DNA of 64,000 nucleotides from an uncultured Roseivirgaceae bacterium (GCA_964532595.1 CAZHIQ010000011.1:5249-69248); one strand, 5' to 3'. Positions 1-64,000 are shown, counted from the stretch's first letter. The notes: generated by a model not told the origin, from the sequence alone. Numbers and translations: made by a program.

Positions 1-512
1 GCGATCACGGATGTCTTGCCTTCTTGCTGATTGCGCCGCCACCACTCGCCAATCTCATAAAAAATACTTTCTGATGATTTCCACCGGTAGACGGGAAGTC
101 CGAACGTTGACTCCGTCACCAACACATGGCATCGCTGAAGGTCGAAGGGTGCAGAGATATTGTCGTCACCAGTTTTATAGTCGCCTGTGAAAACCCACAC
201 CTCGTCCTGGTATTCAACCCTTATCTGCGCTGATCCGGGAATATGTCCCGCGGGGTGAAACGAAAAAGTCACTCCCTGGATCGTTAGTTTCTCACCGTAT
301 TCAACGGTCTGGATGTTGTCGGAAAGATGGAGGCGATACGCAATGATCGCGGCGGTTTCACGCGTACATAGGTAGTAGCGATGTCCACCCGTGGCATGAT
401 CGGCATGACCGTGTGTGATGAGCGCCCTGTCGACCGGCTTCCACGGATCGAGGTACACCTGCGCACGGGGGCAATAAATCCCGATGGGTGTAAAGGTGAG
501 CAGCGACTCCAT
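1..512 (-). CDS. Ligase-associated DNA damage response exonuclease (MBL fold), 5' part; runs off the left edge
   Basis: Translated by hand from ATG at 512 (not in ORF track): MESLLTFTPIGIYCPRAQVYLDPWKPVDRALITHGHADHA...FHPAGHIPGSAQIRVE...VFTGDYK...VTESTFGLPVYRW; THxHxDH, PAGH, GDYK and ESTFGLP motifs; frame open to position 1. Confidence 0.9.
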   Translation of the reverse strand, partial: MESLLTFTPIGIYCPRAQVYLDPWKPVDRALITHGHADHATGGHRYYLCTRETAAIIAYRLHLSDNIQTVEYGEKLTIQGVTFSFHPAGHIPGSAQIRVEYQDEVWVFTGDYKTGDDNISAPFDLQRCHVLVTESTFGLPVYRWKSSESIFYEIGEWWRRNQQEGKTSVI

Positions 513-548
513 ACACTCTGGTTTATAAAAACCGGGCCGCAACGCTGC

Positions 549-1286
549 TTACGGAGCCCCGAGGTCGGTCGATTGCGAGCTGATAAGATGGCTAATATCG
601 GTGCCAGCCGGTAACTCCATTGGCGGATTACCCGCCTCATACAACTTGGCTACTCCGGTTCCACCCACCTGTAATTGCGTTCCTTGCCGCTGAACAAACA
701 TTCCTTCCGGCAATCCCAACACGAGCAACTCAGGATTCACCACCAGGAATTCCCGCAGACGCTCAGGCCGCGTCTCACCCCCCTGCCCCTCAAATCTCAG
801 CTCGTGGTAATGGGGATTGATCTGAAATGGAACGAGGTTTAGCGCTTCGAACGACGGCGGCATTACGATGGGCATATCGTTCGTCGTTTTCAGCGTTGGA
901 CATGCGAGGTTAGCACCCGCGCTCCACCCTATGTAGGGAATGCCAGCATCAACCCGCTCGCGGACAACGTTTAGCAAATCGTACGCATACATTTTGGCCA
1001 GCAAGGTAAAGGTATTTCCGCCACCGACTACAATCGCTGATGCCTCCTGGAGAAGCCTCTTTTTATCATCCGCGGCATGGATTGATTGAATACTATACCC
1101 CATCGCTCCAAACACTTGCGAAACCGACTCGCTATACGCATCGAACGTGAGGGTCACTCCCGCGAACGGAATAAACGCTACCGGACCAGGAAGCGATCCC
1201 AGAAATTTCTTGACGTGCGCCTGCGGCCAGGTGAAGAAGGCCGTGCCCGGCATCGTTGAATTGCTTAAGAGTAATAGTCTGGACAT
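549..1286 (-). CDS. pepE: Dipeptidase E (peptidase S51)
   Basis: LLLLSNS, VGGGNTF, GWSAGAN nucleophile motif, TTNDMPI, INPHY, GETRPERLREF. Confidence 0.95.
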   Translation of the reverse strand: MSRLLLLSNSTMPGTAFFTWPQAHVKKFLGSLPGPVAFIPFAGVTLTFDAYSESVSQVFGAMGYSIQSIHAADDKKRLLQEASAIVVGGGNTFTLLAKMYAYDLLNVVRERVDAGIPYIGWSAGANLACPTLKTTNDMPIVMPPSFEALNLVPFQINPHYHELRFEGQGGETRPERLREFLVVNPELLVLGLPEGMFVQRQGTQLQVGGTGVAKLYEAGNPPMELPAGTDISHLISSQSTDLGAP

Positions 1287-1345
1287 GTTGCAATCGAATG
1301 CGCAATTTTAAAGAGAGAAAAGTTTAGTTATTCGCCCGAAAAATA

Positions 1346-1353
1346 TAGATTTG
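1346..1353 (+). promoter_or_regulatory. Bacteroidota -7 promoter box TAGATTTG
   Basis: Matches TAnnTTTG, 20 nt before the ATG of the 42-aa ORF. Confidence 0.6.
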
Positions 1354-1373
1354 CAGGGTAAGACAACTACGCC

Positions 1374-1502
1374 ATGTTTGAACAGTATATCGGAGACGGA
1401 GCTAATCTTTTCATAACGATCGCCGCTGTGGTGGTCGGCTTTATTGCAGCATTGGGGTACCTTGATTTTCTCAAGACCAAGAAAGAGCAAAAGGAAGACT
1501 AG
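1374..1502 (+). CDS. Small single-pass membrane protein, 42 aa, unknown function
   Basis: MFEQYIGDGANLFITIAAVVVGFIAALGYLDFLKTKKEQKED*; hydrophobic core and charged tail; flanked by a promoter box and a terminator; not in ORF track. Confidence 0.7.
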   Translation: MFEQYIGDGANLFITIAAVVVGFIAALGYLDFLKTKKEQKED

Positions 1503-1528
1503 TTCGCCGCCGATTGTGATTTTATGAC

Positions 1529-1553
1529 AAACCACGCAGCGCGTGGTTTTTTT
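1529..1553. terminator. Intrinsic terminator, probably bidirectional
   Basis: AAACCACGC-agc-GCGTGGTTT followed by a T run, between convergent stops at 1502 and 1555. Confidence 0.8.
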
Positions 1554-1554
1554 G

Positions 1555-2091
1555 TTATGGTGCCATGGCAAACGGCGAGCGATATTCCTTCTCCCATTCC
1601 TCAATACGAGCGTCCTTATAATGACCACCTCCGATATAGGAGGCAATCTTGTGAAAGTCAGGAGCCTGCTGAAAACCCTTCATTATATGGATGATGGCGA
1701 AGTCCTCGTTCAGAAAAACAACCGAGGGGTAACTTAGCTCGTTCTGAAGGAGCGCTGCAGCCAGCTGGTGAACGCCGCGTCCGCCATACGCCACATATTT
1801 AAAGGTAGTCCCCTTGAACTCCACGTCCTCACGTTGTTCCGCGTTAAACTTTACCGGATAGTACGCTTCGTTCAATAGTTTCGCAACCGCAGGGTCGCTA
1901 AAGGTTTTGCGGTCCATCACTTTGCACCAACCACACCAATCGGTGTACACATCAATAAAAATGGTGCGCTTCTCGTGTTTCGACCGCTCAACGGCCTCCT
2001 CGAACGTCATCCATCGAACGCCCTCGTCCTGCGCCTGCACGAAGGTGCTGGTTGCCAGAAAGAGGATGATCGCTGCTATCTGCCTGGTCAT
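1555..2091 (-). CDS. Exported thioredoxin-family protein (DUF255-like)
   Basis: IFIDVYTDWCGWCKVMD CxxC motif, YYPVKFNAE; signal peptide from MTRQIAAIILFLA; start 2091 preferred over 2169 because a -7 box lies at 2115-2122. Confidence 0.85.
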   Translation of the reverse strand: MTRQIAAIILFLATSTFVQAQDEGVRWMTFEEAVERSKHEKRTIFIDVYTDWCGWCKVMDRKTFSDPAVAKLLNEAYYPVKFNAEQREDVEFKGTTFKYVAYGGRGVHQLAAALLQNELSYPSVVFLNEDFAIIHIMKGFQQAPDFHKIASYIGGGHYKDARIEEWEKEYRSPFAMAP

Positions 2092-2114
2092 ATCCCTTTT
2101 GGTAAGTTTATCTT

Positions 2115-2122
2115 CAAAGCTA
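2115..2122 (-). promoter_or_regulatory. -7 promoter box TAGCTTTG
   Basis: caaagcta on + strand = TAnnTTTG on - strand, 23 nt above the ATG at 2091. Confidence 0.55.
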
Positions 2123-2298
2123 ACGAAAAACGAGCCGTTTTGATCTTCATCAGGGTAAAATGGCCGCATGGGGCGACCTTTCGGGGAAATTAATTGTACG
2201 ATTTCAGGGGAATCTGTTCAAAAATGAACAACCTTTCCCTTCGGAAAACGTTAAAACGCGACTTTTCGGTCTGGCACGGGATTAGCGGGCGCCTGGGT

Positions 2299-2514
2299 AT
2301 GAGGAAGCTCATCAACCAAAGGGAACTAACGCTCGCGCTTGGCATACTGGTAGCGATCGTCATCGCCCTGACGTTATGGGTTGCCGGCCCTCAAACAGCC
2401 TTTACCGGCGGGGAGAGCAGCACTGCTCTTCCTCTGGCATCGCCGGCCAAAGTGGACACTTCTCCCGCCGACGCCCTGCGACAGTTGGCTGATCAGTTCC
2501 TTCGTTGGCCCTAA
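2299..2514 (+). CDS. Hypothetical small membrane-anchored protein (71 aa)
   Basis: MRKLINQRELTLALGILVAIVIALTLWVAG...; one hydrophobic helix then a Ser/Thr/Pro/Ala-rich tail; fills the gap between opposite-strand genes. Confidence 0.55.
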   Translation: MRKLINQRELTLALGILVAIVIALTLWVAGPQTAFTGGESSTALPLASPAKVDTSPADALRQLADQFLRWP

Positions 2515-2534
2515 CTTTTTTCCTTCAAGCGGAA

Positions 2535-3122
2535 TTATGCGGCTGAAGCGCCATCGTCCTGGTATGAAAAGTGGTGAAGGACTAATTCTATTGCGCGACG
2601 AATAGCGTCATTTACCGGGAAGAAGTAGCGGGCGAGATCGGCATCGACTGCATGCAGCCGCATATAATACTGGCTCATTACCGGCACTGCGCGGCCATTA
2701 TCAACTTCTTCAACCGCTGCCTGCCATTTCTCTGCCTGCTCGTGTTTGATAGTCTGACAGGAGACCAGTTCTTTGCGACTATGCTTGTTAAGACGGGCCG
2801 AAAACCCGAACAACCTGCAGATCAATCCCCTGTGAACATATTGCTGGCATCCGCCATTCGTCAGCGACGGGCTGAACAAAATGCAGACCGGGTTTTCGTG
2901 TTGTCTGAGCCGCTCGAGCCACTCGAAGGCTTCGCCGGCAAGAAACGCGCGATAAGCGAAGGGAAGAAATTCAAGAACAGTCGCTTCGACATCGGGCTTT
3001 TGACAGCACCGGCCGCAACCGGTTTTACAGGAAAGTTTCGACCATCCCTGAAATGTAGATATCTCAAGGTCGAGGAGTGCAAACACCTCCTCTACTGCCT
3101 GAACTTTCTGACCTAGCAGCAA
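2535..3122 (-). CDS. YkgJ-family cysteine-cluster (Zn/Fe-chelating) protein
   Basis: CKTGCGRCC, CILF, GGCQQYVHRGLICRLFG motifs; TTG start. Confidence 0.85.
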   Translation of the reverse strand: MLLGQKVQAVEEVFALLDLEISTFQGWSKLSCKTGCGRCCQKPDVEATVLEFLPFAYRAFLAGEAFEWLERLRQHENPVCILFSPSLTNGGCQQYVHRGLICRLFGFSARLNKHSRKELVSCQTIKHEQAEKWQAAVEEVDNGRAVPVMSQYYMRLHAVDADLARYFFPVNDAIRRAIELVLHHFSYQDDGASAA

Positions 3123-3141
3123 CTGTTATTTTTTCGGGGAG

Positions 3142-3149
3142 CAAATATA
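3142..3149 (-). promoter_or_regulatory. -7 promoter box TATATTTG (ykgJ)
   Basis: caaatata on + strand, 19 nt above the TTG start. Confidence 0.6.
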
Positions 3150-3311
3150 AGGGTTTTCAGAAAACGTCAATTTTCTTTTTGGCAGAACTCCTGTAGCCGC
3201 GAAACCGATTGCATGTCATCGTTGTTGGAGCATTGGTCCTCCGATGCGATTTCGACGCAAAGCGATGCAAGATTATTGCACTCAATCATATATTCTACTG
3301 AAAATAAGGGT

Positions 3312-3319
3312 TAATTTTG
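3312..3319 (+). promoter_or_regulatory. -7 promoter box TAATTTTG (nuo operon)
   Basis: TAnnTTTG 19 nt before the nuoA ATG. Confidence 0.6.
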
Positions 3320-3338
3320 GCCGCCGAAACTTTGAACT

Positions 3339-3710
3339 ATGACAGAATCGACGCTGAGTACTTATCTGCCCATCGGACTCATGTTCCTGTTCGCCGTGGG
3401 ATTTGTCGGGTTAACGATGCTTGCTACCCACTTGCTGGGCCCTAAACGCAAGTCTGCGACCAAACTCGACACTTTCGAGTGCGGCGTCGAGGTAAAGGGA
3501 AATGCGCGGGTTCCTTATCCCATTCGGTATTTCCTGGTGGCTATTCTTTTCGTCCTTTTTGACGTGGAAGTAATCTTCATGTACCCCTGGGCGATTAATT
3601 TCAAGGAACTGGGGCTTACGGGTCTGGCGCAAATGATGGTCTTCCTTTCGCTGCTGCTGGTAGGTTTCATGTATGTATGGAAGCGGAAGGGGCTGGAGTG
3701 GAAAGACTAA
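3339..3710 (+). CDS. nuoA: NADH-quinone oxidoreductase subunit A
   Basis: [35 protein letters not shown]. Confidence 0.97.
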
Positions 3711-3721
3711 ACCGAGAGAAC

Positions 3722-4282
3722 ATGGAAAAAACATTGAAATCAAGCGATATCAAGCTGGCTGAGCGGCCGGAAGGTTACGAAGGGGCAGGCTTTTTCGCTA
3801 CCCAACTTGACAAGGTAGTAGGAATGGCCCGGAAAAACTCGCTGTGGCCGCTGCCATTCGCCACGTCATGTTGCGGTATCGAGTTCATGGCGACTATGGG
3901 AGCTCACTACGACCTCGCCCGGTTCGGTTCGGAGCGTATGAGTTTTTCTCCGCGCCAGGCTGACCTTCTCATCGTCGCAGGAACGATTTCCAAGAAGCTT
4001 GGCCCGGTACTGCGTCAGGTTTACGAACAAATGGCTGAGCCTAAGTGGGTTCTCAGTGTAGGCGCTTGTGCCTCCAGCGGTGGTATTTTCGATACCTACA
4101 GTGTTTTGCAGGGAATTGACCGCATCATCCCGGTCGACGTGTACGTCCCGGGGTGTCCTCCACGTCCCGAGCAAATTCTGGATGGCATCCTCAAAATTCA
4201 GCAGCTGGTAGAATCGGAGTCACTTCGCCGTCGCGACTCCCCTGAATACAAGGCGCTGTTGAATAAATACGGCATCGAGTAA
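3722..4282 (+). CDS. nuoB: NADH-quinone oxidoreductase subunit B
   Basis: [54 protein letters not shown]; start taken at MEKTLK. Confidence 0.97.
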
Positions 4283-4284
4283 TT

Positions 4285-4785
4285 ATGAGCAATACGAACC
4301 ACGAACAGATCATCGGTATCATTCAGGAAAAATTCGAGGACGAAGTTCTTTCCATTGAGGCTCCTTACGATTTTCTGACGGTCAATCTCAAAAAGGATCG
4401 CATCGTTGAATTGATTCAATTCCTCTACGACCATCCTGTTGCCAAATTTCAGTTTCTTACCACCCTTTGCGGTATCCACTATCCCGATGCCAAGCAAATC
4501 GCGGTGATGTATCAGCTCCACAGCCTGGAAAACAACTGGCGTATTCGCCTGAAGATCTATTTACCGGAAAATGACCCGGTAACGCCGACCATTACGCACA
4601 TCTTCTCAGGCGCGAACTGGATGGAGCGCGAGACGTACGACTTCTTCGGTGTCAAGTTTACCGGCCACCCCGACCTGCGGAGAATTCTCAATGTTGAAGA
4701 AATGCTCATTTTCCCGATGCGCAAGGAATACCCGCTGGAAGACCAGACCCGGGAGGACAAGGTTGATAAAATGTTTGGACGATAA
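4285..4785 (+). CDS. nuoC: NADH-quinone oxidoreductase subunit C
   Basis: GANWMERETYDFFGVKFTGHPDLRRIL. Confidence 0.96.
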   Translation: MSNTNHEQIIGIIQEKFEDEVLSIEAPYDFLTVNLKKDRIVELIQFLYDHPVAKFQFLTTLCGIHYPDAKQIAVMYQLHSLENNWRIRLKIYLPENDPVTPTITHIFSGANWMERETYDFFGVKFTGHPDLRRILNVEEMLIFPMRKEYPLEDQTREDKVDKMFGR

Positions 4786-4787
4786 CC

Positions 4788-5999
4788 ATGGCTGACGAAA
4801 GCATTATTCATACTTCAGACGCGCTCGAAGAGCGGCAGTACACGACGTTGAACCTGGGGCCCACCCACCCGGCTACGCATGGAATTTTCCAGAACGTACT
4901 TACCGTGGATGGCGATGTTATCATCGACTCGGAGCAAACCGTTGGATATATCCACCGCGCGTTTGAAAAACTTGCAGAACGACGCCCGTTCTACCAGATT
5001 ACTCCGATCACCGACCGCCTTAACTATTGCTCAGCACCGATCAACAACATCGGCTGGCACATGACGGTTGAAAAGCTGATCGGCGCCGAAATACCAAAGC
5101 GCGTCGATTATCTGCGTGTCATCATCATGGAACTCGCGCGGATTTCCGACCACATTATCTGTAATTCCGTTATTGGCGTCGATACCGGGGCATTGACCGG
5201 CTTTGTGTACATGTTTCAGTACCGCGAGCTTATTTACGAAATTTACGAGGAAATTTGCGGTGGCCGGCTGACAACCAACATCGGGCGTATCGGCGGATTT
5301 GAGCGCGATTTCAACCAGACAGCCTGGACCAAGATTGACAAGTTCCTGAAAGAATTTCCCGAAGCACTCACTGAGTTCGAGAAACTGGTGAAACGCAACC
5401 GTATCTTCATGGACCGGACGATCGGGTCGGGGGCAATCTCTGCGGAACGTGCTCTTAGCTACAGCTTTACGGGTCCTAACCTGCGCGCGGCCGGCGTCGA
5501 CTACGACGTACGGGTTATGAACCCCTATTCCAGCTACGAGGACTTTGATTTCATCGTTCCGGTCGGCCTCCACGGCGACACGTACGACCGGTTTATGGTA
5601 CGCCAAGAAGAGATGTGGCAAAGCTTGAGCATTATCCGTCAAGCGATTGAAAAGCTACCCGACGGTCCACATTACTCACCGAACGTACCCGACTTCTATC
5701 TGCCTCCCAAAGAAGAAGTCTACAACAACATGGAAGCGCTTATCTACCACTTCAAGATCGTCATGGGTGAGACCGACGTTCCGAAGGGTGAGGTTTACCA
5801 TAGTGTTGAAGGAGCGAATGGAGAACTCGGTTACTATCTGATCAGCGATGGTGGACGTACACCGTTCCGCCTGCACTTCAGAAGACCGTGTTTTATATAT
5901 TATCAGGCGTTCCCTGAAATGATTCGCGGCTCCAATATCTCCGATGCGATTATTACTATGAGTAGTATGAATGTGATCGCAGGGGAATTGGATGCATGA
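4788..5999 (+). CDS. nuoD: NADH-quinone oxidoreductase subunit D
   Basis: LNLGPTHPATHG, GYIHRAFEK, GDTYDR, EGANGELG, VIAGELDA. Confidence 0.97.
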   Translation: MADESIIHTSDALEERQYTTLNLGPTHPATHGIFQNVLTVDGDVIIDSEQTVGYIHRAFEKLAERRPFYQITPITDRLNYCSAPINNIGWHMTVEKLIGAEIPKRVDYLRVIIMELARISDHIICNSVIGVDTGALTGFVYMFQYRELIYEIYEEICGGRLTTNIGRIGGFERDFNQTAWTKIDKFLKEFPEALTEFEKLVKRNRIFMDRTIGSGAISAERALSYSFTGPNLRAAGVDYDVRVMNPYSSYEDFDFIVPVGLHGDTYDRFMVRQEEMWQSLSIIRQAIEKLPDGPHYSPNVPDFYLPPKEEVYNNMEALIYHFKIVMGETDVPKGEVYHSVEGANGELGYYLISDGGRTPFRLHFRRPCFIYYQAFPEMIRGSNISDAIITMSSMNVIAGELDA

Positions 6000-6035
6000 G
6001 AAAGAGCATTCGTTAATCGTAATTCGTCATTCGAA

Positions 6036-6542
6036 ATGGCTGAACCAGTAAAATTTTCCGACGCTACGATGGCGTTGGTTCAAAAGATTATCAAGCGATA
6101 CCCGGAGGGACGGCAAAAGTCTGCGCTGCTGCCTGTTCTCCACCTCGCGCAGGCGGAGTTTGGAGGCTGGTTAAGCCCGGAAACGATGGACTACGTCGCT
6201 TCAATTCTTGATATCAAACCTATTGAGGTTTACGAGGTCGCCTCATTTTATACGATGTATAACCTGCGCCCCGTAGGCAAATGTGTTCTGGAGGTTTGCC
6301 GGACGGGACCTTGCCTCTTACGCGGCGCCGATGATATTGTCGCTCATCTTGAGAATAAACTCGGGATCAAGGACGGTGAAACGACACCCGACGGAATGTT
6401 TACGCTTCGTACGGTAGAATGTCTTGCCTCTTGTGGCACAGCCCCGATGATGCAGGTTGGCGACCATTATATGGAAAATCTCAGTTGCGAAAAGGTTGAT
6501 CAGATTCTGAACGACCTGCAGCAGGCACATCAAAACAAGTGA
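6036..6542 (+). CDS. nuoE: NADH-quinone oxidoreductase subunit E
   Basis: SALLPVLHLAQ, EVASFYTMY, CRTGPC and ECLASC 2Fe-2S ligands. Confidence 0.96.
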   Translation: MAEPVKFSDATMALVQKIIKRYPEGRQKSALLPVLHLAQAEFGGWLSPETMDYVASILDIKPIEVYEVASFYTMYNLRPVGKCVLEVCRTGPCLLRGADDIVAHLENKLGIKDGETTPDGMFTLRTVECLASCGTAPMMQVGDHYMENLSCEKVDQILNDLQQAHQNK

Positions 6543-6543
6543 C

Positions 6544-7905
6544 ATGGGAAAAAGGCTCTTATTAAAGGATATCGACGTACCCGGCATCAACACGTTTGAA
6601 GTATACCGCCGTCAGGGTGGCTATGCTTCTGTTGAGAAAGCCCTTAAGACGATGACCCCCGATGATGTCATCGAAGAGGTAAAGAAATCGGGTCTGCGCG
6701 GCCGCGGAGGTGCGGGTTTCCCCACGGGTATGAAATGGAGCTTCCTGGACCGGAAGTCAGATAAGCCCCGATACCTCATTTGTAACGCTGACGAAAGTGA
6801 GCCCGGTACATTTAAGGACCGGTATCTCATGGAACACATCCCCCATTCACTCATCGAAGGGATGATTGTTTCCAGCTACGCACTCGGCGCGAACACGTCA
6901 TATATCTACATGCGAGGCGAATTCAGGTGGATCTTTCCTATCCTCGAAAAAGCCATAGAAGAAGCGCGCGCAGCGGGATTCCTCGGACAAAACATCCTGG
7001 GAACTGGCTACTCGCTTGAAGTCTACGTGCATCCCGGTGCCGGAGCCTATATCTGCGGGGAAGAAACCGCTCAGATAGAATCACTGGAAGGTAAACGCGG
7101 AAACCCGCGCAACAAGCCTCCCTTTCCTGCAGTGGTCGGACTCTACGGTTGCCCCACAGTGGTGAACAACGTCGAGTCTATTGCTACTGTACCCCATATC
7201 CTCAATATGGGCGGCGATGAGTACTCGAAGATCGGTATCGGCAAGAGCACCGGTACCAAGCTCATTTCAGCGTCGGGGCACATCAATAAACCGGGTGTGT
7301 ACGAGATCGAACTCGGCCTTCCTGTAGAAGAGTTTATATACTCCGATGAATACTGCGGAGGAATCTGGAAAGGAAGAAAGATGAAGGCTGTTGTTGCCGG
7401 AGGTTCGTCCGTTCCTATTTTGCCCGCCGACCTGATTCTCAAGACGGCCGCAGGCGAGCCGAGATTGATGAGTTATGAATCGTTAGCTGACGGAGGATTT
7501 CAGACCGGGACTATGTTGGGATCAGGTGGTTTCGTCGTCATGGACGAAACAACTTGTATTGTTCGCAACACATGGTCCTTCGCCCGTTTTTATCACCACG
7601 AATCATGCGGACAGTGCAGCCCCTGCCGCGAAGGAACGGGATGGATGGAAAAAGTATTGCACCGCCTCGAGCATGGCGAAGGAAGAATGCATGACATCGA
7701 CCTGCTCGTGAACGTCGCCAAGAACATCGAAGGCAATACAATTTGTCCGCTGGGTGATGCTGCTGCCTGGCCAGTAGCCGCCGCAATAAGGCACTTCCGT
7801 GAGGAGTTCGAATATCATGTGAAGTATCCCGAGAAGGTTAAGGATCCTAAGCATTTTGAAAAGGAACCCTTTGTTCCGGAACGTGTTGTCGCAGCAACAG
7901 CGTGA
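6544..7905 (+). CDS. nuoF: NADH-quinone oxidoreductase subunit F
   Basis: GLRGRGGAGFPTGMKW, NADESEPGTFKDR, GAGAYICGEET, ESCGQCSPCREG. Confidence 0.97.
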   Translation: MGKRLLLKDIDVPGINTFEVYRRQGGYASVEKALKTMTPDDVIEEVKKSGLRGRGGAGFPTGMKWSFLDRKSDKPRYLICNADESEPGTFKDRYLMEHIPHSLIEGMIVSSYALGANTSYIYMRGEFRWIFPILEKAIEEARAAGFLGQNILGTGYSLEVYVHPGAGAYICGEETAQIESLEGKRGNPRNKPPFPAVVGLYGCPTVVNNVESIATVPHILNMGGDEYSKIGIGKSTGTKLISASGHINKPGVYEIELGLPVEEFIYSDEYCGGIWKGRKMKAVVAGGSSVPILPADLILKTAAGEPRLMSYESLADGGFQTGTMLGSGGFVVMDETTCIVRNTWSFARFYHHESCGQCSPCREGTGWMEKVLHRLEHGEGRMHDIDLLVNVAKNIEGNTICPLGDAAAWPVAAAIRHFREEFEYHVKYPEKVKDPKHFEKEPFVPERVVAATA

Positions 7906-7956
7906 AGTAATTGAAAAGTGTTTTATGGCGTCTGAGCGCCGAAATAGATAACAGCA

Positions 7957-8961
7957 ATGCTAAAGGTAACCATAGATGGCATCGAAACCGAGGTAGCGGA
8001 AGGAACCACCATTCTGCAAGCAGCCCGGCAGATCGGCGGCGAGATCGTTCCGCCGGCGATGTGTTATTACTCATCTTTGAAGAATAGCGGAGGTAAGTGC
8101 CGTGCATGCCTTGTAAAAGTGGCACAGGGCTCCGCACGTGACCCGCGGCCGATGCCCAAACTGGTCCCTTCCTGTATCACGGGTGTTCAGGATGGCATGG
8201 TCGTCGAGAACATTACTAATCCACAGGTACTCGAAGCGCGGAAAGGCGTGGTGGAGTTCTTACTCCTCAATCACCCGCTCGACTGTCCTATCTGCGACCA
8301 GGCCGGTGAATGTGATCTTCAGAATTTTGCCTACGCTCATGGTATGGCAAATACGCGCTATGAAGAAGAACGACGCACTTTCGAACCGCACGAAATCGGC
8401 GACAAGATCAAGTTGCACATGACGCGGTGTATTCTGTGCTACCGGTGTACCTATGTCGCTGACCAGCTAACCGACAGCCGCGTTCACGGCGTCCTCAACC
8501 GGGGCGACCGGGCGGAAATCAGCACCTACATCGAAAAAGCGATCGATAATGAGTTCTCGGGGAATATGATTGACGTATGCCCCGTGGGAGCACTTACCGA
8601 CAAGACGTTCCGTTTCCAAAGCCGTGTGTGGTTCACCAAACCCCTTGATGCCCACCGTGAGTGTTCGAAGTGCTGCGGAAAAGTCGTTCTCTGGACTCGC
8701 GGCGAAGAAGTTCTCCGCGTGACCGCGCGAAAAGATCAGTATGGTGAAGTGAAGGAGTTTATCTGCAACGAGTGTCGTTATGACCACAAAAATCTCAACG
8801 ACTGGGTGGTAGAAGGCCCTCGACATATAGAGCGAAACTCGGTGATCGCGCAAAACCACTACGAGCGGATTGATCTTCAGAAACTGAAGCTTGAAGTTGA
8901 ACGCCAACTGCGGTTCCAACAGGGAAAAAGGTTGAACGAATCGAATAATATACCTTCATGA
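7957..8961 (+). CDS. nuoG: NADH-quinone oxidoreductase subunit G, short form (334 aa)
   Basis: CRAC, NHPLDCPICDQAGEC, CILCYRC, CPVGAL Fe-S motifs; position between nuoF and nuoH. Confidence 0.93.
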   Translation: MLKVTIDGIETEVAEGTTILQAARQIGGEIVPPAMCYYSSLKNSGGKCRACLVKVAQGSARDPRPMPKLVPSCITGVQDGMVVENITNPQVLEARKGVVEFLLLNHPLDCPICDQAGECDLQNFAYAHGMANTRYEEERRTFEPHEIGDKIKLHMTRCILCYRCTYVADQLTDSRVHGVLNRGDRAEISTYIEKAIDNEFSGNMIDVCPVGALTDKTFRFQSRVWFTKPLDAHRECSKCCGKVVLWTRGEEVLRVTARKDQYGEVKEFICNECRYDHKNLNDWVVEGPRHIERNSVIAQNHYERIDLQKLKLEVERQLRFQQGKRLNESNNIPS

Positions 8962-9998
8962 CGGAATTTCTGACCTATAAGTTGATCCTCGTCGCCGCAG
9001 TATTCGGCACCACGCTCTTTATTGCGATGTACTCGACCTACTTTGAACGCAAGGTCGCCGCCTTTATGCAAGACCGGATCGGCCCCAATCGCGCGGGTCC
9101 GTTCGGGATTCTCCAGCCTCTCGCCGATGGAATCAAGTTCTTCATGAAGGAAGAAATCATTCCCGTCAACGCAAACAAAATACTGTTTGTCATCGGTCCG
9201 TGTATTGCCATGCTTACTGCCCTGATGGCCGGGGTTGTCATCCCGTGGGGTAGCACATTAGTGATTAACGGCGTTGAATACAGCCTGCAGATTGCTGACC
9301 TGAACATCGGCATCCTCTATGTTTTCGCGGTTGTCTCAATCGGTGTGTACGGAATCATGATTGGTGGATGGGCGTCAAACAACAAGTTCTCCCTGCTAGG
9401 TGCTTTACGTGCATCAGCACAGATGATCAGCTACGAACTTGCCATGGGCCTTTCCATCATCGCTCTTATTTTGATCACCGGCACTTTAAGTCTTGGTGAA
9501 ATCGCGGCAATGCAGGGCGGAGGCCAGGGCGACCAATGGAACATGTGGAACATCGTATACCAACCCCTTGGCTTTCTGATTTTCCTCATCTGCGCCTTTG
9601 CTGAATGTAACCGCATGCCCTTCGACCTTCCGGAGAGTGAAACCGAACTTGTCGGTGGGTATCACACTGAATATAGCAGTATGAAGCTCGGGTTTTACAT
9701 GTTTGCCGAGTACATCAATATGTTCATCTCGTCAGCACTGATGGCAACCTTGTACTTCGGTGGGTATAATTTCCCGTTCATGAACGACCTCGGGTTGAGT
9801 CATAACGCCGTGACTATTTTGGGAACACTCGCGTTGTTCTTCAAGATATCGCTCTTCATTTTCTTCTTTATGTGGATTCGCTGGACGTTACCGCGTTTCC
9901 GTTATGATCAGCTCATGAACCTCGGATGGAAAGCACTTCTTCCCATCGCGATTGCTAATGTGTTGATCACTGCGTTTGTGATGGTTTTATTGGATTAA
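8958..9998 (+). CDS. nuoH: NADH-quinone oxidoreductase subunit H
   Basis: QDRIGPNR, QPLADGIKFFMKE, RASAQMISYE, PFDLPESETELVGG, RFRYDQLM. Confidence 0.97.
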   Translation: MTEFLTYKLILVAAVFGTTLFIAMYSTYFERKVAAFMQDRIGPNRAGPFGILQPLADGIKFFMKEEIIPVNANKILFVIGPCIAMLTALMAGVVIPWGSTLVINGVEYSLQIADLNIGILYVFAVVSIGVYGIMIGGWASNNKFSLLGALRASAQMISYELAMGLSIIALILITGTLSLGEIAAMQGGGQGDQWNMWNIVYQPLGFLIFLICAFAECNRMPFDLPESETELVGGYHTEYSSMKLGFYMFAEYINMFISSALMATLYFGGYNFPFMNDLGLSHNAVTILGTLALFFKISLFIFFFMWIRWTLPRFRYDQLMNLGWKALLPIAIANVLITAFVMVLLD

Positions 9999-10011
9999 GT
10001 AAAGATATTTT

Positions 10012-10581
10012 ATGCAGTCTCTTAGCGGAAGATCGAAAGTTGTAGTCAAAAAGGAGATGACCTTTTCCGAGCGGATGTATCTGCCCGCTATCTGGAACGG
10101 CATTATGATTACTATCCGGCACTTCTTTGGTAAAAAAGCCACCATCAAGTACCCGGAACAACAGCGACCCATCAGCCCCGTATGGCGTGGCCAGCACGTG
10201 CTTAAGCGCGACGAGCAGGGCCGCGAACGTTGTACAGCGTGCGGGCTGTGTGCGGTCTCTTGTCCCGCCGAAGCCATTACCATGCAGGCAGCAGAACGCA
10301 AGAAAGGCGAAGAACACCTTTATCGCGAGGAGCGGTACGCTGCAACATATGAGATAAACATGTTGCGCTGTATATTCTGCGGGCTTTGTGAAGAAGCCTG
10401 CCCGAAGGAAGCCATCTTCCTCACTGACAGGCTGGTGACGACGGAATATGGTCGCGGTGAGTTTATCTACGGAAAAGACAAACTGGTTGAACCGGTTAAT
10501 GCGCGAATCGATGTATCGAAACGTCAGAGCAAAGCTGTTCTCGAGTTCAAGGAAAACAAACGCTTTGCACACAACCGTTGA
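10012..10581 (+). CDS. nuoI: NADH-quinone oxidoreductase subunit I
   Basis: CTACGLCAVSCP and CIFCGLCEEACP ferredoxin motifs. Confidence 0.97.
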   Translation: MQSLSGRSKVVVKKEMTFSERMYLPAIWNGIMITIRHFFGKKATIKYPEQQRPISPVWRGQHVLKRDEQGRERCTACGLCAVSCPAEAITMQAAERKKGEEHLYREERYAATYEINMLRCIFCGLCEEACPKEAIFLTDRLVTTEYGRGEFIYGKDKLVEPVNARIDVSKRQSKAVLEFKENKRFAHNR

Positions 10582-10648
10582 TTAACCGAAAAGTTTTTTT
10601 TGAAAAACCTATAGGTTTGCACAGAATACGCAGGTAACCCTACTGATT

Positions 10649-11242
10649 GTGAGTTTATATATATTCTATTTTCTGGCTTTTGTTGCCGTGTTGAGCGCTC
10701 TGATGGTTGTGTTCTCACGCAACCCCGTTTATAGCGTGCTTTACCTTGTAATCACGTTCTTCAGCGTCGGCGGCCACTATCTGCTCCTTAGCGCAGAGTT
10801 TCTCTTCGCCGTTCATATCATCGTTTACGCAGGTGCTATCATGGTACTGTTCCTCTACGTCATCATGCTGATGAACCTGAACAATGAATCGGAGGCACCT
10901 AAGAAGACACCTTACCAGTTCGCCGCCGTGATTTCCGGTGGGTTGCTGATGATGGTTCTGGTGGGTGCCGTTCGCGGCGCGGAACAAGCACAGGTAGGAC
11001 TTGGAGCGGACCCCACGATAGGAACCGTTAAAACCCTTGGCAACATGTTGTTCAACGAGTTTCTGTTGCCTTTCGAAGTTGTATCAGTGCTCCTGCTCGC
11101 CGCCATGGTAGGCGCTGTTATGCTCGGCAAGAATCCGCTGAGAGCGCGCAGGTATACACCGAAGACCACCACGCGCACAGGCGCTGACGACCAAGAGAAG
11201 GACGTCACTATTGAAAATGTAAAACAGTTGACCAATGAATGA
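10649..11242 (+). CDS. nuoJ: NADH-quinone oxidoreductase subunit J
   Basis: [42 protein letters not shown]; GTG start. Confidence 0.95.
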
Positions 11243-11567
11243 TTCAGTTAGTCAGATGATCCAGCAGGTTCCCCTGAACCATTACATCTGGCTCAGCGCG
11301 GCACTTTTCGTCATCGGCGTCCTTGGCGTACTGTATCGCCGGAATGCTATCGTAATCTTTATGTGCATTGAGTTAATGCTTAATGCCGTCAACCTCCTCA
11401 TGGTTGCTTTTGCAGCCTTTCACGGCAATGCCGCAGGTCAGGTTTTCGTGTTCTTCGTCATGGCCGTCGCTGCAGCTGAAGTAGCCGTTGGACTGGCCAT
11501 ACTTATCGTGATCTACCACAACACCGGTAGCACGGACATTAACGTATTGAATAAACTGAAATGGTGA
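11235..11567 (+). CDS. nuoK: NADH-quinone oxidoreductase subunit K
   Basis: [29 protein letters not shown]. Confidence 0.96.
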
Positions 11568-13459
11568 TGGACGTTATCGTTGGTCTTGTTCCCCTTGCTC
11601 CCCTCGCAGGGTTTCTTCTCATCGGACTCCTCAATAAGCAACTCAGGCCCTGGCTGGCAAGCCTGGTAGCTTGTGGATCAGTTCTGATATCATTCCTGTT
11701 GTCAATCGTGCTTTTCTTCGGCATGGGTGAACAACAATCCTTCACCTTTACCGCCTTTGAATGGATCGCCGCGGGCGACTTTGCAGTATCCTTCTCTTTC
11801 CTGGTGGATCCGTTGAGTATTCTTATGATGCTTATCATCACCGGTGTCGGTTTCCTGATCCACGTGTACTCGACCGGATATATGAAGGGAGACGAAGGCT
11901 ACAACCGGTTTTTCGCCTACCTCAACCTGTTCATCTTCTTCATGCTCCTCCTTGTTATGGGAGCCAACTATCTGCTGATGTTCGTGGGCTGGGAAGGCGT
12001 AGGACTCTGCTCCTACCTGCTGATCGGCTTCTGGTTCAAAAACACGGAATACAACAACGCCGCGAAAAAGGCCTTTATCATGAACCGAATCGGTGATGTC
12101 GGGCTAATCCTCGGCGTCATCATGATACTGATACATTTTGGTTCACTTTCCTATCCGGAAGTATTCGCGCAAGCCGGAGACATAGATTCAGGCGTCATCA
12201 CAGCGATCACATTACTGCTTTTCGTCGGAGCAATCGGGAAGAGCGCCCAGATTCCCCTTTACACCTGGCTTCCCGATGCCATGGCGGGTCCCACGCCTGT
12301 ATCAGCCCTGATTCACGCCGCCACAATGGTGACAGCAGGGATCTACATGATCGCGAGAAACAATCTGCTTTACACCCTGGCACCGTTGGCACTTGACATC
12401 GTAGCCGTAGTAGGCGTGGCAACAGCTTTGTTCGCGGCGACTATCGCCATCCTGCAGAACGACATAAAGAAGGTACTTGCTTACTCGACCGTAAGTCAGC
12501 TCGGACTCATGTTCCTGGCGCTTGGCGTCGGAGCCTACACAACCGGTATTTTCCACATGACGACCCACGCCTTCTTTAAGGCATTGCTTTTCCTTGGCGC
12601 GGGTAGTGTGATACACGCTATGAGCGGCGATCAGGATATTCGCAACATGGGAGGACTCAGAAAATACCTCCCGATAACGTTCGCTACATTCCTGATCGGA
12701 ACGCTGGCAATTGGCGGATTACCTCCTTTTGCGGGCTTTTTCTCGAAAGACGAAATCCTGGCTTCTACCTTCGTAAACAGTCCGGTGCTCTGGATCGTCG
12801 CCCTGGTGGCCTCACTGCTGACAGCATTCTATATGTTCCGTCTGTTCTTCCTTACGTTCTCGGGCCAATCCCGCGCCAGCGAAGAGGTAAAGGGACATCT
12901 CCACGAGTCGCCTACCAGCATGACATTTCCCCTTATCGCACTGGCTATTCTTTCGGCGATTGGCGGATTCATTGGAATCCCGTCTGTTTTTGGAGGCGGG
13001 CATGCGCTCAACAATTTCCTCGCACCAGTCTTTGCCGCATCGCACGAGGTAGCCGGAGCGCACCACCTCGATCACAGCACCGAACTCATTTTGATGGGCG
13101 TTGTCGTCGGCCTGACATTGATCACTATCTACTTTGCTTATAACCTTTACGTTAAGAAAGGATCAGTTCCCGCTCCCGAGAGTGCCGAACGCACAGGGTT
13201 GGTGCGACTCATATACAACAAATATTACGTTGACGAGTTGTACGAGAAGGTGGTTACCCAACCGCTGAACTTCCTTTCGCGCGTAACGGATACCGTTGTT
13301 GAGCGGCTGATGATCGACCAGCTTGTTAACGGTACCGGGAAACTGGTAACATGGGGCGGCAGGACCCTGCGATTAATCCAAACCGGCAACACTGGGTTTT
13401 ATGTATTTGCCATGGTCATAAGCATTATTATCCTGTTTGTAGTAAAAACACTTATCTGA
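11561..13459 (+). CDS. nuoL: NADH-quinone oxidoreductase subunit L
   Basis: [58 protein letters not shown]. Confidence 0.97.
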
Positions 13460-13483
13460 CGATATACCTGAGGATTCAAGCCG

Positions 13484-14941
13484 ATGTTAACGCTATTCTT
13501 GATTTTCTGGCCAGTACTGGCAACGCTCGTGTTCTTCGCCCTCAAGCGCCAAGACGCAAAGAAGTGGGCACTTGCCGCGTCCCTGATCGAACTCGCCATA
13601 GCTTTGGTAATGGTTGCCGGATTTAATCCCGCGGGAGGTCTTCAGTTCGAAGTCAACTATCCCTGGATCCGTTCCCTGGGCATTAACTTCCACCTCGCCA
13701 TTGACGGTATCAGCATGTTGCTCGTACTGTTAACCACAGTACTCACGCCGCTGATCATTTTGTCGTCATTCAAGCACGAGTACGACAACGCCAACGCGTT
13801 TTATTCGCTTGTTCTCCTCATGGAGATGGCTCTAATCGGAGTGTTTGTCGCGCTTGACGGGTTTCTCTTCTATATTTTCTGGGAGATGGCACTCATCCCG
13901 ATCTACTTCATTTGTCTGCGTTGGGGCGGCGTAAATCGCGGGCCGGTAACACTGAAGTTCTTTATCTATACACTGGCCGGTAGCCTCATCATGCTCGTCG
14001 GCCTGCTGTATGTCTATTTTCAGACACCGGGCGATCACAGCTTTAACATTCAGGCCCTTTACGCGGCAGGTCAGAGCTTGCCTGTTGCCGAGCAAGGGCT
14101 CGTGTTCTGGGCACTCTTTCTCGCCTTCGCAGTAAAAATGCCCATATTCCCCTTCCATACCTGGCAACCCGATACCTACTACACGTCACCGACTCCGGGA
14201 ACGATGCTGCTTTCCGGGATCATGTTGAAAATGGGTATTTACGGGGCGATCAGATGGCTGCTTCCGGTTGTTCCTGCAGGGGTTGACGCGTGGGGATCAA
14301 CAGCACTGATCCTGTCAGTGATCGGGATTGTCTATGCCTCGCTCCTCGCCATCATGCAAAAGGAGTTGAAACGCCTTATCGCGTACTCATCTATTGCGCA
14401 CGTGGGACTTATCGCGGCGGGCGTGTTCACACTGGAACAGACCGGCCTTCAAGGTGCTATGATTCAGATGTTCAGTCATGGAATCGTGATCGTGGGATTG
14501 TTCTTTATTGTCGACATTATTTTGTCGCGGACATCAACTCAGGAAATCGCGAGTCTGGGAGGCATCCGCAACAACGCACCGGTGTTCAACACGGTGTTCA
14601 TCATAATCCTCCTGGGCAGCGTAGCTTTACCTCTGACCAGTGGATTCGTCGGTGAATTCCTCCTGATAAAATCAGTTTTCGAATACAACGGAGCTAGTGG
14701 GACTTTTGCCGCGCTGACCATGATCTTCAGTGCAGTTTATATGCTTCGAAGTTTTCAAAATACGATGCTCGGCGAGAGCAACGCTATCACGAGTATCTTC
14801 AGTGATCTCGACCAACATGAAAAATGGGTTTTGTACCCTATTGTAATCCTGGTGATTCTCATTGGCGTTTATCCAGCCCCCCTGCTTGAAATGACTGAGC
14901 CGGCCGTGGCTGATTTGCTGAACGCCATGGGAAGAAATTGA
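13484..14941 (+). CDS. nuoM: NADH-quinone oxidoreductase subunit M
   Basis: FWEMALIP, AVKMPIFPFHTWQPD, LKMGIYG, IAYSSIAHVG, GFVGEF. Confidence 0.97.
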   Translation: MLTLFLIFWPVLATLVFFALKRQDAKKWALAASLIELAIALVMVAGFNPAGGLQFEVNYPWIRSLGINFHLAIDGISMLLVLLTTVLTPLIILSSFKHEYDNANAFYSLVLLMEMALIGVFVALDGFLFYIFWEMALIPIYFICLRWGGVNRGPVTLKFFIYTLAGSLIMLVGLLYVYFQTPGDHSFNIQALYAAGQSLPVAEQGLVFWALFLAFAVKMPIFPFHTWQPDTYYTSPTPGTMLLSGIMLKMGIYGAIRWLLPVVPAGVDAWGSTALILSVIGIVYASLLAIMQKELKRLIAYSSIAHVGLIAAGVFTLEQTGLQGAMIQMFSHGIVIVGLFFIVDIILSRTSTQEIASLGGIRNNAPVFNTVFIIILLGSVALPLTSGFVGEFLLIKSVFEYNGASGTFAALTMIFSAVYMLRSFQNTMLGESNAITSIFSDLDQHEKWVLYPIVILVILIGVYPAPLLEMTEPAVADLLNAMGRN

Positions 14942-14966
14942 TCGATAATTCGTAACAAGACATAAC

Positions 14967-16340
14967 GTGAATTCTGTATTCGTACTTTCAGGATTGGCCG
15001 TCATCTCCTTGCTGGCGGAAGTATTTAGTTTCAAGCGCTACCTGTTCCCTTTGGTCTTACTGGGGCTGCTTGCTTCCGCCGTCCTCCTTGTGTTCGATTG
15101 GAACGCGGGCGGATCGCATTTCAATAACATGCTGACGTTCGATAACTATGCCATCGCTTTCAGCATAGTCTTGTCCGCAACAGCTGTATTGTGGTTTCTC
15201 CTTGCACGTAAGGATCTGGAAGCCAACGAAAATATTACCGATCACTTCGCCCTCATCCTATTCTCCGTCGTAGGGGGCGTATTTATGGTGTCGTACACGA
15301 ACCTGGCAATGCTTTTCATGGGCATCGAGGTTCTCTCGATCTGCCTTTATGTCCTGGCGGGAAGTAACTTCAAAAGTATTTTCTCAAACGAAGCTGCTTT
15401 CAAGTATTTCCTGATGGGCTCGTTTGCCACCGGGTTTCTCCTGTTCGGGATAGCCCTCGTATTCGGCGCAACTTCGTCGTTCGATCTCACTGTAGTGGCG
15501 GCTCAGGTCGCTGACGGAAGTGCGAATACCGGATGGCTATACGCAGGTATCCTGATGCTCATCATTGGTCTGGGCTTCAAAATTTCGGCAGTTCCCTTCC
15601 ACTTCTGGGCTCCCGATGTTTACGAAGGAGCTCCGACACCGGTAACCGCATTTATGTCGACGATTGTTAAAATCGCCGCCTTCGCCGCGTTCTATCGGTT
15701 GTTCTCTATGAGCTTTGGTGCTGTCGCTGCGCAATGGGTCGATGTAGTGCAGGTGCTTACCATCCTGACGCTGTTGGTCAGCAACATCACTGCGGTTTAC
15801 CAACACAACGTGAAACGTATGCTGGCCTATTCGAGCGTGTCACACGCCGGGTACCTGCTCATCTCACTCGTAGCGCTGAATGACATCTCGGCAAGTGCTA
15901 TACTGTATTACGTCGCAGCTTACGCAGCAGCAACCATCACCGCCTTCACCGTACTCCACGCCGTGGAGGGCCGCGAGCAAGACGCCGTGGTTGACACGTT
16001 CAACGGACTGGTGAAACGCAATCCGTTCCTTTCCTTTTGTATGGCGGTCGCAATGTTATCCCTCGCGGGAATACCTCCGATGGCTGGCTTCTTCGGAAAA
16101 TACTATCTCTTCACAACAGCCTTCGAAAGCGGATACATCGGCCTAGTTCTCGTAGCTGTTCTTACTTCACTCATTGGTATTTACTACTACTTCAGAATCA
16201 TTATCGCCATGTATCTGAAGTCGACCGAGAAAGAAAGAATCGTGGCCATTCCGGCTTATGCCCGGATTGTCCTTGTTGTTACAGTGATTCTTACCCTGCT
16301 TTTCGGAATCTTCCCCGACTTGCTGGTAGGCCTGCTGTAA
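14967..16340 (+). CDS. nuoN: NADH-quinone oxidoreductase subunit N
   Basis: EAAFKYFLMG, FKISAVPFHFWAPDVYEGAPTPV, KRMLAYSSVSHAGY, SLAGIPP. Confidence 0.97.
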   Translation: MNSVFVLSGLAVISLLAEVFSFKRYLFPLVLLGLLASAVLLVFDWNAGGSHFNNMLTFDNYAIAFSIVLSATAVLWFLLARKDLEANENITDHFALILFSVVGGVFMVSYTNLAMLFMGIEVLSICLYVLAGSNFKSIFSNEAAFKYFLMGSFATGFLLFGIALVFGATSSFDLTVVAAQVADGSANTGWLYAGILMLIIGLGFKISAVPFHFWAPDVYEGAPTPVTAFMSTIVKIAAFAAFYRLFSMSFGAVAAQWVDVVQVLTILTLLVSNITAVYQHNVKRMLAYSSVSHAGYLLISLVALNDISASAILYYVAAYAAATITAFTVLHAVEGREQDAVVDTFNGLVKRNPFLSFCMAVAMLSLAGIPPMAGFFGKYYLFTTAFESGYIGLVLVAVLTSLIGIYYYFRIIIAMYLKSTEKERIVAIPAYARIVLVVTVILTLLFGIFPDLLVGLL

Positions 16341-16354
16341 AGTAAAACGGGTCG

Positions 16355-17323
16355 TTACGACGTGAGCGCACCTGCATAGTGCGCCTGAAGTTCGGAAACA
16401 AGTTGCGTCATGACTTCCAGGGCTTCTGTTGGCTCTTCGATTTCAACGTTGGCACCATACATCATGAGCCACCGACAAAACCAATGAAGGTTGCTCACGA
16501 GGAAATTCATTCTGATGTGATCTCCGAGATCCTGTTCGGACACAAATCCGTAGTAGCTCCTGGCGTTACGCGCATACGCTGCGGCGGTTCGACGAAATGT
16601 AACGACAACCTTCTGAAGTTCCTTTGCATCCTCGGATTCCTGCTCGAAATACTCCTTAAGCGAGTAGTATTTTCCTGAATCGTATTCTTCGTCCGTCACG
16701 GTCATCGTCCTGATCAGATCAACGCGAAAATCACGGTAGTCTTGTCGCAGTGTACACCAGCCGATGAGGTGCCAATGCCCTGAATAGAAAACCAATCCGA
16801 TTGGATGAACCAGCCTCCTTGTGTGTTCATCTTTGCGCGAGCGATATGACAGATCTACCGCCAGGTGAAACGAAAGAGCGCGCTGTAATTCAACCAGACA
16901 CATGTTGGATACTGACGATTCACTCTGCTCGCAGAAACCGCGATACACTGCAATCGACGACTGCAGATTTTCCAGGTGATCCTTCTCACGGGCATTGAGG
17001 ACGGAGGTGATCTTGAGGAGCGCTGATTCGTAGGCTTTGCGGATTGATGCATCCGTCATTTTCTCGATGAGCTTGCCACCGGTGAGCAACGCACTCGCCT
17101 CATCCTGGCTGAACATCACCGGAGGCAGATGGTAGCCGTCGACGATGAAATAGCCTTTACCGGCCTCCGATCCAATAGGCACTCCAGCCTCCATCAGGGC
17201 CTTAACGTCGCGGTAAACCGTTCGCAGACTGATACCAAACCTTTCGGCGATCTCCTCTGCCCTGACGACCCGTTTGCTTTGAAGCTGAATCAGCGTTGCG
17301 GTAAGACGGTCAATTCTGTTCAT
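16355..17323 (-). CDS. YafY-family HTH-WYL transcriptional regulator
   Basis: MNRIDRL, wHTH (IAERFGISLRTVYRDVKAL), GKGYFI, RRLVHPIGL, WHLIGWCTLRQDYRDFRVD WYL core, WCX-like C-terminus. Confidence 0.93.
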   Translation of the reverse strand: MNRIDRLTATLIQLQSKRVVRAEEIAERFGISLRTVYRDVKALMEAGVPIGSEAGKGYFIVDGYHLPPVMFSQDEASALLTGGKLIEKMTDASIRKAYESALLKITSVLNAREKDHLENLQSSIAVYRGFCEQSESSVSNMCLVELQRALSFHLAVDLSYRSRKDEHTRRLVHPIGLVFYSGHWHLIGWCTLRQDYRDFRVDLIRTMTVTDEEYDSGKYYSLKEYFEQESEDAKELQKVVVTFRRTAAAYARNARSYYGFVSEQDLGDHIRMNFLVSNLHWFCRWLMMYGANVEIEEPTEALEVMTQLVSELQAHYAGALTS

Positions 17324-17401
17324 AGGCGGTCTTTTTTCAATGCCGGTCGAAAGTCTTCGTTTCCAAGACCCTTCGAATAGCAAAGGGAAATATCGCTATT
17401 T

Positions 17402-19075
17402 CTACCAGAAAACCGTATATAGGATCGTCAGAATAGCAATCACTACAATGGCACCAACCGTAAAGGCACCGTGACTCTTGAACATCTCTGCCTGTACTTC
17501 CAACCCCTTCGGATTGTCTTTACTTTTCGGATCGGTTAGCGATACAACCACCATTACAGCCACCACGATCAGAAACACAAAGCCCATCCGGTCGATAAAA
17601 GGAATCTCAAAGAGGGCAGTCTGTGGGTTAAGCGCTGCGAACCCGTACCGAACGAGCCCCGAGAGATCCACCCATGAGGGCATCAGCTTGAATAACATGG
17701 AAAGTGGAAACGTAATGATGGCGGCAATCAGCGCTGCCCGGGCAGTAGTGCGTTTCCAGAAAAACCCGAGTACGAAAATAGCAAAAATACCCGGCGACAA
17801 GAACCCCGTGTATTCCTGGATATACTGGAAGCCTCCCTTCTTGTCGATGCCCATAAACGGAGCAATCGCCATGGCCACCACCATGGATACCACAATAGCA
17901 ATTCGGCCCACTATGACCATCTGTGTTTCACTCGCATCGATGCGGAAGAACTTTTTATAGATGTCCAGCGTGAAGATCGTTGAGATGCTGTTCGCCTTTC
18001 CTGCGAGCGAAGCCACAATGGCCGCTGTCAATGCAGCAAATGAAAGCCCCTTCAAACCCACGGGTAAGAGGTTAAGGAGGACCGGGTAGGCGCGATCCGG
18101 ATTGATGACACCATCGTCCATCATTTCCTGCTGGAAGATACCTTCCTGGTACAATACATACGCTGCAATTCCCGGGAGTACAACGATGATCGGCATGAGG
18201 AGTTTGAGGAACGCTGCGAACAATATTCCGTTACGGGCAGTCTTGAGATCCGCACCGAGGGCACGCTGGGTGATGTACTGGTTACAGCCCCAGTAATTGA
18301 GGTTGATGATCCACATCCCTCCCAGGAGAATGGATAAGCCCGGCAAATCGAGATAATTCGCGTTTTCCTGATCGAACACCATGTGAAAGTGCGACTGCGC
18401 GTTGTCGAGCATCAATGCGAATCCTTTCAACGCCCCTGTCTCCCCATAGTGTTCGGCAACAAGATGTACAGCGAGATACGTGGTAGCCAAACCTCCCAGC
18501 GTAAGCACCAGCACCTGGATTACGTCGGTGTATCCAATCACCTTCATACCCCCGAGTGTTATAAAGATGGCGAACACTCCGAGCCCGATCATACACAGAT
18601 AGAAGTCGAGTCCCGATACTGTACTGACGGCAAGCGCACCGAGGAAAAGGATAGAAGTGAGATTAACAATGACGTAGAGTAAAAGCCAGAACACCGCCAT
18701 GATGGTACTGACCGTCGAATTATATCGCTGCGTCAGAAACTGCGGCATTGTGTAAATCTTATTCTTCAGGTAAATCGGCATGAAGAAAATGGCGACCACG
18801 ATAAGAGTAGCCGCTGCCATCCATTCATAAGTCGCGATAGCGAGTCCCATCTGGAATCCCGATCCTGACATACCGATAAACTGTTCGGCTGAAATATTCG
18901 AGGCGATAAGGGAAGCCCCGATAGCCCACCAGGTCAATGCTCCTTCGGCTAGAAAGAAATCCTTCGAATCGGTCTCCGCCTTTTTCTTCTTGTGGTATAT
19001 CCAGTAGCCATAGCCGGCGACAATGACAAAATAGATCAGGAAGATAATGTAGTCTAATGCCTGAAGGTGTTGCAT
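17402..19075 (-). CDS. Sodium:solute symporter (SSS family, sugar-transporter type)
   Basis: WWAIGASLIASNISAEQFIGMSGSG, YWGCNQYITQRALGA, AAIVASL; many TM helices. Confidence 0.92.
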   Translation of the reverse strand: MQHLQALDYIIFLIYFVIVAGYGYWIYHKKKKAETDSKDFFLAEGALTWWAIGASLIASNISAEQFIGMSGSGFQMGLAIATYEWMAAATLIVVAIFFMPIYLKNKIYTMPQFLTQRYNSTVSTIMAVFWLLLYVIVNLTSILFLGALAVSTVSGLDFYLCMIGLGVFAIFITLGGMKVIGYTDVIQVLVLTLGGLATTYLAVHLVAEHYGETGALKGFALMLDNAQSHFHMVFDQENANYLDLPGLSILLGGMWIINLNYWGCNQYITQRALGADLKTARNGILFAAFLKLLMPIIVVLPGIAAYVLYQEGIFQQEMMDDGVINPDRAYPVLLNLLPVGLKGLSFAALTAAIVASLAGKANSISTIFTLDIYKKFFRIDASETQMVIVGRIAIVVSMVVAMAIAPFMGIDKKGGFQYIQEYTGFLSPGIFAIFVLGFFWKRTTARAALIAAIITFPLSMLFKLMPSWVDLSGLVRYGFAALNPQTALFEIPFIDRMGFVFLIVVAVMVVVSLTDPKSKDNPKGLEVQAEMFKSHGAFTVGAIVVIAILTILYTVFW

Positions 19076-19220
19076 GTTCGGGTAATTGGGTAGTTAGGGT
19101 TTTACATTAGGATCAGGCCGCAATGCCTCGACATTGCAATGAGTCCAATCAATAAAAATGAGTCTTTTTTTGAAACATGCAAAGCACCGGAAGAAAAATG
19201 GAATGAAAACCAACGACAAC

Positions 19221-19247
19221 AAAAAAAGCCCGACTCTCGTCGGGCTT
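19221..19247 (-). terminator. Intrinsic terminator after mdh
   Basis: AAGCCCGAC-tctc-GTCGGGCTT with an A run on + (U tract on -). Confidence 0.85.
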
Positions 19248-19269
19248 CTCCGTTTATGCTCACAAAGGA

Positions 19270-20199
19270 CTACCCGAGACGATCGAGTACATCCATTACT
19301 TCACGCACTGCTTTGCGACTGGCTTCGAGAAGAGCTTTCTCCTCCTGGTTAAGGTCTAGTTCGATGACCTTCTCGATACCGTTCTTACCCAGGATTACCG
19401 GAACACCAAGATAGCAATCGTTAATGCCATACTCGCCTTCGAGTTTGACACACACAGGGAACACACGACGCTGATCACGTACAATCGCTTCCACCATCTG
19501 GGCCGCGGCTGAACCGGGAGCATACCAAGCCGATGTCCCCATCAGTTTTACGAGTTCGCCACCTCCTACTTTTGTACGCTCAAGAATAGCATTGAGTTTG
19601 TCGCTATCGATCAACTCGGTTACGGGGATACCTCCTACGGTAGTATATCGGGGCAGGGGTACCATTGTATCGCCATGACCTCCCATCAACACAGCCTGAA
19701 TGTCTTTGGGTGATACATTCAGTGCTTCTGCCAGGAAAGCGCGGTAACGGGCAGTATCCAGAATACCGGCCATGCCCATGATGCGTGTGCGAGGCAGCTT
19801 GGACGTGATGTGTGCCTGATAGGTCATCACATCAAGCGGGTTGGAGACCACAATGATAATCGCATCCGGCGAATGACGAACAACATTCTCGGTTACCGTT
19901 TTCACAATGCCGGCGTTAGTACCGATGAGATCGTCACGACTCATCCCCGGCTTCCGGGGAAGTCCGGAGGTAATGACTACTACGTCCGATCCGGCTGTTT
20001 TTTCATAGTCGTTCGTCGAACCTATGGTCCGGGAATCATAGAGATTGATTGGCGCCTTCTGCCAGATATCCAGCGACTTTCCTTCGGCCAGACCTTCTTT
20101 AATATCTACGAGTACGATTTCGTTGGCAATCTCGCGATACGCCAGAACATCGGCACACGTTGCGCCCACGTTCCCAGCGCCTACTACGGTAACTTTCAT
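19270..20199 (-). CDS. mdh: Malate dehydrogenase
   Basis: VVGAGNVG, GLPRKPGMSRDDL, VSNPLD, LDTARY, GGHGDTMVP, SAWYAPG. Confidence 0.97.
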   Translation of the reverse strand: MKVTVVGAGNVGATCADVLAYREIANEIVLVDIKEGLAEGKSLDIWQKAPINLYDSRTIGSTNDYEKTAGSDVVVITSGLPRKPGMSRDDLIGTNAGIVKTVTENVVRHSPDAIIIVVSNPLDVMTYQAHITSKLPRTRIMGMAGILDTARYRAFLAEALNVSPKDIQAVLMGGHGDTMVPLPRYTTVGGIPVTELIDSDKLNAILERTKVGGGELVKLMGTSAWYAPGSAAAQMVEAIVRDQRRVFPVCVKLEGEYGINDCYLGVPVILGKNGIEKVIELDLNQEEKALLEASRKAVREVMDVLDRLG

Positions 20200-20313
20200 A
20201 TGCTATAGTTTTTGGTTTAAGATGGATCGTCGGCTAACGGCCGTGGCAACTCGCCGGCAAAGAATTGACTTCCCGGCCGCCATCGGCGCGCCAATTTATT
20301 AACTCACCGTGGA

Positions 20314-21648
20314 TTACGGAAATTTTCGCACAACAAGTACACGCCGGGTTTTTTCTGTGACTTTGTATCGCTCGTTTATTCGATGTCCGACCACCCATAC
20401 GATCTCTCCGGCCGATTCCAGGACGGTGACGTCGGCCTTACTGTTGAACGGCATTTTCCGATCTATCAGGAAGTCGCTGAGCTTCTTATCGGCCTGCATA
20501 CCCAACGGAGTAAAGTAATCGCCCGCCTTCCATGCACGCCACACCAGCGGGTAGGTTAGCCGGTCAGCATCAAGCTGAGCAATCGTTTCATCATGCTGAA
20601 GTATAAAATCCTCTCGCGGCAGCACAGTGGTTTCAAGGGATATACCCGCCTGTACCGCCCTGGCCTCTTCAGTTTTGAGCTGAACAGGCGAAAACACCTC
20701 CCGTTTTTTCGGGGCAACTATATACATCGCCCGGTCGACCACTAGTTCATGGGTAGGCGATTGAAATCGCTTTCCTGGCTGATGATCTCCGATTATCTGC
20801 TTACAGAGGTCGAAGTGAAAGCCGTATGATTTGATGATCTCCCAGAGCAACACCGCCGGGAAGGGTGCCCGCCGTATGTTTTCAATAACGATACTAAGGG
20901 CACCCGCCGTCTCAAACACCGACTCAGCTCGAAAACCCTCGATATAACTGAGCGCAAATGCCCGGCCGCCCATCAGGCGTTCATGAGTATCCCGAAAGCT
21001 ATCCTCAAACGATGGGTTCAGCTCTTGCAAGCGGGGTATCACCTGATGCCGCACGAAGTTCCGCGGATAGTCGTCCGTTGCGTTGGTCGCATCCTCGCGC
21101 CACCGGATCCCCTCCGCTTCCGCGTATTCCCGGATCGCGTTCCGGGTGGCAAAAAGAAGGGGACGAATTACGTTTTGCTTCTTCGCGGCAATACCGCGAA
21201 ACCCATCCACGCCCGTACCCCGTATCAGATTGAGCACGACACTTTCAATAAGATCACTGAAATGGTGGGCGGTGGCGATGTAGTCGTATCCGTTCTCGCG
21301 AGTAACCTCCTGAAAGAACGCGTAGCGCAGATCGCGCGCCGCCATCTGAATGGACACGCCTTCCGCCAAAGCCCGGGCCTTGGTATCAACCTTCTTGACA
21401 AAGACCGGCACACCGAATTCCTGACAAGCCTCGCTGACAAAGTGTTCATCGCCGTCCGACTCCTCACCGCGAAGTCCAAAATTGACATGCGCTACTCCTA
21501 TCCGGAAACCCGCCGTCCGGAGAAGATGAAACATGACCATTGAATCGAGCCCGCCACTAACAGCTAACAGGATTTTATCTGTAGCTTTGCACAGGTCGTT
21601 CTCGCTTATATGGTCCAATACTTGCTTGAGCACCCCCAAATTTATCAC
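20314..21648 (-). CDS. tilS: tRNA(Ile)-lysidine synthetase
   Basis: AVSGGLDSM, ARDLRY, TAHH, RGTG, RPLL, RNFVRH; true start may be GTG at 21633. Confidence 0.96.
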   Translation of the reverse strand: MINLGVLKQVLDHISENDLCKATDKILLAVSGGLDSMVMFHLLRTAGFRIGVAHVNFGLRGEESDGDEHFVSEACQEFGVPVFVKKVDTKARALAEGVSIQMAARDLRYAFFQEVTRENGYDYIATAHHFSDLIESVVLNLIRGTGVDGFRGIAAKKQNVIRPLLFATRNAIREYAEAEGIRWREDATNATDDYPRNFVRHQVIPRLQELNPSFEDSFRDTHERLMGGRAFALSYIEGFRAESVFETAGALSIVIENIRRAPFPAVLLWEIIKSYGFHFDLCKQIIGDHQPGKRFQSPTHELVVDRAMYIVAPKKREVFSPVQLKTEEARAVQAGISLETTVLPREDFILQHDETIAQLDADRLTYPLVWRAWKAGDYFTPLGMQADKKLSDFLIDRKMPFNSKADVTVLESAGEIVWVVGHRINERYKVTEKTRRVLVVRKFP

Positions 21649-21653
21649 TTAGG

Positions 21654-23228
21654 ATGAACGAAACGTCAATCAACACTATAATTCGCGGGCTACTGGTCAT
21701 CGCACTTGTACTGGTTGCGTTTTCGGCCGATGCACAGCGACGCGTGCGTCTCAAGGATGCGGACGAACTGCGGGCTGGAACCCGCGACAACGTTCAATAC
21801 CAGCGTCTGATTGGCAACGTCGTGTTTACCCACAACGAAACCACGATCTACTGCGATTCCGCCCACTTTTACAGACGCGAAAACTCACTGGAGGCGTTTG
21901 GCAATGTCCGGATCGTAGAAGGAGATTCTATAACGATTACCGGAAACAGACTGATTTATAGTGGTGATGACAAGGTGGCGAAACTCAGGCGAAACGTGGT
22001 GTTCACCAAACTGGCAACCGCAACGCTGTATACCAATTACCTTGACTATACGCGTCCTACCAACATAGCGTATTACTACAATGGAGGGCGACTGGTGGAC
22101 AGCATCAACGTACTGACCAGCCGCAAAGGCCACTACAATGCCAACAACAACCTGGCTTCGTTCCGTGAAAATGTCGTCGTGACAAACCCCGATTACACAA
22201 TGTATGCCGACAGCCTCCAATACAACTCGCGAACGAAGGAAATCTACTTTGTGACGGAGACGACTGTTATTAACAAAGACAGCAGTAGAGCCGTATATCA
22301 GGGCGGTGTATACAACACCATATCGAAGACATCCGACTTGTACGAGGGCGTGGGTGAATCGGGCGATTATACTATTTCGGGCGACAGCTATGACCTCGAT
22401 GCCATCCGAAACGTGGGACGCGTTCGCGGCAATGTAGTTATGGCCTCGAAAAAAGAAAACCTTATCATCTACGGTCAAGCTTCCGATTTCTACCGCGCTG
22501 AAGGAATTACTAAAGTGTATGACAAAGCCTTCGTTACAAAACTGACCGACGACAGCGACAGCCTCTTCATCACCGCCGATACTCTCGTTTCCATCGACAG
22601 TGACGACCCTGCGAAAAAACGAATTCTCGCCTATCACAACGTCAAAATATACAAACGCGACCTTCAAGGCGTAGCCGACTCACTCGTCTATCAGGCAGCT
22701 GATTCTACTATCTACTTTTACAAAGATCCCGTACTCTGGACGCAAGGCAACCAAATGACCGCCGACTCGGTGAGCATGCTTATCGAGAATAATACCATCA
22801 GCAAGATGTATTTGATCGATAACGCCTTCGTCATTTCTCAGGACACGTTGAAAAACTTCAATCAGATCAAGGGTCGGACGATGACGGCGGAATTCGCCAA
22901 CAGTCAATTGCATCGCGTTTACGTTGAAGGAAACGGGGAGAGCCTGTACTTCGCTCTCGATGAGAATGACATGTCGTTTATGGGCATGAACCGGATTGTC
23001 TGCAGCAGCATTACTATCCGGTTTCTCGATGGCAAAGTCAACAACCTCAGCTTTTATGTTAGTCCCGAAGCACGGTTTATCCCTCCCCATGAGTTGAAAA
23101 AGGAGGAAATGCGTTTGAGAGGGTTCCAGTGGAAAGGCGATCGCAGGCCTGACCGGAGCCAGGTGGTAAGAGGCCCTATCCTGCCAATCGCCCCACCCCC
23201 TACCGCGGATGCTGAATCGGGAGAGTAG
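21654..23228 (+). CDS. OstA-like (LptA/LptD N-terminal type) beta-jellyroll protein
   Basis: Signal peptide; GNVVFTHNETTIYCDSAHFY, repeated ADSL/GDS motifs; C-terminal GFQWKGDRRP. Confidence 0.85.
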   Translation: MNETSINTIIRGLLVIALVLVAFSADAQRRVRLKDADELRAGTRDNVQYQRLIGNVVFTHNETTIYCDSAHFYRRENSLEAFGNVRIVEGDSITITGNRLIYSGDDKVAKLRRNVVFTKLATATLYTNYLDYTRPTNIAYYYNGGRLVDSINVLTSRKGHYNANNNLASFRENVVVTNPDYTMYADSLQYNSRTKEIYFVTETTVINKDSSRAVYQGGVYNTISKTSDLYEGVGESGDYTISGDSYDLDAIRNVGRVRGNVVMASKKENLIIYGQASDFYRAEGITKVYDKAFVTKLTDDSDSLFITADTLVSIDSDDPAKKRILAYHNVKIYKRDLQGVADSLVYQAADSTIYFYKDPVLWTQGNQMTADSVSMLIENNTISKMYLIDNAFVISQDTLKNFNQIKGRTMTAEFANSQLHRVYVEGNGESLYFALDENDMSFMGMNRIVCSSITIRFLDGKVNNLSFYVSPEARFIPPHELKKEEMRLRGFQWKGDRRPDRSQVVRGPILPIAPPPTADAESGE

Positions 23229-23233
23229 TGCAC

Positions 23234-23262
23234 AAAAAAAGACCGCCCTTTCGGACGGCCTT
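23234..23262 (-). terminator. Intrinsic terminator after the OMP gene
   Basis: On - strand AAGGCCGTCC-GAAA-GGGCGGTCTT then U run; the two G-U pairs only work on this strand. Confidence 0.85.
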
Positions 23263-23285
23263 CTTAAAGCAATCTAAGACTAGAA

Positions 23286-23843
23286 TTAACGACGTCCGCC
23301 GCCGATAAAGCCACCCAGGCGCACGCCAAGATAGCTATTCTTCACTCCGCTGGTCTCCGGTACGATGTTGTAGTCAAGCGAGAACTGGAAGTGACCTGCA
23401 TCAAATCCGACACGGGGATAAAAGCCGAGCTTGCTGGTGGCTGCTTCGCTGATATCTCCTCCGGACTGGTTTGCCTCAATGCTAACTGCAGCGAGGGAGT
23501 AAATCCCGAGGCCCAGGCCTGCGAAAGGACGGAAATTGTTGTTATTGAAATAATACTGACCGTTGACTGTGTAAGAGCTCAACGCAGCGACGTCTAGTTC
23601 TGCTGATTGTTCATCAGCGAAACCGCGGGCAATTACTGCCCCCTCAATGCGAAGGTTAGCCAGAATCTGATCACTAACCCGGTATCCAGGCTCGATGTAA
23701 TACAGGATCCCGGCTTTGGCACCTTTTCCGCTGGGGCTGGCATAACCAAGACCAAGACCGACGCGGAAGGGATTAAACTCCTGCGCAAACGCTCCGACCG
23801 CCGTGGCGGCGATGACAAAACAAACGATTGCAATTCTTTTCAT
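23286..23843 (-). CDS. Small outer-membrane beta-barrel protein (OmpW/OmpA-TM-like)
   Basis: Signal peptide, alternating aromatic/Gly strands, FRPFAGLGLG, FYPRVGF. Confidence 0.8.
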   Translation of the reverse strand: MKRIAIVCFVIAATAVGAFAQEFNPFRVGLGLGYASPSGKGAKAGILYYIEPGYRVSDQILANLRIEGAVIARGFADEQSAELDVAALSSYTVNGQYYFNNNNFRPFAGLGLGIYSLAAVSIEANQSGGDISEAATSKLGFYPRVGFDAGHFQFSLDYNIVPETSGVKNSYLGVRLGGFIGGGRR

Positions 23844-24139
23844 AAAAAATTGGGGTTTAAAAAGTTTGGGTTTAAAACGGCAGTAAAGCTGCTCTAACTG
23901 CTGCTACCAAACAAGCGCAAAACAACCAAAACCTTACCTGACCCCGAAAATCGCTTTAATATCGACGGATAAGGCATTTTGCCGCCTGATATCCGGTAAC
24001 AGGATTTCTACCGCCCGAAAAAGAAAATCACCGGCAACGTGGTATTGTCACCAGAATTGTATCCGGAACGGAAAAAAATTGCCAGGAACTATGAGAAGCG
24101 GCAAAAAAGCTTAAATTTTGTAGCTCACTCGAACGCGCT

Positions 24140-24844
24140 ATGCGGTATCTCCTCTGGTTGGCATCGGTTCTGATTGCAGGCTACGACCTGTCAGCTCAAT
24201 CCTTTGAGCTCGGAGCAACGCAGGAGGTTTATAAAGGCAAGATCGGGGAAACAGTCCGGGTTCCGCTAAAACTGACCAACCGCACCGGCGAACCGCTCTC
24301 CCTCATTATCAAGAAGGTTTCTTCCAACCTGGGCAGCACGCAAAAAGACATGTTATGCCCTGATAATGATTGTTTTACGACCCCTTCTGACGGGCTGGTG
24401 GTCAGACTTGGCCCGGAACAATCCCTTGAAACGGTTGCCGTCGCCCTGGAAGCGGGGTTGGCGAGCGGCATCAGTTCAGTAAAATATATCATCTATAACC
24501 GCTCCAGTCCAGGCGAGGCGGTCGAGCTGGATCTCAATTTTTCCGTGGAGGAATGGTCGGCGATTCAAGATATCCTCACGCATCCTGGGATTGTCCTTCA
24601 CGACGTATATCCCAACCCGGTTACCGACCACGCCTTCGTGAAATACGACCTGATCAATCCCCAGCTTGAAGCCAAGATTGTCATTCACAACATCCTGGGC
24701 AATACAATCGACGAATACCTGCTTCCGGAGGGTGAGAGCGTCGTCAAAATCAGGACGGACGCCCTTTCGGCCGGCATCTACTTTTATACACTTTATCTTG
24801 ACAATGAGGGCATTATGACCCGAAAACTTATTGTCAGGAAATAA
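24140..24844 (+). CDS. T9SS type A sorting-domain protein with an Ig-like N-terminal domain
   Basis: Signal peptide; VYPNPV...AGIYFYTL...TRKLIVRK C-terminal domain. Confidence 0.9.
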   Translation: MRYLLWLASVLIAGYDLSAQSFELGATQEVYKGKIGETVRVPLKLTNRTGEPLSLIIKKVSSNLGSTQKDMLCPDNDCFTTPSDGLVVRLGPEQSLETVAVALEAGLASGISSVKYIIYNRSSPGEAVELDLNFSVEEWSAIQDILTHPGIVLHDVYPNPVTDHAFVKYDLINPQLEAKIVIHNILGNTIDEYLLPEGESVVKIRTDALSAGIYFYTLYLDNEGIMTRKLIVRK

Positions 24845-24913
24845 TTGGGTTATTTTGCGCGCAATCTATCATAGACGGCTGCCGATTCCGTTTTACTGTT
24901 GCAGACGATGTGT

Positions 24914-24921
24914 TATATTTG
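24914..24921 (+). promoter_or_regulatory. -7 promoter box TATATTTG (bamD operon)
   Basis: TAnnTTTG 7 nt before ATG 24929. Confidence 0.55.
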
Positions 24922-24928
24922 CGGGCTT

Positions 24929-25741
24929 ATGCGGAGACTATCAGCACCTGTTTCGTTAATTCTCCTGCTGCTTGTCGTTACGGCGTGTAGCAAGTTTAGA
25001 AAAATCGAAAAAAGCCAGGACTGGCGTGTCAAGTACGAGGCGGGAATCAATTACTACAACAAGGAAGACTATTACCGGGCTTCTGTGTTGTTTGAGCAGA
25101 TTTTGCCTATCGTTCGCGGCTTGCCGGAAGGGGAAAAGGTTCAGTTCTACCTGGCGTACTGCCAGTTTCATGACAAACTTTATCTCTTGGCCTCCGAGCA
25201 GTTCAAGACGTTTTATGAGACGTATGGACGCAGTGAACTGGCGGAGGAGGCCCGCTTTATGCGTGCCTATTCGCTATATCGCTCCTCGCCAAATCCCAAC
25301 CTCGACCAGACTTCGAGCGTGGATGCCATGGCAGCTATGCAGCAGTTCATAAACCGGTATCCGAACAGCAAATTCAGAGACCGGGCGGTTGAAGTGATCG
25401 AGACTGCCCAGCACAAATTGGAGAAGAAGGGTTTTGAGAATGCACGCCAATACTACAAGATGCGTCTTTACAAGGCAGCTGTAGTGGCGCTCAACAACTT
25501 CAAACAGAATTTTCCTGATTCGAAATACGTTGAAGAAGCATATTATCTGGCAGTTGTTTCGCAGTTTCGGCTCGCAGAACAAAGTTTGCGCTCCTTACAG
25601 GCGGAACGGTACCAGGCTGTCGTCGATCAATATTTGGAATTCCTCGAGCGTTATCCGGACAGCAGTTTCCTGAAAGACGCCGAGAAACTCTATGCGGAGA
25701 GCCTGGAGAAAGTCAATTCATTTAAAGTAGCAAAATCTTAG
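24929..25741 (+). CDS. bamD: Outer-membrane assembly lipoprotein BamD
   Basis: Lipobox VTAC, TPR-like helices, LDQT, FINRYPNS; synteny with rpoZ-coaBC. Confidence 0.92.
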   Translation: MRRLSAPVSLILLLLVVTACSKFRKIEKSQDWRVKYEAGINYYNKEDYYRASVLFEQILPIVRGLPEGEKVQFYLAYCQFHDKLYLLASEQFKTFYETYGRSELAEEARFMRAYSLYRSSPNPNLDQTSSVDAMAAMQQFINRYPNSKFRDRAVEVIETAQHKLEKKGFENARQYYKMRLYKAAVVALNNFKQNFPDSKYVEEAYYLAVVSQFRLAEQSLRSLQAERYQAVVDQYLEFLERYPDSSFLKDAEKLYAESLEKVNSFKVAKS

Positions 25742-25746
25742 AAACC

Positions 25747-26067
25747 ATGGCAGTACAATCATCTGTAATCACACGCGACCTCGATAAAATAGCTGCTCCC
25801 ACCGGGAATATTTATCAGTCGGTTGTCGTAATCGGTAAGCGTGCCCGGCAGATTTCAACCAATCTTAAAGAAGAGTTGAACAACAAACTTGCTGAGTTTG
25901 CCACGACCGTCGATAACCTGGAAGAGGTGTTCGAAAACCGGGAACAGATCGAAATCTCGAGATTTTATGAAAGGTTGCCTAAACCGACAACGACAGCTAC
26001 GGAGGAATTCCTGGAAGGAAAACTGAACTTCAGAATGCGCTCCGAGCTTGACGAAACGCTTGAGTAA
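25747..26067 (+). CDS. rpoZ: RNA polymerase omega subunit (Bacteroidota type)
   Basis: TGNIYQSVVVIGKRARQI, VFENREQIEISRFYERLPKP. Confidence 0.9.
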   Translation: MAVQSSVITRDLDKIAAPTGNIYQSVVVIGKRARQISTNLKEELNNKLAEFATTVDNLEEVFENREQIEISRFYERLPKPTTTATEEFLEGKLNFRMRSELDETLE

Positions 26068-26119
26068 TCACGCCGTCTGGCGACTGCCGGACAGCACCAT
26101 TCGATAACTTTTCAGAAAG

Positions 26120-27319
26120 GTGCTTGAAAACAAGAAAATAGTGGTCGGTGTTACCGGCAGCATCGCGGCGTATAAATCGGCGATGCTGGTGCGGCTCCTC
26201 GTGAAGGCAGGTGCCCAGGTGCGCGTGGTAATGACTTCCGATGCCCATGCTTTTATTACTCCCCTGACTTTGTCCACTCTGTCCAGAGAGCCTGTTTGGA
26301 CAGACTTCGTCAGGGACGAATCCGGTCAGTGGAACAACCACGTTGAGTTGGGTTTGTGGGGTGATGCTTTGGTGATTGCACCCGCCACCGCGAATACGAT
26401 CGCAAAAATGGCGCACGGCCTCTGTGACAACCTTCTCATGGCCGTCTATCTCTCTGCGCGATGTCCGGTATTTGTCGCTCCGGCGATGGATCTCGACATG
26501 TTGCAACATCCTTCCACCACAAAAAACATCGAAGCCCTTCGCTCCTACGGCAACAGGATAATTGATCCCGGATACGGAGATCTTGCAAGCGGGCTCACCG
26601 GCACAGGCCGAATGGCCGAACCCGAGGAGATCGTTGGCGAGCTATCGTCATTCTTCCGCAGAAGTCAGCGTTTGTCGGGTAAGAGGGCCCTCGTAACTGC
26701 AGGGCCTACAAGGGAGGCGATCGACCCCGTCCGTTTTATCAGCAATCACTCCAGCGGTAAAATGGGGTATGCTGTGGCAGAAGCGCTGGCTGCAGCGGGC
26801 GCCGAGGTCGTCCTGGTCAGCGGTCCCACGGAACAGCGCATACACCACCCGTTAGTAAAGGTAGTCCCCGTTGTCACGGCACGCGAAATGCTCGAGGCCA
26901 GTGAGCGGGAATTTGAAAACACTGACATCGCCGTCCTTTCCGCCGCTGTAGCCGACTACCGGCCCACACATACCGCCACCCAAAAAATCAAGAAATCGGG
27001 AGAGTCCCAGACTCTGTCCCTGACGCGAACTGACGACATCGCCGCCACACTTGGCAAAAGAAAGCGAAATGGCCAGGTAGTGGTGGGATTTGCCCTTGAG
27101 ACCGACAACGAAGAATCTAACGCCCTCGCAAAGTTAAGGGCGAAGAATTTCGATCTTATTGTCCTGAATTCGCTAAGAGACGAGGGGGCCGGCTTTGGCT
27201 ACGATACAAATAAGATCACCCTCTTTGATGGCGAGAAGAAGTCCACCTTTCCGCTGCAATCGAAGAAACAGGTGGCGTATGATATTGTCGACGCGATAAT
27301 TGAACGGAATCATGCGTAA
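26120..27319 (+). CDS. coaBC: Bifunctional phosphopantothenoylcysteine decarboxylase/ligase
   Basis: GVTGSIAAYK, APATANTIAK, PAMDLDM, TAGPTREAIDPVRFISNHSSGKMG, VGFALET. Confidence 0.97.
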   Translation: MLENKKIVVGVTGSIAAYKSAMLVRLLVKAGAQVRVVMTSDAHAFITPLTLSTLSREPVWTDFVRDESGQWNNHVELGLWGDALVIAPATANTIAKMAHGLCDNLLMAVYLSARCPVFVAPAMDLDMLQHPSTTKNIEALRSYGNRIIDPGYGDLASGLTGTGRMAEPEEIVGELSSFFRRSQRLSGKRALVTAGPTREAIDPVRFISNHSSGKMGYAVAEALAAAGAEVVLVSGPTEQRIHHPLVKVVPVVTAREMLEASEREFENTDIAVLSAAVADYRPTHTATQKIKKSGESQTLSLTRTDDIAATLGKRKRNGQVVVGFALETDNEESNALAKLRAKNFDLIVLNSLRDEGAGFGYDTNKITLFDGEKKSTFPLQSKKQVAYDIVDAIIERNHA

Positions 27320-28205
27320 CGTAGCCCTGTTCCTTTTCTTATCGTTGCCATTCACGGCCTGGTGTCAGGAATTGAATTGTTCGGTCGCCATTAACGCATC
27401 GCAGGTGCAAACCTCTGAACGCGCCATTTTCGATGACCTCAAGAACGCCATCGAGCAGTTTATGAACACCCGGAAGTGGACCAACGATGTCTACAAGCAA
27501 CATGAGAAGATCGCTTGCAACCTCCTGATTACTATCACCCGGATGCCAAGTATCGGTACCTTCACCGCGTCGGTCCAGATTCAGTCAGCACGCCCCGTGT
27601 TTAACAGCACTTATACAAGTTTGCTGCTGAACTTCGCTGACCGGGACTGGGAATTCGACTATGTAGAGGCAATGCCTCTGGAGTACAACGACAATACCTT
27701 TACTAATAACCTGACCTCGATGCTGGCGTTCTACGCCTATCTGATCATTGGCTTCGATCATGACTCATTCAGCGAACTTGGAGGAACTCCGTACTTTCAA
27801 CGCGCGATGCAAGTGGTCAACAACGCCCAGCAGTCCGGTCACGCAGGGTGGCAAGCGCTCGGCAGCAATAGAAACCGCTACTGGATCATCGAGAACCTCA
27901 TCAATCAACAAATGGTGGGCATCCGGCGCGCGATTTATCAGTATCATCGCCATGGCCTCGATATGTTCCAGTCGAATCCCGATGAGGGCCGCCAGAAGAT
28001 TCTCGACGGACTAAAAGAAATCAAGAAAGTTCGCGATATCAATCCGAGTGCGATCCTGGTTGTCAGTTTCTTCGATGCAAAAGGAAAGGAACTTGCAGAC
28101 ATCTTTTCCGACGGCAACATCCAGATCCGCCGCCAGGCGTACGATATTGTAACGGCCATCGATCCCTCTAACCGGTCGATGTACGACAAAATCATTGCCA
28201 ATTAG
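27312..28205 (+). CDS. porD: DUF4835 family / T9SS protein PorD
   Basis: Signal peptide then QELNCSV, FMNTRKW, ARPVFNSTY, NLTSMLAFYAYLIIG, NRYWIIEN; typical position between coaBC and recN. Confidence 0.85.
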   Translation: MRNVALFLFLSLPFTAWCQELNCSVAINASQVQTSERAIFDDLKNAIEQFMNTRKWTNDVYKQHEKIACNLLITITRMPSIGTFTASVQIQSARPVFNSTYTSLLLNFADRDWEFDYVEAMPLEYNDNTFTNNLTSMLAFYAYLIIGFDHDSFSELGGTPYFQRAMQVVNNAQQSGHAGWQALGSNRNRYWIIENLINQQMVGIRRAIYQYHRHGLDMFQSNPDEGRQKILDGLKEIKKVRDINPSAILVVSFFDAKGKELADIFSDGNIQIRRQAYDIVTAIDPSNRSMYDKIIAN

Positions 28206-28251
28206 CCGCGCGCCTGTGCGCTCTGCTATCGATACCCAAACATTCAGCGTT

Positions 28252-28476
28252 ATGGCCACACGCCAGTTAAGACTGACTACCCTACAAGAGATACGTGAAA
28301 AACTCGGCGCACATACAGGAAAAAAAATTAATATTGTTCTTCGTGACCGAACCGTATTTTACGGGAAACTGAAGGAAATCCAGGCAACGCATCTTGAGTT
28401 TGTGAACCTGAGAAACCGCAGTGAAAAACTTCCGTTGGATACGATCAGTGAAGTTTACCTCGATTCGAACCAGTAA
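28252..28476 (+). CDS. Hypothetical 74-aa protein with an Sm/LSm-like sequence pattern
   Basis: MATRQLRLTTLQEIREKLGAHTGKKINIVLRDRTVFYGKLKEIQATHLEFVNLRNRSEKLPLDTISEVYLDSNQ; TAATG overlap with recN supports it being translated. Confidence 0.75.
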   Translation: MATRQLRLTTLQEIREKLGAHTGKKINIVLRDRTVFYGKLKEIQATHLEFVNLRNRSEKLPLDTISEVYLDSNQ

Positions 28477-30137
28477 TGCTAAGGCGTCTGACCATAAAGA
28501 ACTACGCGCTTATCCAAAGCCTGGAGATGGAGCCTTCGGGACACCTGAACGTGATTACAGGAGAAACCGGCGCCGGAAAGTCTATTATGCTCGGAGCAAT
28601 CGGGCTTCTGCTGGGCAACCGGGCTGATACAAAGGTGTTGTGGGATGATCAGGAAAAGTGCATCATCGAAGGTACCTTCAACATCGACGCCTACGAGCTT
28701 AAACCCCTGTTCGAAGAACTTGATCTCGACTATGCCAACGAGACCTTTATTCGCAGGGAAATCAGTCCCGGTGGAAAATCGCGGGCCTTTATCAATGACA
28801 CGCCGGTGACCCTGGATGCCTTACGACGGGTAGGCGGGCGTCTGATGGATGTACACTCCCAACATGAAACACTGGAACTCGGCAACCAGTCTTTTCAGTT
28901 GCATCTGATCGACAGTTATGCGGGCAATGCCAAGATCAAAGGTTCGTACGAACAAGCGTGGAAGAACTTCTCCGCGGCGCGGAAGAAATTTGAGAAACTG
29001 AGTGAGGAAGCTAACCAACTCGGAGAAGAAGCCGACTACGTAAATTTTCAGCTCGAAGAGCTCATAGAAGCCCGTTTGGAAGAAGACGAACTTGAAAAAC
29101 TCGAACAGGAACTAAAAGTAGCCGAACACGCCGAGGAGATCAAAGTCCGGCTTCAGAGCACTTCTCAACTGCTGAACGAATCCGAGTTCTCGGTGTCCCG
29201 GGCTCTCGCAGAAGTAAAATCACATCTTCAGACAATTGCCTCCTGGTCGAAACAATACGAAGGTCTGCTGCAACGGCTCGAGACCGCACGGCTCGAAATT
29301 GAGGACCTCGGTGATGAGATCAGCCGTGAGGAAGATAGGGTCGAATTTGATCCGGAACGGGCAGAGTGGGTGAAACAACGCCTGAGCACCCTCTATCATC
29401 TGATGACCAAGCATCGCGTTAATGATACCGCCGCACTGCTTCAGTTACAGGCTTCACTTTCCGAGAGAGCACAGCTCACGGGTAACGTCGATGGCGCCCT
29501 CGCGGACGCACAGGAAAAACTGAGAGAAGCGGAGAAAGTCTTATTGCAATCTGCCACGGAACTGCGCGCCACACGCCAGAAGGCCTTCGCTCCACTCCAG
29601 AAACAAATCACCGCGCTCCTGAAAGAACTCGGCATCCCGAACGCCACACTGGATATCGAATTATCAGAAACCACACCCGGCCCAAGTGGTGCCGACCGCA
29701 TCGATCTGCTTTTCAGCGCCAACAAAGGAGTGCCTCCTCGTCCCCTCGCACAGGTGGCGTCAGGTGGCGAGTTCTCCCGACTGATGTTTTGTGTAAAGTA
29801 CGTGATGGCTGAAAAAACGGCGATACCTACCCTCGTCCTGGACGAAATCGACAACGGCATATCAGGAGAAATCGCTATCCGGCTCGGACAACTAATGAAG
29901 CTCATGGCGCGGAAGCACCAACTGATAACCATCAGCCACCTCCCGCAGATCGCGGCACAGGGAGACACTCACTACTTTGTTTACAAAGACAATACAGCTA
30001 AGAAAACAGTTAGTTCAATCCGCCTGCTTAGCGAAAGTGAACGGATCGAGGAAATTGCCAAAATGATCGGAGGAAATAATCCCTCGCGCATAGCCCTCGA
30101 AAATGCACAGGAACTGCTGAGCGGAGCAGCTCAGTAA
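28476..30137 (+). CDS. recN: DNA repair protein RecN
   Basis: TGETGAGKS, FINDTP, HSQHE, coiled coil, ASGGEFSR, LDEIDNG, ISHLPQIAA. Confidence 0.97.
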   Translation: MLRRLTIKNYALIQSLEMEPSGHLNVITGETGAGKSIMLGAIGLLLGNRADTKVLWDDQEKCIIEGTFNIDAYELKPLFEELDLDYANETFIRREISPGGKSRAFINDTPVTLDALRRVGGRLMDVHSQHETLELGNQSFQLHLIDSYAGNAKIKGSYEQAWKNFSAARKKFEKLSEEANQLGEEADYVNFQLEELIEARLEEDELEKLEQELKVAEHAEEIKVRLQSTSQLLNESEFSVSRALAEVKSHLQTIASWSKQYEGLLQRLETARLEIEDLGDEISREEDRVEFDPERAEWVKQRLSTLYHLMTKHRVNDTAALLQLQASLSERAQLTGNVDGALADAQEKLREAEKVLLQSATELRATRQKAFAPLQKQITALLKELGIPNATLDIELSETTPGPSGADRIDLLFSANKGVPPRPLAQVASGGEFSRLMFCVKYVMAEKTAIPTLVLDEIDNGISGEIAIRLGQLMKLMARKHQLITISHLPQIAAQGDTHYFVYKDNTAKKTVSSIRLLSESERIEEIAKMIGGNNPSRIALENAQELLSGAAQ

Positions 30138-30142
30138 GACCG

Positions 30143-32053
30143 CTAGCGCGATTTCTGCAACCTCGACGCGTCATCATAGACCAGAACCCCTTCGTCAACC
30201 ATCTCGCGCACTGCGTCGACAAACAATTCACTATCAGCGGGGTTAACAGCTTTTTCCAACTGGTCGATGGTGAGCGATTTTCCGTCTATGATCTTCAATA
30301 TGATCTCGCGTATCGTCTTAAAAGCACCTTGATTCTCACTACGTCGTTTTGAAATGCACACATCGCAAATTCCGCAGGTTACCTCTGTGTGTTCATTAAA
30401 ATAGTCCTGCATAACCTGCATGCGACAACGGAACGACTGGGTTGCATACTCAGTCATAGCGTTCATCTTGCCAAAAATGAGCTCTCTCCGCATCTCCAGC
30501 CGCTGAATGTCAAGCGGAAGGTGGTCTACATCCTGACGGGGAATAACAAAAGTAACCTGAGGTCGTTCATTTGAGGGCGTGTACACAAGTATTCGAAGCT
30601 CATGCAGATGGTTCAACATCTCGACGACCACCGGTCGTGATACCTTGAGTCCTTTGGCAATCAACGCTTCATCTATCCGTGCAAAAGAGGAGAAAATCTC
30701 ACCGCCATACAGCCTTAGCAACGTCTTGATAATGGGATCAAAGCGGGCATTAGCGACCTGAAACTCATAAAGGCGCGTGCTGTCCACAAGCACCTGCACG
30801 GCCGACGGGTTAAAGAAACTCTCATTGAAATGAATCAAGCCCTCCTCTTCCAACTTTCGCAGACCATTAAATACTTCTACAGGAACAAGTCTGAAGCGAT
30901 CGCAAAACTCGTGCATATCAAAATCGAAACTCTCCCCTTCGGCGCTTCCGACAGCAATCTGATAGTGGTTGGCCAGGCTTTGATAGAGCACCCGAAGGTA
31001 CTCAACCGGAGGTTGCGACTGCTTTACTTTTGCCTCCAGGCTGGAAACGTCGGCTTCCTGATACAATACTGCCGCGTAAGCACGCAAACCATCGCGTCCG
31101 GCGCGTCCCGCCTCCTGATAATAAGATTCAAGGTTCTCAGGTAAATCCAGATGAACGACCAGTCGGACATCGGGCTTGTCAATACCCATTCCGAATGCAT
31201 TGGTCGCCACCATGACCCTTGTCCGATTTTGAATCCAGTCGTCCTGCCTCCGCGTACGCTCTTCGAACGTCAAGCCTGCATGATAAAACGATGAGGGGCA
31301 TTGATGCCGTTGCAACCAACCTGCGAGCTCTACGGTCGCTTTCCTGGAGCGAACATAAACGATAGCACTTCCGGGTACCTTGCGCAGAATATCCAGCAAC
31401 TTTTCGCCTTTGTTATCGGTCTTGCGAACAACAAACGAAAGATTATCGCGAGCAAATGACTTCCGGAAGAATGCATAGCCTTCAGCGAATCGCAACTTCT
31501 CGGCAATATCCGTTTGCACTTGAGCCGTCGCGGATGCCGTGAGCGCTATTACCGGAACGTCGGGAACAAGATCGCGCAGGGTTGCTATTTGCAGGTAGGG
31601 CGGACGAAAGTCATAACCCCATTGGGAAATACAGTGGGCCTCATCAACGGCGATAAGGCCGACTTTCATCTGTTTGAACCGGGCGATGAAGAGTTCGGTC
31701 TGCAATCGTTCGGGCGACACGTAGAGAAACTTCGTATCCCCGTAGATCGCATTGTCGAGCAGGAGATCGATCGCGTCCCGCCTGAGCCCCGAATGGATGG
31801 CCACAGCTGGAATGCCCCTCCGTCTGAGTTGTTCAACCTGATCCTTCATCAGGGCAATCAGAGGAGAAACAACAATGCAGATTCCATCGCGCAGCATCGC
31901 GGGTACCTGAAAGCATACCGATTTCCCTCCCCCTGTAGGAAGAAGGGCAAGGGTATCTTTTCCAGACACTACAGCGTTAATAATTTCTTCCTGCAGAGGT
32001 CGGAAGTGCTCGTACCCCCAATATTTCCTGAGAACGGATAATGGTGTCTCCAC
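30143..32053 (-). CDS. recQ: RecQ-family ATP-dependent DNA helicase
   Basis: PTGGGKS, VDEAHCISQWGYDFRP, ATNAFGMGIDK, QEAGRAGRDG, CRMQ...CGICDVC Zn site. Confidence 0.95.
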   Translation of the reverse strand: METPLSVLRKYWGYEHFRPLQEEIINAVVSGKDTLALLPTGGGKSVCFQVPAMLRDGICIVVSPLIALMKDQVEQLRRRGIPAVAIHSGLRRDAIDLLLDNAIYGDTKFLYVSPERLQTELFIARFKQMKVGLIAVDEAHCISQWGYDFRPPYLQIATLRDLVPDVPVIALTASATAQVQTDIAEKLRFAEGYAFFRKSFARDNLSFVVRKTDNKGEKLLDILRKVPGSAIVYVRSRKATVELAGWLQRHQCPSSFYHAGLTFEERTRRQDDWIQNRTRVMVATNAFGMGIDKPDVRLVVHLDLPENLESYYQEAGRAGRDGLRAYAAVLYQEADVSSLEAKVKQSQPPVEYLRVLYQSLANHYQIAVGSAEGESFDFDMHEFCDRFRLVPVEVFNGLRKLEEEGLIHFNESFFNPSAVQVLVDSTRLYEFQVANARFDPIIKTLLRLYGGEIFSSFARIDEALIAKGLKVSRPVVVEMLNHLHELRILVYTPSNERPQVTFVIPRQDVDHLPLDIQRLEMRRELIFGKMNAMTEYATQSFRCRMQVMQDYFNEHTEVTCGICDVCISKRRSENQGAFKTIREIILKIIDGKSLTIDQLEKAVNPADSELFVDAVREMVDEGVLVYDDASRLQKSR

Positions 32054-32151
32054 GCTATCTGCAATGACAATTCACCAAGTTACAAAGAAATATCCACCGT
32101 TGAAGGGACCCGACGCTCGCAGGGATCAGGTTTTCCTGATGAACATCCGCC

Positions 32152-32592
32152 CTAGTCTTTAAGGAGGACCGCATCAATCAGAATGAAATTGATGTGGTCT
32201 GGATCATCGACATTGAGTCTGAGTTTTCCACGCACAGTAATCAGGTCGTCGACCCGGAATCGCTCCGGCCGGCCGGCGAAGTTTACTTCAGCAACCGACT
32301 CAGGTCCTCCGCCACCACAAAAGAAACACTGACTCATCGGATACTTCGAAACGATGATATAGTCATCACCTTCGGGAGCAAAGGGAACATAATAACCCGT
32401 CAGGGTGACCTCCTTTCCTTCCAACTGAAGCACTTCCTGAGGAAACTTCGGATAGAATATATACTCCCCCAACGATTCATCGAACTTTGGCTCAAACTGC
32501 GTCTTCGAGAATACGTGCCACATATCGCGCGTCTGCCCCAACGCAGTCATAAAGGTGAGGAAGAAGCAACTGGTCAAAAACAACCTTCGCAT
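32152..32592 (-). CDS. DUF3299 family protein
   Basis: LEGKEVTLTGYYVP, PMSQCFFCGGGGPES, VRGKLRLN. Confidence 0.85.
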   Translation of the reverse strand: MRRLFLTSCFFLTFMTALGQTRDMWHVFSKTQFEPKFDESLGEYIFYPKFPQEVLQLEGKEVTLTGYYVPFAPEGDDYIIVSKYPMSQCFFCGGGGPESVAEVNFAGRPERFRVDDLITVRGKLRLNVDDPDHINFILIDAVLLKD

Positions 32593-32603
32593 AATTTCGT
32601 TTT

Positions 32604-33833
32604 TTATTGTCGGGAGAGTACCTGTGCTATATCAACCCGATAAGCCTGCCAGGCAGGAATCATCGCACATATCGACCCCAATAACAAACTTCCACCCAAA
32701 AGTATTCCTTCTTCGGGATAGAAGACGAGACCTGTGATACCCGACCGTGAGGCGGTTTCCATGAAAATTTCCATTGCCACAAGGACACTGTGTCCCCAAA
32801 TCAACCCGATACTACAACCAAGCAAAGTGAGCAAAACCCCTTCAACAAGAAGCACGAGAAATACGCGCTTCCGCGACGCACCCATTGATCTCATTATGGC
32901 AATGTCGAACCGGCGTTCTTTCAAAGAGTTGTACAAGGCTATGAAGATGCTCAACGCCGAGATAACAATAAGAACCACTGCAAACCCTTCGAGGATATCG
33001 GCACCCACACCGATTATGGAAAAAAGGCGAGCAGTTTCAAATGCCGGCGATGCAGCCTGAAGCGAAGTCTGGGTATTGATAAGCCGCGGGAGTTGAAGCG
33101 CCCCCATGGCCGACCGGTATTGAACCAGCAGTCCTGTTATCTCATAGGTAGAGTCTGCGGCAGACACCGACGGAACAAGTCTCGACGGTGAATCGTTCGA
33201 TACCTCAACAGCAATGTAGAGATCATGCACGTGCCAGATACTTTCGACCGACGTAAGAATCAGGTTGTCGACTACGGTTTGTGTTGGCGCGAGTATTCCT
33301 TTTACAACGAATGGATGTGCATCATGCGAATGACCGTCACCAGACATTCCGTGACTACTGTTAAAAGTATCGCCGAGAGAAAGCTGTAACGCTCGGGCTA
33401 CCGCTGACCCAAGGGTGACCTCCATGGGATTCTCCCACCACGTTCCGCTATTTAGCGTTCCGCCATAATGCTCGACGTAAGCACGCGTGGTCCCCACGAT
33501 TCGATATCCCAGATAACTATCACCGAGGGCCATGGGAATCGCCTGCTTTACCAGCCGGTTGCGGGCTATACGTTCCGCTTCGTACAGCTTGATATTGCCT
33601 GTCGGGAAATCGATATGAAAGATGTTGCAAAGGATAAGTTGCATGGGACTTCCCTTCGCCCCTACTACCAAATCAATGCCCCTTGCATTGGTATCGATCC
33701 TATCCCGAAGTTGGTGTCCAATCACAATGAGGATCGTTACGACGGCCGTTCCTAAACCCAGGAGAACAATATTCAACACCGTATTCAGCGGGCGAGCCCG
33801 GAGGTAGCGCCAGACCAGAAATAGCAGATTCAT
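32604..33833 (-). CDS. ABC transporter permease (MacB/FtsX-like)
   Basis: GIDLVVGAKGSPMQLIL, periplasmic domain with His-rich loop, ERRFDIAIMRSMGA, AMIPAWQAYR. Confidence 0.92.
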   Translation of the reverse strand: MNLLFLVWRYLRARPLNTVLNIVLLGLGTAVVTILIVIGHQLRDRIDTNARGIDLVVGAKGSPMQLILCNIFHIDFPTGNIKLYEAERIARNRLVKQAIPMALGDSYLGYRIVGTTRAYVEHYGGTLNSGTWWENPMEVTLGSAVARALQLSLGDTFNSSHGMSGDGHSHDAHPFVVKGILAPTQTVVDNLILTSVESIWHVHDLYIAVEVSNDSPSRLVPSVSAADSTYEITGLLVQYRSAMGALQLPRLINTQTSLQAASPAFETARLFSIIGVGADILEGFAVVLIVISALSIFIALYNSLKERRFDIAIMRSMGASRKRVFLVLLVEGVLLTLLGCSIGLIWGHSVLVAMEIFMETASRSGITGLVFYPEEGILLGGSLLLGSICAMIPAWQAYRVDIAQVLSRQ

Positions 33834-33835
33834 AT

Positions 33836-34471
33836 TCAACCCTTCGTTACCGAAACTTGTTTCTCAATGAGTGACTTCAATCGCTGATCGTGGGTAGCGA
33901 CAAGCAAAGTACTATTATTCCTACGCGACGCCTCGAGAAGCATCCCAATAACGCGGTCACAGTTCAGATCATCGAGCGCCGACGTGGGCTCATCCGCCAG
34001 GATAACGGCGGGCTTGTTGACCAATGCGCGGGCGATAGCCACTCGCTGTGCCTGACCGTGACTGATGCGGTGTACCGGTTTATCGGCAAGTTCAAGAACA
34101 CCCAATGCATCAAGCACCGCGTCGATACGATTTGAATCTTGCGTGTATCCTGCTAGCCACGGTGCCATCATGAGGTTCTGGCGTACCGTAAGAGAACTGA
34201 TGAGGTGGTTACGTTGAAAAACGAAACCTATGTTTGCGGCGCGGAACTTGTCAAGCGCATCCGCCGGCAGCGTTGTCAGGTCCTGGCTGTTAACAATCAC
34301 ACTCCCTGTCGATGCACGCATCAACCCACCGATCAGATGAAGTAACGTTGTCTTTCCGCTCCCGGAGTTTCCCAGTAACAGACAAGCTTCACCGCGTCCG
34401 ACAGAAAAGTCGGGAAAATCGAGATTATTCTCGCTACCGTAGCGAAAGCTCAAGTCTTTAACTTCGATCAT
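33836..34471 (-). CDS. ABC transporter ATP-binding protein
   Basis: GNSGSGKT, ISHGQAQR, ILADEPT, VATHD. Confidence 0.95.
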   Translation of the reverse strand: MIEVKDLSFRYGSENNLDFPDFSVGRGEACLLLGNSGSGKTTLLHLIGGLMRASTGSVIVNSQDLTTLPADALDKFRAANIGFVFQRNHLISSLTVRQNLMMAPWLAGYTQDSNRIDAVLDALGVLELADKPVHRISHGQAQRVAIARALVNKPAVILADEPTSALDDLNCDRVIGMLLEASRRNNSTLLVATHDQRLKSLIEKQVSVTKG

Positions 34472-34523
34472 GTCCTCCTAAAAAGGTGAATATAGCAAAA
34501 AACGTTGCGACCGACGGGATGTG

Positions 34524-35630
34524 TTACATAAAGAACTCGATCTCCACCCTGCGGTTGAGTCGGCGATCTTCTGCGGACGCCCCAGAAACCACGGGCATGG
34601 TTTCACCGTAACCACGCGTAACAATTCTGTTTACATCGATCCCTTGCGTCACCAGGTAGGCCGCGACGCTGCGCGCGCGTCGTAATGACAGTTCCATGTT
34701 ATAAGATGGATCTCCAACATCGTCCGTATGTCCCGATAACCTCAGCTTGAGACGTGGATTACGTCGCATATGTCGGACGACGTAATTGAGTTCACTGTAC
34801 GACCCAGGCAACAACTCATGACTATTGAAAGCAAACTGAATATTGTTTAGAACGTATGCCGTATTGAGGCGCGGTTCAGCGTCGGTCAGGACCGTCGGAG
34901 GCTCGGTCTTGTCTCCGTCTTGAAACAAGGGAAGCAGGCGCACATCATCGATATAGTAGTAGGCAGCATCGGCAAGCATCGGCTCCTGAGCAGGACGGAA
35001 GCGAATGTAATACCTCTTCGTTTCCGAGTCCTTATCGAAATTTCCAATAGTCAGAAACTGTTCCCCTCCGGCCGCGCGGAATTCCCCTACCGCTTCTTCC
35101 CATGAACCGGTTTCCGGAGTAAGAGCCGAGTCTTTCACGAATGCAAGGGTCGGAGAAATCTTCAGCCTACCGTCTCCCGAGACAGTGGCGAGACTATCGG
35201 AAACAAGTACTGCAATACGATCAATACTGTACTTCGAGTATGAGGAAAGCTTGTATCGAAATTCAATGCGATAGAGTGAATCGCGGACCAGCGGTTCCGT
35301 GAGTTTGCAGTGAAGGTACTCCCTGTATTCCTTTAGCGAAAGAAACGTGTAGATTCCTGCATATCCTCTCCCCTGATAGGCATCGGAGACTCCGGCCCAG
35401 TTATAAGGGACAGCCGCCTCCCCCTCGCTACAGGCATTGAAATAATCGGGCGACCCGGATGTCAGAGCTCGCCACGACGGCAGTCGAAATTCAGTCGGGT
35501 TGCGACTAAAACTTCCGGGACAGGAAGTATACATTTCAAAGTCCCCGTTGGGTACCAGGTTCTGGCCAGAGGCACTATATGCCAACATCCCCAACAGCGT
35601 GACCATTATCGCCGCACGAACTCCCGCCAA
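34524..35630 (-). CDS. OmpA-family peptidoglycan-binding protein with an N-terminal beta-sandwich domain
   Basis: QNLVPNGDFE start; C-terminal NIQF, SGHTD, NMELSLRRA, GYGE, NRRVEI; start codon uncertain. Confidence 0.88.
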   Translation of the reverse strand: MAGVRAAIMVTLLGMLAYSASGQNLVPNGDFEMYTSCPGSFSRNPTEFRLPSWRALTSGSPDYFNACSEGEAAVPYNWAGVSDAYQGRGYAGIYTFLSLKEYREYLHCKLTEPLVRDSLYRIEFRYKLSSYSKYSIDRIAVLVSDSLATVSGDGRLKISPTLAFVKDSALTPETGSWEEAVGEFRAAGGEQFLTIGNFDKDSETKRYYIRFRPAQEPMLADAAYYYIDDVRLLPLFQDGDKTEPPTVLTDAEPRLNTAYVLNNIQFAFNSHELLPGSYSELNYVVRHMRRNPRLKLRLSGHTDDVGDPSYNMELSLRRARSVAAYLVTQGIDVNRIVTRGYGETMPVVSGASAEDRRLNRRVEIEFFM

Positions 35631-35639
35631 CTCCGCGTG

Positions 35640-36755
35640 CTATTTGTAATACGTCACCTCAACACGAAACCGGGGATCGATCGCTCCAAGGCGGTCGTAA
35701 GCCGATTTCGAAATCCGAATAATAACTTTATCTGTCATCGAGGTGTCAGGGAGCTTACCCATCACACGAACGAATACCTCGCGGTTGTTCATCTCGTTAC
35801 GAACCTTAAGAATCGTCCCCATTGGCGCCGTGCGATGCAGCGCCAGGTACTTGCGATTGCCATCGGTCCCTTCGATCAGTTCGGCAAGTCCGGCCTCAAC
35901 AATTTCATCCCCGCTTTTCAGCGACTCTGAAATACGAATAGACTCAGCCGATTGCCCGGTTACCGGCGAAGGCACGTTGCGCTGAGGCTCGCTTGATTCC
36001 GCTGGCGGCGTCATAGCCACAACGGGAGCCTGCTCGGCCACAGTACTTTTCTCTTCTACCGGACGCGGAGACTCGACAGGAGATGCCGGCGCAGTAGTCT
36101 GTTGCGCCACTTCCGATCGTTCTGGTTGGGCGACATATAACGTTTGACCTACACGCAGCTCGTTCCCCTGCAGATTATTCCACTGACGAATTTCTTCAAC
36201 AGTAACGCCGTACTGACGTGAGATGGCGTATAGCGTTTGTCCGCTTTCAACGGTGTGTACCCCCTTGCGAACCATTTGCACCGGTTGAGATTGAACTGGT
36301 TGGGATTGCACTGGCTGGGATTGCACTGGTGCAGCTCCGGTGCTCCTGATAATCAGCTCCTGACCGACAGAAATGGTATTATCCGAAAGGTTGTTCGCCC
36401 GACGGATTTCGTCTGGCGACACGTTGTACTTTCTCGAAATAGCATACAGGGTTTCTCCCTGAACCACCTTGTGTACCCGTCCTGAGGATTGCCCTGCCGG
36501 AAGGCGTACGGGGCGCGGCGTCCACGGCACCCGAAGAATCTGGCCTATCTCAAGTCCGCTGCCAGCACTTGTGTTATGCTGAAGAATGGCGTCGACCGTA
36601 GTGCCATAGCGCCGGCTAATGCCAAAAAGCGTTTCCTTCTCTTCCACCCTGTGAATCACGAAGGTCTGGCCATTTATCGTTTCGATCCCCAGCGAATCGG
36701 TAGTCAGGGCAGGTTGATGAAAAGAAATGACAGCGAGAAACAGTAGTTTAATCAT
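35640..36755 (-). CDS. Triple-LysM protein with a C-terminal RlpA/DPBB-like domain
   Basis: Three H.V..GETL..ISR.Y LysM motifs; ALHRTAPMGTILKVRN...ISKSAYDRL C-terminus. Confidence 0.9.
   Translation of the reverse strand: MIKLLFLAVISFHQPALTTDSLGIETINGQTFVIHRVEEKETLFGISRRYGTTVDAILQHNTSAGSGLEIGQILRVPWTPRPVRLPAGQSSGRVHKVVQGETLYAISRKYNVSPDEIRRANNLSDNTISVGQELIIRSTGAAPVQSQPVQSQPVQSQPVQMVRKGVHTVESGQTLYAISRQYGVTVEEIRQWNNLQGNELRVGQTLYVAQPERSEVAQQTTAPASPVESPRPVEEKSTVAEQAPVVAMTPPAESSEPQRNVPSPVTGQSAESIRISESLKSGDEIVEAGLAELIEGTDGNRKYLALHRTAPMGTILKVRNEMNNREVFVRVMGKLPDTSMTDKVIIRISKSAYDRLGAIDPRFRVEVTYYK
36281..36329. repeat. Three imperfect 15-bp tandem units encoding (QSQPV)x3
   Basis: ccggttgagattgaa / ctggttgggattgca / ctggctgggattgca. 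Confidence 0.85.
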
Positions 36756-37531
36756 AATATCGTATAAGCTCTAAGCTCTGTTTTGTCTTTTATGAACATG
36801 AGATGACCTGAAAAGATGAAAAAAGTATCCAGAGCAACTCCCTTCAGGTTTTCACCCAATTTCTCCTGCAGCAAAAATTGACCTCCGTCATCGAATACCA
36901 ACAAATAGTTCGCCAATTCCGATTCCTGAACAAACGCGGAAATGATAATTAGTCCATTGTTTTCCAGGTACTCGATGCGCCGTAGTGGCGAAATACCCAT
37001 CCGGGTCTGCAAAAAATTACCAACGGTGTTAAAATGGTCCGTTGCCTCCTCATAATGAAACGGTCGAATTACTGTAAAATTTTGTGAATCTGCCAAATGT
37101 GATTCGGTGGAGCTGGTGAGATTTCCGGTGAACAGATCCAGCGCTACGAACTGGCCTGGATTTCGTGTATCCTGACCAATCACATACCGGGAAGTTGTTT
37201 CCGACAAGGCGAACCCATTTCTATACCAAAGCACTTTGTGCGCATTAACATCATAGGCGACAACGCTCTTCTTGTCGGGATTGTCTGTACCGGTGTACAC
37301 GGTTAGCAACAGGACATCACCCGCTGCGCCACCTAAACTGACCCACCAGGGCTCGTCGAAAATCTTGTCTTCGACCAGCCACTTGCCTGATGTCACCTCA
37401 ACACACGAGAACATCGCCGTCTTGTTTCCAGCATCACGTGTTTCGATAAACAACCGATCGCCGTTGGCGAGCATATTCCAAACAATCCCTGAAAAGGTGT
37501 GCGAAAAAGCGAGTGTGAGTGACGGTCCCAA
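36752..37531 (-). CDS. DUF4905 family protein (beta-propeller-like)
   Basis: FSGIVWNM, DEPWWVSL, GVALDTFFI; 4-nt overlap with the LysM gene; TTG start. Confidence 0.75.
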   Translation of the reverse strand: MGPSLTLAFSHTFSGIVWNMLANGDRLFIETRDAGNKTAMFSCVEVTSGKWLVEDKIFDEPWWVSLGGAAGDVLLLTVYTGTDNPDKKSVVAYDVNAHKVLWYRNGFALSETTSRYVIGQDTRNPGQFVALDLFTGNLTSSTESHLADSQNFTVIRPFHYEEATDHFNTVGNFLQTRMGISPLRRIEYLENNGLIIISAFVQESELANYLLVFDDGGQFLLQEKLGENLKGVALDTFFIFSGHLMFIKDKTELRAYTIL

Positions 37532-37583
37532 ATCTTTTTTTCAATAAGCCTGCGATTCACTACTTTTAGTGAATTCTAAAGGT

Positions 37584-38909
37584 ATGAAAAAATCGATCCT
37601 GTTGATGATGGCCGTTTTCTCGCTAAGCTTTGTTATGGCGCAGCAGAACATCATGGTGATGGAGATCAAAGACGTGATCGACCCACGCATGCACCGCTAT
37701 GTCGAGTTGGCACTCGCCGAGGCGAAAGCAATTGAAGCCGACCTCGTTGTCATTGAAATGGACACCTACGGGGGAACGTTAAACGACGCGAAGGAAATCG
37801 TTGATAAGATCATGCGTTTCCCGACACCTGTCTGGGTTTTCATCAACAGCGATGCCGCGTCCGCAGGCGCGTTGATATCCATCGCCTGTGATAGTATTTA
37901 TATGGCGCCTGGTGCCACCATAGGGGCTGCCACAGTGGTGGATGGGCAGGGACAAAAAGCTCCTGACAAATACCAGTCATACATGCGCTCTATAATGCGG
38001 GCAACGGCAGAGGAAAAAGGTCGCGACCCCAGCATCGCCGAGGGAATGGTCGATGAATCTTTGGAAATCGAGGGGGTGAAGAAAGCGGGGCAAGTTATTA
38101 CCTTCTCGACGTCAGAAGCCCTGCAGCATGGTTATTGTGAAGGGCGCGTCGAATCCATCCAAGCCATCCTCGAAAGAAACAATATTTCGGACTATAAACT
38201 TCATCGCTTCGAGCTTGGACTAACCGAGAAGATCATTGCGCTCGTCCTGAACCCTTTTGTCAGCAGTATTCTTATCCTGATCATCATAGCGGGCATCTAC
38301 TTTGAAATGCAAACTCCGGGGCTTGGATTTGCTGGATTGGCAGCCCTCATTGCCCTTATCCTGTACCTCGTGCCCCATTATTTGAACGGGCTGGCGGCTA
38401 ACTGGGAAATCATTGCGTTCATCATCGGCCTCGCGCTGATTGCCCTGGAAATCTTTGTCATCCCGGGTTTTGGGGTGGCGGGTATAGCAGGGCTGGTCCT
38501 GACAGTCGGGTCGTTGTTTCTGATTATGGTCGACAACGACTTTTTCGATTTCGAATTTGTTCCTCCGTCGCAACTCATTTATGCGCTGGTAGCAGCATTA
38601 GGGGGAACCCTTGGGGGTGTCCTCCTCCTTCTCGTAGCGGGCAGCAAACTTCCCGGGACGCGTTTCTTCAACCGCGTTGCCCTCACAGCCACACAGGAAC
38701 GCTCAGCGGGCTACGTATCCCTCCGATATGACGAACCCTTGGTTGGCAAGCAAGGAATTGCCGCGACTGTTCTCAGACCCGGGGGTAAGATCATGATTGA
38801 CGGAAAGCTTTACGACGCCACTACCCGGGGCGAGTATATTGAAAAAGGACAGCCCGTAGAGGTTCTAAGCGAGGAGGGCCCCTCTCTAAAAGTCAAATTA
38901 GTATCGTAA
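37584..38909 (+). CDS. nfeD: Long-form NfeD (ClpP-like domain, TM region, OB fold)
   Basis: IEMDTYGG, DAASAGALIS, ALEIFVIPGFGVAG, LRPGGKI. Confidence 0.9.
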   Translation: MKKSILLMMAVFSLSFVMAQQNIMVMEIKDVIDPRMHRYVELALAEAKAIEADLVVIEMDTYGGTLNDAKEIVDKIMRFPTPVWVFINSDAASAGALISIACDSIYMAPGATIGAATVVDGQGQKAPDKYQSYMRSIMRATAEEKGRDPSIAEGMVDESLEIEGVKKAGQVITFSTSEALQHGYCEGRVESIQAILERNNISDYKLHRFELGLTEKIIALVLNPFVSSILILIIIAGIYFEMQTPGLGFAGLAALIALILYLVPHYLNGLAANWEIIAFIIGLALIALEIFVIPGFGVAGIAGLVLTVGSLFLIMVDNDFFDFEFVPPSQLIYALVAALGGTLGGVLLLLVAGSKLPGTRFFNRVALTATQERSAGYVSLRYDEPLVGKQGIAATVLRPGGKIMIDGKLYDATTRGEYIEKGQPVEVLSEEGPSLKVKLVS

Positions 38910-38926
38910 ATTTCCCCCCGGCTTTG

Positions 38927-38934
38927 TAACTTTG
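38927..38934 (+). promoter_or_regulatory. -7 promoter box TAACTTTG (slyD leader)
   Basis: Exact TAnnTTTG match 17 nt after the nfeD stop and ~190 nt above the slyD ATG. Confidence 0.65.
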
Positions 38935-38940
38935 CCCATA

Positions 38941-39072
38941 CCTGACCGCAGTTAAGCGCGTATCGGCCATATAAACTAGACTGGATCGACCTCCCTGTAA
39001 GTCATCCTTACTGCAACCAGGGAACCGTCCTTTATAGACCTTCGCGAATTGAATTCCTGGAACCGCTGATCG
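38941..39072 (+). ncRNA. Candidate structured 5' leader (cis-regulatory RNA) of slyD
   Basis: Hand-found helices TATAAA/TTTATA, GGAT/GTCC, TCCCT/AGGGA, GTAAG/CTTAC plus an outer CG(T)ATCGGC/GCTGATCG; no ATG-initiated ORF in the leader. Confidence 0.45.
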
Positions 39073-39123
39073 TACCCCCTCGGCACTCGTAAATATTTAA
39101 AACACAAACAAACACGTTCATTT

Positions 39124-39594
39124 ATGCAAATTACAAAGAACAAGGTGGCTGCCATTCATTACACACTTCGTGATAATGAAGGAACCGTTATCGATTCCAG
39201 CGAGGGCCGTGATCCGCTGCACTACCTGCACGGTTTCGGCAATCTGATCCCCGGCATGGAGGAGGGCCTTGAAGGAAAATCAAAAGGTGAAAAACTGCAA
39301 CTGAAAATAGACCCTGAAAAAGGCTACGGTGAGAAAGACGAAAACCTTATCCAGGAAGTACCTCGCGCAGCTTTTGGCGACCAGGAAGTGAAACCCGGAA
39401 TGAGATTCTCTACCAATCAGGGCGGAGTTGTCACTGTAACCGAAGTCGGAGCCGAGTCAGTTACTGTGGATGGAAATCACCCCCTCGCAGGCGTTGAACT
39501 CAACTTTGACGTCGAAGTTGTTGAAGTACGCAATGCAACCGACGAAGAACTGCAGCACGGTCACGTCCACGGTCCGGGCGGACACGCGCACTGA
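39124..39594 (+). CDS. slyD: FKBP-type peptidyl-prolyl isomerase, SlyD type
   Basis: IHYTL, YLHGFGNLIPGMEEGL, VDGNHPLAG, His tail HGHVHGPGGHAH. Confidence 0.95.
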   Translation: MQITKNKVAAIHYTLRDNEGTVIDSSEGRDPLHYLHGFGNLIPGMEEGLEGKSKGEKLQLKIDPEKGYGEKDENLIQEVPRAAFGDQEVKPGMRFSTNQGGVVTVTEVGAESVTVDGNHPLAGVELNFDVEVVEVRNATDEELQHGHVHGPGGHAH

Positions 39595-39615
39595 TCTTGT
39601 ATACCTGAAACCAGT

Positions 39616-39646
39616 AAAAAGGTGCGAAGTGTTTCGCACCTTTTTT
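39616..39646 (+). terminator. Intrinsic terminator after slyD
   Basis: AAAAAGGTGCGAA-gtgt-TTCGCACCTTTTTT. Confidence 0.9.
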
Positions 39647-39906
39647 GTTACTGCCTTCCTGGGACCTCTGTCATCCGATACCCCCCATGCGACCCCGGGC
39701 CGCTGCGACAGGTCACCATCCCCGCCCGCCCCTCAAATAGGCATAAGGCCCATCTCCCGTATCTTTAGCCTAAATGAACGCTTTTGATTTCAAAAGTGAT
39801 CGTTTCTGAACATTGACAGACGAAAGAGACCTTCCGGTCGGACACAAAGAATATACATGATACTGATTATCAAGTAATTAAAAGTGTGGTGCCAAAATAC
39901 GGCACG

Positions 39907-39927
39907 GTACTTGGCCATACCTAGTAC
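39907..39927. promoter_or_regulatory. Candidate PadR operator GTACT-N11-AGTAC
   Basis: Perfect 5-bp arms about 45 nt above the padR ATG. Confidence 0.4.
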
Positions 39928-39972
39928 TTGCCGACAAAAGGCAACCGACAAGCCACTTTAGAAACGTGATAT

Positions 39973-40314
39973 ATGAATGTTGAAAACACGCAGGTCCAGA
40001 TGCGGAAGGGAATTCTAGAATATTGTGTACTTCACATTATTTCGCGTGGAGAAGTTTACGCTTCTGACATGCTGGACGAGCTCACGGCGGCGCGGATGAT
40101 CGTAGTAGAGGGCACGCTATATCCACTGCTGACTCGTCTGAAAAACGCGGGGCTCCTGGAATACCAATGGATTGAATCGAAGGCAGGTCCGCCGAGAAAA
40201 TATTACCGACTCACCGACAAGGGGAGCAAGTTTCTCGAGAAATTAACGGAGACATGGGAAGAACTCGTACACTCAACCCGAATGATCACAAGCAAATCGA
40301 CGACTCAAGCATAA
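39973..40314 (+). CDS. PadR-family transcriptional regulator
   Basis: QMRKGILEYCVL, EGTLYPLLTRL, GPPRKYY. Confidence 0.95.
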   Translation: MNVENTQVQMRKGILEYCVLHIISRGEVYASDMLDELTAARMIVVEGTLYPLLTRLKNAGLLEYQWIESKAGPPRKYYRLTDKGSKFLEKLTETWEELVHSTRMITSKSTTQA

Positions 40315-40331
40315 TCAGTGCCTAACGCATT

Positions 40332-42680
40332 ATGAAAAAGAATATTAGCATCAACATCAGCGGAATTATTTTTCACATTGAGGAAGACGGTTACGACGAT
40401 CTAAAGCGTTACCTCGACTCGATTCACCGATACTTCTCGAGTTTCGATGACAGCAGCGAGATCCTGGCCGACATCGAAAGTAGAATAGCCGAGATCTTCC
40501 TGTCAAAGTTGTCGGAAGAGAAGCAAGTCATCACGCGTGAAGACGTGCAGGCGTTAATGGCAACGATGGGAAGCGTAAGTGATTTCCGCGCGGAAGAAAC
40601 CCGTGACGAAGGTGACAATCAGCACCAGGAAGCTGGCGATGCCGCCGAACCGGAAAGTTTCGCACCTCCGAAAAGGTTATGGCGTGACGAGCGGAGAAAG
40701 ATCCTCGGCGGTGTCTGCGCCGGGTTGGGAAACTACTTCGAGATTGATCCACTATGGTTTCGTCTCATCTTTGCCGCACTGTTGCCAGCGGGGGGATTCA
40801 TTATTCTGGTGTACATCGTTCTTTGGATTGCTGTACCCGGATCTTTTGAACTTGAAGATCCGGTAAAAGGCAAAAAGATGTTTCGCGATCCGCAAACGCG
40901 CGTGATCGGAGGCGTGTCGGGAGGAGTCGCTGCTTATCTGGGGCTTGACATCATTATCGTTCGCGTGTTGTTCATCGGACTGGCATTCGCGGGGGGATTC
41001 GGTTTGCTTCTTTACATCCTGCTCTGGGTCATATTGCCTGAAGCTGTGACGCTGACTGATCGAATGCGTATGCAGGGGGAGCCGGTAACCCTCTCGAATA
41101 TTGAATCGACGATTAAGCGGAAACTCAACATTCGGGAGGGTGATTCGGAAAGCACCTTATCAACGGTGATTCTCTTTCCCTTCCGCGTGCTCGGCACGCT
41201 GCTGGCCGCACTCGGAAGGGTCATTGAGCCGTTTGGAGAATTTGTTCGTGTCCTGGCGGGTATCGCCCTGGTTGTCATCGGCTTTATCATGGTACTGAGC
41301 GTCTTGATTACGGCTGGGCTATCGCTTGGCCTGATTGTCGGAGGTTTTCCCGGATGGATTCCCAGCCTGGCAGACGCTGGTCTCCCATGGCAGGCATTCT
41401 CCGGCGCCGTTCCCGGCTGGCTGGTATTGGCAGCCGTTGTAGCCGCCTTGATTCCGACGCTGTTTGTCCTGCTTGTCGGTGCTTCCGTCCTCGCGCGGAA
41501 GTGGGTATTGCGCGGCGCCGTTGGGTGGTCAATGCTCGCCATCTTCATCGCCAGCCTTGGTGCGTTGGCATTCGGGATCCCGGCCGTTGTGTACTCGTTT
41601 CACGAACAAGGCGAACATCGTGTCGAAAACGTCTATCCGGTCAACGGAAAAACAATAGTTCTCCGGGTTCAGGGCGACAACAGTAACTACGAAGCGGTAA
41701 ACCTGTATCTCCGCGGGCATGACCTTCCTGACCTGAAACTCGTGCAGCGATATCAGGCACAAGGCTCAAGCACCACCGAAGCCGAAAAAAATGCCCGGAT
41801 GGTATCTTATGAGGTTGACTTCGCTGACTCCGTCCTGACGTTCGGCCGGTCCCTCGAATTCCGAGATGGAGCAATCTTTCGCGGGCAACAGCTGTACATG
41901 ACACTCTTTATCCCCTTCGACCATCCCTTCGTCATGGAAGAAGATGTAAGTCGCCTGATCTCACAATACGTCGACCGTCGCTATCTCGATGGCTATACGT
42001 GGAAGATGACGACGGAAGGACTTGAGTGTATTGACTGCCAGCCCGAAGGTGAGGGATTATCCCTACAGTCACTCCGCGATTTTGATGCCATCAAGCTAAC
42101 CGGTCGGTTCGACGTCAGGATCCAACAAGGATCGCAGTACAATGTCGAATGGAGGGACCGCCCGGCGAAGGGGGCTTACTCGATTGAAAAGGACGGCAAT
42201 ACACTGGTCGTCGACTACAAGAAGGAAAGTCGTCTTGATCATCAGGACTGGGAATCCATCACAGAAAACTGGCAACTGGCAATTGACGAGGTCGCGCTGG
42301 TTATCACCGTCCCGGACCTCCGAAAGCTTGAGGCAACGGGGATGGGAAGAATTCGTCTCGAAGACTTGTCGGCCCCTTTGCTCGCGATAGACGTCCGCGG
42401 GCCCGTTCATATAAGAGGGCAAATTCGCGGTGAAACGCTCGACCTTAATCTGGCTGGCCGTTCGGACGTCAGCATTTCGGGAGAAGTTAACGAATTGAAT
42501 GCCCGCGTTGCCTTCGCTTCCCGCCTGCGCGGGACTAACCTTATTGCTCGCAATGCCTTTGTGAAGACAAGTGCTGGCTCTTCCGCCAATGTCCATGTGA
42601 CCGGAACCCTGGAAATCGAGGAGGGGATCGCAAGCAGGGTTAACTATCACGGCAATCCCGAGAACGTTACTGTCTACTGA
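40332..42680 (+). CDS. PspC-domain membrane protein with a C-terminal DUF2807 (GIN)-like domain
   Basis: MKKNISINISG N-terminus; two PspC motifs (RKILGGVCAGLGNYF, RVIGGVSGGVAAYL); TM block; C-terminal beta-solenoid ending YHGNP. Confidence 0.88.
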   Translation: MKKNISINISGIIFHIEEDGYDDLKRYLDSIHRYFSSFDDSSEILADIESRIAEIFLSKLSEEKQVITREDVQALMATMGSVSDFRAEETRDEGDNQHQEAGDAAEPESFAPPKRLWRDERRKILGGVCAGLGNYFEIDPLWFRLIFAALLPAGGFIILVYIVLWIAVPGSFELEDPVKGKKMFRDPQTRVIGGVSGGVAAYLGLDIIIVRVLFIGLAFAGGFGLLLYILLWVILPEAVTLTDRMRMQGEPVTLSNIESTIKRKLNIREGDSESTLSTVILFPFRVLGTLLAALGRVIEPFGEFVRVLAGIALVVIGFIMVLSVLITAGLSLGLIVGGFPGWIPSLADAGLPWQAFSGAVPGWLVLAAVVAALIPTLFVLLVGASVLARKWVLRGAVGWSMLAIFIASLGALAFGIPAVVYSFHEQGEHRVENVYPVNGKTIVLRVQGDNSNYEAVNLYLRGHDLPDLKLVQRYQAQGSSTTEAEKNARMVSYEVDFADSVLTFGRSLEFRDGAIFRGQQLYMTLFIPFDHPFVMEEDVSRLISQYVDRRYLDGYTWKMTTEGLECIDCQPEGEGLSLQSLRDFDAIKLTGRFDVRIQQGSQYNVEWRDRPAKGAYSIEKDGNTLVVDYKKESRLDHQDWESITENWQLAIDEVALVITVPDLRKLEATGMGRIRLEDLSAPLLAIDVRGPVHIRGQIRGETLDLNLAGRSDVSISGEVNELNARVAFASRLRGTNLIARNAFVKTSAGSSANVHVTGTLEIEEGIASRVNYHGNPENVTVY

Positions 42681-42703
42681 TCGGAAATTTTTTCCATACT
42701 CAC

Positions 42704-42730
42704 GCAACCCCCTGGCGGAAATCAGCATCT
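42704..42730 (+). promoter_or_regulatory. Candidate ECF-sigma promoter GCAAC-~N16-CATC
   Basis: AAC -35 and CATC -10 with ~16-nt spacing directly above the ECF sigma gene. Confidence 0.5.
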
Positions 42731-42746
42731 TGCATCAAAGGGTAAG

Positions 42747-43334
42747 ATGAAATTTCGCATTTACGGCCCACACGAGAACGATCTGATCGAAGGATGCCGG
42801 CGCGGCGACCGCAAGGCACAGGAGCTGCTCTATCAGCGCTACGCCTCCCGTATGTACGGAGTCTGTCTCCGTTATACGCGCGACCCGATGGAAGCCGAAG
42901 ACATCGTTGTGGTCGCCTTTACCCGTGCATTTAGCCGGATCGACCAATTTCGCGGTGACGGAAGCTTTGAAGGATGGCTGAGACGCATTACCGTAAATGA
43001 AGCGCTCGGCGTCCTCCGGAAAAACCGCACGATGGGCATCGAAACCGACCTCGACTCAGCCGACCGCGAAGTCGACTACAGCTATCTCAATGACCACCTC
43101 GAGGCCGAGGATCTTATCCACATTATTGAACAACTGCCCCCCGGATATCGGGTCGTGTTTAACATGTACGCGATAGACGGGTACTCCCATAAGGAAATCG
43201 CTGATGCGTTGGGAATTAGCGAAAACACTTCAAAGTCTCAGCTAAGTCGCGCACGCGCCTTGCTACAGAAACTGCTCGCAGAGAGCGGCTGGGACCGCGA
43301 AAAAAAAACGATCAGTTATGAATCAACAACCTGA
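42747..43334 (+). CDS. ECF RNA polymerase sigma-70 factor
   Basis: AQELLYQRY, GSFEGWLRRITVN, LPPGYRVVFNMYAIDGYSHKEIA, SKSQLSRAR. Confidence 0.95.
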   Translation: MKFRIYGPHENDLIEGCRRGDRKAQELLYQRYASRMYGVCLRYTRDPMEAEDIVVVAFTRAFSRIDQFRGDGSFEGWLRRITVNEALGVLRKNRTMGIETDLDSADREVDYSYLNDHLEAEDLIHIIEQLPPGYRVVFNMYAIDGYSHKEIADALGISENTSKSQLSRARALLQKLLAESGWDREKKTISYESTT

Positions 43335-44064
43335 CAAACTCTTCCGCGACAAGTTACGCGATCACGATGCCCTGCCGTCGTCAAACGCCTGGCAGCGTAT
43401 TGCAGCCAATCTCGACGAAAAACATCGTCAACGAAAATGGTTTATCCGTATCGCAGCCAGTGTAATTCTCGCGGTCGCGGCAGGCGTCTTTTTACTCCGC
43501 AACGAAGCGTACCAGCCGGAACAAAACCTCGCAACAAAGGAGTCACGACAACCTGACACCGTAACTCGCGATTCCGTGTCTCCTGCTGTGAAGTCTCCCT
43601 CGACGCCCGATAATACCGAAAAATCAACCAGTGATCTTCCGCCTGCAAAACAAAGGGTCCCGGAGAAACCCGGAGAAGAGAAGCCGGACAGTCGCGATAC
43701 CTTCAACAGCCCTTCCCAAAATCAGTCTACCACTCCCACAGCTGAGCCTGAGGAGACGCTTATGGCACAGCTGGAAGAGAAGCACGATTTCGTGGAATCT
43801 CCTGATAGCAATACAGCACGCCCCTCGCAACGTGTAACCATTGTATTCACTGCAGCGGAAGTCAATCAAAACTACCTCACAGAAAAAAAAGAAGAAGTAC
43901 ATGCAACGCCCGAGGCGGAAACACCATCTGGTCTACAAAGGATCCTGGTAGCTGCCCGGGAATTGACAATAGACCAGGATCCAATCGGAGAGTTACGCCA
44001 GAAGAAAGATGATATACTGGCGAAAGGCCTCAGGAAAAATAAACAGGACAATCAACTTAATTAA
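43318..44064 (+). CDS. Putative anti-sigma factor (single TM, low-complexity periplasmic part)
   Basis: Overlaps the sigma stop; DKLFRDKL...PSSNAWQRI cytoplasmic head, TM WFIRIAASVILAVAAGVFLL. Confidence 0.7.
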   Translation: MNQQPDKLFRDKLRDHDALPSSNAWQRIAANLDEKHRQRKWFIRIAASVILAVAAGVFLLRNEAYQPEQNLATKESRQPDTVTRDSVSPAVKSPSTPDNTEKSTSDLPPAKQRVPEKPGEEKPDSRDTFNSPSQNQSTTPTAEPEETLMAQLEEKHDFVESPDSNTARPSQRVTIVFTAAEVNQNYLTEKKEEVHATPEAETPSGLQRILVAARELTIDQDPIGELRQKKDDILAKGLRKNKQDNQLN

Positions 44065-44065
44065 C

Positions 44066-44995
44066 ATGTACTTTAAGCATCTTCTTCCGGTCCTTGCTTT
44101 GGGTTTAACACCTGCAATAGCCTCAGCTCAGGCCGACACCGTTGTGATACCCCTGGCTGAAACAAGCAAAATCGTGTTCACTATTGAAGACCGCAGAGAC
44201 ATCAAAACGCTTCGACACTACAATTTCCAAAAGCTGTTTAATGATGTCTTCAATCGACTTGACACAGCCTACGTTGCACCCGATACCGAAGTAGTCTCAG
44301 TCGAAGAAGCGGAACCCGCTGAAGAGCCTTCGGAAGAAAAAGACGGCCAACGTCGCCGCGACCCGCAGGTTGGGTGGACCCGACAAGCATTCAACATCGA
44401 TTTGGGACTGAACAACTATATGGCTGGTGATCAGTTTCCGACGGGTGACGAATTATACGCGGTACGTCCCTGGGGCTCCTGGTACATCGCCGGTAACTCG
44501 GTCCACCGTACCCGGCTCGGGCGTCGCGCGTTTGTCGAATTGGGATTGGGAGTAAGCTGGTATAGCTTCAAATTTCAGGAAGACAATATGACGCTCTCCC
44601 GTGAAGCCGGAGGCGTTGTTTTCTCGCAAGATGACAGGGAGGTCGACTTCATCAAGAGTAAACTCAGCGCAACTTTCCTTAATGCTTCGCTCGTACCGGT
44701 CCTCGACTTTGGTCGAAATACGGTGAAAGGAAAAGGCGATGGCTTTCGGTTCGGTGTGGGCCCTTATGTCGGCTATCGGATATCCAGCAAAACAAAACTG
44801 GTATATGAAGTCGATGATGATCGTAAACGCGAGAAAAACAGGGACAACTTCTATTTAAATAACCTGCGGTATGGATTAAGAATGCAAATCGGAATCCGGT
44901 CAACCGACATCTTCGTCAATTACGATCTCAATGATTTCTTCGCGACGGACAAAGGTCCGAAGCTGAATGCAGTAAGTTTCGGCTTCATCCTGTAG
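44066..44995 (+). CDS. Outer-membrane beta-barrel protein (PorT/DUF6089-like)
   Basis: Signal peptide; LGLNNY, FIKSKLSA, GPYVGYRI, RYGLRMQIG; terminal FGFIL. Confidence 0.8.
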   Translation: MYFKHLLPVLALGLTPAIASAQADTVVIPLAETSKIVFTIEDRRDIKTLRHYNFQKLFNDVFNRLDTAYVAPDTEVVSVEEAEPAEEPSEEKDGQRRRDPQVGWTRQAFNIDLGLNNYMAGDQFPTGDELYAVRPWGSWYIAGNSVHRTRLGRRAFVELGLGVSWYSFKFQEDNMTLSREAGGVVFSQDDREVDFIKSKLSATFLNASLVPVLDFGRNTVKGKGDGFRFGVGPYVGYRISSKTKLVYEVDDDRKREKNRDNFYLNNLRYGLRMQIGIRSTDIFVNYDLNDFFATDKGPKLNAVSFGFIL

Positions 44996-45014
44996 CCCTC
45001 AATATTCGGCAATG

Positions 45015-45044
45015 AGCAGGCCTCCCGGGGTCTGCTTTTTTTTT
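45015..45044 (+). terminator. Intrinsic terminator after the OMP gene
   Basis: AGCAGGCC...GGTCTGCT followed by a long T run. Confidence 0.8.
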
Positions 45045-45252
45045 GCCCGCCAGCAACGAACGGTTGTTAAATCAAAATAATTCTCAACATTTGCTGCTGG
45101 TTCTTGGCCAAGTCCGGGCGATTTGATTTTTTTATCGATCGCGAAGGTGTCGCCCCGGCCCTCCGAGTACTTAGGCGATTGGAACAAAGCCAGTGCGATC
45201 CCACAGGGAATCGACGACATCTATATCGACAATATTATTTATATTTAGGCTT

Positions 45253-45843
45253 ATGGATAGCGTTGCAAACTTATCGCGGAAGGAACAGGTGATTCGGAAA
45301 GCCGCGGAGCTTTTCAAGGAGAAAGGTTACGCAGCTGCGTCTATGCGAGACCTGGCTCAGCTACTCGGAATCGAGGCGGCAAGTCTGTACTCGCATATCA
45401 AATCAAAAGAAGAAATACTGCGGAACCTATGCTTCGATATGGCCGCCGAGTTCCGGAAATCGCTCGATGCGGTTGAAAAGCAAAACTTGCCGGCCAGCGA
45501 AAAACTTCGGCGCGGAATCATCGGCCATATTCAGGTGATGGCGAAAGACCTCACCGCTTCAGCCGTTTTCATGAACGAACACCGCCACTTGAGCCAACCC
45601 TATCTCCGCGACTTCCTGTTGCTGCGGATAAACTATATAAACAGGTTCAAGAGTATCATCGAAGAAGGCACACGCTCAGGCGAATTCAAGAAAACCATTG
45701 ACAAGAAGCTCGCCGTGATGACTCTGTTCTCATCTCTCAATTGGATGCCCATGTGGTACGATCCGGCCGGTCTCATTGATCCCGTCGAGGTGGGTGTCCA
45801 ACTGTCCGATATGCTCGTCAACGGACTCAAGCAACCCGCCTGA
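45253..45843 (+). CDS. TetR-family regulator, probably PaaR-like
   Basis: [36 protein letters not shown]; SLNWMPMWY; directly before paaA. Confidence 0.88.
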
Positions 45844-45905
45844 TCTATTGCCGCTTCCCGAGGCATGAATTTTTCGGTGAATACCCCAGCCAAAACATTG
45901 TTCGC

Positions 45906-46889
45906 ATGTATGGAGGGGGAAACTCTTTCGAGACCATAAAGACGACGCCCGCAGTCGAAGACCCGGCAAAACTTGCGGCGTTCGAATCGCGTATCCAGCG
46001 CGGTGAGAAAATAGAGCCTTCCGATTGGATGCCCGAGTTATACCGGAAGCAACTCATCCGCATGATCGAGCAGCATGCCCACAGCGAAATAATCGGTGCC
46101 CTCCCCGAAGGAACCTGGATTACCCGTGCTCCGGGATTCAAGCGAAAACTCGGCCTTCTCGCCAAAGTACAGGACGAAGTTGGCCACGCTCAACTCCTTT
46201 ACAGCGCTGCTGAATCGCTTGGAAAAACGCGCGAAGAAATGGTCAGCGATCTCCTGGCGGGCAGATCCAGGTACTCGAACATTTTCAACTATCCAGCCTT
46301 GACATGGGCCGACTCGTGTTTTATATCGTGGCTTGTGGATGCGGGCGCTATTGTAAACCAACTCGCCAACGCGCGGGGTAGCTATGGCCCCTATTGCCGT
46401 GCCTTGGAGCGGATTTGTGCCGAAGAATCTTTTCACCTGAAGTTTGGACATCACTGCGTCATATACCTCGCCACGGGAAACCGACGCCAAAGAGAAAGCT
46501 TCCAGCAAGCGCTCAACCGATGGTGGCAACCGATGATGCATTTTTTCGGCCCGCCTGATAAAGAGTCCGCCCATACGGCCACCCTGATGAAGTGGCGCGT
46601 GAAAATGGCATCCAATGATGATATGCGAAATCAGTTTCTCGACATGTATGTACCGAAAATCAGGGAACTGGGGTTCACGATACCGGATCCACTTTTACGA
46701 AAGAACCCGACGACAGGTCGGTGGGAATACACTGAACCTGACTGGAACGAATTCAAGCGAGTAATCAATGGCGAAGGACCTTGTAACCGGGAACGACTTG
46801 CTGTAAGAAGAATCACCGAAGAACGCGGTCGATGGATCCGCCAGGCGCTCAGAACACAGAGGTCTGCCTACGTCGCTCCGCTCAGTTAG
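45906..46889 (+). CDS. paaA: 1,2-phenylacetyl-CoA epoxidase subunit A
   Basis: [41 protein letters not shown] diiron motifs. Confidence 0.95.
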
Positions 46890-47125
46890 TTTGGATACAA
46901 ATGGGGCCCCGCCAGTAACTGAATCTCCCTCCACAAAGCCCGTAGTGCCTCCGATGGGGTATTGAAGTACTTCTTAAGATAAATCAGGGCACTGCTGTCT
47001 TCAGGCAGCTCATTGTTAATCCATTTCCAGATATCATCGGCCAGTAACAGCAATTCATGGCTGTGGTATTTCGGATAATACCGCGCCAGGAAGTCAAGTG
47101 CCACAAGAAATTCCACGTATTTCAC
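46886..47125 (-). CDS. Hypothetical helical protein (~79 aa) antisense within the paa cluster
   Basis: (V/M)[78 protein letters not shown]; fills the 340-nt gap; stop overlaps the paaA stop; start (GTG 47125) uncertain. Confidence 0.6.
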
Positions 47126-47231
47126 AGCTGCAATATTTGGTTGTACGGCGTAGTTTTTTTCGAACCTGGTTTCGGGATTGCTACAAATCGGGCAACCATT
47201 CAGCGATATCAACGGCTATCGGAAAAACAAC

Positions 47232-47849
47232 ATGTGCGACGTAGACTCAGCCGATCCCAGAATAAAGCGACTACTAAAAACAGGCCAAGCAGTGGACCTA
47301 TCGTCAACGCCTGTCCCCAGTGCGCTCGGCCCTTTTGAAGTGTTTGTCAAGCCACAAGAGGGAAAACCCTTTCAGCATGAGGGCATTGTACACGCCGCCG
47401 ATCTGGAGACGGCCTTCGTCCTTGCTAAAGAAACGTTTACCCGACGATTCTGTTGCGTATCCCTTTTTGTGGCGGATACGCGACACATCGCGACATCACC
47501 AATCACCGAGGGCACGCAAAGCGTCTTCGAAGTACTCCCTCCGCCCGACCCGCCCGCCGGACCGGAGGAACAGTACGAGATCTTCTATCTATTCAAGCGC
47601 GGCAAACAACATATACACGTGGGAAGCCTCCCCGCCGTCAGTCACAGTCAAGCCATGATTGCCGCCCGATCGTTTTCAGATACCAAGACAGTGTACAGCA
47701 TCTGGACGCTCCGCTCCGCAGACGTCCGATTCACAAAACCGGAAGAAGAAACAATGTGGCTAACCCTTCCGGAGAAAACCTTCAGGGGAGCGACCGACTA
47801 TAAGGGAGGCGAACGATTGAAAGAATTCCTGGGTAAACGCAAAACATAG
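47232..47849 (+). CDS. paaB: PaaB-like protein with two PaaB repeats
   Basis: FEVFVK...HEGIVHAADLETAFVLAKETFTRR and YEIFY...HVGSLPAVS...SIWTLR; between paaA and paaC. Confidence 0.8.
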   Translation: MCDVDSADPRIKRLLKTGQAVDLSSTPVPSALGPFEVFVKPQEGKPFQHEGIVHAADLETAFVLAKETFTRRFCCVSLFVADTRHIATSPITEGTQSVFEVLPPPDPPAGPEEQYEIFYLFKRGKQHIHVGSLPAVSHSQAMIAARSFSDTKTVYSIWTLRSADVRFTKPEEETMWLTLPEKTFRGATDYKGGERLKEFLGKRKT

Positions 47850-47853
47850 AAGT

Positions 47854-48609
47854 ATGAATGACCCGGCAATCAAGGATCTGCTCTATCGTATTGCTGACGA
47901 CCTTCTGATCATCGGTCACCGAAATTCCGAATGGACAGGGATTGGGCCGGTACTCGAAGAAGACATTGCCTTCTCTTCCATGGCACAGGACCAAATCGGA
48001 CAAAGCCTTGCCCTGTACAACCTGTTGCACGAACTCGGTGAATCCGACCCCGATACACTTGGATTTATGCGCAACGCAGACGCATTCCGCAACTGTATAT
48101 TCACGGAGCTACCGAACGGGGAATACGACTTCAGCCTCGTACGCCACTTCCTTTTTGACACTGCTATGATGGTTCGTTTCGAATCCCTTTGCCTATCGCG
48201 ATGGAAGCCTCTCGCTGATCTGGCGGTAAAAGTACAGGCCGAACTAGTCTACCACCTCCTTCATGCCAATACACTCATAACCAAGTTGGGAACCGGCACA
48301 CCCGAAAGCATTTCGCGCTTGCAGCGGTCTATTGACTACGGACTGCCCTACGCCCTGGGAATTTTCGAAGCAACGGAGTATGACGACGAAATAGGGAGAC
48401 GACAGCTCTGCGATTTTGAATCCGTACTACAATTGCGATGGCAACACCGTGTTGAAGAAATCATTGGGAGGACTGCCCTGGTGCTGCCGCCGTGGACATC
48501 TCTCCTGCCCGTCTGCGGTGGACGGTCGGGGATTCACAGCGAACATATGCAACCTCTCATCGAAGAGATGACGGAAGTTTTCCGAAGCGATGTCGATCAG
48601 GAATGGTAG
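47854..48609 (+). CDS. paaC: Phenylacetyl-CoA epoxidase subunit C
   Basis: ADDLLIIGHRNSEWTGIGPVLEEDIAF, ELPNG. Confidence 0.93.
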   Translation: MNDPAIKDLLYRIADDLLIIGHRNSEWTGIGPVLEEDIAFSSMAQDQIGQSLALYNLLHELGESDPDTLGFMRNADAFRNCIFTELPNGEYDFSLVRHFLFDTAMMVRFESLCLSRWKPLADLAVKVQAELVYHLLHANTLITKLGTGTPESISRLQRSIDYGLPYALGIFEATEYDDEIGRRQLCDFESVLQLRWQHRVEEIIGRTALVLPPWTSLLPVCGGRSGIHSEHMQPLIEEMTEVFRSDVDQEW

Positions 48610-48623
48610 ACAAGTGACCGTCA

Positions 48624-49109
48624 ATGAAGACACTTAACCCACAACAGATTCTCGTATGGCTTTCCGAGGTGTATGACCCGGAAATACCGGTGCTGTCGCT
48701 GCCCGACCTCGGCGTTATCAGGAGAGTTGAAGTCGATGGAAAAACCGTAATGATCGAGTTGACGCCTACGTTCGTTGGATGCCCGGCTCTCGACGTGATG
48801 CAGGGCGACATCCGCACGACACTCGCCCGGCATGGCCTGACGGACGTGCAGATAACCGTTTCATTCGAGACACCATGGACGTCCGACCGGATTTCAGAGA
48901 AGGGACGTCAAAGCCTCCGCGCCTTCGGAATTAGTCCCCCCGGCAAGGGAAACCTCATCCCGGATCTGGCCATTCTTGAATATTGTCCCTGCCCCCGTTG
49001 CGGCAGCATCGAGACAGAACTCCGGAACATATTCGGGTCCACCCCGTGTCGTTCCATTCACTTCTGCCTGCGGTGCCGCGAGCCGTTCGAACAATTCAAG
49101 CCGCTATAA
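48624..49109 (+). CDS. paaD: Phenylacetyl-CoA epoxidase subunit D (PaaD/PaaJ)
   Basis: DPEIPVLS, TPTFVGCPA, GISPP, CPRCGS, FGSTPCRS, CREPFEQFKPL. Confidence 0.93.
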   Translation: MKTLNPQQILVWLSEVYDPEIPVLSLPDLGVIRRVEVDGKTVMIELTPTFVGCPALDVMQGDIRTTLARHGLTDVQITVSFETPWTSDRISEKGRQSLRAFGISPPGKGNLIPDLAILEYCPCPRCGSIETELRNIFGSTPCRSIHFCLRCREPFEQFKPL

Positions 49110-49118
49110 GCGATTGCC

Positions 49119-50783
49119 TTAGACCCGAAAAGCCTTCTTGCTTGTTTTTCTGTGTCCCTTCTTGGCGAAGCCACCTTTGTTCTTCGGGGGCCTGTCGGCT
49201 GTAGCCTCAATACGTACCGTACGCCCTTTGAATGAAATTCCATGAAGGCGTTGCTTTACTCTTTCCGTAAAACCGTCGGCAATCTGAAAGAAAGAGTAAG
49301 CTCCTTTGAGTTCAATGCGTCCTACCTTGTCTCTTGAAAAGTCACAACGATCACAGATCAGCGCCAACATCTTCCCGGCATCGAAGCCATCCATTTTGCC
49401 GAGGTTGATAAACACGCGATCACCCATGGGCAACTCTTCCGTTTCCCTGCCGCCATCGGTAACGTTAAGGTCGGGGGCGTTCCGATAATACTCCAGCGTG
49501 TTATTGAATTGCAGGGCGAGAAAACGACTGATGAGTTCCTCCCGCGACAATTCAGCCAGCTGACTGTCTACGACCGAAGCGAGTTCAGCGAGTTCCGGAT
49601 GAGCAACGTTTACTTCACGCAGCTCGGTAACCATCTTAAGTAATCGTTGTTCGCAAACCTCCTGCCCCGTGGGGATGGCTACTTTTTCGAAAGTGATACG
49701 CATAGCTTTTTCAATCTGCCTTATACGTGAAAGCTCGCGTCGATTAACCAAGGCCAGCGACACACCGGTTTTCCCGGCACGTCCCGTGCGACCACTCCGG
49801 TGCGTATAAAACTCGATTTCGTCAGGGATATTGAGGTGAATAACGTGCGTCACATCACTCACGTCGATGCCGCGCGCAGCAACATCCGTTGCCACCAGAA
49901 GCTGGATCCCGCGATTTCTGAAACTCCGCATCACTTTGTCGCGCTGTTGCTGCGTCAGGTCTCCATGGAGAGCATCTGCATTATAACCGTCGCGAATCAG
50001 CTGCTCAGCCACTTGCTGTGCTTCCATCTTCGTTCTGCAAAAGACAACGCCAAAAATGTCAGCGGAATGATCAACAAAACGCTTTAGAGCAGCATAGCGA
50101 TCGCCGTCGCGCAGCAAAGCATATTGATGCGTGATGTTCTTGTTCCCGCCATGACGCTCGCCAACCGAAAGCTCGAGGGGCTGATCCATGTAGGTATTTG
50201 CGATTCGCCGCACTGTAGGAGGCATGGTCGCCGAGAACAGCCATACTCGCTTTTGGTCGGAGGTATGGGACAGAATATGGTCGATGTCGTCTTTAAAGCC
50301 CATATTGAGCATCTCATCCGCCTCATCGAGAACGAGAAAGCGAACGACGCTCAGGTCAACGGCCTTTCGACCGATCAGGTCCATAAGTCGACCCGGAGTA
50401 GCGACAATAATTTGCGCTCCTTTCTTGATAGCCCGGATCTGATCTACGATACTTGAGCCTCCGTAAACGGCGACTACGTTCAGGCGTTTTACACCGCGCG
50501 AAAAGTTTTCAAAGTCGCGCGTAATCTGAAGGCAAAGTTCGCGGGTTGGTGCAAGCACCAGAGCGCGCGTAGTCTTGTCTTCATCGTCGATAAGTTCTAT
50601 TAGCGGAAGGCCAAAGGCGGCAGTTTTGCCGGTTCCCGTCTGAGCCAGTGCGACGAGGTCGCGGTCATTGCCAAGAAGGAAAGGGATGGCTTTTTGCTGA
50701 ATTGGTGTGGGGGTTTCGAAGCCCAGCTGTGCCACCGCTTCAGCGAGGTCCCCGGACAGGCCGAGGGTTGAGAATGAATGCAT
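49119..50783 (-). CDS. DEAD-box RNA helicase with a C-terminal DbpA-type RNA-binding domain (DeaD/CsdA-like)
   Basis: AQTGTGKT, PTRELC, DEADEM, SAT, ATDVAARGID, HRSGRTGRAG. Confidence 0.95.
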   Translation of the reverse strand: MHSFSTLGLSGDLAEAVAQLGFETPTPIQQKAIPFLLGNDRDLVALAQTGTGKTAAFGLPLIELIDDEDKTTRALVLAPTRELCLQITRDFENFSRGVKRLNVVAVYGGSSIVDQIRAIKKGAQIIVATPGRLMDLIGRKAVDLSVVRFLVLDEADEMLNMGFKDDIDHILSHTSDQKRVWLFSATMPPTVRRIANTYMDQPLELSVGERHGGNKNITHQYALLRDGDRYAALKRFVDHSADIFGVVFCRTKMEAQQVAEQLIRDGYNADALHGDLTQQQRDKVMRSFRNRGIQLLVATDVAARGIDVSDVTHVIHLNIPDEIEFYTHRSGRTGRAGKTGVSLALVNRRELSRIRQIEKAMRITFEKVAIPTGQEVCEQRLLKMVTELREVNVAHPELAELASVVDSQLAELSREELISRFLALQFNNTLEYYRNAPDLNVTDGGRETEELPMGDRVFINLGKMDGFDAGKMLALICDRCDFSRDKVGRIELKGAYSFFQIADGFTERVKQRLHGISFKGRTVRIEATADRPPKNKGGFAKKGHRKTSKKAFRV

Positions 50784-50808
50784 GTAAAGATTTTAATGAA
50801 ATAAGGCG

Positions 50809-50816
50809 CAAAGGTA
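50809..50816 (-). promoter_or_regulatory. -7 promoter box TACCTTTG (DEAD-box gene)
   Basis: caaaggta on + strand, 25 nt above the ATG. Confidence 0.65.
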
Positions 50817-50912
50817 CGTCAATTAATTGACAACACCGCCTACCCCTAAAAAAGGGGCCTTCGGACCTGGAATAACCCTTTATTGGATTTCGACAGGCTC
50901 CATGGAGCAAAT

Positions 50913-50958
50913 ATCTGCCATGAAGCCCAGGTTACCGCGGGCTTCATGACTGGCAGAT
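50913..50958. repeat. Long inverted repeat just after the sdhB stop
   Basis: ATCTGC-CATGAAGCCC...GGGCTTCATG-act-GGCAGAT; no clear U tract. Confidence 0.7.
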
Positions 50959-50959
50959 G

Positions 50960-51709
50960 TTAGGGGTTTTCCGACGTGAATTTCGCTCTGAAGTACTCCC
51001 GGTTCATTCGCGCAATATTGGAAACGCTTATTCCTTTAGGACATTCAGCTTCACAAGCGAGCGTGTTGGTGCACGATCCAAAGCCTTCTGCGTCCATTTG
51101 AGCCACCATTCGCTCGACCCGCGTTTTCCGTTCCGGCTGGCCTTGCGGCAGCAGCGCGAGTTGCGACACCTTGGCGCTCACAAAAAGCATAGCTGACGAA
51201 TTCTTACAAGCCGCAACACAAGCGCCACACTGAATACAAGCCGCGGCATCAAACGCCTTGTCAGCGTTCGATTTGGGAATGGGAATCTCGTTGGCATCGG
51301 GGACTCCACCTGTGTTCACGGAGATGTAGCCTCCAGCCTGTTGAATACGATCGAAAGCTTCCCTATCGACGATAAGGTCTCTGACCACAGGAAACGACCG
51401 GGCGCGCCAAGGCTCGACCGTGATGGTCTCACCGTCGCTGAACGAACGCATATGCAACTGGCAGGTGGTAGTCTGCAGCGGACCATGGGGGCGGCCGTTT
51501 ATGTACATACTACATGCGCCACAAATCCCCTCACGGCAGTCGTGATCAAAGGCTACCGGCTCTTCCCCGCGTGTGATTAATTGTTGGTTTAACACGTCAA
51601 ACATTTCGAGGAATGACATATCCGGTGAAACATCATCCAGCTGATAAGTCTTGAACTCACCCTTAGCCTTTTGATCTTTCTGCCTCCAAACCTTGAGTGT
51701 GATTTTCAT
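50960..51709 (-). CDS. sdhB: Succinate dehydrogenase/fumarate reductase iron-sulfur subunit
   Basis: [33 protein letters not shown]. Confidence 0.96.
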
Positions 51710-51766
51710 CTATGTGAATATTTATGAATTCGTCAATAGAAGCATTTCAGTGCTCCTCTGTTTGTT

Positions 51767-53689
51767 TTATTTATAACTCCGTTGCGTGAGCTTCACGTTT
51801 TCAAACTCGAGAGCTTCCTTGTGAAGTACTTCAGGCTTATTGTCGCCGGTGTATTCCCATGCGGCGACATATGAGAACTGATCGTCTTTTCGCAACGCCT
51901 CCCCATCCGGAGTTTGAGACTCTTCGCGGAAGTGTCCACCACAAGATTCCGAACGATGGAGGGCATCGTCAACCATCAGCTCGGCAAGTTCCATGAAGTC
52001 GGCCAGACGCCCGGCTTTTTCAAGCTCCTGATTCAACTCTCCAGCCCCGCCAAGTACATTGACGTTCTCCCAAAACTCGGAACGCAGTTCCTGAATCCGG
52101 ACCTTTGCCTTCTTCAGTCCTTCCTCGGTGCGTGACATACCACAGTAGTCCCACATCACCAGTCCCAGCTCACGGTGCAGCTGATCTACTGTTTTCTTTC
52201 CACGAATGCTGAGAAGCTTTTCGATGCGACCATTCACATTTTCCATGGCCTCGCGGAACGCGGGGTGGTCTGCGGGGATGCGATCGTCCCAACCGATATT
52301 GGCGAGGTAGTCTCCGATTGTATAGGGAATAACGAAGTATCCGTCGGCAAGGCCCTGCATAAGCGCACTGGCGCCAAGACGGTTCGCGCCGTGGTCTGAG
52401 AAGTTCGCTTCGCCGAGCGCGTATAATCCGGGGATAGTCGTCATCAGGTTATAGTCTACCCAAAGGCCACCCATCGTATAGTGGACGGCAGGGTAAATCA
52501 TCATCGGCACCTCATATGGATTGTCACCCGTGATCTGCTGATACATGTCGAAGAGGTTGCCGTACTTCGCCTCGATCACTTTGCGGCCATCGCGTTTGAT
52601 GGCATCCGCAAAATCGAGGAAGACCGCCAACCCTGAGCCTACACCACGACCCTCATCACACACATATTTTGCATTGCGGGAGGCAACGTCGCGCGGTACC
52701 AGGTTCCCGAAAGAAGGGTATTTCCGCTCGAGGAAGTAGTCGCGCTCCGATTCGGGGATACTTACAGCGTCTTTCGCCTTGAGCCCCGGCCGGGCAGTCT
52801 TGGGTACCCACACGCGCCCGTCGTTACGGAGCGACTCCGACATAAGAGTCAGTTTCGACTGGTGATCGCCGGATACGGGAATACACGTAGGATGTATCTG
52901 CGTAAAGCACGGGTTTCCGAATAAAGCACCTTTCTTGTGTGCCCGCCATACCGCGGTGGCGTTCGAACCTTTGGCATTGGTTGACAGGTAGAACACGTTA
53001 CCATAACCACCGGTACAAAGTAACACCGCGTGACCACTGTGTGCTTCAATGGCTCCTGTAACAAGATCACGGGTGATAATGCCCCGCGCTTTGCCATCGA
53101 CCACGACCAGGTCGAGCATTTCGGTGCGGGCATACATTTTCACCTTTCCAGCTGCAATCTGACGGTTTAGGGCACTGTAGGCGCCCAGCAACAGCTGCTG
53201 TCCGGTCTGTCCCCGTGCATAGAAAGTCCGGGAAACCTGCGCACCTCCAAATGAACGATTATCGAGAAGGCCGCCATACTCACGGGCAAACGGAACGCCC
53301 TGAGCAACACATTGGTCAATGATATTGACACTCACTTCGGCGAGACGATAAACGTTCGCTTCGCGGGCGCGATAGTCGCCTCCTTTTACGGTATCATAGA
53401 ACAGGCGATAAATACTATCGCCATCGTTGCGGTAGTTCTTGGCAGCGTTGATTCCCCCTTGCGCAGCAATACTATGCGCGCGTCGGGCGCTGTCCTGAAA
53501 GCAAAACGCTTTGACGTTATACCCCAGCTCGGCCAGAGACGCCGCAGCTGACGCGCCGGCAAGACCCGTACCGACTACAATGATCTCGTACTTCCGCTTA
53601 TTAGCGGGGTTGACAAGCTTAAGATTAAACTTATGTTTGGACCACTTCTCGGCTATCGGTCCCTCGGGAATCTTCGAATCTAATTTCAT
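51767..53689 (-). CDS. sdhA: Succinate dehydrogenase/fumarate reductase flavoprotein
   Basis: [44 protein letters not shown]. Confidence 0.97.
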
Positions 53690-53734
53690 GTCGTGAGAAA
53701 TATTTTCAGGGTTGAATCAACTGATCAAAAACCC

Positions 53735-54409
53735 TTAGGTAAAATACATGTAAACCGGAATCAACGCGAACAGCGCAGGCACAACGATGGAAAAGCCGAC
53801 GCCGAGGCCACGGATCAATCCATTGTACTTAACATGATTCAGACCAAGCGTCTGGAATGCGCTGCCAAAGCCGTGGAAGAGGTGAAATCCGAGCAGCGCC
53901 ATACTCACCACATACAGCAATACAAACCAAACGCTCTCATAAGCCGCATCAACAACCGCATATAAGTTCTTGTACTCTACGCCTGCGTAGGTCGCGGTGG
54001 GAATGCCTCCCCAGTGCATCTCATACCAGAAACTTCTGAGGTGGATCACAAGGAAAATAAAGATGAACGTGCCGAGAATTCCCATATTCCGGGAAGTCCA
54101 GTGCGAAGAATTTTTCGTGACCGCGTAGCCAACCTCGCCCCGGGCAGCGCGATTGCGTCTTGTAAGAATAATCGCCCAGATGATGTGGAATAAAATCATG
54201 GTATAGTTGACGTACGAAATCGTAACAATCAACGGATTAGACGTCATGAACGCCGCGTACACATTAAAGGCCTCCCCGTCGTCAGCCTTTAATAATTGGA
54301 GGTTCCCGATCAGGTGCACAACGAGAAAGAGAATCAGGAATAAACCGGTGAGCGCCATCACGTACTTTCTCCCGATGCTACTGGAGAAAAAATTCGAAAA
54401 CCAATTCAT
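53735..54409 (-). CDS. sdhC: Succinate dehydrogenase cytochrome b subunit
   Basis: SSIGRKYVMALTG, VHLIGNL, HLFHGFGSAFQTLG haem His residues. Confidence 0.94.
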   Translation of the reverse strand: MNWFSNFFSSSIGRKYVMALTGLFLILFLVVHLIGNLQLLKADDGEAFNVYAAFMTSNPLIVTISYVNYTMILFHIIWAIILTRRNRAARGEVGYAVTKNSSHWTSRNMGILGTFIFIFLVIHLRSFWYEMHWGGIPTATYAGVEYKNLYAVVDAAYESVWFVLLYVVSMALLGFHLFHGFGSAFQTLGLNHVKYNGLIRGLGVGFSIVVPALFALIPVYMYFT

Positions 54410-54439
54410 AATTAGTAAAACTGAGTTTGAAGAGTGCGC

Positions 54440-54447
54440 CAAAAATA
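54440..54447 (-). promoter_or_regulatory. -7 promoter box TATTTTTG (sdhCAB)
   Basis: caaaaata on + strand, 30 nt above ATG 54409. Confidence 0.55.
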
Positions 54448-54514
54448 CTCCTCACCGTTTTACTAAACAACGGGGCGATCTATTTAAACAAGTTCCAAAT
54501 AAGCTTGTCTCCGG

Positions 54515-54634
54515 TTAACATCCCGCACAATAAAACTCGAATATGGCTACGAGAATACCGATCGTGACAAGAACCACCAGGAGGAACCACTCTTTCTTTA
54601 GAAAACGCTTGATGTGATCAATCATTAACTTCAT
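54515..54634 (-). CDS. Small membrane peptide, 39 aa, unknown function
   Basis: MKLMIDHIKRFLKKEWFLLVVLVTIGILVAIFEFYCAGC*; basic N-terminus, ~17-residue hydrophobic helix; not in ORF track. Confidence 0.6.
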   Translation of the reverse strand: MKLMIDHIKRFLKKEWFLLVVLVTIGILVAIFEFYCAGC

Positions 54635-54832
54635 TGGATTTTAGGCTTAGTTTGTACTACCTATCCAAAAAAAGCGCCTGATTTTATAACAATCTGTTTT
54701 TCAATTATTTACCATTGTACCCTTCAACTCCTGACCTGGATTTCGTCCCTTTTCCAGCCATCGTCATCCCAAAATGGGAAGAGAAATGCGTCACAAGTTG
54801 TCAATGAACCGGTTGCATATTAGGGAAGTTAG

Positions 54833-54840
54833 TACTTTTG
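54833..54840 (+). promoter_or_regulatory. -7 promoter box TACTTTTG (dnaE)
   Basis: TAnnTTTG 90 nt above the dnaE ATG. Confidence 0.55.
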
Positions 54841-54930
54841 CCAACTGTCTGAGCAGCACTTTAGGCGGGTGACAATCATCTCCCCCTTTGAAGCTGTCTC
54901 CCGACAACAACCACTACAATACACCCGCTC

Positions 54931-57900
54931 ATGTATTTGATATTCGACACGGAAACGACCGGCGTTCCGCATAATAAGACTGCCCCTATCACCGACCTGG
55001 ACAACTGGCCCCGTCTGGTACAGATTGCGTGGCAGCTTCACGATAACAAAGGTCGACTGATCTCCCGGCAAAATCGCATTGTCAAGCCGGAGGGATTTGA
55101 CATTCCATACAAAGCCGAACAGATACACGGCATATCTACCCGTCGCGCTATGGAGGAGGGCCACAACCTCCGCGACGTCCTGGAACTTCTCATTGCAGAC
55201 CTCGCGCAGTGCACGCTGATTGTCGGCCACAACATTGAGTTTGACATCAGTATTGTCGGCGCCGAGTTTATCCGTCAGCAACTGGATGTCGATCAGCTTC
55301 TCAAACTGGAAAAGCTCGATACAGCACTGGCTTCAACCGAGTTCTGCCAACTAGCCGGGGGTATCGGCGGTCGTCTGAAGATGCCGCGACTCACTGAGTT
55401 GCACGAAAAGCTGTTTGGACAAGGTTTCGACGATGCCCACGATGCCAGTTACGACGTTGCCGCGACAGCCCGCTGCTTTTTTGCATTGATCGAAAAAAAG
55501 ATCGTTTCTCCGGCTGACGAAACTGCGCCCGAAGACATTACCTACGAGGCTCCTAATCTCGAGGCTGCTAACTTCAGCAAACGCGAGAAGAGAAAAAGCG
55601 CGGCGTACTCCCTGACCGGCGACGGCGATGTTCCCGTTACTGACAAGCCCTTTGTACACCTCCATGCGCACTCTCAGTACTCAGTCTTGCAGGCCACCCC
55701 GGATGTAAAAAGCATGGTCGCCAAGGCCAAGTCATACGGGATGTCAGCGCTTGCCCTGACAGACCTTGGCAATATGTACGGGGCGTTCAAATTCGTTAAG
55801 GAAGCCCTATCTCAGGAAATTAAGCCCATTGTAGGTTGCGAATTTTATCTGGCCGAAGAGCGCCTGAAACTGAAATTTACCAAAGACAATCCTGATCGAC
55901 GGTTTAACCAGGTGCTCCTTGCGAAGAACAAGAATGGCTATCACAACCTGGCCCGGCTGAGTTCGCTGGCCTTCTCCGAGGGTCTTTACGGCATCTATCC
56001 CCGTATAGACAAAGCGTTAGTCTGTCAGTACAAGCAGGACCTGATCGCCGTAACAGGTGGTCTCAACAGCGAAGTTCCCTACCTCATTCTCAACGTAGGC
56101 GAGAAGCAGGCCGAGGAGGCCTTCCGTTGGTGGCACGAACAGTTCGGAGACGACTTCTACATTGAGTTGAACCGTCATGGCATTCCAGAGGAAGACCACG
56201 TAAATGAAGTACTGCTTCGTTTTGCCGAAAAATATGGGGTTCGCTACTTCGCGGCCAACGAATGTTTCTATCTCGATCGTGAGGAGTCGAACGCTCACGA
56301 TGTATTGTTATGTATTAAAGAAGGTGAATTCAAATCGACCCCGATCGGTCAGGGTCGCGGACGACGATACGGTCTACCCAACGACCAGTATTACTTCAAG
56401 TCGCCTCAGGAAATGAATTCAATCTTCCGCGACCTGCCCGAAGCCCTCGACACGGTGCAGGAAATTGTAGACAAGGTTGAGTCTTACTCGCTGGAGCGCA
56501 ACGTTTTGCTCCCGAAGTTCGACATCCCGGAAGGATTCGAGAGCGAGGATGACTACCTTCGTCATCTTACCTTTGAGGGCGCGCGGAAGCGCTATGGGGA
56601 ATTGACCCAGCCCATCATTGACCGACTGGAGTTCGAACTCAACACCATTAAGAACACCGGGTATCCGGGCTACTTCCTTATTGTTCAGGACTTCACTTCA
56701 AAAGCGAGGGAACTCGGGGTTAGTGTTGGTCCAGGTCGCGGTTCGGCGGCGGGGTCAGCGGTAGCCTACTGCATTGGCATTACCAACGTCGATCCGATCA
56801 AGTACGACTTGCTGTTTGAGCGTTTTCTTAATCCTGACCGCGTCTCCCTCCCCGATATCGATATTGACTTCGATGATGAAGGGCGCGACAAAGTCTTGCG
56901 CTACGTCATCGAAAAATACGGTAGAACTCAGGTTGCTCAGATTATCACCTATGGAACCATGGCAGCAAAATCGTCCATTCGCGACTGTGCACGCGTCATG
57001 GAACTGCCCCTGATGGAAGCTAATGTACTGGCAAAACTGATTCCTGAAAGACCCGGCACGTCGCTCCAGGCAGCTTTTCAGGAAGTCAGGGAACTTGAGG
57101 ACATCCGCAAAGGAGACGACCTTCGGGCACAGGTGCTGCAACAGGCCGTTGTACTCGAAGGCTCGGTCCGCAACACCGGCGTCCACGCCTGCGGGGTTAT
57201 TATCACGCCCGACGACCTGCGAAACTTCGTACCGGTGTCAGTCGCCAAAGACTCCGATATGCTTGTCACTCAGTTTGACAACAGTGTAGTGGAAAGCGCC
57301 GGACTGCTAAAGATGGACTTCCTCGGACTGACGACTCTGACCATCATCAAGACGGCGATAAAAAATATCAAGAAGAGCCGAAACATCGACATCAATATTG
57401 ACGAAGTCCCTCTCGACGACCCGAAAACTTACGAACTGTTCCAGCGCGGCGAAACTACCGGGACATTTCAGTTTGAAAGCGCGGGGATGCAGAAATACCT
57501 CCGCCAGCTCAAGCCCGACAAGTTCGAGGATCTCATTGCGATGAACGCTCTCTACCGCCCGGGACCAATGGAATACATTCCTGCATTCGTAAACCGAAAG
57601 CATGGAAGGGAGCCCATTACGTACGACCTCCCCGAAATGGAGGAATACCTGAGCGAAACGTATGGTATCACCGTCTACCAGGAGCAGGTCATGCTGCTCT
57701 CACAGAAGCTCGCCGGCTTCAGCAAAGGCGATGCCGACGTGCTGCGGAAGGCGATGGGTAAGAAACAGAAGGCGGTGCTCGACAAAATGAAGGACAAATT
57801 TCTGGAGGGGTGCGCACGGAACGGGCACCCCAGGGAAATTTGCGAAAAAGTGTGGGCCGACTGGGAAGCATTTGCTCAATACGCGTTCAACAAGTCGCAC

Positions 57901-59118
57901 TCGACCTGTTATTCACTGGTCGCCTATCATACCGCTTACCTGAAAGCGAACTACCCTGCCGAGTACATGGCGGCGGTGCTTACCCACTCACAGAACAACC
58001 TCGAGAATGTTACTTTCTTCATTGAAGAATGTCGCAACCTGGGGATCCGTGTACTCGGTCCACACATCAATGAATCCGGGAAGTATTTTGCGGTGAACAA
58101 AGACGGGGAGATCCGCTTCGGTCTCGGCGCCATCAAGGGAACGGGTGACGCCGCCGTTGAGTCAATTATCCAGGAACGTGAGACCAACGGACCCTATACT
58201 GACATCTTTGATTTCGCCAAACGACTGACACAGCGCTCGGTCAACAAAAAGACGTTCGAAAGTCTGGCGCTTTCCGGGGCATTCGATTGCTTCCCCGATG
58301 TTCACCGTCGCCAATATGTTTACGCAAAAGAAGGCGACATTAACCTCATCGAGAAAGCCATCAAGTATGCCATCCGCACGCAGATGGAGGAACAAAGTGC
58401 ACAGGCCAGCTTGTTCGGCAGCAGCACAGGCACAAGCATGCCCAAACCGCGCATCGAACCCGTCGAACCCTTCAGCGAAATAGAAAAGCTCAATCTCGAG
58501 AAAGAGGTAGTCGGAATTTATATATCCGGTCACCCCCTCGATAACTTCCGCTTCGAAATGGAGAGCTTCTGCAATACCGCATGTGGTCAGCTGAACGAAC
58601 TCGAGCCCCTGGCTGGGCGCGATATACGCCTCGGGGGAATTGTCTCGGGTGTCGAACACCGTACAACCAAGACGGGCAAGCCCTTTGGACGTTTTTACCT
58701 CGAAGACTATACCGGAAACGCATCGTTTATGCTTTTCGGAGAAGATTACCTGAAGTTTCGCAACTTCCTGAACATCGGGTGGTTTCTCTTCATTGAAGGG
58801 ACAGTCGTCCGAAGCAATTGGGGACAGCAAAACCTGGAATTCAAAATTCGCAATATCGATCTGCTGAACGAGATAGGCCTGAAGCGCAGCAAAGGCATTC
58901 AACTGCGCCTGAACGCCAGTGACGTCACGCCTGACCTGATCGGAAAAATTGAAGACGTTTGCCAGGAATTCAGCGGGAACACCCCTCTGTTTCTCAAAGT
59001 CTGGGATGAGCAGGAAAACATATCACTTGAATTGATGTCGCGGAGGTTCCGCGTCAATCCGGTCAATGATATGGTAAGAAAGATGAGGAAAGTCGCCGAT
59101 GTAGAGGTCCGGACGTAG
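54931..59118 (+). CDS. dnaE: DNA polymerase III alpha subunit with an N-terminal DEDDh 3'-5' exonuclease domain
   Basis: FDTETTG, GHNIEFD, HDASYDV exonuclease motifs; HLHAH PHP; GPGRGSAAGS, PDIDIDF, KMDFLGL, YAFNKSH polymerase motifs. Confidence 0.97.
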   Translation: MYLIFDTETTGVPHNKTAPITDLDNWPRLVQIAWQLHDNKGRLISRQNRIVKPEGFDIPYKAEQIHGISTRRAMEEGHNLRDVLELLIADLAQCTLIVGHNIEFDISIVGAEFIRQQLDVDQLLKLEKLDTALASTEFCQLAGGIGGRLKMPRLTELHEKLFGQGFDDAHDASYDVAATARCFFALIEKKIVSPADETAPEDITYEAPNLEAANFSKREKRKSAAYSLTGDGDVPVTDKPFVHLHAHSQYSVLQATPDVKSMVAKAKSYGMSALALTDLGNMYGAFKFVKEALSQEIKPIVGCEFYLAEERLKLKFTKDNPDRRFNQVLLAKNKNGYHNLARLSSLAFSEGLYGIYPRIDKALVCQYKQDLIAVTGGLNSEVPYLILNVGEKQAEEAFRWWHEQFGDDFYIELNRHGIPEEDHVNEVLLRFAEKYGVRYFAANECFYLDREESNAHDVLLCIKEGEFKSTPIGQGRGRRYGLPNDQYYFKSPQEMNSIFRDLPEALDTVQEIVDKVESYSLERNVLLPKFDIPEGFESEDDYLRHLTFEGARKRYGELTQPIIDRLEFELNTIKNTGYPGYFLIVQDFTSKARELGVSVGPGRGSAAGSAVAYCIGITNVDPIKYDLLFERFLNPDRVSLPDIDIDFDDEGRDKVLRYVIEKYGRTQVAQIITYGTMAAKSSIRDCARVMELPLMEANVLAKLIPERPGTSLQAAFQEVRELEDIRKGDDLRAQVLQQAVVLEGSVRNTGVHACGVIITPDDLRNFVPVSVAKDSDMLVTQFDNSVVESAGLLKMDFLGLTTLTIIKTAIKNIKKSRNIDINIDEVPLDDPKTYELFQRGETTGTFQFESAGMQKYLRQLKPDKFEDLIAMNALYRPGPMEYIPAFVNRKHGREPITYDLPEMEEYLSETYGITVYQEQVMLLSQKLAGFSKGDADVLRKAMGKKQKAVLDKMKDKFLEGCARNGHPREICEKVWADWEAFAQYAFNKSHSTCYSLVAYHTAYLKANYPAEYMAAVLTHSQNNLENVTFFIEECRNLGIRVLGPHINESGKYFAVNKDGEIRFGLGAIKGTGDAAVESIIQERETNGPYTDIFDFAKRLTQRSVNKKTFESLALSGAFDCFPDVHRRQYVYAKEGDINLIEKAIKYAIRTQMEEQSAQASLFGSSTGTSMPKPRIEPVEPFSEIEKLNLEKEVVGIYISGHPLDNFRFEMESFCNTACGQLNELEPLAGRDIRLGGIVSGVEHRTTKTGKPFGRFYLEDYTGNASFMLFGEDYLKFRNFLNIGWFLFIEGTVVRSNWGQQNLEFKIRNIDLLNEIGLKRSKGIQLRLNASDVTPDLIGKIEDVCQEFSGNTPLFLKVWDEQENISLELMSRRFRVNPVNDMVRKMRKVADVEVRT

Positions 59119-59212
59119 CCATTTCCTTCTTTGGATCGGAAACTTTAAATTGCTGGCGAACTAATTCACCCCCATGGGGTGTTGATAGTATAAATCATAA
59201 ACACAATAACAA

Positions 59213-59539
59213 ATGGGCAAAGCTATCGAACTCAACGACGCCAACTTCGACGAAGTCATCAATTCCGACAAACCAGTTCTGGTTGATTTTTGGGCGGAAT
59301 GGTGCGGCCCCTGTAAAATGATCGGACCGGTAGTAGAGGAACTTGCCGGCGAATACGAAGGCAAGGCCGTTGTCGCTAAGGTAAACGTCGATGAGAACCC
59401 CACCGTTACGGGTCGCTTCGGTATCCGGAGTATCCCCACGCTGTTGGTTTTCAAGAACGGCGAGATCGTTGACAAGCAAGTGGGTGCCGTACCCAAGTCG
59501 GTACTCGCGCAAAAGCTCGAAGCACAGGTAGTCGCCTGA
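59213..59539 (+). CDS. trxA: Thioredoxin
   Basis: [20 protein letters not shown]. Confidence 0.97.
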
Positions 59540-59555
59540 GCCCTACCGGGTCTCG

Positions 59556-59594
59556 AATAATACAAGGTACTCTAAACAAGTACCTTTTATTATT
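59556..59594. terminator. Probable bidirectional terminator between trxA and ykgJ
   Basis: AATAATA-c-AAGGTAC...GTACCTT-t-TATTATT inverted repeat with T/A-rich flanks. Confidence 0.6.
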
Positions 59595-60078
59595 TTATAG
59601 CTATCGTCTTCAGCCGCTCTACCATTTCAAAGACAGCCGGACACACCATCGTGTTCTTTAGCGTCAGCGTAGCGATTTGCGCCACCTTCTTCCGATCGGT
59701 ATGCGGGTACTCCCGGCATGCTTTAGGTCTGTGGTCGTAGATTGTGCAATAATTATCTATATCGAGAAACGGACATGGCGAAGATTTCAAGACGTTGTCT
59801 CCGTCTTCATCAACGCGAAGAAAGCGTGTCACAAAATCCCCCGGTTTCATGCGCAGCGCGCCCGCCGCACGTTCTATGTCGTTAGGGTAAAAAATCGGAC
59901 TGGTTGTCTTACAGCAGTTCGCGCATTCTAAACAATCGATTTCGTCAAACACATCGTTGTGTATCCGATGGAAGATGTCGTCAACGCGCCGGGGATCCTT
60001 CTTCTTCAATGACAGCAAAAACTTCCGGTTCTCCTGTTCCTTCTTCCGGGAAAGCCTTGTAAACTCTTCAATGATCAC
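59590..60078 (-). CDS. YkgJ-family cysteine-cluster protein
   Basis: DCLECANCCK, PCPFL, CTIYDHRPKACREYPH, CPAV. Confidence 0.9.
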   Translation of the reverse strand: MIIEEFTRLSRKKEQENRKFLLSLKKKDPRRVDDIFHRIHNDVFDEIDCLECANCCKTTSPIFYPNDIERAAGALRMKPGDFVTRFLRVDEDGDNVLKSSPCPFLDIDNYCTIYDHRPKACREYPHTDRKKVAQIATLTLKNTMVCPAVFEMVERLKTIAIK

Positions 60079-60152
60079 GGTATGGTGCTATCGGTAATGC
60101 AGCACAAAGATCGAAAAAAGGATCCGGATGCTAATCGGCGGTATCGAAATGT

Positions 60153-60641
60153 TTAGTTGCTGAGCGTGTAATCAAACACATCCTCCACCCACCGTCCGGC
60201 CTCGTCCTGTCGCTCGAGAATAACCCGCAAGGTATCGGGATTTGTCCGACGGAAAGTCAACGCCGTCTTCCTGTCCTTCCGTTCGAAGCGGGCGTGATTG
60301 GGTTCAAGAAACATCAGCGGGTATTCCCACGGGGCGTCCTTCTCTTCCCAGCCAATGCCACCCCGACTGAAATGACGCAGGTACATCACCGGCCCTTCTT
60401 TTTCGGTCTGCTCAACAATTATCAGTTGATAATACACCACTCTTCCGTCTTTGACACAGCGATACGCGCACATCATATTGTCGCCCATAGGTCGCGTCCA
60501 GTGCTCCTCCATGTCACCCCAAGGGCTGGTGGTTACCCACCGTCCTGTGAGGAACGCCAGATCACGCACATTTCGCTGCGGCGACTGTCCGAACAATGAC
60601 CCTCCGATGCAAACAAAGAGAAAACATACAACGCCTCTCAT
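60153..60641 (-). CDS. DUF6265-like exported protein
   Basis: Signal peptide; LAFLTGRW, MEEHW, YLRHF lipocalin-like pattern; start taken at MRGVVCF. Confidence 0.7.
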   Translation of the reverse strand: MRGVVCFLFVCIGGSLFGQSPQRNVRDLAFLTGRWVTTSPWGDMEEHWTRPMGDNMMCAYRCVKDGRVVYYQLIIVEQTEKEGPVMYLRHFSRGGIGWEEKDAPWEYPLMFLEPNHARFERKDRKTALTFRRTNPDTLRVILERQDEAGRWVEDVFDYTLSN

Positions 60642-60839
60642 GATCCTTTTTTTGTGTTCCAAACACGATCGATAACGTGTTAAAAAATCATGCACCCTGC
60701 CATGGCCCGGAATACTCATTTCGATATATCGCCTTCCTGGGGCATCCAACGAAAAATAAAGCCAGTGGCGGAGACCTTAACAAAATCCACAGTTACCTCC
60801 GGAATGCAGGGGTATATTTATGAGCATTACGCGGATATT

Positions 60840-61109
60840 ATGAAGGGATACTTCCGAATGCGTTTTATAGTCGGAAAACTCACACAAGACGAGATGGCAG
60901 CGCTAAAAAAAGGCGATCCCGTCATCGCTAAAATGCTGCTTATTCCCGACGACTATAAGGTCTTTCATTACAAAACAGGTGACGAAATCGAAGTGGAGAC
61001 CGAAGAGGGTGACCGCGTTTGGGCCCGAATTCGCGGCATGGAAGTAATCGAAGACCCGCAGCACGTCATCATCATGTTCACGCTGACCTGCGACACGCCA
61101 GTCTCGTAA
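60840..61109 (+). CDS. Hypothetical ~89-aa beta-rich protein
   Basis: MKGYFRMRFIVGKL...FHYKTGDEIEVETEEGDRVWARI...; start uncertain (ORF track extends to 60690). Confidence 0.6.
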   Translation: MKGYFRMRFIVGKLTQDEMAALKKGDPVIAKMLLIPDDYKVFHYKTGDEIEVETEEGDRVWARIRGMEVIEDPQHVIIMFTLTCDTPVS

Positions 61110-61207
61110 TTCTCCGAACAATCAGGATCAGTCCTTAAGAACAGCAACCCTGAGAGGGATGGGGAGGTGGTATGCAATTTTATTTATCTCTCCATAATCC
61201 TCTTCTC

Positions 61208-64000
61208 ATGTCAGAACGGCCCCGGATAGATGAAAAACTGCATTGGTACAAAGACGCAGTTATTTATGAAGCCCATATTAAAGCATTTCGAGACGGCAAC
61301 GGAGACGGAATCGGCGATTTTCCCGGTCTGTTGCAAAAGCTCGACTATCTTGTCGAACTAGGAGTAACCGCGATATGGCTGCTGCCTTTTTACCCCTCCC
61401 CATTGCGCGACGATGGATACGATATCGCGGACTACTACTCGATCAACCCCGCCTACGGAGATTTGACGCACTTTCAGCAACTCCTTGACGCCGCGCACGA
61501 GCGAAATCTGAAAGTCATTACTGAACTGGTCATTAATCACACTTCCGACCAACACCCATGGTTTCAACGCGCGCGCCGTGCGCCCAAGGGCTCACCGGAA
61601 CGCAACTATTATGTATGGTCCGATGATTCAGCCAAGTACAAAGATGTCAGAATTATCTTCCAAGACTTCGAGGCGTCGAACTGGACATGGGATAATGAGG
61701 CACAACAATACTACTGGCATCGGTTCTTCCACCATCAGCCTGATCTGAACTTCGACAATCCCCTTGTTCAGGAAGAAGTATTCAGTATCATCAATTTCTG
61801 GGCGAGTATGGGTGTTGACGGATTTCGCCTCGACGCCGTCCCCTATCTGTTTGAGCGCGAGGGCACCAACGGCGAGAACTTGCCGGAGACCCATGAATAT
61901 CTGAAGAAACTACGCAAATACGTCGATACCCATTTCCCGGGTACGCTGCTTTTGGCTGAAGCCAATATGTGGCCGGAAGATGCCGCGGCTTACTTTGGCG
62001 AGGGTGACGAATGTCACATGAACTACCATTTTCCGGTTATGCCGCGCATGTTTATGGCCCTCCAAATGGAAGACCGATACCCCATTACCGACATTTTTGA
62101 GCAAACGCCGGAAATTCCCGACACCTGCCAGTGGGCGATTTTTCTTCGGAATCACGACGAACTCACACTTGAGATGGTCACCGACGAGGAACGCGACTAT
62201 ATGTACAAAGTTTATGTCAAAGACCCTAAAGCGCGGATCAACCTCGGTATCCGCCACCGTCTCGCCCCACTAATGGGCAACAACCGGAAGAAAATTGAAT
62301 TACTGAACTACCTCCTCTTCTCCCTACCCGGAACACCGGTGATCTATTATGGCGATGAGATCGGTATGGGCGACAACTATTACCTCGGTGACCGTGATGG
62401 AGTGCGCACACCCATGCAGTGGTCGGCCGATCGCAACGCGGGCTTCTCCGAAGCAAATCCACATCAGCTTTATCTCCCGGTAATCCTCGATCCGGAGTAC
62501 CATTATGAAGCAGTGAATGTTGAGCTACAAAGCGGAAATACGTCTTCGTTGCTGTGGTGGATGAAACGGCTAATCAGCCGACGCAAACAATACAAAGCAC
62601 TTAGCCGCGGTGACATGAAATTCGTCTCCTCCGAGAATCCAAAGATTCTCGCCTTCACCCGGTCTTATGAAGATGAAGCAATGCTGGTCGTTGTCAACCT
62701 CTCACGCTACACGCAACCGGTCGAGCTTGACCTGACAGAATTCTCGGGATACAATCCCATTGAAGTTTTCAGCAAGAACAAATTTCCCCTGATAAAGCCC
62801 GACACGCAATACTTTCTCACTATGAGCGGTCATGATTGCCTGTGGTTTATTCTTGAACAAAGCCAGACTACACTACAGGAAAACCAAACACTTCCTCTCC
62901 TTCGTCTGCAGCGTTGGGAGGAAGTGATGGAGCCGCGAACCATGTCCCGTCTTGCCTCATCGGTATTACCCCGCTACATCAAAAAAATGCGATGGTTCGG
63001 CGGAAAGAGTAGAATGGTTGAGCACATCGATATATTCAACCACACGGTGATTCCGATGTCGGAGTACAGCACTATCATCTTCCTCCTGAATGTCACCTAT
63101 CAAAGCGGTCTGCCGGAAATCTATCAGCTTCCTGTCACCTTCGCCACACAAACACAGGCCATTCGTATCGAAGATGGCTGCCCGAAAGCTGTTATCGCCC
63201 GGATGGAAATCGATGAAACGGAGGGCATTTTATACGATGCATTGTACGGACTTCCTTTCCAGGAAGCCATTCTCCGAATGATGGCTTCAAACCAGGACAT
63301 TCGCTTTGGGAATACTACTCTCTTCTTTAAGGGACTTGCCCCTTTGGGCGACGCACTAGATGACGAAGAGAATCTGAAGCCGAGGGTGTTATCAGGAGAA
63401 CAGAGCAACACGTCGCTAATTTACGGTAACAAGTATTTTATGAAGATCTTCCGGAAGGTAGATCGGGGTATCAATCCCGATCTGGAGATCATTCAGTTTC
63501 TGACACATCACACCGCCTTCAGCAATGTCCCGTCATATACAGGATCAATCGAATGGAGAAAGGGGAAAGAGACCTTGATCATCGGAATGATGCAGGAGAT
63601 GATCGAAAGCAACGGTGATGGATGGACGAATATGCTTGACCGGCTCAACGACTTCAATGAGGCTATTCTCGTGAGCAACATCAGTCTCTCGGAGCACGAC
63701 AAAGTCGGTACGCTACTCGATCCTGTTTCCTATGAAGACACGCCTGAGCTTATCCGGCAACTGATAGACACGAACACGGCGGAGCAAGCACGGATTCTCG
63801 GTGTTCGTACAGGTGAGATGCATATTGCACTAAGCTCGGGACGGACACCCGAATTCACTCCAGAGCCATATTCGCTTCACTATCAGCGATCGCTGTACGC
63901 AGGCCTGCAGTCTCTGGTAAGAAGTACCTTCGTCAGTCAGAGAAAGAGTCTGCAAAACCTCGACGAGGAGACCCGAAAACACGCCGAGGAAGTTCTGGCT
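61208..64000 (+). CDS. treS: Trehalose synthase / maltose alpha-D-glucosyltransferase fused to maltokinase (TreS-Pep2), 3'-truncated by the window edge
   Basis: Hand translation (not in ORF track): WYKDAVIYE, LPFYPSPLRDDGYD, VINHTSDQHPWF, GFRLDAVPYL, AEANMW, LRNHDEL; then RWFGGK, GEQSNTS, NPDLEI kinase motifs. Confidence 0.95.
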   Translation, partial: MSERPRIDEKLHWYKDAVIYEAHIKAFRDGNGDGIGDFPGLLQKLDYLVELGVTAIWLLPFYPSPLRDDGYDIADYYSINPAYGDLTHFQQLLDAAHERNLKVITELVINHTSDQHPWFQRARRAPKGSPERNYYVWSDDSAKYKDVRIIFQDFEASNWTWDNEAQQYYWHRFFHHQPDLNFDNPLVQEEVFSIINFWASMGVDGFRLDAVPYLFEREGTNGENLPETHEYLKKLRKYVDTHFPGTLLLAEANMWPEDAAAYFGEGDECHMNYHFPVMPRMFMALQMEDRYPITDIFEQTPEIPDTCQWAIFLRNHDELTLEMVTDEERDYMYKVYVKDPKARINLGIRHRLAPLMGNNRKKIELLNYLLFSLPGTPVIYYGDEIGMGDNYYLGDRDGVRTPMQWSADRNAGFSEANPHQLYLPVILDPEYHYEAVNVELQSGNTSSLLWWMKRLISRRKQYKALSRGDMKFVSSENPKILAFTRSYEDEAMLVVVNLSRYTQPVELDLTEFSGYNPIEVFSKNKFPLIKPDTQYFLTMSGHDCLWFILEQSQTTLQENQTLPLLRLQRWEEVMEPRTMSRLASSVLPRYIKKMRWFGGKSRMVEHIDIFNHTVIPMSEYSTIIFLLNVTYQSGLPEIYQLPVTFATQTQAIRIEDGCPKAVIARMEIDETEGILYDALYGLPFQEAILRMMASNQDIRFGNTTLFFKGLAPLGDALDDEENLKPRVLSGEQSNTSLIYGNKYFMKIFRKVDRGINPDLEIIQFLTHHTAFSNVPSYTGSIEWRKGKETLIIGMMQEMIESNGDGWTNMLDRLNDFNEAILVSNISLSEHDKVGTLLDPVSYEDTPELIRQLIDTNTAEQARILGVRTGEMHIALSSGRTPEFTPEPYSLHYQRSLYAGLQSLVRSTFVSQRKSLQNLDEETRKHAEEVLA

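Follow-up and report, generated by a model that had tools for sequence, protein, structure and literature searches.

The sm locus

The window analysed here is a stretch of 64,000 nt from an uncultured Roseivirgaceae bacterium (GCA_964532595.1 CAZHIQ010000011.1:5249-69248). Between porD and recN it holds a small reading frame, referred to here as sm, which runs over 74 codons from an ATG at 28252 to a TAA at 28474–28476 and encodes MATRQLRL...YLDSNQ (in full, MATRQLRLTTLQEIREKLGAHTGKKINIVLRDRTVFYGKLKEIQATHLEFVNLRNRSEKLPLDTISEVYLDSNQ). The ATG of recN occupies 28476–28478 and the sm TAA ends at 28476, so that one base is common to the stop and the start codon. An earlier note, made from the window sequence, had drawn attention to a basic 74-aa frame whose TAA overlaps the recN ATG, within a bamD–rpoZ–coaBC–porD–recN setting. 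The window sequence confirms the frame, its overlap and its basic character (pI 9.8, with 13 K/R against 9 D/E residues; family median pI 9.6), and profile matches of the neighbouring genes confirm the setting (Table 1).

The ATG was taken as the start codon, as all homologues open at the equivalent Met with the pattern M-x-T-[RK]-Q-x-R. Two longer forms of the protein, one of 93 aa from a TTG and the 86-aa one annotated publicly as P0001, were rejected, the upstream TTG/GTG codons being unused by the homologues. No paralogue of sm was found within the window.

Table 1 Genes, protein elements and nucleotide features at the sm locus (positions counted from the first nucleotide of the window)
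Feature	Position	Strand	Basis or remark
bamD/YfiO	24899–25741		PF13525, 2.7e-24
rpoZ	25747–26067		PF01192
coaBC	26120–27319		PF04127 + PF02441
porD (DUF4835, type IX secretion), constant upstream neighbour	27300–28205	+	NF052317 (T9SS_PorD) 1.4e-111; PF16119 6e-109
porD–sm spacer, 46 nt	28206–28251	+	without terminator and without recognisable promoter in the window genome
sm (basic 74-aa protein with predicted Sm/Hfq fold)	28252–28476, stop included	+	reading frame, conserved family, purifying selection, AlphaFold2, Foldseek
beta0, residues 4–8 (basic residue 4, Q5, invariant R7), extra N-terminal strand	28261–28275	+	DSSP on both models; conservation
N-terminal alpha-helix of the Sm fold, residues 11–21	28282–28314	+	both models
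AAAAAAATTAATATTG, synonymous-site conservation block, codons K24–I28	28321–28336	+	codon comparison; unique in the window
Five-stranded bent beta-sheet (Sm/SH3-like barrel), residues 25–72	28324–28467	+	both models
beta1, residues 25–30			AlphaFold2 prediction
beta2, residues 35–43			AlphaFold2 prediction
beta3, residues 47–52			AlphaFold2 prediction
beta4, residues 57–61			AlphaFold2 prediction
beta5, residues 65–72			AlphaFold2 prediction
N52-(M/L)53-R54, signature at end of beta3/loop 4	28405–28413	+	91–93% conserved, PorD-seeded unbiased sample
E67-x-Y69-x-D71, acidic/aromatic signature in beta5	28450–28464	+	E67 and D71 100%; Y69 91%
TAATG, one-base overlap of sm stop and recN start (proposed translational coupling)	28474–28478	+	window sequence; junction counts
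recN (SMC-like DNA double-strand-break repair ATPase), constant downstream partner	28476–30137	+	TIGR00634 1.4e-132; synteny in all loci examined
recQ-like gene, convergent	30143–32053

A conserved protein-coding gene

Relatives of the sm protein were returned by a word-indexed search (17), by an exhaustive profile search (254 representative clusters) and by a second profile search (119). Essentially all of the 254 clusters are stand-alone proteins of 71–77 aa; members are named "hypothetical protein" at NCBI and, variously, "snRNP-like" or "RimP" at JGI. The earlier note had named conservation and synteny as a check: in the species-representative genome loci, sm is open in 40/40, 74 aa long in 38/40 and flanked in the order porD–sm–recN in 40/40. 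The same length and the same slot between porD and recN are kept in more than 100 independent loci.

Based on the closest unsaturated pairs (n = 69), the Nei–Gojobori dN/dS of sm lies between 0.03 and 0.39, with a median of 0.28, and the entropy at codon positions 1, 2 and 3 is 1.02, 0.76 and 1.51 bits, respectively, i.e., in the order third > first > second. Four independent metatranscriptome runs gave contigs that cover sm, and three of these contigs span the sm–recN junction, at low depth and with possible DNA carry-over. Judged from these comparisons, sm is a genuine protein-coding gene under purifying selection, its translation being deduced. That sm is a non-functional or mis-called frame is highly improbable, as the sole support for such a reading is the small size and the "hypothetical protein" annotation, against which stand the conservation, the dN/dS, the constant length and the confident predicted fold.

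Distribution and loss

The named carriers of sm are Cytophagales placed by NCBI in the Fulvivirgaceae (Chryseolinea, Chryseosolibacter, Ohtaekwangia and Fulvivirga), and the other carriers are metagenome-assembled genomes labelled Cyclobacteriaceae, Roseivirgaceae or Flammeovirgaceae. Three very large protein sequence searches returned no sm match beyond Fulvivirgaceae-type Cytophagales. From this lack of matches elsewhere we infer that sm is absent from other Bacteroidota.

Since a sample independent of sm was wanted, a metagenome scan seeded with PorD was carried out. All loci found have at least 62% PorD identity, and 74 have enough sequence downstream of porD. A protein search with the window PorD gave 3891 matches, of which the best 120 are all at least 73% identical and include no outgroups. 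Among the 74 PorD-seeded loci, sm is present in 67 and missing in 7. In three of the sm-less loci (L082, L114 and L125) recN follows only 60–77 nt after porD, and in another (L073) an IS200-type transposase lies in the gap downstream of porD. In a neighbour-joining tree of PorD (one protein, midpoint root), five of the loci without sm group in a single clade that lies within the carriers, and the deepest branches, including Fulvivirga, carry sm. As far as a midpoint-rooted tree of one protein can tell, this topology points to secondary loss of sm in the nested subclade.

Linkage to recN

The order porD–sm–recN is also found in all six loci that were seeded by protein identity alone, the weakest family members and Fulvivirga included. 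Among 38 genome loci, sm stop and recN start overlap by 1 nt in 30, abut in 6 and are separated by 1 nt in 2; among 54 PorD-seeded loci, they overlap in 49 and abut in 5. Bacteroidota are not known to rely on Shine–Dalgarno pairing, so that recN is most likely translated by termination–reinitiation after sm.

In the window, no terminator-like site separates porD, sm and recN. Among loci of the Chryseolinea clade, 14/41 have a promoter-like motif of the Bacteroidetes type (TTG-N19-21-CAnnTTTG) that ends 12–20 nt upstream of the sm ATG, compared with 0.19 expected from shuffles and 1/156 in coding controls. The motif suggests that in this clade sm and recN can form their own transcription unit. 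The same motif was not found in the 46-nt porD–sm spacer of the window, and sm is therefore probably co-transcribed with porD here. In some Bacteroidetes, recN is part of the SOS regulon (PMC8565304). The Bacteroidetes LexA boxes reported in that study, CTAA-N5-TTAG and GGA-N5-TCC, are absent from the window, and the spacers have only sporadic matches to GGA-N5-TCC.

Predicted fold and conserved residues

AlphaFold2 models built from alignments of 17 and 121 sequences have pLDDT values of 87.1 and 86.1, respectively, and agree with each other. In a Foldseek search against the PDB, the best match is RimP of M. smegmatis (5gl6; TM 0.70–0.71 over 72–76 aligned columns), followed almost exclusively by dozens of Hfq and LSm/Sm chains (TM 0.6–0.76, E about 1e-3 to 1e-2). 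The Hfq matches come from more than ten species, among them Synechocystis, Pseudomonas, Listeria, E. coli, Caulobacter, Thermotoga, Aquifex and M. jannaschii. A single-sequence search of PDB sequences with the sm protein returned noise only; the family profile matches LSm8 (1.4e-4), P. aerophilum SmAP3 (5.9e-4) and M. jannaschii Hfq (0.07). In Pfam, LSM is matched by 40/121 members and RimP_C by 38/121, all below the curated cut-offs. Taken together, the models, the Foldseek matches and the profile results place the sm protein in the Sm-like/SH3-like barrel superfamily, as a separate family. Its Sm/Hfq-like fold is predicted with good confidence, as a model and not as a solved structure.

The earlier note had read an N-terminal helix (LQEIREKLGAH), an Sm1-like stretch and an Sm2-like stretch from the sequence, and had proposed that the Sm/SH3-like fold be checked by structure prediction. 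Both models do place a helix at residues 11–21, and the fold was borne out by the AlphaFold monomer and by Foldseek, with the RimP C-domain and then Hfq and LSm as top matches. The Sm1-like stretch also appears to stand, residues 25–54 aligning to residues 21–50 of Hfq and to LSm8/SmAP3. The Sm2-like resemblance was not upheld, as the corresponding loop is unconserved in the family.

The Hfq alignment was obtained with hhalign between the sm family and four Hfq sequences (E = 0.032) and stops before the YKHAI motif; it is a lead and not a test. In this alignment, Y25 of Hfq is matched by an invariant Val, and F42 falls on a variable position.

In the PorD-seeded sample, which is not biased towards any motif, 12 residues are at least 90% conserved, i.e., Q5, R7, I14, V29, G38, N52, M53, R54, I65, E67, Y69 and D71. 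R7 is found in 100% and Q5 in 95% of this sample, in which position 4 is always K or R and K24 is usually basic. Loop 3 (residues 44–46) and loop 5 (residues 62–64), together with position 61, rank with the most variable columns, at about 2–3.2 bits. In Sm proteins these two loops form the uridine pocket, and in Hfq the proximal site. Outside them, the conserved polar residues are found in the extra N-terminal strand, in the turn from the helix to beta1, in the beta3–beta4 turn and along beta5; those of the beta3–beta4 turn are presumably close to where Hfq has its rim residues. The Sm2 motif (YKHAI/RG) is absent from the sm family.

A block of synonymous-site conservation

Within sm, codons 24–28 (K K I N I; 28321–28335) read AAA AAA ATT AAT ATT in 29–33 of the 33 genome loci left after removal of redundancy. 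The usage of these codons in the genes next to sm at those loci is 0.59, 0.38 and 0.48, and AAAAAA encodes KK there in only 181/581 cases. The third positions of the flanking invariant residues G23, V29 and L30 vary freely. Since the genome loci had been found with the peptide GKKINIVL, the codon bias was re-checked in the PorD-seeded sample: where the residues are kept, K25 is AAA in 31/33, I28 is ATT in 29/31 and I26 is ATT in 27/38. The bias is present in the protein-seeded loci as well, and many members are without both the residues and the block.

The AAAAAAATTAATATTG block lies in a predicted single-stranded loop. RNA structure across sm is not significant (fold z = 0.19), and no known RNA family was found around sm at E ≤ 1. 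One of the three metatranscriptome contigs that cover the A-run has A7 instead of A8, and all four DNA assemblies have A8. A recoded frameshift product at the A-run was rejected, as the products would be shortened to only 26 or 39 aa. An internal Bacteroidetes promoter (TAATATTG compared with TAnnTTTG) was also rejected, as the sequence deviates from the motif at one position and lacks a correctly spaced −33 TTG. An RNA–protein contact site, a processing site and a slippage-prone run are candidates for what the block represents.

Possible roles of the sm protein

The reading that we favour, with somewhat less than even confidence, is that the sm protein is an accessory factor of RecN that binds single-stranded nucleic acid and/or RecN itself, the contact with RecN being read from gene context. 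The two proteins would be made from one message at a fixed ratio, as is usual for subunits or partners. As a small basic barrel of the Sm/SH3 type, the RecN-associated sm protein would bind single-stranded nucleic acid (ssDNA ends or RNA) and/or dock on RecN during double-strand-break repair. The functional surface would consist of R/K4, Q5, R7, K24, N52-M-R54, E67, Y69 and D71, and not of the canonical Sm/Hfq nucleotide pocket. The basic pI of the family makes nucleic-acid binding plausible.

The link to RecN is carried by the constant gene order and by the distance between stop and start, which is within ±1 nt almost everywhere. This coupling has been kept over saturated divergence, for which joint work is the simplest reason, and it is on this ground that the accessory factor is favoured. 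However, adjacency can be historical, as porD is equally constant and functionally unrelated to recN. Furthermore, recN is retained in the subclade without sm, showing that RecN does not need it, and the invariant R7, E67 and D71 could form an internal salt-bridge network instead of a binding site. Since one subclade has lost sm, the gene would be an add-on to RecN function and not its core.

An alternative that we regard as unlikely is that sm governs expression, gating the translation of recN via the stop/start overlap, with possible feedback on its own mRNA at AAAAAAAUUAAUAUU, so that RecN, which is harmful when over-made, is kept low until needed. The near-universal overlap fits such a role, as do the nucleotide constraint inside the frame, which exceeds the amino-acid constraint, and the predicted single-stranded state of the conserved block. 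The SOS regulation of recN in some Bacteroidetes (PMC8565304) fits as well, yet the published LexA boxes are absent here. However, a frame that served coupling alone would not, with synonymous divergence saturated, keep a defined fold, a constant length of 74 aa and 12 residues conserved to at least 90%. In addition, the nucleotide block is lost in many members, and the lineages without sm express recN from a spacer of 60–77 nt.

More doubtful still is an Hfq-like hexameric or heptameric Sm ring that acts as a chaperone of RNA (or of RNA and ssDNA), with the recN adjacency incidental or reflecting a specialised role; if true, Bacteroidota would have in it their first Sm-ring riboregulator. The Foldseek matches after RimP, almost all of them Hfq chains, argue for a ring of this kind, and the sm protein resembles Hfq in its 74-aa length, its N-terminal helix and its basic pI. 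The profile matches to LSm8, SmAP3 and M. jannaschii Hfq, the last of which shares the "GKK(I/V)" entry to beta1, are also in its favour. The conserved K24/K25 and N52-x-R54 fall at Hfq positions 20–21 and 48–50 of the hhalign alignment, beside the rim residues, which we take to be R16–R19 and K47, and the conserved A/U-rich block in the sm mRNA could be an autoregulatory site. Against the ring, Sm2/YKHAI is absent, the equivalents of F42, K56 and H57 lie in the most variable columns and that of Y25 is the invariant Val, and no Pfam Hfq match is among the results listed. Moreover, beta0 may occupy the sheet edge that is needed for ring closure, and a one-family distribution with loss in a subclade is unlike that of a global regulator.

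It is improbable that such an Hfq-like ring binds single-stranded nucleic acid via its rim or lateral surface and N-terminal arm and loads onto, or recruits, RecN at breaks. If true, an SMC-family repair ATPase would have an Sm-ring cofactor dedicated to it, Bacteroidota would have their first Sm-ring protein, and the sm protein might also autoregulate via the A/U-rich block of its mRNA.

A comparably low probability is given to a RimP-C- or Rof-like barrel that serves another machine (30S maturation or Rho) and has no tie to RecN. The best single Foldseek match, M. smegmatis RimP, covers beta0 and the helix, the Pfam RimP_C model gives E = 1.6e-3 for the window protein and up to 8.6e-6 in relatives (ROF, 0.024), and some members are named RimP by JGI. 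However, every one of these Pfam matches is under the curated cut-off, the sm protein has no RimP N-terminal domain and its gene no rimP–nusA–infB setting, ROF is matched in 2/121 members and Rof is not in the top 50 structural matches. The strict coupling to recN would also go unexplained. The earlier note had itself raised an SH3/Sm-like domain of the RimP-C kind in place of an RNA chaperone, and this is still a live alternative.

Comparison with known systems

The sm family is shown to be a new, previously undescribed family within a known fold, without a Pfam or NCBIfam model. To our knowledge, stand-alone bacterial Sm-fold proteins besides Hfq are few. In the literature searched, we found no report of a recN-coupled Sm-like protein or of a partner obligately translation-coupled to recN. 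The association with RecN is unexpected and very tight, but the distribution is narrow and the function is read from gene context. If true, bacterial double-strand-break repair would gain a component in the form of a RecN-specific Sm barrel, which would be a further use of the Sm fold outside riboregulation, beside WYL/PafBC and Synechocystis Hfq–PilB1. The family is small and clearly delimited, and as its members include strains in culture (Chryseolinea serpens DSM 24574, C. lacunae, Chryseosolibacter and Fulvivirga), the RecN association is directly testable.

The C-terminal SH3-like domain of RimP (PF17384; 5GL6), the top Foldseek match, corresponds to nearly the whole sm protein. PF17384 gives 19.1 bits for the window protein against a cut-off of 26.3, and its best match among the 38/121 matched members is 8.6e-6. 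However, RimP (PF02576 + PF17384) is a two-domain protein of about 150 aa, whereas sm has 74 aa and is stand-alone in all 254 clusters. Rof/YaeO is, like sm, a small stand-alone Sm-like barrel, and it inhibits Rho by binding this ring ATPase. Rof (PF07073) differs from sm in its genomic setting, and the PF07073 match (E = 0.024) scores 15.2 bits, below the cut-off of 27.6.

In PafBC, a regulator of the DNA-damage response, the Sm-fold WYL domain has been proposed to act as a ligand sensor that binds nucleic acid (PMC6789036). By functional analogy, WYL/PafBC resembles sm as a bacterial Sm-fold module of the DNA-damage response outside the classical Hfq ring. WYL occurs in fusion with HTH and WCX domains, with a WYL motif in beta3 and conservation of the beta4/beta5 loop, whereas sm is stand-alone and its loop is variable; no WYL match is among the Pfam matches listed for the window protein or for the 121 members. 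Synechocystis Hfq (3hfo), the best Hfq match found here, acts by docking on the PilB1 ATPase (PMC4390875). With WYL/PafBC and Hfq–PilB1 as precedents, a non-ring, non-riboregulatory job for the Sm barrel would be credible.

Bacteroides has been described as being without classical RNA chaperones (PMC11697453). The earlier note had implied that sm could stand in for Hfq in a phylum said to lack it. This is not supported: Sm2 is absent, the pocket loops are variable, the hhalign alignment covers the Sm1 half only and the distribution is limited to one family. The narrow distribution and the subclade loss mean that the sm family does not fill a phylum-wide Hfq gap, and the view that Bacteroidota lack Hfq is not overturned by it. 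We infer that the sm protein is neither an Hfq orthologue nor a phylum-wide RNA chaperone. The absence of the pocket motifs and the one-family occurrence temper the tempting over-reading of sm as a "missing Hfq", and a RecN-linked helper is more likely than the missing Hfq of Bacteroidota.

The sm protein shares with Hfq a length of about 70 aa, a basic character and, as predicted, an N-terminal helix followed by a five-stranded bent sheet. The Hfq chains closest in structure are those of Synechocystis (3HFO), Listeria, Pseudomonas and E. coli. Within the Sm1 half, which is alignable, sm G38 pairs with Hfq G34, the D/N44 position with D40 and N52 with N48. In Hfq, the Sm2 motif [YF]-K-H-A-[IV] supplies K56/H57 of the proximal uridine pocket, together with Q8 and F42. 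Unlike Hfq, the sm family has no YKHAI and its pocket residues are unconserved. Pfam Hfq (PF17209) gives no match to the window protein at E ≤ 1 and is not among the 25 families listed for the 121 members. The sm protein has an extra N-terminal strand, beta0 (residues 4–8), by which it differs from canonical Sm proteins as well. Moreover, sm is limited to one Cytophagales family and is always coupled to recN.

The best sequence-profile relatives are the Sm/LSm proteins (PF01423), represented by LSm8 (E = 1.4e-4) and P. aerophilum SmAP3 (1M5Q; E = 5.9e-4). PF01423 matches 40/121 members at E ≤ 0.1 (best 1.6e-4), all below the gathering score, with the window protein unmatched, and one sm relative carries a precomputed PF01423 match. 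The profile aligns sm residues 16–56 to LSm8/SmAP3; G38 is 91% conserved, and position 44, the equivalent of the Asp, is variable. However, the loop-3 Asn and the loop-5 Arg-Gly of the Sm/LSm uridine pocket are absent from sm, which has no RG in loop 5, and in the SmAP3 alignment the column of the pocket Asn is hydrophobic in the sm family (L/I48).

Start codon and a synonymous-site block within sm

The public gene calls place the start of sm, the 74-aa basic Sm/Hfq-fold ORF between porD and recN, too far upstream: the public call P0001 is 86 aa long and other clusters range from 81 to 118 aa, whereas conservation places the start codon at the ATG at window position 28252 (vs. upstream 28195/28216). 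Within this frame, comparison with the related loci L001–L127 showed that the synonymous sites of codons K24–I28 are nearly fixed as AAAAAAATTAATATT in diverged orthologues, whereas the invariant codons beside this block vary freely. The lysine pair KK is encoded as AAAAAA in ~94–100% of cases at the block, as compared with 31% in neighbouring genes, and the same codon bias also holds in the sm-independent sample. Many family members have lost the AAAAAAATTAATATT block.

The A8 run is shorter by one A in a metatranscriptome contig (X30, depth ~4) and intact in four assemblies of DNA and in a further two RNA contigs. Slippage, strain variation or an error in sequencing could account for the one-A deficit in X30.

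Public assemblies also carry two population variants, G>T at window position 28402, which changes V51 of sm to L at a variable position, and G>A at 28486, in codon 4 of recN.

Features discussed in the text, with window coordinates unless a locus is named
Feature	Position	Strand	Remarks
Synonymous-site block AAAAAAATTAATATT	28321–28336		codons K24–I28 of sm; compared with the same codons in L001–L127
A8 run in sm	28320–28327		compared across X30 vs. X1, X2, X6, X15, X27, X28 (public runs/assemblies)
recQ-family helicase gene	30143–32053	−	convergent with recN
L073 porD–recN gap	porD end ~4397, recN start 5246		holds IS200-like Y1 transposase
Promoter-like motif	12–50 nt upstream of sm ATG		L007, L008, L010, L011, L018, L020, L021, L023–L025, L027, L029, L030, L037

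Loci lacking sm and the neighbourhood of recN

Among the PorD-seeded metagenome loci, which were found via PorD and are thus independent of sm, sm is missing from L073, L082, L085, L104, L114, L124 and L125. A spacer of just 60–77 nt separates porD from recN in L082, L114 and L125, and in L073, which belongs to an sm-less lineage, the porD–recN gap is filled by an IS200-like Y1 transposase (PF01797, 4.3e-29). In the PorD tree, five of these seven loci group together in a single clade that lies within the sm carriers, suggesting that the absence of sm is a secondary loss.

On the other side of recN, its stop and that of recQ lie only 5 nt apart in the window; most related loci have a recQ homologue no more than a few kb from recN, but its exact distance and its orientation vary.

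Several long-read MAG loci (L004, L020, L023, L029, L037) gave split tblastn matches with apparent frameshifts in bamD, coaBC, porD, recN or recQ, and in L037 the sm frame continues into recN. Such irregularities seem to reflect errors in the assemblies and not pseudogenes.

A promoter-like motif upstream of sm

The window's own 46-nt porD–sm spacer does not contain the motif TTG-N19–21-CAnnTTTG. This motif, which resembles Bacteroidetes promoters, is conserved in the porD–sm spacer of 14 of 41 loci, as against 0.19 in shuffles (e.g., ttggattcat..gatttaggcagctttg), and its presence suggests that sm and recN can form a transcription unit in the Chryseolinea clade.
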